A DNA stretch of 64,000 nt from Ginglymostoma cirratum (Eukaryota). The stretch is taken from assembly GCA_024137785.1 (NCBI GenBank), contig JAHRHZ010000144.1, forward strand, positions 43,095,514 to 43,159,513, given 5' to 3'. The translations under genes were made by a program, and so were the position numbers. Under the pieces are notes generated by a model. It worked only from the letters and a program-made list of their open reading frames with translations. It had not been told where the DNA came from and did not search any database. Below, piece after piece: positions 1 to 64,000 of the stretch (position 1 is the first letter of the stretch; every line of letters begins with the position of its first letter).

Positions 1-1769
1 TATCGCAGGCCCTTTTGGTTACAATTTGCATTTCTAATTAGCTTCTATTCATATTTAGATTAGGGTGGCAAGATCTCTGCATCACAATGTTATCTCCATC
101 CACCGTACCCAAAACCTAGAAATGAACATGACATGGTGTGTGAAAATTGATATTCAGTAATACTTCATCTTGTTTCTTCTGTATTTGTGTAAAACCAGGC
201 ATGAGAATTATTGTGGAGAAGTAAATACAGATTTGCAATTATTGTCAAATTCCATTAAATAGTTGAAACTCTAAATGATGACAAAAAAAATCAGTTTCTA
301 CTTTGGGGTGTTTCAAAACTGGAAAGCTGACAGGGTATCATATGAAAGAAACCAATTTCAAATGGACGTGCATCTTTATTTAATCCTGTTAAATATTTTT
401 CTCGACTTTTGTTTCAGCTAATTTGGAGGATTGTTTATGAGGTTGTTGCACATATTAAAAACATTCCTATTTAATCCTTTTAGAACCAAGAAATTTCTTT
501 TCTTTAAAAGAAATCGCTTCATAAATAATAACGGGATAGTCATATTGGACCAGACATTAATGTTTTGTTTCTCCATGTGGCACAATGTCTCCCTTATTAA
601 AATGGATTCTTGGACACTACTCATAAATCTCCTGAATAGGCCCTCCAATACCTGCAGATGGAGATAAATCATACTGAGAAAACACTGAACCATGAAATGA
701 TTCTGTTAACATGTCATCTGTCTGGAATATATTTTCAGATCTCCAACAGAAGGGGCTGAATTATGAAAGAATGGTGGTCTGGCATAGTTGATGATTTGGG
801 ATTTAATACCTTGAACTTTTCCCCATCTGTTACAATGCTTGTCTTTTTTTTCTCTTAAAAAGAAGATGGGTGCTAATAGAGGCTGATGGCACAATGTTGA
901 AAATATCTGAAATTGAATTCTTTAGACTTCTGCTTATATTTGTGAGATGATATTATTAGATTAAAAATACAATAAAATACCAGTGCATTTGCTTTGAACA
1001 CATCTCATTCTGGAAATTAACACAATTATAAAATTGTACATTAATATTACAGTAAAGTCATGCTTCAAAAGAATCCATATTTTGAAAGAGAAGCTGCAAT
1101 TTTACAAAGTGGTGTTTAACCGACATGTAAAACTCTACTAGAATAAATAATGTTGTGAATACTATATTATTTAGTAAATTTTCTGGACGGGCAGACTTAG
1201 TCAAAGTATAGATCCAAATAGGTTTGTCTTAACATAGAAATTATAGATTGTGGTGTAAATATGTTGTTTGGTAGTCTTTTGTTTGCTATTGCAATCCATT
1301 TATTTTAAGTAAGTGAAAATTACTGTTAAAATTAGAGACAAACAAAAATTCATCATCTGAATTTTATGTCAAGTTCTTGGTTCTTTCTAAACTCTCAAGC
1401 TACTTGTGAGGTACATGGCAATAGAAATTCAACAAAACAGTTTTGCTTCCAGTGCAATTTGGAGTTGTAAAACCACTTTCATGATTACATTTTTGGTGTA
1501 TTTCTTTTGTAATCTTACATATATTTAAAATGAGCATTTTCATATGTTTGTTTGCTAATGCAGAATAAAAATTGATGCAATCAATGTTCGTCAAACTCAT
1601 TTATGACGTTAATGAGTTGATACATGCTGTGCAGCATTAACTAAATCAGCTACTTGAAGTTTGAAACAATATTCTACCGCTATTTACTTTTTATTTTGCA
1701 GCCATTAGGGAAACATAGCTACAAGGTGACCAAAATTGGGAAATAAATATTTCAGAGTATGTAAAATTT

Positions 1770-2110
1770 CAACAAGATTGGCAGAATGGAAGAGGAGGAG
1801 GAGTAGTTCTGATAGTAAAGGATGACATGAAGTCAGCAGTAAAGACCTTGGCGGAAAAGGCAGTTGTTGGACAAAGTGTTAAATAAAAAACTAATTGGAA
1901 CATATAACAAAGGAAATATTTATAGGCAAATTCAGTCTTCAAATCTGCAAATTGTTTGGGAAAGTTAGTCTGGAAGATAGATTGTAGTATGCCTACCAAA
2001 AGCCTCCTGGAACAATATATGTGAAACAATGAGGGATAAAGCTGTTTAAGATCGAGCATTGTGAAGTGAGGAAAATTCAATTAGTAATCTTGTACTAAAT
2101 TGCTATGGGA
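1770..2110 (+). mobile_element. Highly decayed CR1 LINE fragment (endonuclease region)
   Basis: Reads QDWQNGRGGGVVLIVKDD, matching the CR1 APE motif 'DR..G.GGGVALLV' also seen at about 8280-8325. Confidence 0.55.
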
Positions 2111-2119
2111 AAATTGAAT

Positions 2120-3310
2120 TGTAGAATGATTAATTAAAAAGAAGGGGTCCATTTGGCTGTCTGATACTCTGCAATAGCAAATCAACTAGTCCTGCGACCC
2201 TTGCTTTTTTTTCCATTGCCTTGCAAACTTTTTCTTCTCTGATAAGTACTTTTGAACGCAATGGTTTAATCTGCTTCCGATATATTCTGAGGCAGACAAT
2301 TCCAGACACCAACCACTCACTGTATTAAAAAAAGCCTTCTTAGTTCTTTTGACGTTCACCTTTGTTCTGCGTCTTGTGTCAATGGGAACAGTTTCGTACT
2401 ATCTACTTTGTTTGGACATGTTGTGTGTTTGAACTCTCTATCAAATTATCTCTGAATCTCTGATAAAGTCCCAATGTCCAGTACCTGTCCAAGTAACTGA
2501 AGTTTCCTTGTCCCTAGAACAATTCTCTCCTTTATTTTCCTACACCATCTCTAATGCAGACATCCTTAATGTGGTGCCACATCCCTGGATACAACTTTCA
2601 TTGAGACTGAGCCAGTGTTTTATGAAGACTCACCATTACTCCCTTTTGTCCTCTGTTTCCATTTATAAAGTCCAGGATTTCTTTATCTCGCCAGCCTCTT
2701 TCAGCCTTCTTTTGCACATACAATCCGTCACCCCTTTGGACTTGTTAGCTTGATTTTATATTTTGTCTCCTCATTTCTCCTACCAAACTGAAGTCTATCA
2801 GTACCCTCTCCATTCATAACAATTCCAAGTGTGATTGTAGGCAGTGTTGTAATACTGATCCACAAAGAGAGCCATTACATACATTCTCTCATCCAAAACA
2901 AAAATTATTTCACCAGTTTTTCACCAATTATTTCTTTCCTGTCACTCATCTAACTTCATGTCCACATTACTTCTGTCCATTTTCTTCCATGGGCTTCAAA
3001 TTGTTCGCCTGTTGTGTGACATTTCATCAAATATCATTTGATTGTCCATGTACCCAACATGAACCTCAATAACTCTCTTTGTTACCTCATGACATCATTT
3101 TGTTTTAACAAATTTTTGGTAGTGCTTAGCTAATCTACAACTGTCCAAGTGACTGTTAATTTTGTCTTGGATTATCTTTAGGATATTTCTCACTGAAGTT
3201 AAACTGATTGGTCTATATTTACTCATCTTATCGTTGCCTTTTTTGAACAAGAATATGACATTTGCAGTTCTCCGCTTCTTTGACATGATCCCTGTATCTA
3301 AGGATTACTG
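2120..3310 (-). mobile_element. Decayed CR1 LINE (family A), RT to 3' end
   Basis: Minus ORF 3095-3286 contains ANVIFLFKKG..KYRPISLTSV (CR1 RT N-terminus). The downstream sequence follows the CR1 RT and 3' UTR with many indels. Confidence 0.8.
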
Positions 3311-3317
3311 AGATATT

Positions 3318-3680
3318 GGTGGCATAGTAGCTCACTGGTTGGCATTTCTGCCTTGCTAAGAGTGAGGGACCCAAGTTTCATTCTAGCCTTGAGTGACTGT
3401 CTGTGTGGAGTTTGCACATTCTCCCAGCATCTATGTGGGTTTCTGCTCTGTGCTCCTGTTTCTTGCCACAGTCCAAAAATGCGCAGGTTAGGTGGATTGG
3501 CCATGCTAAATTGCCTCACAGTGTCCAGAGATGTGCAAGCTAGGTAGATTAGCCAGGGTAAACGTGTGGTTATGCAGAAAGGTAGGTGAACTTGTTCTGA
3601 GTCTGATACTGTTTAGAGGGTTGGTGCTGAATCGATGGGTTGAATGGCCTCTTTCCACACTGTAGAGATTCTGTGATTCT
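3318..3680 (+). mobile_element. HE1-type tRNA-derived V-SINE
   Basis: tRNA-like head, V-domain core TGTGTGGAGTTTGCACATTCTCC...GTGGGTTTC...CACAGTCCAAA, and a CR1-type tail ending GATTCTGTGATTCTA. Confidence 0.85.
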
Positions 3681-3875
3681 AAATTGTAATCATTGTCTCC
3701 ACAGTTTCCACTTTTACTTTCCTCCATGTCATGAGACTGATGTGATATGGTCTAGTAAGTTGTCAACTTTACGTACAATAATAGAATAAATTCCATATCG
3801 AGTTTGAGAGCAACACACTCTAATCTCAAGACAGAATCTTAAACCAAGCAAACTTCATAAACTGAGAGAGATGGG

Positions 3876-4836
3876 TCTAGGCCCAAAACCATTTTCAGCT
3901 GCTTTATCAATGACCTTCCCTCCATCACAAGGTCAGAAGTGAGGATTTTCGCCGATGATTGAACAATGTTCAGCACCATTCGTGATTCCTCAGACACTGA
4001 AGCAGTCCATGTTCACATGCAACATGATCTGGATAATATCCAGGCTTGGGCTGACAAGTGGTGAGTGATATTTGCACAACACAAATGCCTGGCTATGACC
4101 ATCACCAATAAGAGACAATCTAACCACCGTCCCTTGACATTCTATGGTGTTACCATCACTGAATCCCCCACTATCAACATCCTAGGTGTTATCATTGACC
4201 AGAAACTCAACTGGACTCACCACATTAACACAGTGGCTTCAAGAGCAGGCCAGAAGCTGGGAATACTGCGGCAGTAACTCATCTCCTGACTCCTCAAAGC
4301 CTGTCCACCATCTACAAGGCACAAGTCAGGAGTGTGATGGAATACTCCCCACTTGCCTGGATGAGTGCAGCCCCAACAACACTCGAAGCTTGACACCATC
4401 CAGGACAAAGCAACCTGCTTGATTGGCACTACATCCACAAACATTCACTCCGTCCACCACCGAGGCTCAGTAGCAGCGGTGTGCACTATCTACAAGATGC
4501 ATGGCAGAAATTCTCCAAAGATCCTCAGACAGCACCTTCCAAACCCACGACCACTTCCATCTAGAAAGACAAGGGCAGCAGATACATGGGAACACCACCA
4601 CCTCCAAGTTATCCTCCAAGCCACTCACCATCCTGACTTGGAAATATATCGCCGTTCCTTCACTGTAGCTGGGTCAAAATCCTGGAATTTCCTCCCTAAT
4701 AACATTGTGGGTCAATCCACAGCAAGTGGGATGCAGCGGTTCAAGAAGGCAGCTCACCACCAACTTCTCAAGGGCAACTAGGGATGGGCAAGAAATGCTG
4801 GCCAGCCAGCGATGCCCACATCCCACAAAATGAATA
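3876..4836 (+). mobile_element. 5'-truncated CR1/L2-group LINE, family B (RT C-terminal half plus 3' tail), relatively young copy
   Basis: LGP-TIFSCFINDLPS...FADD RT motifs and ILGVIIDQKLNWTHHI. Family-specific tail GGGCAACTAGGGATGGGCAAGAAATGCTGGCCAGCCAGCGATGCCCACATCCC. Confidence 0.9.
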
Positions 4837-6067
4837 GGAGAAAAAACTGCCCTTTTGATCTGAAAAATATATGGATACATTAAAGTCTTCCTGTGTTTAC
4901 CAGGTGCCTTCAAACATTCTCTGATCTGTGGAAGTGATATAAATAATTTAAACCCCATGGTTTACACCATCACTTCAGATCTCCCATGATCCCTGCACAC
5001 ATTCTGCCTGATATTCAAAAAAGCCATTATAATCCTCGGTATGTATACGTCTTGCTACTATCGCAGCAATACATTTAAGACTTCCCCTTAAATGCGCAAC
5101 TCCAGGCTTAGCTGGCAAGCTCTGTAGACCAAAATGTCTTACATCTATAACAAAATTCCAATTAAGTAACTAAAGAATAATCCTGTTATATATGCACTTT
5201 TATCAATAAGCTAATCTTCAGTATTGTATATGGAGTAAATGCACATTTCTTCATTTGAATAGGTAAAATAAGTTCCTTTTTTTGGCTGTTAGCAGAATGA
5301 TGACAAAATAGTACATTTGATGTTGGTAGAAAGATACAAGTAAACAGCCACAATTGTAGGAAATGAAAAAGAACATAAAATATAAGACCAGAAAATGAAA
5401 ATGTGAATTAGCCTTGCAGAGACACTTCACAAATTGGCATGTTTTCAACATATTTGTTCTTATTTATCATCATGTTGGTCAATACAGTTGAAGTTATTTA
5501 AAATTCATTGACTGTGAAAGTTGGAATTCAAAACAGTGACCAATCTAACTTTATTGGTTATAGTGACAGTATTGTCTATAAACCTTGGTAATGGCTTTGG
5601 CTTAAATAGGTTGCTACTAGCACATTTGAAAGGTTCAGTCTGGAGGGGAGATCAATCTCGCTGTCTGAGTACAAATTAATTTGACTGAAGACTACTAAAC
5701 ATTATAAAGATACAATGCCTTCTAATTCTATTAAAACTTTAGGTGGAGAAAATGTAAAGTGATATTTAAAATCACGCCAGGTGTTGTCAGTTTTGTCACA
5801 AGTGTTCCACAAGTGCCTCCTTTTTAATAAAAAAAATCCCGTTGATCTCTTGAGGCATTGCAGACAGAGTTATAATCATATGCTGTAAATAGGTCAAATA
5901 GGATCGAAAAGCGCAGGGAAAATTGGGCCCAAGCAGACTGAAAAATACTGGGTATGAAATTAGGATAACAGTATTTTGATATTAAAAGTGCCAAGTAGTT
6001 CAATGCAATTTCTGGACTGTCATAACTTCTAAAATGTTAATATGAGATTCAGCAATGGTCATTGAAT

Positions 6068-7336
6068 GTCATAGATTCATAGAGATATACAGCACAAAAA
6101 CAGAACCTGTGGTCCAACTTGTCCATGCTGACCAAATATCCTAAATAAATCTCGTCCCATTTGCCAGCATTTGGCCTGTATCCCTCTAAACCCTTCCTAT
6201 TCATTCACTCACCACTTCCTCCGGCAGCTCATTCTCTTCACGCACCACCATCTGTGAGAAAATGTTGCTCTTTAGGACCCTTTTAAATCTTTCCCCTCTC
6301 ATCTTAAACCAATGCCTTCTAGATTTGGACTCCCCTAACCCAGGAAAAGACCTTGTCTATTTACACTGTCAATACCCCTTGTGATTTTATAAACCTCTAT
6401 AATGTCACCCCTCAGCCTCCGACGATCCAGGGCAAATAGCCCAGCCTATTGAGCCTTTCCCTGTAGCTCAAACCGTCCAACCCTGGCAACATCCTCATAA
6501 ATCTTTTCTGAACCCTTTCAAGTTTTACAACATCCTTCCTATATCAGGGAGACCAGAATTACATGCAGTATTCCAAAAGTGGCTCAACCTAAGTCCTGTA
6601 CAGCTGCAACGTGATCTCTCAACTCCTATGCTCAATGCACTGACCAATAAAGGCAAGCATGCCAAACCTCTTCTTCACTATCCTATCTCTCTGTGACTCC
6701 ACTTTCAAGGAATTGTGAACCCGCACTCCAAGGTCTTTTTGTTCAGCAACACTCTCCAGGAACTTACCATGAAGTGTATAAGTCATGCCTTGATTTACCT
6801 TTCCAAAATGCAGCACCTCACACTTATCTAAATTAAACTCCATCTGCCACTCCTTGGCTCATTGGCCCATTTGATCAAGATCCCGCTGTACTCTGAGGTA
6901 ACTTTCGCTGTTGACTACATGTCCAATTTTGGTGTCATCTGCAAATTTACTAACTTTACCTCCTTCACATCCAAATAGTTTATATAAATGCAAAAAGTAA
7001 TGGACCCAGCACCGATCCTTGTGGTACACTGCTGGTCACAGGCCTTCAGCCTGAAAAGCAATCCTCCACCACCACCCTCTGTCTTCTACCTTCGAGCCAG
7101 TTCTGTATCCAAATGGCTAGTTCTCCCTCTATTCTGTGTGATCCAATCTTGCTAACCAGTCTACCACGAGGAACCTTGTCGAATGCCCAACTGAAGTCTA
7201 TATAGATCACATCCACCACTCTGCCCTCATCAGTCCTCCTCTTCAAAAAACTCAATTAATTTAGTGAGACATGATTTCCCATGGACGAAGCCATGTTGTC
7301 TATCCTTAATTAGTCCTTGCCTTTCCAAATACATGT
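6068..7336 (-). mobile_element. CR1 LINE (family A), 5'-truncated
   Basis: Minus ORFs VDVIYIDFSWAFDKVP and MEFNLDKCEVLHFG; octamer-repeat tail CATAGATTCATAGAG at 6070-6084. Confidence 0.92.
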
Positions 7337-7934
7337 CACAAGGAGATGGCTAGATTCTGTCTTATTGGAGCAATGGATCCTACTTCATTAGTTAAGGCAT
7401 GCTTAAAAATGAATAAACTGGTTTATTCTACATAAAATATGTGCGGTATATAGTTTCTGCAGATTAATCATTTTAGGGAAGACTAATAAAGAGGAACTTT
7501 ACTGACTTCCTGGACATGGTTCCCTTTCAATCTAGTTACCCAGTAGTGAAATTGATTTAGATTCTGTTAGGTCTTGTTTGGATTCACTTGCCCAAACTAA
7601 GATTGTGCAGTGTCTGTCTGTAGTGTGCAAGGTGCATTTGTGTGAAGTGTACCAAATCTGGACATGTGGTGACTCTCAAAGCCATTAAGTAAACACCAAA
7701 GTCACTACTGTGATTATAACACATCCTTTAGATTTTGAGTGTCCACATCTCTATTAAAACAGCCCCCTTAGCCCTTTGAATTAAATGAGGCTTAAGGAAT
7801 ACTGAATCTGCAGAAAGGGATCCATTTTGTCATAAAATGTGAGTTGCTTAAGATTCCAAAACTCTTGTTCTCTGTACTAATGAACAATTCAAGTTAGCAT
7901 GGCTTAATATTACGGTAACAGATTGAGTTTAGCT

Positions 7935-10900
7935 GGATTCAACTGCATGGAAAACTATGAAAAAAATGAAAAGAAAGGAGAACTCAGGTACAGTTATTAA
8001 AGTCTCCAGAACACAAAATAGGACAGAATGTTTGGAAGGGGTTAGGACTCAAACTTCAAGCACACCAGATAAAGGGATGACAATGAGAAGAGGGACGGTA
8101 AACACAGGACTGAATGTGTTGTATGTGGATGCACGCAGTATATAAAATAGAGGTAAATGAGCTTCAGATTGGCACAGATTGAAATTGGCAGGTATGATAT
8201 GGTGGGCATCATGGCGACGTGGCTGCAAGGGGATCAGGACGAGGAACTAAATATCCAAGGATATGTATCCTATCGAAAAGACAGGCAGGTGAGCAGAGGG
8301 GATCGGGTTGCCTTATTAGTAAGAAGTGAAATTAAATCAATAGCAAGAAACAATGTGGGGTCAGATGATAAAGAATCTGTGTGGGTAGAGTTGAGGAACT
8401 GCAAAAGTAAACAAAACTGTAATGGGAATTATGTACAGGCCTCCAAACAGTAGTCAGGATTTTGGCCTCAAGATACACCAGGAGATAGAAAAGTGTAAGA
8501 TAGGTAAGGTTACACTGATTGTAGGGGATTTCAATACGCAGGTGGACTGGGAAAAACTGGTTGGTCGTGGATCATAAGAAAGGGGATTTGTAGAATGCCT
8601 ACTAGATGGCTTTTAAGAGCAGCTTGTGGTGGACTCCACTAGGGAACAGGCAATTTTGGACTTAGTGATGTCCAATGAGTCATACTTGGTAAGGGAGCTT
8701 AAGCTGAAGGAACCCTTAGGAAGCGGTGACCATAACATGATAGAATTTGCTCTGCAATTTGAGAGGGAGAAGGTGGTGTCAGATGTAACAGTGTTACAGT
8801 TGAATAAAGGCAACTACAGAGGCTTGAGGGAGAAGCTGGGCAGAATTGGCTGGGAGAGGAGCCTAGCAGGAAAGACAGTGGAACAGCAATGGCAGGAGTT
8901 TCTGGGAGTAATTCGGGAGAGACAGCAAGAAGTCATCCTGTGGAAAAAGAAGCATGGTACAGGGAGGATGAGGCAACTATGCTGACAAGGGAAGTCAGGA
9001 ATTGTATAAAAGCAAAAGACAAAGCATATAATGTGGCAAAGTGCAGTGGGAAGCCAGGGGATTGGGAAGCTAACAAGGACCAACAGAGGACAATGAAAGA
9101 AGAAATAAGGAGGGAGAAGATGAAATATAACAGTAAGCCAGCCAGTAACATAATAGAAGATTGCAAGAGTTTCTTTAAATATATAAAGGACAAAAGAGAG
9201 GCAAAAGTGGACATTGGGGTGCTAGAAAATGACACTGGAGAAATAGTAATGGGGAACAAACAAATGGCAGAGGAACTGAACAAGTACTTTGTGTCAGTCT
9301 TCACGATTGAAGACTCGAGTAACATCCGGGGGTGGGGGGGTGGAGGTGGAGTTGGGATGGGGGTGCAGAAGTGAGTATGGTGGCCACTACCAAAGAGAAG
9401 GTGCTAGAAAAACTGAACGGTCTGAAGGTGGATAAATCACCTGGACCAGATGGACTACTCCCCAGAGTCTGAATGAAATCACTGAAGAGATAGTGGAGGC
9501 ATTAGTGGTGCTCTTCCAGGAATCACTGGAGTCAGGGAGGGTCCCAGAGAACTGGGAAATAGCTAATATAACCCCCTATTTAAAAAGGGAGTGAGACAAA
9601 AGATGGGAAATTACAGGCTGATTAGCTTGACCTCAGTCGTTGGTAAGATTTATGGAGTGCATTGTGAAGGAAGAGATTTCTGAATACTTGGAAGTGCATG
9701 GTAAAATAGGGCAAAGTCAGCATGGTGTCATCAGGAGTCATGCATGACAAATCTGTTTGAATTATTTGGGGTGGTAATGAGCAGGTTAGGCCAAGGAGAG
9801 CCAATGGATGTTATCTACCTGGACTTCCAGAAGGCCTTTGACAAGGTGCTGCACAGGAGGCTGCTTAGTACAATAAGGGCCCATGGTGTTAGAAACAAGG
9901 TACTAGCATGGATTGAAGATTGGCTGTGTGGCAAAAAACAGAGAGTGGGGTTAAAAGGGCCCTTCTCTGGATGGCAGCTGGTGACTAGAGGTGTTTCGCG
10001 AGGGTCAGTGTTGGGACCACAACTTTTCATTTTATACATTAATGATTGAGATGAAGTAACTGAGGGCATTCGGGCTAAGTTTGAAGATGATACAAGGATA
10101 GGTGGAGAGACAGGTAGTATTGAGGAGGCAGGGGGTTGCAGAAGGATTTAAACAGGTTAGGAGAGTGGGTAAAAAAGTGGCGGATGGAATACAACATGGG
10201 AAGGTGTGATGTCATGCACTTTGGTGGGAAGAACAGAGACATGGAGAATTTTCAAAATGGGGAGTGCAAAGGGACTTGAGAGTCCTACTCCAGGATTCTC
10301 TCAAGGTAAACTTGCAGGTTGAGTTGATAGTTAGGAAGGCAAATACAATGTTGGTATTTATTTTGAGACGACTAGAATATAAAAGCAGGGATGTATTTCT
10401 GAGGCTTTATAAGGCTGTGATCAGATCACATTTAGAGTATTGTGAGCAATTTTGGACCTCATACCTCAGGAAGTATGTAATGGCCCTGGGCCGGGTCCAG
10501 AGGAGGTTCATGAGAATGATCCCAGGAATGAAAGGCTTGACATATGAGGAACTTTTGAGGACTCTGGGTCTATACTGAATGGAATTTAGAAGGATGAGGG
10601 GGATCTAATTGGAACTTAGAATATTGAATGGCCCGGACAGAGTGGACATTGGGAAAATGTTTCTATTAGCAGGAGAGACTAGGACCATTGGCCACGGCTT
10701 TAGAGCAAAGGGAAGACTCTTTAGAATAGAGATGAGGAGGATCTTCTTCAGCTAGAGAGTGGTGAATCTATGGAATTAATTCCCACAGAAGGCTGTAGAG
10801 ACCAAGTCATTGAGATAGATAGGTTCTTGATTGTCAAGGAGATCAAAGGTCATGGAGAGAAAGTGGGAGAATGGGTTTGAGTGTCTTACCAGCCATGATT

Positions 10901-10971
10901 GAATGATGGAGCAAACTGAATGGGCTGAATGGCTTAATTACTGCTCCTATGTCTTACGGTCTTATGGTCTT
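7935..10971 (+). mobile_element. CR1 LINE (family A) with near-complete but frameshifted ORF2 (APE endonuclease plus RT)
   Basis: GLNVLYVDARSI (EN start), GDFN, TREQAILDLV, GSGDHNMIEF, DVIYLDFQKAFDKV, GSVLGPQLF, FEDD (decayed FADD), LEYCEQFW; tail TCTTACGGTCTTATGGTCTT. Multiple stops and frameshifts. Confidence 0.95.
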
Positions 10972-10980
10972 CACAAATAC

Positions 10981-11930
10981 GGGCCAAATCTTATAATTTT
11001 TTGCCAAGTGTTTTGGAGGCTTTTACGCTGTGAGGCCTAGCAAGATTTTTCACCATATGTTACCAACTCACCTCACCAACAATGTACTCCTCCCAAATGC
11101 TGCCCCTTTCATACAATTCTAGCCCCATTTTACTATGGCGTAATTCCCAGAAGAACTCACCACTCAGTGGATATCTATCAAAAGTTCAGCATCCCCAGTG
11201 CTCAAACCATATTTAAAAGGCTGTGGTACACTAGGATAAACATTGGCATTCTGACTTTGCCCGGTTCAGTGATGGATATTCAGTCAGAGGATATTAGCAA
11301 AGAGGAAGATGGCATTACAATTCCCCAATAGGGTCCTAGTGGATGATTCAGAGGATGGGGCGTCCTTGTCCCAGAGGATCAGCAGAGAAGGCCCTGACAT
11401 TAGACCCTGGCAGCCTTGTCCGAGGCATCAGTGCTGTCTTTCTAGTTTGGAGAAATGGCCAGCAGTGTAGGAAGGAGGTCAATAAACTTCTTCAGTCTGC
11501 TAGGAATATGCCATACTCTTTTCTGTCTGCTACTTCACACTCATTCTATCACTGCTACTGCACCCACCGCCTATCAAGGGACATGCTGTGCCATTTTCTC
11601 TATTGCCTGCAACATCTTTCCTTGCTTGCTCTCGTTACCCCTTAAGCTTCCAGACCACTGTCTGTCCATGGCCTATACTCTGTCTACTCACTTGCCCAGG
11701 ACACCTCACCACCCTTTGATTACCTGCATCAGTACAATCAACCATACCATCCACTTCCATCTTAATCAATCGCTCCCTTTCTATCATTGCAGGAGGGCAC
11801 AGACAGAAATAGCCTGGATGGGTGGAAGGTTGCCAAACATCATGTATCCTACTTAGTTTGAGGAGGGAATCCTGGCCCTTGCAGGAGTAGACCAGGACCA
11901 TTCCTGCAGAAATGCTGAGACATCTGTATC
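10981..11930 (+). mobile_element. PIF/Harbinger element remnant carrying the Myb/SANT-like (trihelix) accessory gene, two decayed exons
   Basis: Broken translation KMALQFPNRVLVD / GVLVPEDQQRRP*H*TLAALSE / ISAVFLVWRNGQQCRKEVNKLLQSAR, then a pyrimidine-rich intron ending TTGCAG (11787-11792), then EIAWMGGRLPNIMYPT*FEEGILALAG. This matches Harbinger Myb/SANT proteins ('QCRKK.NDL', 'TGGG.P...LT..EE'). Confidence 0.7.
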
Positions 11931-12475
11931 TTGCTAACTAAGATGTCTGGTGGTTACGTGAAGGACTGTACAAATATAACTTTTTTTCTTTGTTTGAGTT
12001 TGGCATTGCCTCTCTATACCATGATCTTTTTGGCTGTTAACTTATAAAATGTTTCATATGATAGATAATATCTCATAGATAATATGAATGGCGTTAGCCA
12101 ATGTAATTTGCTCAGTGCTGAATTTTGAGGTAGATAATCTTGTGCAGATCATGAATTTTTCCCCAAATCATCGAATTTTGTTATTTGATGGACAGTGAAT
12201 GGCTTGAATGTTAGGTACGAGGTATTATTTAGTGTTAACTTGGATAACATAAGTTTCATGCATTCCACCATTTTCAACAAATTATTCATATATCAGTCAT
12301 CTCACCAAAAGTGCATTTAGATTGGAATGCAGAGTTCTGATATTATACAGTAAAGCAGGAGGCCATTTAGTAGATTTAAACCTGTGCTAGCTCTTCCAAA
12401 AAAAATCTAATTAGTTTTTCTACCTGCTTTTTACTTTGTAGATAATTTCTAATCAACCTGTTCAGATTCTGAATC

Positions 12476-12534
12476 AAGTGGGATTTGAACCCCAACCTTG
12501 TGGCTCAGAGGTCGAGACACTACTACTGTACCAC
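12476..12534 (-). mobile_element. tRNA-derived SINE head fragment
   Basis: Reverse complement TGTGGTACAGTAGTAG...CTCTGAGCCACAAGGTTGGGGTTCAAATCCCACTT contains A-box-like and B-box (GGTTCAAATCC) motifs. Confidence 0.6.
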
Positions 12535-13436
12535 AAAGGTACCCATTAAAAGGATTGCCTTGTGAATTTTATGCTCAAAACTCTGCTCCTAAAACCCTCT
12601 GTTTCAGAGGCAGGACTGCAATCCTCAGAAGTTTTTCCCTGAACAATTTATCCAATACTTAATTAAAGGCTAGTATTTAATTTCTGTCTATCACACTGTT
12701 GAGCACTGCAGTCCAAAATCTCATCACTTTATAATAAAATATCCAGTCTGATTTTTACCAATTGCCTTAAATCTAAGCTAACCAGTTTGCAGATTCATCA
12801 CACATTGAAATAGATACTTCTTATTGATTCTATCCAATTATTTTTAAAGATGAAAAGAAAGCTATGGTTTCTGCTTCCATCAATAGACTTCTGACATTCA
12901 CAGTGATGCAAGTAGATAGTGCAAATACTGACATATGTTATTGCTGAAAGAGGAATCAATACTCTACTGTCACATATAAAAACTGTTTGCAGGGTAAAGC
13001 CATGGCACTGAGATGGAGTGAGTCACTCTTGCAGAGAGCCAATTTGGACGCAAAGCGATGAATGACCTCCTTCTGTGATGTAAATATATCACAGGTTGAA
13101 TTATAAGGAGTGCTTTGTATAATGCTGTCTGAACTAAATAGCCAGCTGCCCTGCAGCTACTTTACAATTGACAGGGCATTAATTTGCTCAGAGCAAGACC
13201 TCTACATCCCCACCCTCTCCCCAAAGTGCTGTGGAGGATGTTCTGCCTTAGAGAGCTCTATTTGCTTAGATTATCTTATGATTCTGTAGTCTGAGTCGTG
13301 TCTGATTCAAGCAGTGACTTATTATGGCACTGAGCCTCTATAGACCCCAAAGAGAAGCTCTATGGAGGCTGGGCTGAAGGTAGAACTGAGATATGAATAA
13401 GTTGTAGATTACATGCCCCAGTGAGCATTTGGGAGG

Positions 13437-13535
13437 CTGAGATAACAAGGTGTAGATCTGGATGAGCACAGCAGGCCAAACAGCATCAGAGGAGCAGGAA
13501 GGCTGACATTTCGGGCCTAGACCCTTCTTCAGAGA
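13437..13535 (-). mobile_element. Penelope-like element pseudo-LTR fragment (family P1)
   Basis: Same sequence as the 3' end of the GIY-YIG element at 20930-21028. The minus strand has the CTGAAGA-AGGGTCTAGGCCC-GAAA hammerhead core. Confidence 0.85.
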
Positions 13536-14268
13536 GGGTGCTTTGCAAGGTCTCTGGGGAAGATGAAAGGGGGGTGAGGGGCTTCCTCTGATGGGCATTG
13601 GACCAGAAAGTGAGATGTGCCCCCTTGCCTGACTTCAACCGACCTGTAAATGTTGCTGAGCAACCCCCTTACCCATGCTTACCCATACAATGGGTAAAGT
13701 GTGCTGAGAGTGAGATGAGACTCATACATGGCCATTAATAGGCCATATTAGGGCCTTAATAGGCCCAAGGGCAGCCAGGCAACCTGACCTCCACTAGCCC
13801 CCTCCATAAAATAAGAGATTGGTCAGGAGTTGGTAGGAAAGCATCAGGTAGGTCAGATGCCAACTCCCAATATTTCCCAACTGCGAGCACAATGACAAGG
13901 AAGTGTAAAGTCTAGCCAAGGAAGTTAAATGTCTAACTTTAATTAAATTGCATTAAAATAGACAGCCAGTGAGTTCCATCCTCTGTGCATATCTTCATGC
14001 ATTCATCAAACAGTTGTTATAAGTTCTAATAGAGAAGGGTGCAAACAGTTTCAAGAACTGATTCATCCTACATTGCAGGGATTGCAATGTTTTCTCTGAA
14101 TGCATTCAACAGTGATAATGAGACAAAGGATGATTCTCATTGTTCATGATTTTAATCGAAATCCTTTGAGAGAAAGGATTTCACTAAGTAAGATCTGCTG
14201 ATCAAAAACAGTACCCTTGCTGCCTTATCCAGGAATCTCTTAAAGGCTTAATGAGACAGCATTCCTAA

Positions 14269-14992
14269 ATGTGGAGGCACTGGTATTGGACTGGGATGGT
14301 CAAGGTCAGAAATCGCACGATGTCAGGTTATAGTCCAACAGGTTTATTTGAAAACATAAGCTTTCGAAGCCTCTCTCCTTCTTCAGGTGTTAGTGAGGTG
14401 GTATCCGACACAGAATATATAAGTAAAAGATCAAAGCGTCACACCACTGATGAGGATGTATTAAACAAGCCTAAGATGCTGTTCAACCTTTAATCAGTTA
14501 GAAGGTTTTAATTGATTAATATGTATATGTATATCCCCAAATTCCTTTCAAGTCACTGCCCTGAGAGAACTAAAGGTTTTATCACTATAAAGAAGAGGTG
14601 ACATTATAGATCAGACAATGCATGTTAAATGTGAGGCCTTCTTTTGAATCTGTTGGTATTTTTGTTTGGAGTCAGACTGGAGTCTGACCTAAAATGTCAC
14701 CTCTTCTTTACACTAATAAAACCTTTAGTTCTCGAGGGGCAGTGACTTGAAAGGAATTCGGGTATTAAGATAGGCATATTAATCGATTAAAACCTTTTAA
14801 CTGATTAAATATTTAACAGCATCTTAGGTTTGTTTAATACATCATCATTAGTGGTGTGACCCTTTGATCTTTCACTTATAAATTCTGTGTCTGATACCAC
14901 CTCACTAACACATGACCAAGGAGCAAGGCTTCGAAAGCTTGTGTTTTCAAATAAACCCGTTGGACTATAACCTGGTGTCGTGTGATTTCTGA
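14269..14992. mobile_element. Inverted pair of Penelope-like terminal repeats (family P3); arms 14306-14616 and 14682-14992
   Basis: The arms are reverse complements (e.g. CAGGTTATAGTCCAAC.GGTTTATTTGAAAAC vs GTTTTCAAATAAACC.GTTGGACTATAACCTG). The minus strand of the left arm has a CTGAAGA...GAAA core at 14362-14386. Confidence 0.8.
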
Positions 14993-16864
14993 TGCTTTCC
15001 TAAAACCACGCATCAGTAGGAACAGCAATCTCAACACGACAACCACTGTTTCGTGATTCCTGACTCAAGTCAAGGATTTTAATTTTCTGAGGTAGTTTAT
15101 TCATGTATGTCTCTTGGCCACAACATCTGTCTCCTGTTCTTTAAATTTCAACTTGTCATCTACTTTGATATTTGATACCTAAGTACTTAAACTTAGTAAC
15201 TATTTCATTGCCCATATCATGAATCTTCATGGGAACAATATCGTCCCCTATTCCAAATCAGCAACGAGAAACAGTTGTAATTTTGAAAATCTAAGCAGTT
15301 ATGTAACTTGATTCAGCACTAGAACATTTTTCTTGTCTTCTTTAAGCCATCAACTTGTCAGTTGGTAATGTTCAATCAACCAGTTCCTAATGTAGTTGCA
15401 TTTTGTAATGACAAGCAAGATTTCATTATAAAAGTATTGGAGTGTATCAGGGATCTCCTTAAGCAAATTTGATGCAGTAGCCCAATGTTTCCTGTTTAGA
15501 ATTGCATGTCTTCATGCCATTTTATATTCCTATAGAATTTTTATTGACAAGTGTGCTCCTCCCTGCATGATTTCTGCAGAGTTTACGAGACTGTAAGACA
15601 AAGGAGCAGGAGAGTTATTTTACTAATAAAAGATATTGAACTAACTGGCCTATAGTTACTCTTTTATATTAGTTTCTCTAACACCTCTTCTCTAGCAACA
15701 GTTACGTATTTATTTCCCCTCCTTCCTTTACCCCTTGCTTATTTAATAATTTTGGACTGTTAGTAGTGTCTTCTACTGTGAAGGCTGATGCAAACTATTT
15801 ATCCAACTTGTCTGTGCAATTTAAATATTGCAATATAATGGCAAGACAAAAACAGAAACACTGTTGTATAGTACATGGTGAATTCCTCTAACGTTCTAGA
15901 TCGCTATCAGAGTATATCCTAAAGTAGTAACAGGTACCCTGGGCACTTATAGCTTTTCATGAAACATGTGCCCTATTGATCAATTAAATACTTAATGTAT
16001 ATATGTACCATGTAATTTGCAAGCATCTTTTTCTTACACTGTCACTCCTTTTTATTAGAGAACTTTGTATGTTAAACAAAAATACTCTATAACGTTAATA
16101 TATGGCAACATTCTCACTGAAGTATTAACTGAGATAATATACAATAAATTATTATATTCCAAGATTTCCACTGAACATATTATTAATTGCTTAAACTGTT
16201 CTAACCTGAATTCAATTGTATATATTTAAAATCAAATCCATTGTATTCACTTTATGATGTCAGTTGAGTTGTATTATTTGAGTTTAGAGTTGGAATGGAT
16301 AGATATATATTAAATATCATGTATAGCTCAAGTGGTTTGCAAAGAATTTTATAAAATGTGACTTAAAGTCTGATATAGAGGATTTTGTGAAGACAGGCCC
16401 TAGTGTGTTCCTGTCCATATGTGACTTGAAACCAGAGAGAAAAGATAGGATTCCAGAGTGGACAATTAAACAAAACAGCAAGTGATCCATAACCACTTAG
16501 GTGTGTGAAACTATGTAAGCTACCACAATGAGCATTTGAGATAAAACTGAACATTTTATGGTTTACTCTGTCACATATTCTTCATCTCTTGCAACTGAAA
16601 TACACATTAAATGATTTATGTAAAATTCATTGCTGAAATAATGAAACTTGAGTGGGTCATCTAATACTGTATTTACAATGACATGCTCCATAAGCACAAT
16701 GAATGTTTCCAATTACTATTTTTGAATCTATTTTGGATTGATGCAGAACATTCCAATGCAGAAATCAATGTGGTAAATGCTGTGGCTGCTGTAGTGAACA
16801 GAACAATCTACTTATGTTTTTGGGATGTAAAAAGTGCTATGTAAGAAATAGGCGCAGTTTACTT

Positions 16865-17305
16865 GAGTGAAACACTTTTGCCACCTAGTCTGAGGACTGC
16901 TGTTTTTATTCTCAGTCCAGGACTTGAGTATATAATCTGTTCTGACACTGGCTGACACTTCATTGCAGTCTTCAGGGACTGTTCTACTATTTAGAAGTGC
17001 CATCTGTTAAGTAAGATTGCAAAATTGGGACCTGTCCACCTCTCAGCTGAATGGACATGATTGCTTAGCTCTGTGTGAAGAAGATCAGGTGAGTTCTTCT
17101 CATGTGCTGGACCACATACCATGACCAACATTGCTACATAAAATATCTGATCATTATCTTATTGTTATTTGAAGGTCATTACTTATCTTATTCGCTGACA
17201 AAACAACTTAGGATGCATCTCACAAATATTTCGTTCACTGTAAAATACTTTGGGATGTCCTAAGGTTAAGAAAGGCTTTAGAAAAACTAAAAGTTTGTTC
17301 TTTTT
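16865..17305 (+). mobile_element. Old DeuSINE-type (SacSINE1-like) SINE with L2-type tail
   Basis: Decayed tRNA head, central GAAGAAGATCAGGTGAGTTCTTCTCATGTGCTGGACCA resembling the Deu domain, and tail CTGTAAAATACTTTGGGATGTCCTAAGG...GAAAGGC. Confidence 0.6.
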
Positions 17306-18193
17306 AAGTTGAATACAATCCATGAGTGGAAGTGAGTATATGATTTATTAATAATGTGCAGCTCTTACACCAGTCAAACATATGTTCAGCAATTTCACTT
17401 TTCTCGTTGTGAGAATCATGGTATCATAAAGTTGTGTCCCAGATGTGTAGTGCCAACGATCATTTCACTATACATCACTTGGTGGGTTGTCTTTAGAGAA
17501 GATGCATTGAAGCAGTATAGTGGTTATGCTTTTTAATTTCCTTTAGTGGTTGTGCTGTTTTGGTACTTTTTACAGCTTAATTGTTTGCTTTTACCAGGTT
17601 TTTCTGTTTGTGATTTGAGGGCTTGCGATCTTTTTTGTTTTGTTTTCTGATGTCAGAGAATGCCCAACAGCAGTTATTAAGGCAGAATTCCCATGGTTAC
17701 TGCTGATGCGCTCCCTGGTCCTGAGAGCAAATTCACAGCTGGTTGATTTATTTTTTAAAATGTTGACAGCTCACAGGAATATGTTTATGTGAAGGTTTAT
17801 ATTTTCTACATCCAATGAATTTGAGATAAAATTTTATTTTCTAGCAATATACTATAAAAATGTTCATTTTACATAGGCCATTGCCACTTTTCATATTTTA
17901 TATACTGTATTATAGGCTATAATGAAAACCTAGCACCTTTGAGTGAATTCTCAATCATATTTTGAATTATTCTAAGGAATCATTTCATTAGGTGGGCTAT
18001 TTTGGTTAGTAAGATGCATCTAATATCTCAGTGTTCCAGGTTTTGTTTTAATCAAACTCTGTGATATAGTTTCATAATGTATACTGCATATATATTAATA
18101 CATATAGGACCATGAATATTTAATTTGTTCATGAGAGAGGCTATTAAAAGTACAGTACCTTTTTGACTGGAATGTAAAATAATGGAATATATA

Positions 18194-18232
18194 ATTGCAG
18201 CTGGACAAATAGGCATATTGTCCAGCTGCAAT
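18194..18232. repeat. Perfect 15-bp inverted repeat with 9-nt spacer
   Basis: ATTGCAGCTGGACAA (18194-18208), ATAGGCATA, TTGTCCAGCTGCAAT (18218-18232). Confidence 0.95.
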
Positions 18233-19379
18233 ACACCATCGACCAGAGGGATATCAGTATTGGTCCAGGATTTTAGTATACTTTGGATTAGAGCGGATCT
18301 TTGGCAAAAGGAAGGTTAACCAGATTTCAGCTCCCATAATCGTTCCCCATCTCCCACTTTTCCCCCCATTCATTCTGTTGGCACTTTATACACTCTCTCT
18401 GGCCGTCATTCACCTAATTCCAAACACTGATTCCCAAGTTTGAGGTACAGAGTTGTATTTTCTCAGAAAAAGAGCATGATTTTCAAATAGGTAGGAACTT
18501 TCTCTCAACTTCAAGGATGATAGTGTGTTATGGCTGTATAAAGTCCTCGGAGCCCCTCAATCCTGATGCTGATTGAGTTTGTTCACTCTCCTAGAGCTTT
18601 AGAGCACCTGTTACTCTAATATTAAATGATGATCCCTTGACTCTGAGGTGTGAAGAGATCTTCAAACAAAATTCACTCCTTTACCTTCAGACTTTGGTAT
18701 CAATCGGACACCCATTCTGCTTCTTTGCAGCCTCAGGTTCTGTTCCTGCATCACATGTTGCAGTGTCCTAATTTTAGGACCCGCCACCCATCCATATCCA
18801 TTCTCCATATTTCAGTGCTTCCCGTTATAAGCATGTGAGCATATTTGCAGGTTGTTCATGTGGTATGAATTTCAGGGTTTCAAGTATTCCATTACTTGTG
18901 CTGGACCTCAAATCGTTGGATATAGAAAATATAAACCTTCACATGAATATTTTCCTGTGAGCTGTTAAAAATTTTTAAAAATAAATCCCCCAGCTGTGAT
19001 GCATTATGTGATGTTTCAGTGTACTGAACTGATGTTATAATTTGAGACACATCAAAGACTGAATCTTTCTCAGGTTCTCATGTTTGCATTACGAGATCCT
19101 GGTACTCACCAATCTTTTAGTGAATTTGTTTGAAAGTTCCAAGTCTACGATCATGCATTAATGGCTTCAACTCTGAAAAGGGCTCATATAACAGGAAATA
19201 AGCTCAAAAAGTAATATACAAAACTGATAATGTTGTGAACTGATCCAAATAGCTGAATATCATATTATCAAATGATGCAATAAGAGATAGAGAGTATTTT
19301 TTTAAAATGGAAAATCAGCTTTGCTTTTTTTCCAAAAAAAAAAGGGAAATCTTTTTTGAAAAAGGGACTGAATCAAGCT

Positions 19380-19860
19380 CTTAAATGGATCTGGAAGAGT
19401 GTAGGATTGTTGTTATCACTACTCTGCTATAAGATTGCTGCAGGCTGCCTGTCTGAAATTCAGACATTTTTCAGTTCCACCTATGATACTTGAAGTGAAA
19501 TATGTGCATGACTGTACAGGACAGAATTTCCAACAGTGAAATTCTCAAGTATGACAAGACTGCACTGAACCATGCTAAAGAGTGCACAGCTGTCTTGATC
19601 AGATTGTGCATGTGAGAGACTTCAGAATGCCAAAAATAATCCTCTGCAGGGAAGTGTGACAGGATAAGCAGAAGTGAAGTGGGAAGCAAAAGAGATATAA
19701 CAACATACTTCAACACAACCTCTGCGTCATATCAATGTGAACAGCTGGGAAAATATTTGGCTGATCTCACACAAATTGATCAACAAATGCAGAGGTATAT
19801 TCAGTGGGATTAGCACAAGTGTGTTGAAAATATCAATAGTATCATATGTTTTATTCCAGA
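19380..19860 (+). mobile_element. Decayed RTE-clade LINE C-terminal fragment
   Basis: Broken translation QDRISNSEIL... DFRMPKIILC...GKQKRY, matching the RTE pattern 'W.DRI.N.EVL...R.PK..LYG....R..G....RY'. Confidence 0.6.
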
Positions 19861-20226
19861 TGAAAGAGAATATAACATTTTCTTGACAGTCAATATATTA
19901 ACTTCACTAAGTCTGTGTGACAGTGTTATTGACTAGAAACCTAACTGAATTGGTTATGTAAATACTGTGGTTATAAGTACAGATCAGAGACTAGCTACCC
20001 AGTTTCCCTGTTGTGGGCTGTGTGACTTGAGAGTTGGGACTGAAACTGAGTAAAGTTCCTAGCTCTGTTGGCAGGCTGCTGGGAGGTTTAATTTTATGGT
20101 TCCCCAACCCTTAATTAGGCTTGTAGCCCACTTTGACAGACCAAACGTAAGAGTGGAGGTGCGCAGGCTCTGACGCAGGCAGGTCAAAAGGCCTTTAAAT
20201 ATTCACAACACATTAGCCTGGATGAA

Positions 20227-21027
20227 ATTGTATCAGTGCTACACCTGCCCCCACACCTCCTCTCTCACCCCAATCCCAGGCCCCAAGAAGAATTTCCACA
20301 TCAGGCAGAGGTTCACTTGCACATCTGCCAATGTGGTATACTGCATCCGCTGCACCCGTTGTGGCTTCCTCTACATCGGGGAAACCAAGCGGAGGCTTGG
20401 GGACTGCTTTGCAGAACACCTGCGCTCAGTTCGCAACAAACAACTGCACCTCCCAGTCGCGAACCATTTCAACTCCTCCTCCCATTCCTCAGATGACATG
20501 TCCATCCTTGGCCTCCTGCAATGCCACAGTGATGCCACCCGAAGGCTGCAGGAACAGCAAATCATATTCAGCCTGGGAACCCTGCAGCCCAATGACATCA
20601 ATGTGGATTTCACAAGCTTCAAAATCTCCCCTCCCTCAACCGCATCCCAAAACCAGCCCAGCTCATCTCCACCTCCCTAACCTGTTTTTCCTCTCACCTC
20701 AAGCCACACCCCCATCTCCTATCTACTAACATCATCCCGCCCCCTTGACCTGTCCGTCCTCCCTGGACTGACCTATCTCCTCCCTACCCCCCTACCTACA
20801 CTCACCTTTACTGGCTCCATCCCCGCCTCTTCGACTTGTCTGTCTCCTCTCCACCTATCCTCTCCTCTATCCATCCTCTATCCGCCTCCCCCTCTCTCCC
20901 TATTTATTTCAGAACCCTCTTCCCCTCCCCCATTTCTGATGAAGGGTTTAGGCCCGAAACGTCAAGTTTTCCTGCTCCTATGATGCTGCTTGACCTGCTG
21001 TGTTCATCCAGCCCCATGCTTGTTATC
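20227..21027 (+). mobile_element. 5'-truncated Penelope-like element (family P1): GIY-YIG endonuclease domain plus pseudo-LTR, flanked by a TSD
   Basis: ORF 20222-20680: CYTC..FTCTSANVVYCIRC..CGFLYIGETKRRLGDCFAEH..PVANHFN..E..LGTLQPNDIN. Direct repeat TTAGCCTGGATGAA at 20213-20226 and 21028-21041. Confidence 0.95.
20933..20966 (+). ncRNA. Minimal type I hammerhead ribozyme motif in PLE pseudo-LTR (putative)
   Basis: CTGATGA (20936-20942), A, GGGT/TTAG/GCCC stem II, GAAA (20956-20959), then CGTC, with predicted cleavage after C20963. Minimal HHR motifs are an established feature of PLE pseudo-LTRs. Activity cannot be shown from sequence. Confidence 0.6.
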
Positions 21028-21280
21028 TTAGCCTGGATGAATACATGACAAACATTGACTTGTACTGGGAAGACCTCAATGTATTGAAATGAATTTAAAA
21101 GAACTTCTAAAGTATTGAAAAAGTCTGATAAGATTTAAATTTGACCCCAGAACTGCTTATCTCCACAGGTGTCTAAACTGAAAACAAAAGCAATCAAAAG
21201 TGCTTACAAAATTTTGTAACCTATTTAGTATTCTTCTCTTACCACGCCATGGACCTGTTGTAAAACTGGCAGTTGCTTTA

Positions 21281-21510
21281 CAGAGATAAAAAGGTACTGC
21301 AGATGCTGGAGAATCCGAGATAACAAGCATGGGGCTGGATGAACACAGCAGGTCAAGCAGCATCATAGGAGCAGGAAAACTTGACGTTTCGGGCCTAAAC
21401 CCTTCATCAGAAATGGGGGAGGGGAAGAGGGTTCTGAAATAAATAGGGAGAGAGGGGGAGGCGGATAGAGGATGGATAGAGGAGAGGATAGGTGGAGAGG
21501 AGGCAGACAA
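21281..21510 (-). mobile_element. Penelope-like pseudo-LTR (family P1), inverted twin of 20836-21028
   Basis: 21318-21510 is the reverse complement of 20836-21028 with one mismatch that I could find. Confidence 0.95.
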
Positions 21511-21774
21511 CACTTTCTTCCTGGCTGAAAATCAGAAAATGTTTTGAACACAGTGTCTTAACAAGCCCTCTTAACGATGGAATTTAGTTACTTAATAGGG
21601 ACAGGGCTATTCAAGGCTCACACTCTCTCCTGCTTTTGGGAAGGTAACAGAGAACAGACAGGATTTCCAGCCATGCTGCTTGGTGGCCATTTTGGTTGCT
21701 ATCCTTCCTCCATTGACATCCCACAGAGGAAAATTCTGGTCTGGGTTTTCTGTGACAAGTAACTCACTTTCTGC

Positions 21775-22215
21775 TTCCCCAAATGGTGTCCACAAGGCAC
21801 AAGACAGGAGTGTGATGGAATGTTTTCCACTTGCCTGGATGAGTGCAACTCCAGAAACACATAAATAGTTCGACATCATCCAAGTCAAAGTAGCACACCT
21901 GATCAGAATTCCATCTTATGCTTTCAACATACACAGCCGCCATCACCAACACAGCAGGGGTGTGTACCAGGTTCTGGATGCATTGCATCAGTCTCTGAAG
22001 TTTCTTTCACAGCAGCCTCCAAAACTGCAATCCCTTCAACCTGAAAGGATAATGGCATTTTTGCAACATCACCACTTGTAAATTTTCTTCCAAGTCCTGC
22101 ACCAACCATTGTCACTGAGCCAAGGTCTGGAATTTCCTCTCTAGTAACACTGTGGATGTACCTTTACTACACAGGCTGCAGAAGTTCAAGAAGGCAGCTC
22201 AATATCATCATCTTA
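21775..22215 (+). mobile_element. Decayed family B LINE 3' fragment
   Basis: CACAAGGCACAAGACAGGAGTGTGATGGAATG..CCACTTGCCTGGATGAGTGC and TTCAAGAAGGCAGCTCA align with 4310-4755. Confidence 0.85.
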
Positions 22216-22239
22216 TCATCATTTCCATATAACCATAAG

Positions 22240-23872
22240 TTTCTAAGAGAGGGATAAACCAACCATGGCTAGCCAAGGAAGTTAAAGAGAATAAAGTTGA
22301 AAAGATAATAAAGAGAAAGAAAATAAACTACAAGGGCAAACTAGTGAGGAATATACAAATAGATATTAGAAGAGCTTCTCTAAATATATAAAAAGGTAGT
22401 GATAGATCAAAGTGAGCATAGGTCCCTTAGAAAATAAATCTGGTGAGACAATTACAGGGAACAGGGAAATGTCAGAGGAGGTAAACAGATATTCTGCATC
22501 AGTCTTTACAGTGGAAGATACTTCAAATATCCCACTAATGCTAAAGGTTACAGGGGAGGAATTAAGTACCATTATTATTGGAGAAGTAATATTAACTAAC
22601 ATAATGGGGCTAAATACAATTTAGTCCCCAGGTCCTGATACCTTGCATCTCAGAATCCAAAAGAAGTAGCAGCAGAGATAACGGATACATTGGTTGCAAT
22701 TTTCCCAAAGTACTTGGAATTACTGGAGAATTGACAGTGTGACACCCCTTTCAAAAAGGAAGGCAAAAAGTGGGTAACTATAGGCTGATTAACCTAACGT
22801 GTATTGTTGGAAAAATGTTGGATTGAATGATTGAGGAAGGAATACCGGAATATTTGGAAAATCATAATGTATTCAAGCAGAGCCAGCGTGGTTTAACAAA
22901 AGGAAAACAATGTGTGACTGATTTATTTGATTTTCTGAGAAAGTTTCACCTGGGGTAGATAAGGGGGTACCAGTAGATGTGTTGTATTTTCACTTCCAGA
23001 AGGCATTCAATAATGTACCTCACAAAGTTTAAGTCATAAGATAAGAGTCTGTGGTGTTGGTAGTGGTATATGGACCTGGTTGGAGAATTGGTTAATAGAC
23101 ATGAAATAGTGAGTGGAAATAAAGGTTCTTTTTCGGGTTAACAACCTGTGACCAGTGGGGTTCCATATGGATCAGTGATAGGATGGCAAATGTTTACAAT
23201 ATATATTAATGACTTGGAGGAAGAAAGCGAATGTACCGTAGCGAAATTTGCAAACAACATAAAAGTAGTAAGAAAGGCAGGTTGTGAAAGGGATAGTAGC
23301 AGTTTACAGAAAGATATTGATAGACTGAGTTGACAATGTTGACAAATAGAGTATAATTGGGAAAATATGAAGTTGTTCATTTGAAAGGGAGAACAAAAGA
23401 ACAGACTATTATTTAAAAGGATTAAAAGTTAAGAGAGCTGCAACACCAGACACACTTGGAGGTACTTGTGCACAATGCATAGACAGCTAGAACTGCAGCT
23501 GGTAATCAGGAAGGCCGATGAAATGTTAGCCCCTATTACAAGGGGTTTGAAGTATACAATTTGGGAAGTCTTACTGTGGTTCTACAGGGTGATGGTGAGA
23601 CCATTTCTGGAGCATTGTGAGCAGCTTTGGTCCCCTTATTTAAGGAAAGATATCATCTCATTGGAGGCGGTTTAGAGAAGGTTCGCTAGGATGATCCCCA
23701 GCATGGAGGGACTGTCTCTTGAGCAAAGGTTAAATAGGTTGGGCTCTACTCACTGGAGTTTGAGAGAATGAGAGGTGATCTCATGGAAACATATAGGATT
23801 GGTTAGGGGCATGACAGTGTAAATTCTGAGAGGATGCTTCCTCTCATGGAAGAGTCTAGGAACAGAGGACAG
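22240..23872 (+). mobile_element. CR1 LINE (family A) RT region, decayed
   Basis: IGPLENKSGETI..EEVNRYSASVFT, VTSGVPYGSV, YINDLEE..AKFANN, VRPFLEHCEQLWSPYLRKDI. Confidence 0.9.
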
Positions 23873-24424
23873 ACCAATCAGCCTATTATGGCCTTGTCTC
23901 GAGCAGTAAGGAATAAGCAACAAATGATGACCTTGCCAGCAAGACCCATGTTAGGTAAATGAATTAAAAATGATTATTTTGGTTTTTTTTTATTGTCTGG
24001 AATCGTACAGTCCTAAAGTCTAATTCCCTTTCAAATACTCCTGTGTGTAATGGATAATCATCACAATACCACTAGGATAATGGCCAGATTCCTGGTGACA
24101 CTTACTTCGATTTATGTTAAAATGATTGCGCCTGAGATTGCAGGAGTAGGAATGAGAAGCATTGTTTGGCTTGTATGATGGATATTCAATTTTTCTCTGC
24201 AGTAGTTGTGTTAACAAACATCTTCAGGGTTTTCAGTGGCAAGTTGATATTTGGCATAGTTTGTTTGATTACCTGCCAATTTGTATGCTTCTACAACCCT
24301 CTGTTTGGGACAGTTCAAAAAGTGCAAGTGTTTGCATGAAATCAAAGGAATAACAAATGAAAAATAATTGTCTCAAACTTTCAGGTAGAATTTTACTGAC
24401 CCCACGATGATGATCTTGGAGGTG

Positions 24425-24770
24425 AGAGGCAGTGGTGCAGTGATAATGTCACTGAATTTGTAATCTAGAACCCTATGCTCCTACTCCGGGAACATGGGTT
24501 TAAATCTGACATCTATCTGACAGATAGTTAAATTTGAATTCAAGAGAGATTTGGAATTAAAAGCTAGCCCATTAGCGACCACTGCCAATTGTTGTAAAAA
24601 TCCATCTGGTTCCTTATGTCTTTTGCGGAAGAAAATCTGCTGTTCTTGCCTGATGCAGCCCACATGGGACTCCAGAGTCTCAGCAAAATGGTTGACTCAA
24701 CTGTCCTCTGGGCAATTAAGGCAGGGCAATGAACGAGGGCCTAGCCAGCGATGCCCACAATGGAGAATCA
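24425..24770 (+). mobile_element. tRNA-derived SINE (family S-B) ending in the family B LINE tail
   Basis: Head GGCAGTGGTGCAGTGATAATG...GGGTTTAAATC, body AAATCCATCTGGTTC...GACTCCAGA, tail GGGCAATTAAGGCAGGGCAATG...CCTAGCCAGCGATGCCCACA. Confidence 0.8.
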
Positions 24771-24826
24771 TTTTAAAATTAATTTTAAATTTTCCAAGGG
24801 GCAAGTGGCTCACTTGCTGAAACTGC

Positions 24827-24861
<35 letters not shown>
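24827..24861. repeat. Compound (GT)n(GA)n microsatellite
   Basis: Directly visible. Confidence 0.95.
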
Positions 24862-25369
24862 CTACCATTCAGTACAGCTACATTTGTATCCAAACAGGCT
24901 GAGATTCACATATGCCATCATTCAAACAGTTGGAGAGAGTGCAGAAATGAATCTGTATTGGGACATGATGGTTGGAAAGATGTTCCCCACATTTATTTCC
25001 ACGAATGCAAATAGCTCAATTGAATTGAGAGGCACTGAACCTTGAAGGCTACAAATCTCTATGAACTCTATGCACTCCCAGTATGACTCTTCATTTAGCC
25101 AGAAAGTAGGGGGGAGGCTAATTCAGCTACATGGAGCATGAATTCAGTGGCCAGACAAGCATCAGTGTAATGAGGGTGCGATGTAGTTGAGAAGGGTCCA
25201 TGTCGGTAATAATGCTAGTTAATGTTTGCAGAAGGCCCTAGCCAGCTGAAAGGGCTTATAAACAGCAGCCTCATGGAGATCATGGGGCAAAGCACATCAG
25301 AAGACTGTATGTCCAGGTGTTAACGTACCTGTGTTGAATGCTGCAAAAAGGATTTGAATTCAGTGGAAT

Positions 25370-26065
25370 GTAATGGCTGCCCATTGTCTTTGGTGAACAT
25401 GGCTGTTGTGCTCAACTTTTATACTTTTTGATTCCCAAGATCCTCTGGACACATCTCTGGGATCTTCCAATCAGCAGACCATTGCTGCATCAAATTGGTG
25501 ACGACTGATGAGGACCAGAGAGCAGGGAAATACCAGGTATCTCACCATTCAGGCCAGTCAATCCAAGGGCAATAAGATTTGGGGTCATTGCTGGATTTCT
25601 TTTGGTGCAAGAGGTAATTGACTATGTGGATATGATCACCAAGGCTCCTGCAGAGAGCCAAATGCCTTCATGAACAGGAAGGGATTCCGTTGGTTAATTG
25701 TACAAATAGTCTGTGACCATTGCCAAATGATCCTGCAGAATTGTGCATGTTTCCTGGTAGTTGTTCACACTTGTACATCCTAAGACTGTACCAGGTGCCT
25801 TAGCTGTTCAGACAATGGCTTTTGTAGGTGGACACCAGGCACTAAAGATGTATCTGCTTATATTTGTGGAAAACCTCAACACAGCGGGTAAAGGGCAACT
25901 ACAGCCACTGCTATTTTAATGCGATTTTGACCATCGAACAAGTCATTGCGTCTGAAAATGATGTTCAGACGCCTGGATAGATCTAGCGGACCCCTGCATT
26001 GGATCCCATCAAAGGTCTCATGCATGTGGTGGTATTCTACTCTCTGTGAAACCTGACATCACCAA
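25370..26065 (+). mobile_element. PIF/Harbinger (HARBI1-like) DDE transposase remnant
   Basis: Broken translation AVVLNFY..SSGHISGIFQSADHCCIKLVT / FGVIAGFLLVQEVIDYVDMITKAP / NAFMNRKGFRWLIVQIVCDH / FPGSCSH / TIEQVI..KMMFRRLDRSSGPL is colinear with Harbinger transposases (GAIDCTH, NRKG.HS.NVQ.VCD, PGS.HD, IE...G.LK.RFR.LD). Confidence 0.85.
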
Positions 26066-26123
26066 AATAGTTCCACTAGGGATAAATGGATGTATTGAGC
26101 ATGCCACCTTCTCCTCCTCTGGT

Positions 26124-26207
26124 GAGCATCTGGGGTGAGAAATCAGAGTTGATGTTTCGGTCCAGTGACCCTTCTTCAGAGAGTTTCCAGCAATTTCTAC
26201 TTTTGTA
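26124..26207. mobile_element. Short head-to-head PLE pseudo-LTR fragments (family P2)
   Basis: GAGCATCTG...TCAGAGTTGATGTTTCGGTCCAGTGACCCTTCTTCAGA (minus strand) abuts GAGTTTCCAGCAATTTCTACTTTTGT (plus strand). Confidence 0.6.
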
Positions 26208-26484
26208 TTAATTGGCTGTAGATGGGAAAATTGCCAGTGCAGCTGAAGTTAACCTCTGTGTTGGAACTTCCCCTCGACTGGAAAAGTCCAGCCCTTTATC
26301 TCTTGAAAAGAACTACAGCATTCAACTTTGCTAGTTTGCACCACATTGACAAATATTGTTGCTGATTTCACAGAATTCAACTGACAGACTTAATCATAAA
26401 ACTACCAAATCCTATTCAGCAGCATTCACTATATTCTTTGAGATTTCAGGATGAAATCCTTTTTTATTTATTCATCAATGTGCA

Positions 26485-26630
26485 TTTTTAACAACAACTT
26501 ACAATTTGTCCTCTAACAAAGTAAAATTCCCAGACCGCATCATAGAAATGTCGCCAAATTTGGCATGAAGTCGCAAAAACTTGTGTAAGGAAGTTAGTTT
26601 TAAGGAGTGTCTGAAAGGAGGAACAGGAAA
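26485..26630 (-). mobile_element. L2-type LINE 3' end fragment
   Basis: AACAACAACTTACA...GTAAAATTCCCAGACCGC...GTTTTAAGGAGTGTCTGAAAGGAGGA resembles a reversed L2 3' terminus. Confidence 0.5.
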
Positions 26631-27299
26631 TAGGCACACAGTACTTAATGTGTATGTTAGATCTTCAAGCTTCACTTTGCATTAAGTGTGAAACTATTTT
26701 GAGGACTACGTTGGATAGCCATGAATAACCTGCAGCCAAGTTAGGGGAAAGTGTTACTGAAACAACCAGCCCCTTAGAAGGTGTGGTCACTGGAGGTGTG
26801 CTGAAGAGGACTTACGAGCACTTTGATGGGGTGATTTACAAAAATGTGCTGATGGTATGCACAATGAAATGCTTGGTGCATTGGCACCAAAGCCTGTGAT
26901 CACTGTCTAGGATCATGGAGAAATCTGGCACTAACCTGGCACAATGTTACAGATTTCCTTCTCTCTATTACTATACATCATGATATTCTCTTGGCAGTAG
27001 TACTGAAATAGAATCTAACACAGAACAACAATTCGAAGGTAACTTCATAAATCAAACCATCCATGACTCCATAAGACAATGAAGTAATCACCTTGGTGCC
27101 TGTCTTCTGTCTGCTTTTTCCTGTCCTAGTGTTCCTGTAAAGGGGGTGAAGCATGGCTTGTAGAAATCTGATGTATTTAGTTAGGGTGACTGTAAATGGA
27201 CTTTCAAGATGATTTTGAGCAGTTTTGGCCCTTGATGGCCTGGTTGCAGACTTCACCACCTCAGCATGTGTAGCAGATTTAGGCTAGTAAGATCAAAAG

Positions 27300-27790
27300 C
27301 ATCAGAGGAGCTGCAGTGTTGTGCTGAGATACCAGTGGCTGCATTGTTCCTTTGCCATCATTGCGGGGTGGGGGGAGGTGAGGTTTCACGCAAGGGTCAA
27401 TAGTCACCTTTTCCAGGTACCATTTGTTTGCCAACCATCATCCTCAGAGGTTGTCTGATGGGATGAAGCAGTGTCTGTAGCTGCTTTAGAATTAAACAAT
27501 AATGACAGCTGTTGGAAAACCTTGTGAACACTTGAAGAAACCTCTTTCAATTGTGGCACACCAGCCACACATTTAATGAGTGGAACCCCTTTCTTGACCA
27601 GCATATTTGTATCCATGTGCATTGCTCCTGGGGCTGCTCTTGCCCACTCACCCACCCAACTCTTGAAAAGGGACTCCTGCTTTCAGATACAGTCTCAGTT
27701 GCTGGGATGTCATCTGTCATATTTTTCTTGCACTTGATGAAGGAGCTGTTTTCCAATCCCCACCCCATCAGTCGGCACTCTCAATCTTAC
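27300..27790 (-). mobile_element. Second PIF/Harbinger transposase remnant
   Basis: Minus translation SRKGFHSLNVWLVCHN*KRFLQVFTRFSNSCH..IL.Q, then R*LLT, matching 'NRKGFHSLNVQLVCDH..RFLQV.ARFPGSCHD..IL.QS...RWLLTP'. Confidence 0.75.
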
Positions 27791-29009
27791 ATCCCAGCTT
27801 AGATCGTAACAAATTAATGGTTATGCATGAGATCCTGGTTGTTGATTCTTCATTTCATACAGTTATTAATGTATTTCTCTTCAGTCAAGTGTATTCTGCT
27901 GTGCTGGAACTGTATCTGTTTGAATCTGAATGAACTTCTTGATTTTACCTGCATCCTGTTGTTAGCCATAAGTTCCATGATCTCACTTTTCCTGTTGCCA
28001 CAACTGATCTTAGACATGTGTGTTACCATTTTATTAATGGATTATTTGTTTGTGGAATGTTACAGGTGACCAGAAACTCAGGGTCACATATACAGACAGA
28101 ACAGAGATGTTCCATGGAATAATCACACATCTGATCTTAAACACTCCAGCGTATCTTTTCTGCATTTCGATTGTGCTAATGCCAAATGTGTAGGGTAATT
28201 GTATCCTAATAAAACAAAACATTTCAATGATTCTATTGGCCAGTCAGATTCTATTTTAGATCATAATTGTCAAAGTATATTTTCCCCAGTATTTTCTGGT
28301 TTTCTTTTGTCAGAACTGTTTTTCTTTTGTAACTTGAGTTTTTCCTTCTTTTTGAAAAATGAATCAATTCAAATATTATGGAGACATTATTGCCCAAGAG
28401 GAACCTACTCAAATAAATGCAAGACCAATTTTAGCACATCTGGTCTGCATTTCCAGGCAATTAGTTGCAAACATTAGGTCTGATACTACAGATGGATTAT
28501 ATGTATTTCCCCAAATAGATGCATATTAAGATGATGTGCAATGATCATTGATAAGCAAAGACATTTAGAGTAAGTGCTTTTCATACAATAACAGGTTTAA
28601 TTGAATAGCCTTGATATCTATTTTTCTATGTGTTCCATAAGAATCTTATTTTGGTACTTAGGAAGTTACATTTCTCTATTGAATTATATTCAGTTTTTAA
28701 TTTTTTTTGCATTTTTTTCCAAATCCATGTTGAAATAATTTGAGAAACAATGTCCTGTATTTATATTTCACAGCTATTGCACCCCCACTCCTCCTTTGAG
28801 TTTGTATTCAAACTGATCACTTTGTTAAAGCAAGAAGGGTTTAATAGACAGTCTAGCAGAATTGTTTCTTGATGGAATGCATTTGTACTATGAATTGGTA
28901 GGATGCGGTTTTGTGCCTGTTAATATTCATGACTTCGCAAATTTTAAGAAGCAGCATGGAATCGGAAAGATTGACATTTGTTCACATTCTCGTCATTAGT
29001 GTAGCTGTT

Positions 29010-29503
29010 GTGTCTAAGGAAGGATGTGCTGACTTTGGAGAGAGTCTAGAAGAGGTTCATGGAATGATTCTATGAATGAAGGGCTTGTCATATAAGGAGC
29101 AGTTGAGTCTGTACTTGATGGAGTTTAGAAGGATGAGGGGAGATCTCATTGAAACTTATGGAATGCTGAGAGGCCTGGATAGAGTAGACCTGGAGAAGGT
29201 GTTTTTACTAGTAGGAGAGACTAGGACCCAAGGACACAGCTTCAGAGTGAAGGTATGACACTTTAAAACTGAGAAGAGGAGGACTTTTTTCAGCCAGAAG
29301 GTGGTGAATCTGTGGAACTCACTGCCGAGTCATTGACTGTCTTTAAGACAGAGGTAGATAGGTTCTTGATCAGTAAGGGGATCAAAGGTTACAGGGAGAA
29401 GGCAAGAAAAAGAGGTTGAGAAACATAACAGCCAGGATTGAATGGCAGAGCAGACCCAACGGACCAAATGGCCTCATTCTGCTCCTATATTGTATGGTCT
29501 TAC
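29010..29503 (+). mobile_element. CR1 LINE (family A) 3' fragment
   Basis: MKGLSYKEQL..EFRRMRGDLIETY..TRTQGH plus the CR1 3' UTR. Confidence 0.9.
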
Positions 29504-30399
29504 AATTTTTCACCTGTCCTATTGTTCCACAAATGATTAACAAAATGAATCCTAGACACGTTTGTCTAATTGTATAGACGTAATGTCTATTTGCAGATTA
29601 TTTTGCAATGGAATTGAAGCAAGAAGAAAAGGATATCTAAGGGATACAGAGGACATAGTACAATCTGCAGTTTGCACTCCTCCTAACTCAAATAATGAGG
29701 TCAACTGCAACCAAACTATCTGTATATGAATAATGTCAACCTCACCAGCAGGGCTAAAGTTTAGGTTTGCATGAGATAGATGAAAAGCCACCAAGCCATT
29801 TATCATGTAATGTTAGTGATGGTGACTACCAGCAAACTCTTGGTTTTGGTGCCTTCAGGTTTTGGGCAACTACTTTTCATTTTCTCTACTAAAAAGGAAT
29901 AACAGACTACAAGATGTAGAGAAAACCAAATGAGTTTTTACTAAATTATATAGTGGTGTATTTGTTTCTCTTACGGTGTGAACAATATTATGTTTGTTGC
30001 ATTTACTGTTGTGTGCTTGCTTACATTACAAACTTACTATCTGCTAGGAAGGCCATGCATCTGCAATGAACCCTCGTGGATCTTATCAGTGCTGATTTTT
30101 CCTTTAATGAAATGCTATTAGTTTTAAAAATGCAAGGATGGCTAAAAATGACAGAGAACTGTTGCTGTCACCAGAACCAACTGACTCCTTTTGTATTACC
30201 CCAAGTAACATTGCTGATAGAATCTTTTCACTCTCTGCATCAATATGTCAGAAACTCAAAAAACAGCAGACTTGTGAGTTTCCTGAACTTCTCCATTATA
30301 GTGGCCTGTACCTGTCGTGTCAGTCAAAATTGCATCTTGAATTTTTGTTACGTACGTTAAGCACTCAAGTTGATTTAATGGCTGCTTTTATTTCAGAAT

Positions 30400-31128
30400 A
30401 ACTTTGGAATATTTGGAAATGGAGAAAGACTGCAGAAAGCTACAGAATAATGTGTTTTGCAGTTCTCATACATGAATCACAAAGTTAACATCCAAGTTCA
30501 CTGGGTAATAAAGAGGTCAAATGGAACCTTGGACATAACTTTCAAGCAATGGTGTATAAAAATGGGTAGGTTTTTCAAAAACTTAACAAGGCACTAGTCA
30601 GATCACAACTGGAATACTGAACAGTTTTGGGCCCCTTATTTAGGAAAAGATGCACTGGCGTTGGAGGCAATCCAGCTGATCCTGGGCATGCAGGGACTAC
30701 CTTATGAGGAGAGCTGGAGTAGGTTGGGCCTGTTCTCAGTAGAGTGGAGAAGAATGAGAGACAACCTTAATGATATATACAAGATTCTCGGGGCTCTTCA
30801 TAGGGTAGATGCAGAAAAGTTGCTTTGCTTTGTTGGACAGTCAAGGACCAGAGGGCATAATCTCAGAATAAGGGTTTGCACATTTAAAACAGCTTCTCTG
30901 AGGGGAGTGAATCTGTGTAATTATTTTACCATAGAGGGCTGTTGAGGTTGGATCATTATGTATATTCAAGGCTGAGACATATTTTTAATCAGTAAGGGAA
31001 CCAAAAGTTATAGGTAAAAAAAGCAGGAAAGTGAAGTTGAGGATTGTTAGATCAGTCATAATCTCAGTGAATGACTTAACAGTCTCAGTGGGCTGAATGG
31101 CCTACACCTGTTCCTGTGTCTTATGGCC
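30400..31128 (+). mobile_element. CR1 LINE (family A) 3' fragment, decayed
   Basis: MQGLPYEESWSRLGLFSVEWRRMRDNL..SRTRGHNL plus the 3' UTR. Confidence 0.88.
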
Positions 31129-32956
31129 ACCTTCTCTTTGAATATAAGAGACCTTAGTTGGTGGAGAAAGGGCCTGTGGTCCTACAGTGCTATTGCTATT
31201 AACTGGTGCTCCTATCTAGTGTTCAATTGAGAATTTGCAAGTATGATGTCTACCATTTTAGACCTTGTTTCTCTAAAATAGTAATAGGAGGTGGAATCAG
31301 GGAGGTGAGTATTGAGTTAACGGACTGTCAGAAGGTAAGAGGAGGGTTTGGAGTCAGTAGGGTCAGTAATGAGTTGGGGATTCGGTTTAATAGTCACACT
31401 GGAGTTAGATTAGGTTTTCACCTTCTAACTTTTCCTACGTAACTATTAAGCTCATGTGAGTAGGACATCTGTGAGATCTCTGACTCTCAGAGTTGTGGAC
31501 ATTTTTGGATGGTTCCAGATGTCAGGTACTATTTCCTTCCAGGAAATATCACCTTCCCAGGCAAATACCACAGTTTGTTTTATTGGGATTACTACAACCT
31601 GAACTCCAAACTGTGCTGTTACAGTAATGATCTCCTTGTTGGAATTTCTGGCCCAATATTTTTATTACAACGTCTTATAATGTAGGCACTTATCCAGCGA
31701 TGCTACTTTTCAGTAGTGTTTTTTCCCAAATGGTAGCCTTTTAACTTGGCTTTTATAATTTTACAATTAAGTCTTCTGCTCAATTAACATGATAATGATC
31801 TGGATGGTATTCACTGATGCTTGCCGTTTCTACAGTTGGGGTCCATCCCTACTGAAATTGTTTTTCTGATGGTCTAATCAGGGCCCATAAAAACTTTTAG
31901 CCATTGATCACTAACATAAGGTTTTGTTTGTTGTGCCAAACTCCATTTTGCCAGATGCTTTATATCTGTTAATTGGTAGCTCATTATCTACTTGATTAAA
32001 GCATTAAAGGGTTATTAATGCATGTGCAATGTAATTAATTATTATATTTTGTTACCACTAATAAGAATGCAATCCTTTTCAAAAAAGGGATTCCCATGAC
32101 TTTGAGAGATCACTGATCTCAAGGAAGAAAACAGGCATTTTATACTGACAGTGAGTTCCTGCTATCAGCAATGTTGTAAAAGAAGGATACAATGTTTCCC
32201 ACATGAAGGAAGAGAATACAGCAGGAAAACACTATGCTACTCTTGCACATGTGTTTGAATTCTCTTGGAAGTTGCATTTCTTAACAATTTGCTCAGGGCA
32301 CCATTGGCACAAACCTAGAAACAGATTGCCTAGCTCCCTTGCCCAGAGGTGTACAAAAAGGACTGAGTAGAAAATGTCAAACTGTTTCATGCTGTCAAAT
32401 ATAAAATCCTGCATATGTTATAATTAATAAATGCCATGGTGATGTATCATGCTCATGACAGCAACTTCCTTTGTGCATTTTTAACCAAAAAACAACTGCA
32501 TTCATGTGTTACCTAGAAAGGCTAGCATCAATCAATTCAGTGTAAACTTTAGTGAAGGGGAGAAGAAAATAGCAAAGTAAAAGGCATTTTTAAAATTTAA
32601 CAGTGGTTTATCCTGTGTTTTAAGCTAATACTGCTACGTGCACCGTAAAATATCAATCTGGATTATCTCAGCCTGAGGATGTTTGCACATATACTGTCCT
32701 TGGTATTGTTTGCTCCTCATCACTAGTAAAGCTCTCCAACTCCTTATGTACTGTAACATTCCTTTATTTACATCTGTACATAGATTATCAAATACAGTTC
32801 TTTGGTGTGGTGTCTAAGACCTGTCTCTTAACATGCTTATTCTGGACTGATATCTTCTCTCTTATTGATATCAGAGCTGTGTCATCAGTTGCATCATTGT
32901 GATATGCATCAATCTGATTATACCACATTTCCCCTCAGGTTACTCTGTGTGATATG

Positions 32957-33663
32957 CATTCACGATGAATGGTAAGATCTTAAGGAGTGTAGTGGAACAG
33001 AGGGACATTGGAGTTCAGGTGCACGGTTCTCTCAAAGTGGAGTCAAGGTAGACAGGGCAATGAAGGCGGCTTTTGGCACACTCGCCTTCATCAGTCAGAG
33101 CACTGAGTATAGAAGTTGGGAAGTTATGTTGCAGTTGTACAGGATGTTGGTGAGGCCGCACATGGAGTATTGTGTTCAGATTTGGTCACCTTGCTATAGG
33201 AAGGATGTTATTAAACTGGAAAGAATGCAGAAGAAATCTATAAGGACGTTGCCAGGACTGAAGGGACTGAGTTATAGGGAGAGGTTGGACAAGCTAGGAC
33301 ATTCTTCTTTTGAGCATAATGCAGTCAGTCTTTTACCCAGGGTTGGGGAATTGAGGACCAGAGCGCATCAGTTTAAGGTAAGAGGGGAAAGAACATATGG
33401 GAAGCTGAGGGGCAACTTTTTTTTACACAGAGGATGGTATGCATATGGAATGAGCTGCCAGCAGAAATGGTTTAGGTGGATATATTAACAAAATTTAAAA
33501 GGCATTTGGATGAATACATGGATAGGAAAGGATTAGAAGGTTATGGGCCAAGTGCAGGGAAGTGGTCTTAGTGTGGATGGACATTTTGGTTGGCATGGAC
33601 CAATTTGGGCCAAAGGCCTGTCTCCGTGCTGTAGGACTCAATGATTCTATGACTGTACGACTC
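32957..33663 (+). mobile_element. CR1 LINE (family A) 3' fragment
   Basis: AFGTLAFISQSTEYRSWEVMLQLYRMLVRPHMEYCVQIWSP; tail GACTCAATGATTCTATGACT. Confidence 0.92.
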
Positions 33664-34199
33664 TCTTTCTGTGACTCTCTATTATTCCGGTCATTTACTT
33701 TTATTTACTTACTTGGACTTTATAATCATTAATGTCATTATTAACAACAAGTTGCTCGTCTCTGAGAGACAACATTGACAAAGATACAGGAGAGACTCTT
33801 AGAGCTCTATAAAACTCAATTGATTTATTAAGTACTTAAATGAATAACACATACTTTTAACTATTAGAGATATCTCAATCACTGTCTTTCCCTACCATGG
33901 GTTCTGTAAGTAATCCCAAATGTTATCAGCTAGGAGAGTTGGCAGTTGGCCAGGCTGGAACTCTTCTCAATGTCTTCATAATGCCTCCTGACATAGGTTA
34001 CCCTCTGCAGATTTATTCTTCAAAGTCTTGCTGAAAAGATAGGATTTTCTGGACTAATTTGTACACAGGTCTCTGTGCCAAGTGTGTGCCTTATTTTGAA
34101 TTATCCATGCGTGTGACCAATCCCAAATATTTTGTCCTTATTTGGTAGAGACAGCAGTTACCCCTACTTTCCTGCAATCTAAGCTTTTAGCAGGCCTGA

Positions 34200-36960
34200 A
34201 TGACTCAGCTTAATTCCACTGACATAACAGCCCATTGTAAAGTCACTTATCAGTTCCTGTTACCTTCAGTCTTATCCAACAAACAACACTATCTCCATTA
34301 TTGCTATCAACACTGTTATCACTATAGCCTCTCCTTTCATTGACCAACCATTCCTCCGGCCACCAACAACCACCACCCATCCCAAAAGTTTGAATTGGTT
34401 TGTTTGAGTTCAATACTAGCGAGATGGTGTTGCACTCGAATAGTTGTACCAGTCTGTAGGCCGTCTGATGTAGTATATGCATGACTGTTCCATAGCTTGG
34501 GATAATCATACCCAGTCTCACTTGTTGGCTCAAGTAAGATCAATGCCTTCGTATTCCTCTTGAATGTCCCTTCAGGGATTCTGGTTGATCTGTTTCTCTG
34601 ATGACTGTAGCTTCTGACTTTCTGCCCTGGCTTTAAGGTTGGCAAGAGTTTTCACTCTGTGTCCAAAGTTGTATCACTGCTGCTGCTTTTTGCTGTGGCT
34701 TTTTTCTAGTTGTTTTACTTTCTCATGGTCTTTAGAGGTAACGTTTGGCTTGAGGTTGTGTTCTAAAACTGGAACATTTTGTTTTTTACCTCCTCCCCAT
34801 TATATTCACCTATCAAGTACTCATTGTGAATAGAGTTACTCTGTAACTGAGTAGACCTAATTACCAGTCTGTATTTTTATGCATTAGTGACTTCATAGTC
34901 TTTGCTGCTCTTTACACATCTCTATTAGAGGGAGGATTGAATGGGGAACCTGTCACCTGAGTGATGTTTGCCTCCAAAGTGGGTTTCCTGAAATCCCTGT
35001 TCTTGAGTTGAGGTCCATTTTCTGATACTAATTCTTTCAGGAAACTCTGCATTGCAAAGTTCCTTTACAGTGCTCTGATCACTGAGTTTGCAGTCATTGA
35101 ATGAAGTCTTGCCACTACTAGTTGACTACGACTAAGTATATCTTCATAGTAAATCAAACACATTCATTGTTAGCCTTTCTTGCGGCCTTTCTGGAAATCT
35201 TGCCGTGGCAGTGGCTCTGTATGCATTTAGTTGCATGTTTAACACAATAAAGTGAAATCCTGCTTGCCTCTTGAAATGTTTGGCCACTGCACTGATTGTT
35301 GTGCTCTTGTTCTGTACTTCATGATGTCTCAATGTCTTTTGTGAATTTTCTGTTGGATTTCTCTTTGCATCAACTTTGAAATGTTCCACTGTTATAGAGT
35401 CATAGAGTCATACAGCATGGAAACAACCCTTTGGTCCAACTAGTCCATGCCGAACATAATCCCAAACTAAACTAGGCCCACCTGCCTGCTCCTGGCCCTG
35501 TCCCTCCAAACCTTCACGTATCTATTCAAATGTCTTTTAAACATTGTAATCGTACCCGCATCCACCACTTCCTCAGGAAGTTTATTCCACAGGTGAACCA
35601 CCCTCTGTGTGAAAAAAATTGCCTGTCATGGCTTATTTTAAAATCTCTCTCCTCACACCTTAAACATGTCTCCCCTAGTTTTGAAATCCCCCATCCTAGG
35701 AAAAGACAACTACCATTAACTCTGTCTATACCTCTCATTATATTATAAACATCCATCAAGTCGCCTCTCAACCTCCTACACTCCAGTGGAAAAAATCCCA
35801 GCCTATCCAGCCTCTCTTTATAACTCAAACATTCCATACCCGGCAACATCCAGGTAAATCTCTTCTGAACTCTCTCCAGCTTGATAATATCTTTCTTATA
35901 ACTGGGTGACCAGAACTAGATGTAATATTCCAGAAGAGCCCTCGCCAATGTCCTGTACAATCTCAACATGATTTCCCAACTCCTATAGTCAAAGGACTGA
36001 GCAGTGAAGGCAAAGGTGCCAAATGCCTTTTTAATCATCCTGTCTGTATGTGATGTAAACTTCAAAGAGTTAATCACCTGCATCCCTAGAGCCCAAGGTC
36101 CTACCATTAATTGCATAAGCCCTACCCTCGTTTGTTCTACCAAAATGCAATACCTTGCTTGATCCAGATTGAACTCCATCTGCCATTTTCAGTCCATCGA
36201 TCTGTTCGATCAATATCCTTTTGTAATTTTAGAAAGCCCTTTTTGTGAAATATTGCTTTTACTTGCAGTACCTTTTAAGCGCTTGGTTTGCTGGAATGTA
36301 TTTTGATCACCGTTGCACACTGAATTGTCTGACCTTTGTGAACTCCCTGTCAGATGTTTTAAGCTACCCAAATCTGTCTGCATGTTCTCTCAATTGCGGG
36401 TAAATGGTTAGCGATGACCATTGAATCAGAAACTGCTATTTCTACAAGAATAACATTATCTTTCTCATCTCAATCCACATTGATAACATTTCACCCATCA
36501 CTTACCCTTGTCTAGAACATAAACTATTCCTAATTTGTATGTCATAATTCTTCTCCAGCTTTATTTTTCTATAAGCCTGGCAAGGTCTTGACCTGCCTTT
36601 GGAGTCTTCCCCCGTTTAATCAGCTGCATCTTTGAAACTTTTCCGAAATCCTTTTCCTTTTTTGCTGTATTCTTTGGACTCTGTATTAACTTCAAATCCT
36701 GATTCTGGATATTTTTGTCCCTCGCTGCCACCATGAATTGTCTTGTGCGTTAAGTCACTACTGTGACCTGCAGTTTGAGACTCCAGTCTGGAATATGTCA
36801 CCCTATGGGGGTTTGCACATACACGATTCCAGAGATTGTTTGCTCATCTTTAGTAAGTAATGCTATTCGACTCATATAGTTCTTTAGTGAAGTGACTAAG
36901 ACCTCTCTCTTTGCAGTCTCATTCTAGACTGGCGTCTGCTTTATTATCAATGCCAGAATT
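34200..36960 (-). mobile_element. Internally deleted Ty3/Gypsy LTR-retrotransposon remnant (gag, PR trace, integrase), split by a CR1 insertion
   Basis: Minus-strand broken translation gives the integrase Zn finger region QQKIHKRH*DIMKYRTRAQQSVQWPNIS, core FPERPQERLTMNVF..KIYLVVVN and ELVSENGPQL, C-terminal LPTLKPGQKV..IPEGTFKRNTKAL (34500-35390), connector DREFTKVRQF..YIPANQALKRY (about 36250-36360) and gag-like SHFTKELYE / SDLTHKTI (36700-36920). LTRs are not clearly resolved. Confidence 0.7.
35394..36240 (-). mobile_element. CR1 LINE (family A) 3' fragment inserted in the Gypsy remnant
   Basis: Tail (ATAGAGTC)n at 35394-35411; MEFNLDQ.., MLPGMECLSYKERLDRLGFFPLECRRLRGDL. Confidence 0.92.
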
Positions 36961-38459
36961 ATGTCCTTTTAGTTACTTTATTGTGATTAATATGAATGTT
37001 TCTTTACTACGAAAAGAACATGCAGGGCCCCTTCATGATGCAATGGTAATGTTTACCAGTGAATTGTACAAACAAGGAAGATCCTAGATTGGAGTCTAAC
37101 TGATCTCATGTGCAGTGTTAAAGTTTGGAAATCATTCTGAATTCCTGCTCTTGATTTATAATCAGCTAGTATCTGACTTTGCTGTGATATGCTTCATTGT
37201 CAAATATTGGCCCCTTAGGTGATGTATAATTGCCCACACAACTGCACCCAGAGAAAGAGTCAATGACTTCAGGAAGGGGGGGCGGGGAAACAGTATTGCA
37301 AGTATAAACAACCACAATTGATTTTCCTTAAAATGTATCTCATGCCATAACTAAATCAGTACGGTTCAGGGCATCCATGATTTTTCACATGTTTCCAGGA
37401 ATGTCTATTATGGGCAGACATGTTACAATTATCCTTAATTAAATCTAAAACAACAAGCTAGAAAACAATTAAGTTACAATTATTTTGGGATTCAGTCTTT
37501 TAAAGAATTATACTCACCCACCAAATGGTTAAAGAAAGGGAAGGTCTGTTTCTCTTTTAACATGCCAAGACCTGTATACTGAAACAGGTGTTTGATGTTT
37601 AAGCAAATTATTCACATCATTAGTAACAAAGAAGCAGGATTTTATGATCCAATCTGTTCAATTGAGATCTGCTGAAACAAAAATATCTTTTATGCCCTTG
37701 ATAAACTCTTTCCAGGGTATAATATTTGTAATGTTTTATGATGTGAAGAGGAATTAAAATAGGCACATAAAAAATGGAGAGTTGAAGTAATTTTATCTCT
37801 TGTATAAGTTGATTATTCTAATTAGCTTCATATGTTGGACCAATGCTGTCTGTTAAGCGACATTACTGGTCTTGTGCAAAATGGACCCGTTTCATTTTGG
37901 CCAGCTGTGACGTTAGATTCTGATTAGGCAATATACAAATCATTATAATCCACTTAGTAAAATATTGCATTTTTAGAAACTTGCAAATGCTACTACTGTA
38001 GTGATTATTTCAGTTGATTATTATGTCTTAATGTTTCTTGATGGATATAGCAGAACTAAGTTTGTTTCTAAATTGCCATATTAAAATGAGAAATTGTAAG
38101 CTTGTTCCAATGTACAGTATGATGTGCATTTTGCTTCCAGCAGGATATCTATAACTGATGAAGCAATGCTCGTTAGCCCTTGTAACATAGAGCTGGATGT
38201 GGATATCATAGTATTGAAATATCCAACCGGTGTTTATTACAGGTCAATAATATTTACAAATACTATATTCACAGGCAGTCAGTGCCGGGCTGACATTAAG
38301 CTATTCAATTACAACTAATACCATGCTTCCTTTAGCGTATTATGCTTAAAGAGACCCAAATAAAATGGAGTCTTAAATCTTTATACACTCAGGTGATATG
38401 CTTTTATCAAGTGATATGTCATGAGTATTTCTCTTAAATGCATGCTGACAAACTGATTA

Positions 38460-38570
38460 TAATAAAACCAAGAACTTCGGTTGCTGGAATTTTGAAACAT
38501 AAACAACAGTCGCTGGAGAAACTCAGCAAGTCTGGCAACATCTGTGGAGGGAAAAACAGTTAATGCTTCT
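38460..38570 (-). mobile_element. PLE pseudo-LTR fragment (family P2)
   Basis: GCTGGAGAAACTCAGCAAGTCTGGCAACATCTGTGGAG...ACAGTTAATG is shared with 48690-48820 and 61440-61545. Confidence 0.7.
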
Positions 38571-39514
38571 TTGGAGCGTCTGTGGAAATGTGACTGATGG
38601 CTATGTCTGACGCTACTGCTTTGGCAGAATCCTGAGGAGAACAATTTTACTAATGCACAAATTGAGTTGTTGTTTGTAATCTGGCTTCTTGGTTCCAAAG
38701 GGATGAGGCCCACAGAATACGTGATCTACATTTGTGGAGAAATGCGTCTTAACAATGATCTGTTTTAACAACCTTTGTGGTGTAGTCAATACAATAGCAG
38801 ATAGCATACTTTGTAACAAAGCATCCTAATGGACATATGTCACAGTTGCCACCATCCTGATGTCATTGTCTTGAACACCATTTGCAACTTATGTCTGTAC
38901 AGGAAGAACCACAAATTTTCCAAGTTCTTTTACTTTCAGAAGGTATTCCCAATCACAATTGATTATGTAGAAACACAATGGAAGATCAGTATTTAACTTC
39001 CAGTACTTGCTTTCACTTCCTATAAGGAATGTCTTCTCAAACTATACTTTGATAACTTTCAGAGTATCATCACTTTCTTGATCTTCTCTTTAAAAGGGAA
39101 TTAATTCGCCTCCAAAAGTAAATAAATATTTCCTCAAACATCCAAACTTGCGCTACAAATAAATTCCCACCCAACTCCTCATAGTGTTCTGCCAATCCAA
39201 GAGAAGTGGGTGGCTGACATTAAAATTATATGCTCTAATAGGTGTCAGTGGAAGATAGGTAATCTTCAGAAGTACATTTAGTATACACCACAATGCAGTT
39301 GGAGAAGAAGTTGCAGAATTTTGACCAAGTGACAGTGTATGACTATGATGGTATTTTCAAGTCAGGATGTTGAGTGTCTTGGAGAGGAACTTGGAGTAGG
39401 TGGTAATGTTACCGTGTATCTGTGGCCATTATTTTTTCAAAGGTAGTTGTCCTTGGTTTGGAAGGTGCTGACGAATGAGACATGGTGAATTTTTTGCAGT
39501 GAATCCTATAGATT

Positions 39515-39892
39515 TTTTTATGATTTGCTCATGGAATGTGGGCATCACTAGCTAGGCCACCATTTATTTCCCATCCCGAGTTGCACTTGGATTAAGAGTG
39601 ATGTACAACTGAGTGACTTGCTAGGCCATTTCAGAGGGCAGGTATGAGCCAGCCACATTGGTGGGGTCTGGGATCACATCTAGTTCAGATTGGTCAAGGA
39701 TGGAATTTACCTAGCTCAAAAATGATTAGAGAACTAGATGGGTTTTTATGCCAATTGACAATGGTTTCATGGTCATCATTAGATTTTTAATTCTAGATCT
39801 CTTTTCTACCTGCTCTAGTGGAATTCAAACCTAGATCCTGAGAACATTACCTCGGTCTCTGGATTATTAGCCTAATAGTAATACCATGAGGC
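39515..39892 (-). mobile_element. tRNA-derived SINE (family S-B), full length
   Basis: Reverse complement gives head (GGTTTGAATTCC B box), body, CCTCTGAAATGGCCTAGCAAGTCACTCAGTTGTAC, then the family B tail GGGATGGGAAATAAATGGTGGCCTAGCTAGTGATGCCCACATTCC. Confidence 0.85.
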
Positions 39893-39979
39893 ATCCTTAA
39901 AACATTGCTGCTACTTTGTTTGGTGGTTGACAGAGTTTGTGGATGTGGTGCCAATCAAATGAGCTGCTTTGAATTGTTT

Positions 39980-40104
39980 CAGAGATAGTAGGAATTGCAG
40001 ATGCTGGAGAATCTGAGATAGCAAGGTGTAGAGCTGGATGAACACTGCAGGCCAAGCAGCATCAGAGGAGCAGGAAAGCTGACGTTTCGGGCCTACACCC
40101 TCCT
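39980..40104 (-). mobile_element. PLE pseudo-LTR fragment (family P1) with apparent TSD
   Basis: CAGAGATAGTAGGAATTGCAGATGCTGGAG...GACGTTTCGGGCCTACACCC, flanked by GCTGCTTTGAAT at 39963-39974 and 40108-40119. Confidence 0.88.
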
Positions 40105-40656
40105 TTGGCTGCTTTGAATGTTGTTCAAGCTGCATTTATCTAGGAAAATGGGGAGTAAACCATCACACTCCTGACTTATGCCTTGTGGATGATGGACAAG
40201 CTTTGCTGCAGGATTCCTAGCCTCTGACCTGTTTTTGTAACCGCGGTATTTATATGGCTGGCCCAGTTCAGTTTCTAGTCCATGCTAACAGCCAAAATGT
40301 TGATAATGTGGAATTAAGTGATAGTAATATCAAAGCATAACGGTTAGATTCTCTTGTATTGGAAATTACCATTGTCACTTGTTTGGAACAAGTTTTACTT
40401 GTCTCTTGTCAGCCCAAACTTGGATATTGTCCAGGTCTTGCTGTTTTTGAACATGGGCTGCTTCAGTATCTGAAGAGTCACAAATAGCGTTGAATATTGT
40501 GCAATCATTTCTGAACTTCCCAATTTCTGACTTTATGATGAAAGGAAAGATCACTGACGAAGCAGATAAAAATGATTGGGCCTAGAACACTACCCTGTGG
40601 ACCTGCTGCAGACATGTCCTGGAGCTGAGATGACTGACCTCCAAAAGCCATCACTA

Positions 40657-41680
40657 TAAGTGTGAGGTGATGCAGTTTAGAAGGTTAAATGCAAGAGGAA
40701 AGTATACAGTAAAGGTTAGGACCTTTAGGAACATTGATATACAGAGGTATCTTGGGGGTGCAAGTCCATAACTACTTGAAAGTGCCAACGCAAGTGGAAG
40801 AGGCAATGGCCTAGTGGTATTATTGCTGGACTGTTAATCCAGAGACCTGGATAACATTCTGGGGACCTGGGTTCAAATCCCACCATGGCAGATGGTGGAA
40901 TTTGAATTCAATAAAACATCTGGAATTAACAGTCTAATGATGACCATGAATCCATTCTCAATTGTTGGAAAAACCCATTTGGTTCACTAATGTCTTTTAG
41001 GGAAGGAAATTCCCTTAAAAAAAGGTGATACAGAAGGCATACGGCATGCTTGCCTCCATCGGCTAGACGCTTGAGTATAAAAGTTGGCAAGTCATGTTGC
41101 AGCTGTACAAAACAGTTAAAGCTGTTAGGCCATGTTTGAGTATTGTGTGCAATTCTGGTTGCCACACTATAGGAAGAACGTGGAGGCTTTGGAGAAGGTA
41201 CAAAAGAGGTTTACTAGGATGTTACCTGGATTGAGTGTATTAACTGTAAGGTGAGATTGGACAAATTTAGGTTGTTTTTGAGAAAGCACTGAAGGCTGAG
41301 GGGCAACCTGATAATAAGAATGTAAAATTAAGAGAGGCATTAGAAGTGTGGATAACTGGAGTCTTTTTCCCAGGATGATATGTCCTACACTAGGAGCCAT
41401 AGGTTTAAGGTGAGAGGGTGAAAGTTTGAAGGAGATGTGAAAGGCAAGTATTTTTACATAGGGGCTGGTAGGTGCCTGGAATGTGCTGCCAGGGAAGTTG
41501 GTAGAAGCAGGTATGATAGCTACGTTTAAGAGGCATTTAGACAGCACATGAAGAGGCAGGGATGAAGGGATATGGACCATGTGTGGACTGTCAGGATTGG
41601 TTTAGAGTTGCATCATGGTTGGCAGACACATGGTGGACCAAAGGGCCTCTTCCTGTGCTGTACTACATTCTGTGCTCTAT
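40657..41680 (+). mobile_element. CR1 LINE (family A) 3' fragment inserted in the family B LINE
   Basis: AAGTGTGAGGTGATGCA (KCEVM) start, RPCLSIVCNSG (decayed RPHLEYCVQFW), and a 3' UTR ending TTCTGTGCTCTAT. Confidence 0.88.
40798..41012 (+). mobile_element. tRNA-derived SINE (family S-B), head plus partial body, inside the CR1
   Basis: A box TGGCCTAGTGG at 40807-40817 and B box GGTTCAAATCC at 40870-40880. Confidence 0.88.
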
Positions 41681-43692
41681 CACCATCTTTCTTTGTGCCA
41701 GGCATGACTAACCAGCTGACAGATTTCTCCCTGATGCCCATTGATTGTACATTTTTCTAGAGCTCCTTAATGCCACATTTGTTCAAGTGTAGCCATGATG
41801 TCATGACCGGTCCCACTCACCTTACCTCTGGAATTCCACACTCTGTCTGTGTTTGAACCAGGAGCTGAGTGTTTCTGGCAGAGCCCAACTTGAGTGTCCG
41901 TGAGCAGGTTATGGCTGAGCAGGTGCTGCTTGTTGTCACTGTTGATGACATCTTCCAGCTTTACTGATGATTGAGAGTAAACTGATGGGGCAGTAATTGC
42001 TGATAATATTTGTCCTCATTTTTGTGTGCAGGGACGTGCTTGGGAAATTTTCCACTTTGCCATGCAAATACTACTGTTGTAGCTCTGCTGGAACAGCTTG
42101 GCTAGGGCTGCAGCAAGTTGTGGAGAACAAGTCTTTACATCTATTGCTGGGATGGTATCACACGCCATAGCCTTTGCAATGCCCAGTGTTTTCAGGTATT
42201 TATTGATATTGCATGGAGTGAATTGAATTGGCTGAAGACTGGCAACCCTGATGCTGGAGACCTCAGGAGGAAGCAGAGATGGATCATTCACTCAGCACTT
42301 CTGATTGAAGCTGGATACAATAGCTTCAGTCTTATCCTTTGCACTGATATGCTGGGCTCCCCCATCATTGAGAGTAGGGGCATTTGTAGTGAGTTGTAGC
42401 AGGCCTGCAGAGCTTAGACCTGATCCATTGGTTGTGGGATTGCTTCTCTCTATCTGTTTGTTGCTCCATTTGACTTTTGGCGCACAAGTATTCCTGTACT
42501 GTGGCATCACCAAATTGACAGCATTTTTTTTAGCTGTACTTGGTGCTACTCCTGCATGCCGTCCTGAACTTTTCATTGGGATTTACTCCTATGGTAGATT
42601 GGGAGATATGCCGAGCCATGAGGATACAGTTTCTGTTTGAGTACAATTCTGCTACTGCTGATGGGTTGCTAGATGTGTTCAAATACTATCCTATTTAGCA
42701 TAGTGATAACACCGCACAGCATGATGTAAGGTATTTTCAGTGTGAAAACTGGACTTCATTTCCACAAGGTCTGTGTAGTGGTCACTGTCAGTAACACTGA
42801 CAAGGGCAGATGCATCTGCAGCAGGAAAAATTGGTGGGGATGGGTCAAGTATGTTTTTCCTTCTTGTTGGTTCCCTTGCCACCTGCCATGCACCTAATCT
42901 AGCAGCTGTGTCCTTTAAGACTCAACATCTTGGTCAGTAGTGGTGCTGCTGATCCATGCCTGGCGACCGACATTCAATTCCCCAAAACAGTGTGCAATCT
43001 TTCCACTCTTAGAGCTTCCACCAATTTCTGTTCAGCATGGAGGAGGACTGATTCATCTGCTGAGGATGGTTGGTCAGGCATAGTTAGCAAGAGGTTTTCT
43101 GACTCATGTTGACCTGATATCATGAGACATCATCAGGCCCAGTGTCAATAGTGAGGACTTCCAGGGCAAATACCTCCCAAATGTATGCCACTGTCAGATG
43201 GACACCCAGGGTTAGTGATGGTGTTATGATAGTCATACTCACAGCATTGTATCTTAAAGAAAATGTCAGGCTGTTGCTTGACTAGTCTGTGAGACATCTC
43301 TCCTGCTAGTTCAGATGTGGTAAAGAAAACTTTGCAAAGTCGATTGAGCTGAGTTTGCCATTGTCACTTAAAGTGCGAAGGTTGATGGCAGATGGTCCAT
43401 CTGGTTTCATTCCATTTTTTAGTGGTTTCATTGATTTTACTAAATTCAAATTTCACTGCCTACCATGGTAGAATTTGAACCCATGTCTCCAGAACATAAG
43501 CCTGGTGTTATGGATTATTAGCCTGGTAATAATATCATTATACCACCCTCTCCCTCTTTGAAGGTGTGGATAGCTAACAGAATTTGTCAATGATGTTTGT
43601 AGTTCTCATACTGCTTCTCCTCCTCTGTACAAAAGGAAACGGGGGAATCTGAAACAGAGTTCATCATTTTCTGATGGCATGCCTATTACGTT

Positions 43693-43835
43693 AAACTAAA
43701 AATTGCTGGAAATACAAAGCAGGTCTGGCTGTAGCCATGGAGCAAGAAAATGGGTTAAACGTTTGCAGTCGATGACCTAGTTTGAGACTTTTGGTGAAAG
43801 GTCATTGCCTGAAACATAAAGTCTATCTCTCTGAT
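43693..43835. mobile_element. Head-to-head PLE pseudo-LTR fragments (family P2), decayed
   Basis: AAATTGCTGGAAATAC..AGCAGGTCTGGC..AAACGTTTGCAGTCGATGACCT (minus), then GGTGAAAGGTCATTGCCTGAAACATAAAGTCT (plus). Confidence 0.55.
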
Positions 43836-44034
43836 GACAAATAAAAGTACCGCTGCTGTAGCCTTTGCAGTGCCCTCTCCCAGACCAATTTGCCCAACAT
43901 TGAGACTTTAATCAACCAAATTCAGCTCACTGGGTGGGTCTTAAAGTTCATATCCTTGACTCTGGACTCCCAAAGGGTTTCCTTTAATCAGAAGTGTGTT
44001 GCAGAGGAGCCCCTGAGGAGTTCAGTGGAAATAT

Positions 44035-44163
44035 TTTAGGGAGGAAACCCATACGGACATTGCGAGAATGTGCAAATTCCACACAGTCTCCCAAGGGTGG
44101 AATTGAACCTGGGTCGCTGGCACTGTGAGGCTGCACTGCTAACAACAGAGCCCGCCATGCTGA
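44035..44163 (-). mobile_element. HE1-type V-SINE 5' portion
   Basis: Reverse complement gives a tRNA head with GGTTCAATTCC and TGTGTGGAATTTGCACATTCTC..GGGTTTCCTCC. Confidence 0.85.
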
Positions 44164-44294
44164 TGGTGAAAATGGTGAAGGCCTGATTAAGAGGGCACCA
44201 AGTAAATCCAGGAACGTAATAAGGATCACACAGAATCATGTTGAGGCCTCAAAGAGAGCGCACTTAACTCCAAACAGCAAAGTTGATTTTTTTT

Positions 44295-46060
44295 TCATTG
44301 GCAGTGCCTCACAGATGAGGATGACTTTCTTCTGATCTGAGGATGAGTCCGAAGGTGGCTGTACAGACCGGTGCAGCTACCGCAGGCTCCATTACATTTG
44401 GGCAGAAGGTGGTCATGGGAAGGGGCGGGTGGGGCGTTGGTGTGGCAGCACAGTCATTTTGCTGTTTTCACCTGGCTTTTTCCCGACAGCAAGTCTCGAA
44501 GTGCTGAACACCTTTCCAGATTCTCCTCCTCCACTTTGAGCCAGTAATTCCTAGGTGTTTGTGGGAATGCCGCATTCTGCCAGTGAGGCCTTGAGGGTAT
44601 CCCTGTAGCACTTCCTCTGTCCACCTGCGGCTTGCCTGCTGTTTCAAAGCTGGGAATAGAGAACCTGCTTGGGGAGTCTCGTGTTGGTCATGCAGATGAT
44701 GTGCCCAGCCCATTATAGTCAATCAGGGGTGGTCAGTGCCTCGGCACTGGGGATATTGGCCTGCTTGAGGACGCTGGTATTGGTGCGTCTTTCTTCCCAG
44801 TGGATTTGCAGGATCTCGTGCAGGCAGCATTGGTGGTACTGCTCCGGTGCGTTGAGGTGTCCGCTATAGACAGTCCACGTCTCAGAGTCGTTTAGGAAGG
44901 TAGGAACTATCACAGCTCTGTAAATCATGATCTTGATGTCAGATCTGACGGTGTTGTTCTTGAACATCCTTTTCCCCAGGGAGCCGAAGGCTGCACTAGC
45001 ACACTGGTGGCGGTGCTGGATATCCATCAATAGCTGCTTTGGCTGACAGGACACTCCCGAGGTATTGGAAGTGGTGAACATTCTCTAAGGCTTCCCCATG
45101 GGCCTTCTTGATTTGGGGTTCACTGCACAGTGCTAGGCCAGGTTGGTGGAGAGCCTTTGTCTTGCAGATGTTCAGGATCCATGCTCTCACATGCCTCCAT
45201 AAAGGTGCTGACAGTGGTCTGGAGTACATCCTTTGAGATTGCAGCTTGATGACACTGGTTAGGGTGACTTTGGTTTTGACTTGAGGGTGGCGGAGATTGA
45301 ATAATTTCCCGCAGGTTTTGTAAGTTAGCTACACTCGAGCAGGGAGCTTGTCAGCAATGCGGTGAAGCAATGCAAGGTAGATCAAGCACAGTGTTGGGGC
45401 AATGACAAAGCCCTGCTTGACCCAGGTCTGAATGGGGAATGGGTTGGTGGTGGAGCCATTTGTCTTTACCATGACTTCCATGTCTTCATGGAGCAGGTGA
45501 AGGATGCTGACAGACTTCATGCTGTAACCAAAGTGGAGAATGACACCACATAATGTTTCCTGATTGATGTTGTCAAAAGCCTATGTGTGGTCAAAGTGAA
45601 AATCATGCCCGTTATGCTCCTCCATGGCCAAAAACCACACTGCAACTCTGGGAGGAGTTCCTCAGCCACAGGGAGCAGATAGTTGAAGAGGAACTTAGAG
45701 ATGACTTCTCCAATGGCCGACAGCGGGGAGATTTCCTGTAACCACAGTCGGACCTGTTCCCTTTTTTGAAAATACTCACGACTGTGGCATCTTGAAGCTT
45801 TCCCAGGATGCTGTCCTCCTTCCAGATAAGGGAGACAAGGGTGCAAAGCTGCAGCAGGAATTCTTCACCTCTGCGCTTCAGTGTCTCAGCGGGGATACCA
45901 TCTGGTCCAGCACCCTTCTTGTTCTTGAGCTGGCAGACAGCCTTCTCTACTTTGTGCAAGGCTGGGGTGCAGCTGAGCTCATGGCAATGTAGCATGCTGT
46001 GGGATGCGTTCAAGTACGCTCAGATCAATGTCAGAGAGCTGGTTGAGGAGGTCTGAAACA
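44295..46060 (-). mobile_element. RTE-clade LINE, 5'-truncated, RT to 3' end
   Basis: Minus ORFs LKNKKGAGPDGIPAETLK, SIFKKGNRSDCG, LPELQCGF, VKQGFVIAPTL, FQYLGSVLS, IYRAVIVPTFL.DSETW, ILQIHWEERRTNTSVL. Confidence 0.93.
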
Positions 46061-48111
46061 GCGCAAGACCAAATCCTTCAAGCACGACCTGACCCCATTG
46101 CAGGGTCTGCAGATTTGTATTGGACTTGTGTGCTATTTCAGAGCCCATTCAGCTCAAGTGGAAGTATTTCATCTTTGATCACAAGCACTGCCTGTAAAGG
46201 GAGAAGACAGAGTATCTCCATAGTGTTCTCCGTTGAATTCAGATTTCCAACAACCGCAGTGTTTTTCTTTTTAATTACATTAAACTTTATTGTCTAAACA
46301 AGCTGATATCTTTAATACTAGATCTGTTTAAAATGTCTTGCAAACCTGCAGGAGACTCTTTAAAAACGTACTAAAACTCTTGTTTCTTTATATAGTTCCT
46401 ACAAACATTTTCCGATGCAAATTTCAGGGTCCACATTCATATAGGAAAGTGTCCATTGAAATATATTATTCTGTACTTGGATCCTACCCGGGTAACAATG
46501 TGATAGATCTATGTCTTCTAGTTTCTCAGTCTTAAATTTTAGATAAACTTTCAAGCAACTCTATTTCTCAATTTATACTTTGCAGTATGTTTTTATTTCA
46601 CTATAAATAGAATCAAATCTAATTTTACATTGATGTAATGGTTGAATGTATGGTTTTAAAGTGGAGACTGAATTACATAAATATGCCCGAATCCGTATGT
46701 CCCTAACCATGCTTAACTTGAAGACGATGTTTAAATTTCCTTCCCTTTGTTCAGAGCCTCATGTATACTTTTTAAAACTTTCGAGGTCCTGTCTTCCGGT
46801 CCTTGTGCACTTGATGGTTTTCACCTCTGCAGTGCCTCTGGCCAAATACAGACAGATCGTTAACATTTATTCTACTAATGCAATGAGTGAAAATTAACTG
46901 TAAAAGCGGGTTGAGTTTGAGTTGGGTGAAAAATCTCTTTGCCAACACCAGCAAATGCAATTTCTGGCTTTCATTAAGCCTATAATTGTGTGTGTAGTCG
47001 GTCCGTTCTGGGGAGGGTTACTGCCTGACTGCAAACACAAACTGCCATTCTGACAGACTCAGGGTCTATGGATCAGGTAAATTAAAATTCCCTCCAGTAG
47101 TAGGGGACTGCCTGTGTCCTCTGTCATTTTTCAATAACCAATGAGTCACATTCTGGGGGTGAGTAAGAATTTCCATTTCACCAAATCGCAGATGGTTCTT
47201 TGTATCTTTTCTGGTCAAATTTTAGTAAAAGAATAATTGTATGTTGGCAGAAATATTTCTAACCACAAAATGCCTATTTTGTGATCCTATAATTTATAAT
47301 GGAATCAGGAGTGCCTTCTGATTTTTATTTTTTTAATCTTTTGTAATTCTTATTATTGTGATTTGTTAATTTCTGATTCATCTTCTAGATGAATGTAAGA
47401 TCTTTGTTCTAGTAGAAATAAATCTGTGCTGCTTTCAAATACACACTGAAATTTTCTTAACCTATTTTTCAGATGACTGTTTATTTAGTAACAGTTCATA
47501 ATATATGCACAATTGGTACTGTCACTTCCACACTCTAGATTGTTTACGTTCAGAAAGAAGTGTAAAATAGGGCTGTCTAATTTATAGGCTGTAATTCAAA
47601 GACCAGCATCTGCTTTCTTAATTTATAAATGTTTCCACAGTCAAGAGACTTGTGTAGATTTCAACGCTACTGTGGATGCGTTGTAGCCCAGTAAAAATAA
47701 AACCTGCTATTTGAGCCGCAAGCAAAACAAAATTCAATTTTGTAGTTGTCATATATGAATGCTCCTTCAGCCTGTCTCTTGAATCAGACTTTTTGACAGC
47801 AGTCCTGAATGTCTCCTTTGATAGCTCAATGTCTTTGTTGATATCACTTTCATTCAGCATCTTTTGGATACTTTATATTAATTGTACACTACAAATATAC
47901 GTTGGATAAATTCACAAAATTTCAGGAGTTCTTACAGTGCTGTTCCCTGTTTTTATTAACTTATCCTGCTGTTTCCCTGATTTCTGCCTTCACAATGGTT
48001 GAGATGCATGGAAGAAAAGTATTTGTTAAAGTATATATCTTCATATACATAAATATTCAAAATATTTTGATATTATAATATTGACTTTCTGTGTTGTTAT
48101 AGCCATCTATA

Positions 48112-48322
48112 AAGGTAAGTTAGCTCGGCTGGACGACTGGTTTATGATGCAGAGTAATGCCAACAACAAGTGTTCAATTTTTGTAGTGGCAATGGTTACC
48201 ATGAAGCGCCCACCATCTCAATCTCAACCATTGCTTGAGGCATGGTGATGCTCAGGCCATACCACTACTAGTTGTCTCCCTCTAATAAGACAGCAATCCT
48301 CTGAGATAACAGTGGCTTTACT
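48112..48322 (+). mobile_element. Short tRNA-derived SINE (distinct family), decayed
   Basis: Head GTTAGCTCGGCTGG...GTGTTCAATT, body GGTTACCATGAAG..CTTGAGGCATGGTGATGCTCAGG, end GTGGCTTTACT. Confidence 0.55.
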
Positions 48323-48689
48323 CAATGGCTTGCTATGCAAAATTTATATTTAGTTACTAATACGAACCATTAATTAAGCTAAATATTTACAGTCTAACAT
48401 TTACTGGCTTAATGTCATGGCTTGGAAATTCCAGTATTGTTGGCAATATAAATGGAGGCACTTTTATTTCCAGTGAAATTGGAGGAGTTGATCCCCACCA
48501 GAAATTCAGGGTCTGGGAATTTAAGCAATACCGGCAAGACGAGGAGGATTCCCACCATTTAGGGGCTGATTCTCTGGAGGTAAAGACGTATACAACTGAA
48601 ACATTATTTGAACTCCTTTGCCAGTCATAATTTTTTAGCTTTCTCTTTTAAGTTGATGTCCAAAGGAAAAAATTGACTTAATCACAAGA

Positions 48690-48820
48690 AAAAGAAAGAA
48701 CTGCAGATGCTGTAAATCAGAGACAAAAGTAGAAATTGCTGAAAAAGCTCAGCAGCTTTGACAGCATCTCTGGAGAGAATGAGAGTTAACATTTCGGGTC
48801 AAGTGGCCCTTCCCCAGAAT
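48690..48820 (-). mobile_element. PLE pseudo-LTR fragment (family P2)
   Basis: GAACTGCAGATGCTGTAAATCAG...GCTCAGCAG...GAGTTAACATTTCGGGTCAAGTGGCCCTTC. Confidence 0.75.
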
Positions 48821-49926
48821 TTAGTCATAGTTAGGATTGAATAATTCACTTATAGCCATTGCTTACAGACGAAGAACAAAAGTCTGAAATCCAATTTGAT
48901 CATTGACCCCATTAAGCACATTCATTCTCGAAGGCATTGTACAATGCACACAACAGTTGATTTTTTTCTAACGTTTACTGATAGACTTTCTTCTTCCTAT
49001 ACTTGGTTGTATTAGACTGTTTGCTCACAACACATGGTTTAGAAGGATTACTCATCCATAAAGGAGTTCACCCAAATTTCCTTACGTTGAAATTAATGAA
49101 CAGGAAATTGAGCAGGAACATTTACTGGTGTCCTCAGCAATCCAATACATCAGATGCTAGAACTAGACAATGTACACCATAATAGTTTAAGGAAGATAAA
49201 GAATTCCGGGTAAATAACAGTCTATGAAATTTCTGTCTGATCCCTTAAGGTAATTTATTGGAGCTGTGAGATGTTACTCTCAAACTATGATTTCTGTTTT
49301 TTGACCCTTAACACTTTTTTTCACAGCTGATGTTTCCATGGGCCTAGAAGCATAAAATCCATCATGACCCTGAGTATTTTATCAGTCACTTAGCATGACA
49401 ATTGTGTATTCCATTTTTCACAAGGTACTAATCTAGATTGCTATTAAGGGAATTACACATTGACTTATTTTGATAACAGCTTATTTCACGTAGTAATGGC
49501 AAATATTTCTCTTGCTTCATTTAAGAGTATATTTTGCATTTCTTCACCATTTAATCATAATTTAAAATTCCTGATTGCATTTACATTATTTATTCTTCAC
49601 ACACTATTAGTATATTAGCCATATTTATCTGTTTATTTTAACCACAAAGAAAATCAATTCAATCAGTGAGTCCTCCTAACATACAACTTATAACTAGCTT
49701 TAATTATTGTGCTCACTCTAGCCTGAGTTATACAATGTATCAATGCCTTTTTGAAAATGTGAAGCCAGAAGTTGTGCATGCTATTTAAAACATTGCTGTA
49801 ATAATGAAAGTGATTTTCCATAATATCTTTTGGCAATGTTAAGTGGCATTGAGGTTCATTTGAATATTTTAACAGACACATTGATCATTAGTTTTACATT
49901 TCTTTTTGCCATGTTAACCGAGGTAA

Positions 49927-50090
49927 TAAAACAAAGAACTCCAGATGTTCGAAGTCTGAAACCAAATTAGAAATTTCTGGAGAAACTCAGCAGGTTTGAA
50001 GTAGCGTATCAGGCTTGAAATACTAACTCTGCTTCTTCTTCACAGATTCTGCCAGGCCTGCTGAGTTTTTACAGCCATTTCCATTTTTAT
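49927..50090. mobile_element. Head-to-head PLE pseudo-LTR fragments (family P2)
   Basis: GAGAAACTCAGCAGGTTTG (minus orientation) and CAGGCCTGCTGAGTTTT (plus orientation) are reverse complements. Confidence 0.7.
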
Positions 50091-50383
50091 TATGATAACC
50101 ATGGTACTAAAATTTGCAATTTTACAAAATATATTGAACATTTTCAAGTTTTGGTTAATACATTCCTCCATCATACTAGCTACCAAATATGTAGAATTGT
50201 TAGGCATTGCAGTTTTCAGTATTGTTTCCATTTCGTCATTTTATGTTGAATAAAAACTGGACATTTAATAGTATGCAGTTCTGTATTTGAAACCAATTGA
50301 GCAGTTAAATATGGATGAAGGAATAAATCTAACCCGAAACAATGAGTTATTATTTGCCTTCTCATTTTGTTTCTGCTTTTCAG

Positions 50384-50449
50384 GAACCCTCCACCTACTT
50401 TACTACACCCAGAAAAATGGCACGCAGGATTCAACCACTTCATTTCACA
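50384..50449 (+). CDS. MYO3B: Internal coding exon of myosin IIIB (class III myosin, STE20-type kinase domain, subdomain X-XI); 66 bp, phase 2-2
   Basis: Polypyrimidine tract and acceptor TTTTGTTTCTGCTTTTCAG| (AG 50382-50383); donor CA|GTGAGT (50450). It translates to (R)[21 protein letters not shown](Q), against human MYO3[24 protein letters not shown] as I recall it. The MYO3A paralogue reads [23 protein letters not shown]. Confidence 0.92.
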
Positions 50450-52683
50450 GTGAGTGAGATTTCTTCTCAATTTATTTGATAGATGTCTGTGATATAACTC
50501 ACCTGTCAAAGATAGCAAGTTTGCAATGTTACATTTTGATATAACAAATAGCCAAACTGCTATTGTCCATTTTATATCTTTGCTGAAATGTTGTTACCCC
50601 CAAAACCTATTAAATCAATGAAAGACTGCATAACTTAAAATCTTTTTACAGGATTCATTACTCTCAACAGCCATAAATGATAATTACAGTAGTGCAAAAT
50701 ACATTGTATTGTAGTACTTGAACTCTGATAACACAACAGCATTGAAATTTACAAAATGCACAGAAACAAACTTGAAGGCATTTGTATAAAATGCCTGCTA
50801 AGTCTGGATAGGGAGGAGTATCGTCTGCCAGTTGTAGCGCATTGTATCATATGCTGGATCTGTGCATTTCAACTTCAAGTTCAACTATGGCATTTATTAT
50901 GTGTATAATCATTGCATTCAAACTAGGAAATGTTGTCTGTAATGTGCTCCTATCTTTCCTAGGTATATAATATTTGTGGGAGAGAACTAATGGAGGAATG
51001 CAGTATTGCAGGCATTGGGATTTTGTCAGGCTGATATGGTCTTGCCCACCAGTTGGAGAAGCAGCAGGCAATGCCCCCCCCCGCCACCCTCCATTGTGTG
51101 GAGGAGGCCCCGATGGTATCAAGCATCCTTCAGGCAGTTAAGTGGCCACTTGTTGGGTCTTCTCCACCATTGAAACTTGTGATGGCAGAGATCTCACCCA
51201 CTGAGAGCTCTATGTAAAATCAGAGTTTGGCAGCTACTCTTGCCACAAGCATCACAAAAACAATTGGTAACTGGTGATATTGTAGGCACCAGGTCAAGTG
51301 ATCAGGATAAATGAGTGATCTAAGATTGAAGGTAAGTGAAGGCAGTGAGGCATTTTAAGGGTTGGGGCATGTGTTGGGGGAGAGCAAGAGACAGGAACGG
51401 GAGGTAAATTGCTGCAGGTTTTTTGGCGATAGGCGATAGCCATCTCAGAAACATCTGATCTTAACAATTTTGACCACACAATTCTGGAAGAGTTTCAGAA
51501 TAGTCAGGAAACCATGGCCAATTACCTCTCCCTAATCAATGGTAACTGAGACTACTTGTAGCCCCATTGCACCGCCTTCACTGAGATCAGCTAGGTCAGC
51601 ATCAACTTCTGAGCAAATCTGTGCTGCCTCGATTTGTATAGCTTACTATCTTACTGACATTTCAGTACTCCTCAGTTGTTCTTTGATAATGTTTTAAAAT
51701 CATCCTTTCTATGTCACTAGTTTCTCTTAGCAGACCTTTACCTATTTCAAGTTGTAAATAGTTGGGTTAGATCAGTGAATTTCAGCCTTTTTTTGGATAA
51801 GGAATCATAGAAAAAGTTATGCAATCCTGTGGAACCCCAACTATCTCTTCTGTTCTCTGTCATTAAACAGAAATGAAAACAAAGTGAAACATTATTTAAT
51901 TGACATTTTCCATTAAACATAAGAATGCACCTTGAAAAATTGAAAACATGAGTTCAATTTTCAAATAATCTGAAAATTGCATGGAATCTCTTGGGAATAT
52001 TCAGGAAACTCTTGGCTTTTGATAGCACAGCATGATAAGCACTGAGTTAGAGAGATAATGCCTATTTTTATTGTCCATTTGGTTGGCACTAGATGTGGCA
52101 AGACATGGAGTGTATGTAGTAAATTGTTTCTCTCCAGGACCACTGGAACCTGAACAAGACCATGTGAAAGAAGCAGGCAGCGAAATTGATCTTCCTTGCA
52201 AGTACCTCAAATCCTAGATGTCTTGGTGGCTATTTTGGCTTAGTCAACTTGCAGACCCACAAGATAGTCCTCTAAATTGCACCCACTTGAAACAAAATGG
52301 CGGAGATCAGTTGCATTGGCCTAAAATGCAGCTAAATGCTGAAGAGGTACCCCTTTAAATAGGAAAGGGGGAGGATCTTCAAATGCCTGCATATAGTAAA
52401 TACAACATACAATTTAACCCAGTTGAGAGAAGTACAATGTATTTTTCTATTGGTAAAGTGTTATTTGTTCGATGTTGTGTTAAATGCCACTGCTTCATAT
52501 ATTACTCTCCACCCCAGTATTGACAGGAAGGATCCCTGAATACAGAAGCTTTCAGTATGGACCCCAGCTCATGTCATAAGGGTACACCAGAGTGTGTCTG
52601 GACAAGAGACAAAAGCAATCTAGTGCAGTGTGTGTGGGGCGAACCCAGATAAGAACACCCTCCATGCCAAATGGATATGCAGA

Positions 52684-55600
52684 CATACCAACATGTAAAG
52701 TAGGAACAGAAATAGACCATTGGACTGCTTGAACCTGCTTTGCCATTCAATAAGTTCATGGCTTATCTATTTGTATTTCAAGTTTCATAATCGCATCTAC
52801 TCCTGATGATCATTGATTGACTTGCCTACCAAAAATCTATTCACCTCTAACTTAAAAATATTTGATTACATCACCTTTAACACCTTCCAAGGCAGAGAAT
52901 TCCAAACTACAACTCTCTGAGGGAAAATGTTTCTCCTCATCCTAAAAGGGTTACCCCTAATTCTGAAACAGTGGAACCTAATTCCAAAATTACCCACACG
53001 AAGAGACAACTTTTCCATATCCACCTTGTCAGGACCATTCAGCATCTTACACATTTCAATCATGTCACTTCTCATTTTCCTAAACTCCAGCAGAAACAAG
53101 CCCATTTAGTCTCATAAGATAACCCACTCGTTCTAGATTTCAATTTCTAAAATTTCCTCCTGAAGTGCCTCAAATGTATTTACATCCTTCCTTAAGAAGG
53201 CTGAAGCAGCACACAGTATACAAGATGTGGCCTCCCTAATGCTCTGTAGAACTGAAGCAAAACATTCTTGCTTATATGTTCAATTCCCCTCATATTGTGG
53301 AAAGTATCCTTTGATTATATGCTATTCCTGCACCTCAGAATTCTGCAGCTGTTTCATTCTCCCTGCCAAAGAGGATAAATTCACATTTTCCATCATTATA
53401 CTCCATCCACAAGATCTTTGTCCTCTTACTCAACCTATCTTTATCTATTTGCACCTTCCTCATTTCTTCTTTACAACGTACTTTGTTACTTATTTTGGTG
53501 TCACCTGTAAATTTAGCTATCGTGCCTGCAACGCCCTTATCAAAGTCATTGATGCAAATTGTAAGAAAGCAAGGCCCCAGCATAGATACCTGTAGGATTC
53601 CACTTGTCATAACCTGGCAATCAGATAGACAACCATTTATGCATACAGTTTGCTTACTGCCAGCCAGCCAGTCTTCTGTCCATATGTCACTGCCTAAACC
53701 ATGAGTTTTTTTTATTTTCCACAGTAACGTTTGATGCCTTCTGAAAATCCAAGTATAGTAAATCTACAGTTTCCCTTTTATCCACAGCACATGTTACTCC
53801 TTCAAAGAACTCAGCAAATTGGTTGAACATGATTCCTGCATAACGAAGTAATGTTGCCTCTTCCTGATCATGTTGAATTTTTCTACATGTGCAGTGACAA
53901 TCTCTTTTTAATGATTTAGTTTAACAAAATACCCATAACAGATGTCAAGCAAACTGGCCTATAGTTTCCTGTTTTCTGCCTTCCTCCCTTCTTGAATTGA
54001 GGTGTTTACTACATTCGAGTCCAATGGAACCTTTCCTGAACTGGCAGAAATTTGGAAAATCAATACCAACACATTTATTGCCTCGTTAGCCACCTTTTTA
54101 AAGACCCTAGGCTACAATCAGTCTGAACCTGGGCTGTTGTCAGGCTGCTGTTCCATCAGTCTGCTTAGTGATATTCCCTTCATAATTTAACTAAGATCTT
54201 CTCTCCCTTCCATCCTTCTGATTTTACAGCCGTTGCTACAATTTTTTTTTATCTCTGTACTGAAGACTAAAGCAAAATATTTGTTCATTTAATCCTCTAT
54301 TTCCATATTAGCTATTATTAACTCTTCATTTTTATTCTCTAGAGGACTAACTCTCACTTTTCTTCTTTAATTATGTGTAGAAACTCTTGCTATCCATTTT
54401 TACACTTCTAGCTAGCTTCCTCTCAACTTTAATTTCTTTCTCCTGATTAATATTTTAGCTATCATCTGCTGTGCTTTGGGTTATGGCCAATCATTTGGCC
54501 TGACACTCATCTTTGCATAGTTTTATGCTTTTCCTTAAGTTTGACGCTATCTCGAACTTCTTTTGTTAACTGTAGAATTTAATCCTCCCTTTATTTATTT
54601 TATGGTTGGAATATAGTTATTCTGAAATGTCCCATTAAATGTGTACCTCTGTACTATTAATTTACCCCCTAGCCTTCAGCTGGCTCCTTTTTCATGCCCA
54701 CATGGTTGCCTTTATTTAGGTTTAAAATGCTGGTCTTAGCCTCAATCTTCAGCCTTTCAGACTGAACGTAAAATTCAATCACATTATGGTTGCTGCTACC
54801 TGGGGATGCCTTTGCTCTGAGGTCGTTAATTAGTCCGGTCACATTACACAATATGTAAAAGTTACACCAATATTAGTTCTAATATAACATGCTATCTGGT
54901 AGATTCTAAAGCACTTTGCTCAAAGAAGCTACCTTAAAAGCATTCTATGAGCTCCTCTATGATTATTGCTGTACTTTTATTACAAACACTTGATATTTCT
55001 TCTTGAATACTTTCTTCCATATTGTGGCTACTTTTAGTGGGCTTGTAGACCATTCTCATTAGTACTTTGTCCCCTGACTATTCCTCATCTCTATGCACAA
55101 TGTTTCAATATCCTCATCACCTAATCCAAGGTCACCTCTAATCATTGCACAAATGCCAAACTTAATTAACAGTGCTACCCCTTCACCTTTGCCCTAGCTT
55201 AGTGTTTTTCTGAAATGTCATATGCAAATTCTCAATATTCAGGACTCCATCCTTGTCATCCTGAAACCATGTCATCTAATGGCTAACAGATCATATTTAT
55301 TTACTTCAATGTGTGCTATCAGTTTCTTTACTTTTGTTATGAATGATACATGCATTGAGCTCCAGATTTCTAGGTTTTCTTCTCTCTGCCCTTTCTCGCC
55401 ATTCTCTGACTCTCATTTTCTGTACTACTATTTTCCTCTCTTATCTGTCACTACTCTTTAAAATACTGCATCTTTCTACATTCGATACCCAGTCTATTTT
55501 GTTTAAAACTCTCTCTACTTCCCTTTTTGAGCTTTGTTGTTATTTCACTTGTAGGACATGTGTGTTGCTGGCTGGCCGGCATCTATTGCCTGCCTGTAAT

Positions 55601-55972
55601 TGCCCTTGAGAAGGTAATGATGAACTTCTTCTTGAGGTGCTATTGTCCAAGTGCTATAGTTAGACCCACAGTACCAATAGGGCAAGAATGCTAGCCCAGT
55701 CCTGCTCTCCCCAATACTAGTGCCAGTGACCAATCTACTGGAACCCACTTTGCCTATACCTGTCTTTGAGTTACACATTCAACTTTATAGTTTTATGTAT
55801 GATATGCCAATTTGCACATGGGTCATGTAATAATCCAGAGATTGTAACCTTTGCAGTTCTGCTTTCTAATTTAATGCCTAACTCTTCATCCTCTCCAGCA
55901 GAACCTCTTTCCTCATTCTACCTAAGTGTTGGCAACTACGTAGACAATGACAGCCACTGGATCCCCTTCCTC
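52684..55972 (-). mobile_element. Decayed CR1 LINE (family A) with ORF2 and the end of an esterase-type ORF1
   Basis: LEFRKMRSDMIE, INDFDKG..AKFTGDTK and PGSSNHNVIEF (ORF2). 55760-55970 reads EGDPVAVIVYV..GRMRKEVL..ELGIKLESRTAKVTISGLL (CR1 ORF1 SGNH esterase). A family B tail fragment sits at about 55545-55690. Confidence 0.85.
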
Positions 55973-56424
55973 CCATCACAGAATGGAGTCCATGGTTATC
56001 AGGGCTAGGAAGGAGTATGGAGTTGAGTTTACAATCAGATCAGTTTCAAATGATCCAATGGCCAATTCCTGCTCTGAATTCATATGTTTGTTTCCATGAA
56101 GATAATTGCTGAGAAATGGCTCAAGTATAATTTGCATTCAGCGGTGATTTTAATCATTTGTGTTCATATTCAGTAACAAGGTTGACACTCTAATAGTCTG
56201 TTAGTTTTGAAATGTATAATGCTATTACATTAAATATGCAATATCAACTTAAATAAACTATCTTTGATTTGTAGACCTGCAATCAGTAATCTGCAGACAC
56301 CCCTTATGTGTCATGTATGGCACTATCTTTATAAAATACTTGAATGCCAGATCACTGCATCAGAAGTGCTTATACTGTATTAAAACATAATAATCAGGCA
56401 TGCTTCTATATATATGATAACTGC

Positions 56425-57503
56425 TTTACACAGAATTACTTCATTCCCAGAAGGAGGTCATTCAACCCATCTTGCTTAGACCTGCTCCATTATTTAGTTC
56501 CAATCTTCTGTGTTTTTTCCATATTCCTATACACCATTACTATCCAAAAAAAAGTGCCCTTTTGAAGCCACAGTTGCACCTGCCTCCACACATTTCCAGA
56601 CAGTGCACTCCATACCCTAATAACGCACTTGTGAGAAAGTTTTTTTTTGCTTTGTTTGGACATCACTTTAAAACTTTGCCTTCTTGTTCTTGTTTCTTTC
56701 ACAAAAGTGGAAATAGCTTCCCCCATCTACTGTGCCCAGACCACACATGATTTTGAAAACCTCAAGTAGATCACCTCTCGGCTGCCTTCTCTTCAGGAAT
56801 AATAGTGCCAGCCTTTTCAGTTGATCCTCATAGCTGAAGTTTCTCATATCAGGAACCATTCTAATAGATTGCTTGTCCACTGTTTGCTCTGCATTTGCAA
56901 CTTTCCTGTAATGTCACATCCACAACAGTACACAATACCTCTGCTTAGGTCTAATAAGTATTTTGTGCAAAGTCAATATCCTTCCTCTTCCTTGCTCTTG
57001 TACTCTATGGCTCGATTAATAAAGTTGAGAACACAGTATGTTTTATTTACTGCCCTGCCCACCTATCCTGCCACCTTCAGTGGTCTGTGTACATATTCAC
57101 ACAGGTCCCTCTGTTCCTGCACTCCCTTTCGAATTGTGCCCCTAATTTAGATTGTCCTTCAGTGTTATTCTGACCAAAGTGCATCACCTCACGCTTTTCT
57201 GTATTGCAGTTCAGCTGCCATCTATCTGCCCACTGCACCAACTTGTCAGTATCCTTTTAGAGATACAGACAGTCCTTCTGTCAGTTTACAATTCTTCCAA
57301 GTTCAGTTTCATCTGCAAACTTGGAAATTGACCTGGGGACACCAAGATCCAGATCAGTAACATACAGGAAAAACAATGGTCCTCGTTCCAACCACTACAA
57401 ACCATCCTCCAGCCTGAGAAATAACCATTGACCATTACTCTTTTGTTTTCTATCACTCAGTCAATTTTCTCTCTACATTGCTATTGTCCCTTTTAAACCA
57501 TGA
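56425..57503 (-). mobile_element. CR1 LINE (family A) RT/3' fragment
   Basis: MRNFSYEDQLKRLALLFLKRRQPRGDLLEVFKIM; KFADETEL (decayed FADD) near 57300-57320. Confidence 0.88.
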
Positions 57504-58254
57504 CGAGAAATCCATGCTTTTCTGGTCTAGCTTGTGTGCTTCGCTCTGAGATTTTCTTTAAGCTCCAGTTTTCTTGTATTGCTTTGTCCAAAGGGCAAAT
57601 TATTGTTTGTTCTGGATAGAAGTCCAGGTTTTTCACTGATTTTTGGATTTTGTAGTAGATTAGATTAATTGGCTGTGCTAAATCAATAAAGGATTGATTA
57701 ATTATGTCCCTAAATACTTGATACTTTGAGGTGTTACTGCTTGCATCTGAACTTCATCAAACTCTTTGAGATAAAATTAAAAATGTTCATGTATAATAAG
57801 CAGAAAGGTAGTAAATTATACAGGATGGTATTTAATCCAGGTGTCTGGAATTTTGCCTGTCAGGTGGAGAACCAGCAAGAGCTCAACATCACCTCCTTTG
57901 GTGAAGGCCAGCATATTAAGAATGGGTCAGGCACTTTAGTGACCAGAGCGGGCATTCTCTGAAATCACTGATCCTTAATATGGAAATCCCAAGAGCTGAC
58001 ACTGCTAATTAGCCATTGGGTCTTCACCAATGTCTGCACCACAGGGCTACAGCAGGAAGCCGCTTGTAGTGCAGCTTTCAGACGCTCAGAGCCTCTGACA
58101 GATCTTGGCCAAAAGCGAATGAGACTGTAGTAGAGTTGATAGGAGAGTGATAGGGAGGAGGACCAGAGGCAAGGGCATGGATGTGGTCAAAGTGTACTCA
58201 CCCATCCAGGCTTGGCCTGTTCAGTGGAAAGTAACATTCACACCACACAAGTAC

Positions 58255-58992
58255 TAAACAATGACAATTTCTAATAGAAGAGAAGCTGGCTGTTGTGTGT
58301 ATACACACGATGGTATTATCGTCTCTGCATCCCCAGCTGTCAAAATTCTAGAGGTTACTATTGACCAGGACAGCATTTGACCAGCCGTATAAATGTTGTG
58401 CCTGCAAAGCTGGTCAGAGGATAAAAGTTCTATGGCAATTAATTCACCTCCTATTTCCGAATACCTGACCACCATTTACAAGGCATGTGAGGAGTGTGAT
58501 GGATGCATGGATGAGTGTAGCAGCAGCAACACTCAAGGATCTTGCCACCATTTAAGACAAGGCAAAGCAGCCCACTTGATTGTCATCCCATTCACTATCT
58601 TCAACATTCACTCTCTCATTACTGATCTCAAAATCATAGCATTGTGTACCACCTTCAAAATGCACTGCCACAAGTCATCAAATCCCCTTCAACAGCACCT
58701 TCCAAATCCATGACCTCTACCCTCTAGAAGGACAAGACCAACAGATACTTGGAAACATTATCACTGGTGAGTTCTCCTCCAAGCCTCACACAGTCCTGGC
58801 TTTGAACTGTATCACCATTCCTTCGCTGTTCCTAGGTCACAATCTCGGAACTCCTTTCCTACAGCACCATGGATGTCCCTGCACTCATGGACTTGAGTGC
58901 TTCAAGAAGGCAGTTCATCACCACATTGTCCAGAGCACTCGGGGTGGGCAATATATGCTGGCCCAACCAATAGCAGCCTCATCCCATGAACA
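58255..58992 (+). mobile_element. Family B LINE 3' fragment, decayed
   Basis: Colinear with 4090-4835, including the TTCAAGAAGGCAG..GGGCAATATATGCTGGCCC tail. Confidence 0.88.
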
Positions 58993-59520
58993 AATCGAGA
59001 CAAAAAGATTTGGCGGCAGAGTAGGAAGGCTGCCGCAAGACTTTCCACTCCAAACTTAATTAGGACAGTGGTAGAAAGGTGGGAGGCAGCAGGGTCAGCA
59101 CCAGGTACCGTCTTATCCATTGAATGCCTTCACTACCTCTAAACCTGTCTTAAGGTAGGACAGTAAATTTCATTGTCTGACTGTGACATTTGAATCATCT
59201 TCCTGTCTTAAGGTACTTTGACTCTGACACATCAGTACTGCAACGTGCATACAATGTGATATTGGGACACTTGCTTGTCCTAGAAATACCTTTAGTGGAA
59301 TTATCTACTTTCAGTGGATTTTTGTAGCTTTTCAAATGAATACAGATGATCTGTGTAAAATTGCTCAATTTTCAGGAAAATCATCTGTAATTTTGAGTTC
59401 TTACTCACAGTAATATTTAGTAAACCCAGAAATCCAGTAAGGAATTCAGAAGTAACTTCTTTACCAAAAGGCAGGACCGAAGTTGAAACTTCTATTGATT
59501 TGTAATTATAAATAATTTAA

Positions 59521-60312
59521 CTCTGAAATGGCCTATCAAGCCATTCAGTTCTAACAGTCGCTACAAAAAGAAATGAAACCAGACAGAACTACTAGGCACT
59601 AGAAACAGCAATGGAAGAAACAGCACTGTAGATACTGCAAAGTCTTTCTTAGTAACATCTGGTGGCTAGTGACAAACTTGGAAAGCTGTCTCACAAACTG
59701 GTCAGCAATAGCCTGACAGTCATACTCACAGGATCATACATTACAAGAATGTCCTTGACGTCACCTGACTCCCCAAAGCCTATTCACGAATTACAAGGCA
59801 AAGACAGGAGTGTGATGGAATGCTTTCAACTTGCCTGAATGAGTTCAGCTCCAATAACACGTGAAGCTAGATATCATCCAGGACAAAGTAGCCCACTTGA
59901 TTTGTATCACATCCACAAACATCCACTCCCTCCACCACCGACAGTCAGAGCAACAATGTGTACCATTTGTAAGATGCACTGCAGAAGTTCAAGCAAGATC
60001 CTTAACATCTTCCAAATCCACAACCACGACCATCTAGAAGGACAAGAGCAGCAGGTACACGGGCATACCACCACCGGCGAGTTCCCCTCCAAGTCACTCA
60101 CAATCCTGTCTTGGAAATATCATGCCAATTCTTTAGTTTTGTTGGGCCAAAATCCTGGAGTTCTATCTGGAATGGCATTATGGGTCTATGTACAGTAAAT
60201 GGACTGCTGAGGATCAGGCAAGCAACTCACCACCACATTCTTTAGGTCAGCTAGGAATGGGTAATAAATGCTGGCCCTGCCAGTGATGTCCATGTCCCAC
60301 AAGTGAACTTAA
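59521..60312 (+). mobile_element. Internally deleted family B LINE (SINE-shared 5' body plus EN start fused to RT C-terminus and tail)
   Basis: Begins CTCTGAAATGGCCTATCAAGCCATTCAGTT, then CKVFLSNIWWLV..PD.VILT (EN N-terminus). At about 59760 it jumps to CCTGACTCCCCAAAGCC (equivalent to 4286) and runs to the tail. Confidence 0.85.
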
Positions 60313-60314
60313 AA

Positions 60315-60520
60315 AATTGTTACTCCAGGATATGATTGAAGTGCGTTGCATAGATACATTTAGGGGAAAGGTACAGAAGCCAGCGAGGGAGAAGAGAATG
60401 GGTGGTTTTGATGGTAAATTTAGATGGGAAAAGATTGGAGGAGACTGAGTGGAGCGTGAAGATCTTCAGAGACCTGTTCGGCTGAATAGCTATTTCTGTA
60501 CTATGTGTAATCCTATGTAA
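60315..60520 (+). mobile_element. CR1-type 3' UTR fragment
   Basis: GATTGAAGTG..ATAGATACATTTAGGGGAAAG...GACCTGTTCGGCTGAATAGCTATTTCTGTACT. Confidence 0.55.
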
Positions 60521-60728
60521 AATAAAACTGTTTATTGTTTATTTTTCAGAATGAAAACAGCAAGGTCTATAACTGTGATCTTTCTCTATTTCCAATAATT
60601 GGTCCGTTTATAGATGGTACATTTACGAGCTTATGTTTGCTGACAACTTTGCCTTTACTAATTATAAGCACAATACACAATGCACACCAATTATTATATA
60701 TTAGAGGTTTTCAAATGTATGCCTCATG

Positions 60729-61103
60729 TTAAATCAATGCCTGATTTACGCCCACTGGTCCTCATGATTTCATAATAATTCAGAGTACTTTGCCTTGTCA
60801 GTGACAGGTGTCAAAAATCACACAAATCTTTTGCTTTTCAAACTTACAATGATTCACTTCTTGCCACTGAAAGTACAGTATGGGCTGCAGTTGGATTATG
60901 ATAAATGGTTTAAGGGTGTTACAGCTGTCAGCTTAAGCTTTCCGTTTATTCACCTGTAATCTTTCGTGAGAGTGGCAAGTTTGGATTTGAAAATGGCTTC
61001 ATAAGACCTGTGCTTATGATACAGATAGTCCCAACATTACTCCGTTAAATATGAAACCAACCTTTAACGTTAGAATGGTATCGTAAATCAGATTGACTTG
61101 TCA
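60729..61103. promoter_or_regulatory. Candidate enhancer: cluster of PBX-HOX and MEIS/PKNOX motifs in TE-free DNA
   Basis: TGATTTACG 60742-60750, its reverse complement CGTAAATCA 61082-61090, TGACAGGTGTCA 60802-60813, TGATAAATGG 60899-60908, TTACAGCTGTCA 60919-60930. Function is inferred only. Confidence 0.45.
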
Positions 61104-61439
61104 TTTAAAAGTTTAACGTTTGTTTGCTTGATGTAGATTTAAAAATTGTGTTTTGATATAGCATCTTTTGAGTTTATGAAACATCTTAAGGAACTTCACC
61201 TGAAACAAATTTCATGATCCATTGGTGTCGTTGTGTCAGCAAAAGCAGCAGCCACTTTAAGTGCCAGATTTCCAGCTAAATTGTTTTTGATGCTAATATA
61301 TGTTGTGCCAATGTTGTCCAGCTAGTTTACTCCATTATGAGGACATTTTGTTGGATGGGCTGCTAATCTGTATATGCAAGAGATCTTGATATGCTACCAT
61401 TTATTTATGGAATGATACACACTGTCGGCTATTTTAATG

Positions 61440-61790
61440 AAAGCAAAATATTGTGATGCTGGAAATCTAAAACAAGAACAGAAATCACTGAAGAAACTCA
61501 GCAGGTCTGACATCATCTCTGGAGAGAAATACAGAGTTAATGTAAATGGTGAAGAGAAGATGCTAGGGCTAGAAAACTGGAAATTGTGGAATTGGCATTA
61601 AGTATCAGAAGAAATGTAAATGGGAAAAGTCTGAACAAGGGGAAAGAAATAGAATCAAGATGTGAAGAAATGAGTTCAATGAGGCAGGAACAGCCTGAAA
61701 TGATGGGTCTGCCATGGCAGGCTTGTTTGTGGATTTGGAGAACGAGGTAGAAGCAGGCTCTACGGGGTTGGGTTGCTGAGGTAGGATACT
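61440..61790 (-). mobile_element. PLE remnant (family P2): pseudo-LTR plus RT fragment
   Basis: Minus translation QPRRACFYLVLQIHKQACHGRPIISGCSCLIELISSHLDSI matches the PLE RT motif 'P...RFY.LPKIHK....GRPIVS'. The pseudo-LTR is at 61440-61545. Confidence 0.8.
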
Positions 61791-62269
61791 ATGAGGAGGT
61801 GATGTTCTGGGGCTGTGCTGATTGACCTCCAATGACCACAGCCATCTTCCTCTTGTGCTATGTCTGACTCCAACCAGTAAAGCGCATTCCCTAGTTTCTG
61901 TTGACTTTTCTGTGGACTTCTTGATGCTGTTCTTGGTCAAATGCTGCCTTGATGCCAAGGGTAATCACTCTCACCCCACCTTTATGTTCATCTCTTATGT
62001 CATTGTTTGGGCCAAGGCTGTAACTAAATCAGGAGCTGAGTGGCCCTGGCAGAACCCAAACTGAGCATTTTTTTTCTTTGCAACCGCTGCTTGGTAGCAC
62101 TGTCAAAGATCCATTCTATTACTTTGCTGATGATTGCAACTTGACTGACAGATTGGCCAGGTTGGATTGATTTGCCTTTTGTGAACAGGTCATACCTGGG
62201 CAACTTTCCACATTGTCAGACATATGCTAGTGTTCTAGCTGTACTGAAACAGTTTGGTTAGTGATGTAT

Positions 62270-62401
62270 CAGAGATAATAGGTACTGCAGGTGCTGGAGA
62301 ATCCGAGATAACAAGGCATGGAGCTGGATGAACACAGCAGGCCAACCAGCATCTTAGGAGCAGGAAAGCTTGACGTTTCGGGCCTAGACCAATTTCTGAT
62401 G
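62270..62401 (-). mobile_element. PLE pseudo-LTR (family P1) inserted in the family B LINE, running into the assembly gap
   Basis: CAGAGATAATAGGTACTGCAGGTGCTGGAGAATCCGAG...GACGTTTCGGGCCTAGACC. Confidence 0.9.
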
Positions 62402-62801
62402 NNNNNNNNNNNNNNNNNNNNNNNNNNNNNNNNNNNNNNNNNNNNNNNNNNNNNNNNNNNNNNNNNNNNNNNNNNNNNNNNNNNNNNNNNNNNNNNNNNN
62501 NNNNNNNNNNNNNNNNNNNNNNNNNNNNNNNNNNNNNNNNNNNNNNNNNNNNNNNNNNNNNNNNNNNNNNNNNNNNNNNNNNNNNNNNNNNNNNNNNNNN
62601 NNNNNNNNNNNNNNNNNNNNNNNNNNNNNNNNNNNNNNNNNNNNNNNNNNNNNNNNNNNNNNNNNNNNNNNNNNNNNNNNNNNNNNNNNNNNNNNNNNNN
62701 NNNNNNNNNNNNNNNNNNNNNNNNNNNNNNNNNNNNNNNNNNNNNNNNNNNNNNNNNNNNNNNNNNNNNNNNNNNNNNNNNNNNNNNNNNNNNNNNNNNN
62801 N
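62402..62801. other. Assembly gap (400 N)
   Basis: Run of N. Confidence 1.
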
Positions 62802-64000
62802 TATATTTTGTGCTGGGCTTCCCCATTATTGAGGATGGGGATATTTGTTGCGCTTCCTCCTCCGGTGAGGTGTTTAATTGTCCACCACCATTCACTACTG
62901 GATGTGTCTTGATTGCAAAGTTTAGAACTGATCCATTGGTGTGAGATTGCTTAGTCCTATTTATCACACATTGCTTTCACTGTTCCACATGCAGGTAGTC
63001 CTGTGTTAAAGCATGACCAGGTTGAAAACTAATTTTTAGGTTCATCGAGTTCTGCTGCAGGAATTCCCTCTTGCACTCTTCAGTAAAATAGGGTTGCTCT
63101 CCCGCTGTGAAGATAATTGTAGTGCAGGGGATATTGTGGGCTATTTGACTGTGGTCAAATATAATTATTTTGCGACTGAAGACCCACCTTATGGATGCCC
63201 AGTTTTGAGTAGTTAGATCTGTTCAAGGTCCATCTAATTTTGCATGCTGGTAATGCTACAGAGCATGATAGACCGTGGCCTCAGCATGAAGACCGGACTT
63301 CATCTTGACAAGAGCAGTGAGATAGTCAACCCCTATAATACTGTGTGTACAGATGCAGCTGTGATAGGTTGATTGGTGAGGATGAGACCAAAATGATTTT
63401 TCTCTTATGTTCGTTCCCTCACCACCTGTCACCAACACAGTGTACAAGCTATGCCCTTTAGTACTCAGCCAGTTTGGACAGTAGTGGTACTACTTAGTCA
63501 CACTTAATAACACCCTTTAAAGTCCCCCATCAAGAATATGTTCTGTGTCCTTGCCACCCTCAATGCTTCCTCAAAGTGTTTTTCAATATGGACTGCTGAT
63601 TTGTCAGCTGAGATGATGGGGTGGGGCAGTCAGTATAGTAAGCAGCCGGAGGTTTCTTCACCCAGTGTTTGACCCGATGCCATGCATATTCCTGTGGTTG
63701 GAGACAATGTTGAGGATTCCTAGGATAACTTCTTCCTAACTGTGTTATCACCTCTTCTGGGTTTGCCCTGCTGGTGAGACGGGACACATCAAGGGATGCT
63801 AAAGGTTTTATGTGGGTCATTGTCTGTATGGTTTGATTCTGAGAGATTGACTATTGCAGTCTGTAGTACACCTCTCCAAATTTTAGTTCACACCCCCAGA
63901 TTTTGGTGAAGAAGACTTTGCACGGTTGATAGGGCTATGTTCGTCATTGTAATTTCTAGAGTCCAGGTTGCTACTAGGTGGTCCATTCAGTTTTCTTCCT

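Follow-up and report, generated by a model that had tools for sequence, protein, structure and literature searches.

Within the 64,000-nucleotide stretch of Ginglymostoma cirratum DNA analysed here (the window) lie copies of a LINE, family B, and of a SINE, S-B, whose pieces are strewn across it and in part nested within one another as follows:

3872..4840 (+): 3′ part of a 5′-truncated family B copy, preserved better than any other, with RT end, ORF stop and stem-loop tail
24425..24784 (+): S-B copy S1, with head, body and tail; its body-to-tail joint is a different one, without the 30-nt block
39285..39975 (-): C-terminal part of family B, with SINE S2 inserted and the tail (last ~110 nt) absent
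39512..39895 (-): S-B copy S2, with head, body, a 30-nt block (39636-39607), then family B sequence from the final ORF codons through the 3′ UTR
40130..40655 (-): second half of the family B RT, the same copy beyond a CR1 insertion
40799..41015 (+): S-B copy S3, with the best-preserved head, a partial body and no tail, within the CR1 insertion within the LINE
41686..43336 (-): EN of family B together with the front half of its RT, broken and rich in deletions
43337..43429 (-): LINE leader, the stretch from head to EN motif, probably a basic N-terminal extension of the ORF
43442..43553 (-): tRNA-derived head of this LINE copy, 5′-complete, with the same start point as the SINE heads
59521..59550 (+): 5′ end of the second LINE copy, made up of the last S-B body sequence, with a candidate ATG at 59528 in the EN-motif frame there
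59551..60315 (+): second family B copy, bipartite: up to ~59757 it holds leader and EN start, after which it skips to 3′ part and tail
61853..64000 (-): third 5′-long family B copy, its leader cut by the window end

A single-ORF LINE of the CR1 group

On its sequence, family B is a Zenon-like (CR1-group) EN/RT LINE with a single ORF. In the copy that starts at 43553 the leader begins ~15 nt past the head, with the EN start (CKV, ~43336) another 89 nt on, which leaves no space for an ORF1. The same leader is present in two more family B copies, and its match in copy 59521 scores 95, a value that none of 500 shuffles reached. The original prediction had described one EN-RT ORF with no ORF1 before it, and so it proves; it had also held the missing ORF1 to be unusual, and here only the absence stands, since Zenon ordinarily has a single ORF and lepidopteran Zenon-like CR1 elements can have just one, according to the accessible part of the source (PMC6740152). 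A peptide from the window matches RVT_1 with an E-value of 3e-6, under the curated cut-off, while Pfam matched neither of the two EN pieces tried, the identity of the EN coming from motifs and colinearity; in the relatives P0029, P0070, P0044 and P0015 both EN and RT are present. The hairpin of the family B tail folds with a z of -1.9 against shuffles.

Pairwise identity between family B copies is just 59-77%, so that subfamilies are likely. Copy 43553 holds ten gaps of at least 10 nt across ~2.3 kb, of which two fall where inserts were taken out; two other copies hold none in 1199 nt and none in 975 nt. Inspection of five elements by eye revealed no clear target-site duplication.

In RT trees built by a quick method from 94 rows, the named Zenon sequences not among them, family B falls into a 22-row clade (SH-aLRT 95) together with unnamed invertebrate-type EN-RTs; its likeness to Zenon-1_Hmel and Zenon-1_PXu was judged by eye. 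A protein-profile scan of prokaryotic genome contigs yielded 72 loci that encode related RTs and presumably are host DNA carried in MAGs; none of them is close to family B, and four (L001, L002, L041 and L054) fall in its wider clade. Among the loci tested, no invertebrate relative was seen to carry a head: ARAGORN called no tRNA on the 34 tested of the 72, a model of the head gave no match with E < 1 on the 24 tested, and a scan of 24 upstream regions for A and B boxes returned one weak pair, with none for L041. Word-based protein searches for products of the body-leader joint or of the EN start brought nothing (119 candidates with none scored, no candidates, and six candidates with none scored), a weak result from decayed queries and bounded lengths.

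tRNA-like head and S-B SINE

The head of the LINE copy (43553-43442, minus strand) and a SINE head (40792-40916) are 73% identical across 126 nt, with a local score of 113 where the shuffle maximum was 49 and none of 500 shuffles came that high. Its A box (43545-43535) and B box (43481-43471) each differ by one mismatch from the consensus, and both boxes of S3 match it perfectly; the head of S3 (40803-40890) is also the one tRNA-like call made by ARAGORN in the whole window. The identical head type opens S-B at 24425(+), 39895(-) and 40799(+). Two expectations were thereby confirmed, namely that a family B copy runs directly into a tRNA-like head in its own orientation and that three S-B SINEs open with the same one. 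An Rfam search gave no match, a covariance model scanned across the window found no fifth copy (the next match, at 27 bits, lay antisense to a known one), and the four heads folded no better than shuffles (z -0.2 to -1.8).

The S-B body stops where the LINE leader starts, and its final block recurs at the 5′ end of the second LINE copy, just as had been claimed: 59521-59550 and the body end at 39636-39607 agree in 27 of 30 positions; no further match in the window was given by a pattern drawn from these two blocks, nor any among prokaryotic genome contigs by a 20-nt pattern of the common block. In S2 a stop codon stands at codon 3 after the candidate ATG. The S-B tail, 84% identical to that of family B across 58 nt, comprises the last codons of the ORF together with the 3′ UTR, not the 3′ UTR alone. 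With its body end at 59521, its head at 43553 and a tail taken from the end of the ORF, S-B would be what the original prediction made of it, family B minus the ORF, and the comparison supports an internal-deletion derivative with both ends in common. The differing joints of S1 and S2 were considered as a sign of independent LINE deletions and dropped as evidence, because S1 could equally be a further-deleted SINE of the S2 type.

Joints between S-B and the LINE

Where family B 5′ ends can be read (2/2), S-B sequence adjoins one and the same leader in the LINE's own orientation and lacks a SINE tail. Chance insertion of S-B fragments beside LINE fragments, the explanation that the original prediction had set against itself, draws on the fact that S-B does insert into family B (two of three copies) and that one S-B copy is tail-less. 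It is nevertheless very unlikely, since both events would have struck one leader position on one strand, and the block at 59521 is the exact sequence where S2 jumps to its tail. Under uniform placement the rough chance is 9e-4 per joint and 9e-7 (~1e-6) for both, a premise from which the window departs, since tail-less S-B pieces such as S3 occur and two of the three S-B copies lie inside the same LINE copy.

The two joints are unlike. The body's final 30 nt stand in copy 59521, while in copy 43553 the head is present and ~160 nt of body are absent; no copy in the window unites head, body and ORF; of the three 5′-long copies one has the head, one is truncated in the body and one is cut by the window end. 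The proposal that head plus body form the family B 5′ UTR holds in so far as both sequences abut the leader, but it is combined from two copies, with the head seen once and on a copy that is body-less. From that one deletion-rich copy we judge that the head is probably the LINE's own.

If so, family B would be a Zenon-like LINE of ~3.3-3.5 kb (summed from its pieces), running from a tRNA-derived head (~112 nt) through a body of ~160 nt and the ORF to a short stem-loop 3′ UTR and poly(A). LINEs insert by target-primed reverse transcription. The family B RT would copy RNAs bearing the family B tail, and would often skip internal sequence to produce short elements with both ends, such as S-B and the 800-nt copy 59521; S-B would look like a SINE only because its parent begins with a tRNA head. 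Copy 43553 would be a 5′-complete insertion that has lost its body, and copy 59521 one truncated within the body. The head itself may be a gain of this lineage, with a template switch to the RNA of a tRNA or of a tRNA-SINE as its probable source. Against this scheme count the single head-bearing LINE copy, the stop soon after the candidate ATG in S2 and the relatives seen without a head.

The unlike joints could also mark two LINE subfamilies, a master form of head plus leader that has no body (43553) and a body-bearing form (59521). Subfamilies are likely at the identities given above, and loss of the body takes away a run of four or more Ts (T4+) common to S-B bodies; each joint has, however, been sighted just once, and the candidate start codon would be lost along with the body, which leaves this arrangement improbable.

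A weightier competitor, possible yet doubtful, is a LINE without any head, whose Pol II 5′ UTR is the 'body'. S-B would then have arisen by the Okada/Kojima route, in which a tRNA head is placed onto a bipartite deletion derivative, and copy 43553 would be a single chimera, produced by a jump of the RT from the leader of the LINE onto S-B RNA. By this route, SINEs that combine 5′ and 3′ parts of a LINE have already been explained in print (PMC5786205), and SINE/LINE chimeras, mainly same-strand, are known from 452 Alu/L1 cases in the part of the source at hand (PMC13174262). The body alone (~160 nt) would be Zenon-sized as a 5′ UTR, the ORF of Zenon-1_Hm starting at 172 (PMC4016481); its T4+ run would be harmless with Pol II, and a short repeat, ATGAAAC, occurs both in the S-B body and at the 43553 joint. 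Against this, a rare event must have struck the sole copy whose 5′ end reaches so far, at the leader and not at a random truncation point, and must have taken the head alone, whereas deletion is the simpler explanation in a copy with so many of them. Furthermore, Kojima found LINE 5′ parts in the middle of SINEs for RTE and Vingi only, on the available text (PMC5786205), so that a CR1-group case would be new on this account too.

Transcription and comparison with known systems

LINEs usually belong to Pol II and SINEs to Pol III, with the tail alone in common (PMC10886601), and a tRNA-derived promoter is not expected on protein-coding elements like family B. Should the head be the LINE's own, the predicted A and B boxes might have the whole element transcribed by Pol III, a guess to which we give about an even chance. 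A T4+ run stands at about the same place in all three S-B bodies, a possible Pol III terminator before the ORF, and the RT has one T4 site, common to both copies spanning it. Counted raw, T4 runs are no scarcer in family B than in shuffles (19 vs 14.8 +/- 3.3); sense-strand T4+ runs number none in an 807-column majority vs 4 in 801 and 3 in 1870 columns of two CR1 controls, and the T-poor relative L002 has just one across 2859 nt. Kojima regards Pol III processivity as a limit on element length (PMC10886601). It is only tentatively that we put forward the whole scheme, in which a coding LINE with a tRNA-derived promoter would be transcribed over its full length by Pol III, make its EN-RT from uncapped RNA and have its own deletion product as SINE partner, a tRNA-SINE arising from a LINE in one step with the LINE 5′ UTR as its body.

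Where SINE bodies come from has yet to be settled, LINE 5′ UTRs having been demonstrated as a source for RTE and Vingi only, so far as the available text extends (PMC5786205), and under either leading reading S-B would be a CR1-group case with a body traceable to a LINE 5′ end. A head of the LINE's own would, if true, also show how a LINE might become a SINE in a single step, and would make it testable whether a tRNA-type promoter can yield a 3.4-kb coding RNA. No description of the family B/S-B pair was found in the literature, Repbase and Dfam lying outside this search, and a motif search of published supplements including PMC4824008, minus one file, had no matches.

The comparisons that follow draw on the accessible portions of their sources. 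The bipartite LINE-derived SINEs CoeSINE4, SINE2_Gav and WALLSI2 likewise combine a tRNA head with LINE 5′ and 3′ parts, but their partners are RTE or Vingi elements and it is the SINE alone that is headed, whereas the partner of S-B is of the CR1 group and has one headed copy (PMC5786205). RTE-1_DAn and related elements are a precedent for LINEs holding tRNA-like sequence, in the RTE clade, the source giving neither its position nor its function (PMC5786205). Alu/L1 and tRNA/L1 chimeric insertions resemble copy 43553 in joining small-RNA or SINE sequence to a LINE 5′ end; they differ as single events without a common body, the tRNAs mostly antisense halves, and the Alu mostly full-length on a LINE tending to 5′ truncation, unlike the 43553 joint (PMC13174262).

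Among chondrichthyans, SacSINE1 and CmiSINE, with L2-2_CM, are tRNA-headed like S-B but combine a Deu or CORE body with an L2 tail, where the S-B tail is that of family B (PMC5499810). S-B was rejected as SacSINE1 (DeuSINE), MetaSINE or UCON3, its body being unlike the Deu, Meta and UCON3 domains of the PMC7245038 supplement (by eye, SacSINE1 via its domain only) and its tail that of family B. CR1-Zenon-like LINEs form a repeat category in the whale shark (bioRxiv 10.1101/443036), and in bivalves, where curated CR1-Zenon averages 5.2 kb, they donate tails to SINEs (PMC11481361, PMC10294476); the accessible parts of these three sources do not describe the 5′ structure.

The remaining comparison is with Zenon and its derivative. 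Family B shares with lepidopteran Zenon the single EN-RT ORF and a size of ~3.3-3.5 kb (PMC6740152) and, by eye, the EN start, LD..KAFDRVWH, Y.AQVR..MEY and the C-terminal FKK..HH.L.KG; Zenon 5′ ends differ, again by eye, in having no tRNA head, and the tails differ also. Single-ORF Zenon and its deletion derivative Persaeus are already known, the latter a SIDE that keeps the 5′ UTR, ORF start, ORF end and 3′ UTR (PMC6740152). S-B shares this layout of LINE 5′ sequence followed by the last ORF codons and 3′ UTR and, like a SIDE, has both 5′ and 3′ sequence in common with its partner LINE. Persaeus, however, has neither tRNA similarity nor a Pol III promoter (PMC6740152), whereas S-B, with its tRNA-like head, A and B boxes, LINE-derived tail and no ORF, corresponds to a tRNA-derived SINE (SINE2).

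The tRNA-like head and its SINE counterparts

Every sequence feature on which the original prediction relied is present in the window, including its central one, a tRNA-like head directly before, and in the same orientation as, a copy of family B, a CR1-group, Zenon-like LINE encoding endonuclease (EN) and reverse transcriptase (RT). Related heads open the S-B SINEs, in which a body lies between head and tail.

Features of the window (copies are called by their 5' coordinate)
43553-43442 (-): tRNA-like head of family B copy 43553
39285-43553: nested region containing that copy
59521-60315 (+): family B copy 59521, bipartite
64000-61853 (-): third 5'-long family B copy, cut off by the window end
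24425-24784 (+): S-B copy S1
39512-39895 (-): S-B copy S2
40799-41015 (+): S-B copy S3

The LINE head is homologous to those of S-B (73% identity over 126 nt against 40792-40916; local score 113 versus a shuffle maximum of 49), and its A and B boxes are intact, at 43545 and 43481-43471 in a consensus scan. A covariance model built from the four heads found no fifth in the window. A different tRNA-like head at 12540-12470 (-), whose A and B boxes are spaced 42 nt apart and which no recognisable body follows, is not S-B. Another SINE family, presumably V-SINE/HE1-like, occurs at 44165-44044 (-), some 500 nt upstream of the LINE head, and at 3365-3443 (+).

Within the nested region, the LINE holds S2, a short repeat and a CR1 insertion (~40655-41680) which itself contains S3; S-B was therefore still active after both the LINE copy and the CR1 had inserted. 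The repeat types present, together with CR1 tails in the window that look like those given for CR1_CM (PMC7245038 supplement), make a cartilaginous fish the probable host. An inverted pair at 20836-21028 and 21318-21510 (193 nt, 99.5% identical) is much younger than all other repeats here and may be either a recent MITE-like element or an artefact of assembly; members of its short repeat family also sit inside two copies of family B (39975-40105 and 62265-62390).

A putative Pol III promoter would fit the intact boxes and the absence of runs of at least four T on the sense strand, possible Pol III terminators, from 807 columns of the family B majority sequence (3-6 copies), where two CR1 controls have 4 in 801 and 3 in 1870. 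Against it, family B is T-poor, its raw count of 19 is not below that of shuffles (14.8 +/- 3.3), one RT site is common to both copies covering it (2 of the 19 runs), and a T-poor relative has a single run in 2.9 kb. Also against it, all three S-B bodies carry such a run at about the same place (~24620, ~39718 and ~40995); S3 ends ~20 nt past its run and is followed by A7. Kojima's argument that element length is limited by Pol III processivity points the same way (PMC10886601).

Origin of the head

In copy 43553 only ~15 nt separate the head from the leader, the LINE stretch before the EN motif, which follows 89 nt further on; ~160 nt of S-B body are absent, and the joint differs from that of copy 59521. 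The latter does begin, as the note observed, with the last block of the SINE body: its first 30 nt agree with the final stretch of the S2 body in 27 of 30 positions and with nothing else in the window, and the same leader comes next. The third copy has this leader too but is cut by the window end. Chance insertion of S-B pieces beside LINE fragments is very unlikely, because tail-less S-B sequence meets the LINE at one point, and on one strand, in both readable 5' ends (rough joint probability 9e-7, assuming uniform placement, which is inexact as two of the three S-B copies lie inside copy 43553).

An ATG at 59528, within the 30-nt block, shares its reading frame with the EN motif of copy 59521; it is a start codon candidate only, since the S2 version has a stop at codon 3. 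This copy jumps at ~59757 to the element's 3' part, making an ~800-nt two-ended deletion element, which may have arisen in one event or may stand for a second family of non-autonomous elements.

The head probably belongs to the LINE itself, copy 43553 having lost its ~160 nt of body by deletion, a reading adopted because this copy holds 10 alignment gaps of at least 10 nt in ~2.3 kb and two others are free of them over 1199 nt and 975 nt (two of the ten fall where inserts were cut out, and some may be partner-copy insertions). A less likely alternative is that a tRNA head was added to a bipartite derivative, with copy 43553 a single chimera: the head-addition route is already published (PMC5786205), and Alu/L1 chimeras show that SINE/LINE fusions occur, but these mostly hold a whole Alu (PMC13174262). 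Of 72 related RT loci from prokaryotic genome contigs, none of the 34 scanned with ARAGORN and none of the 24 scanned with the head model had a head, and an A/B-box scan gave one weak pair in 24. Relatives thus lend no support to an ancient head. Few of those scanned are close to family B, so the head is best read as a lineage-specific gain.

Identity of the LINE

The best-preserved RT piece matches RVT_1 and retrieved 10,921 proteins (E 0.001 or better). Trees by a quick method, covering 64 of 151 proteins and then 94 rows, place family B in one clade with unnamed EN-RT proteins of ~950 aa; because no named Zenon is in these trees, 'Zenon-like' rests on the EN, RT and C-terminal motifs in common, by eye, with Zenon-1_Hmel and Zenon-1_PXu (PMC6740152 supplement, in part). 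The claim that family B has a single ORF and no ORF1 stood, the EN motif lying 89 nt past the leader start; that this was unusual did not, as single-ORF CR1 elements are noted in Lepidoptera, with Zenon listed at ~3.3-3.5 kb (PMC6740152), and the lack of ORF1 is ordinary for a Zenon-like LINE. CR1-Zenon-like LINEs are also a reported repeat class in the whale shark (bioRxiv 10.1101/443036, in part).

In two members of this clade with readable upstream DNA, L001 and L041, the ORF begins ~25 codons before the EN motif, with no ORF1 upstream (no sense-strand ORF of at least 150 aa). Both have, by eye, a similar 5' UTR (L001 730-1000, L041 4010-4260) without a tRNA head. Three more distant EN-RT matches (P0035, P0046, P0119) carry an N-terminal NPGP motif, which we take to be 2A-like and which is not in the family B leader as read. 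Dozens of contigs in bacterial MAGs, many in Sedimenticola and Thiodiazotropha bins, contain intact animal-type LINE ORFs, and L041 and L070 share one 716-kb contig labelled Endozoicomonas; host contamination is the probable source.

The SINE and known LINE/derivative pairs

S2 runs from head to body, 30-nt block, last family B ORF codons, stop region and hairpin tail; in S1 body and tail meet at a different joint, and S3 lacks a tail. By eye, the S-B body is unlike the Deu, Meta and UCON3 domains given in the PMC7245038 supplement; S-B is therefore not SacSINE1, which combines a Deu body with an L2 tail (PMC5499810, in part). In full-text literature, mostly open-access, neither a CR1/Zenon LINE with a tRNA head nor this shark LINE/SINE pair was found described; RTE-1_DAn is a precedent, given in one sentence of PMC5786205.

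Family B and S-B are a real LINE/derivative pair with both ends in common, working like Zenon and Persaeus, its deletion derivative in Lepidoptera. Persaeus retains both UTRs of Zenon and the two ends of its ORF, which is the layout of S2, but is described as having no tRNA similarity (PMC6740152), whereas S-B carries a tRNA head: that head is what is new in the shark pair.
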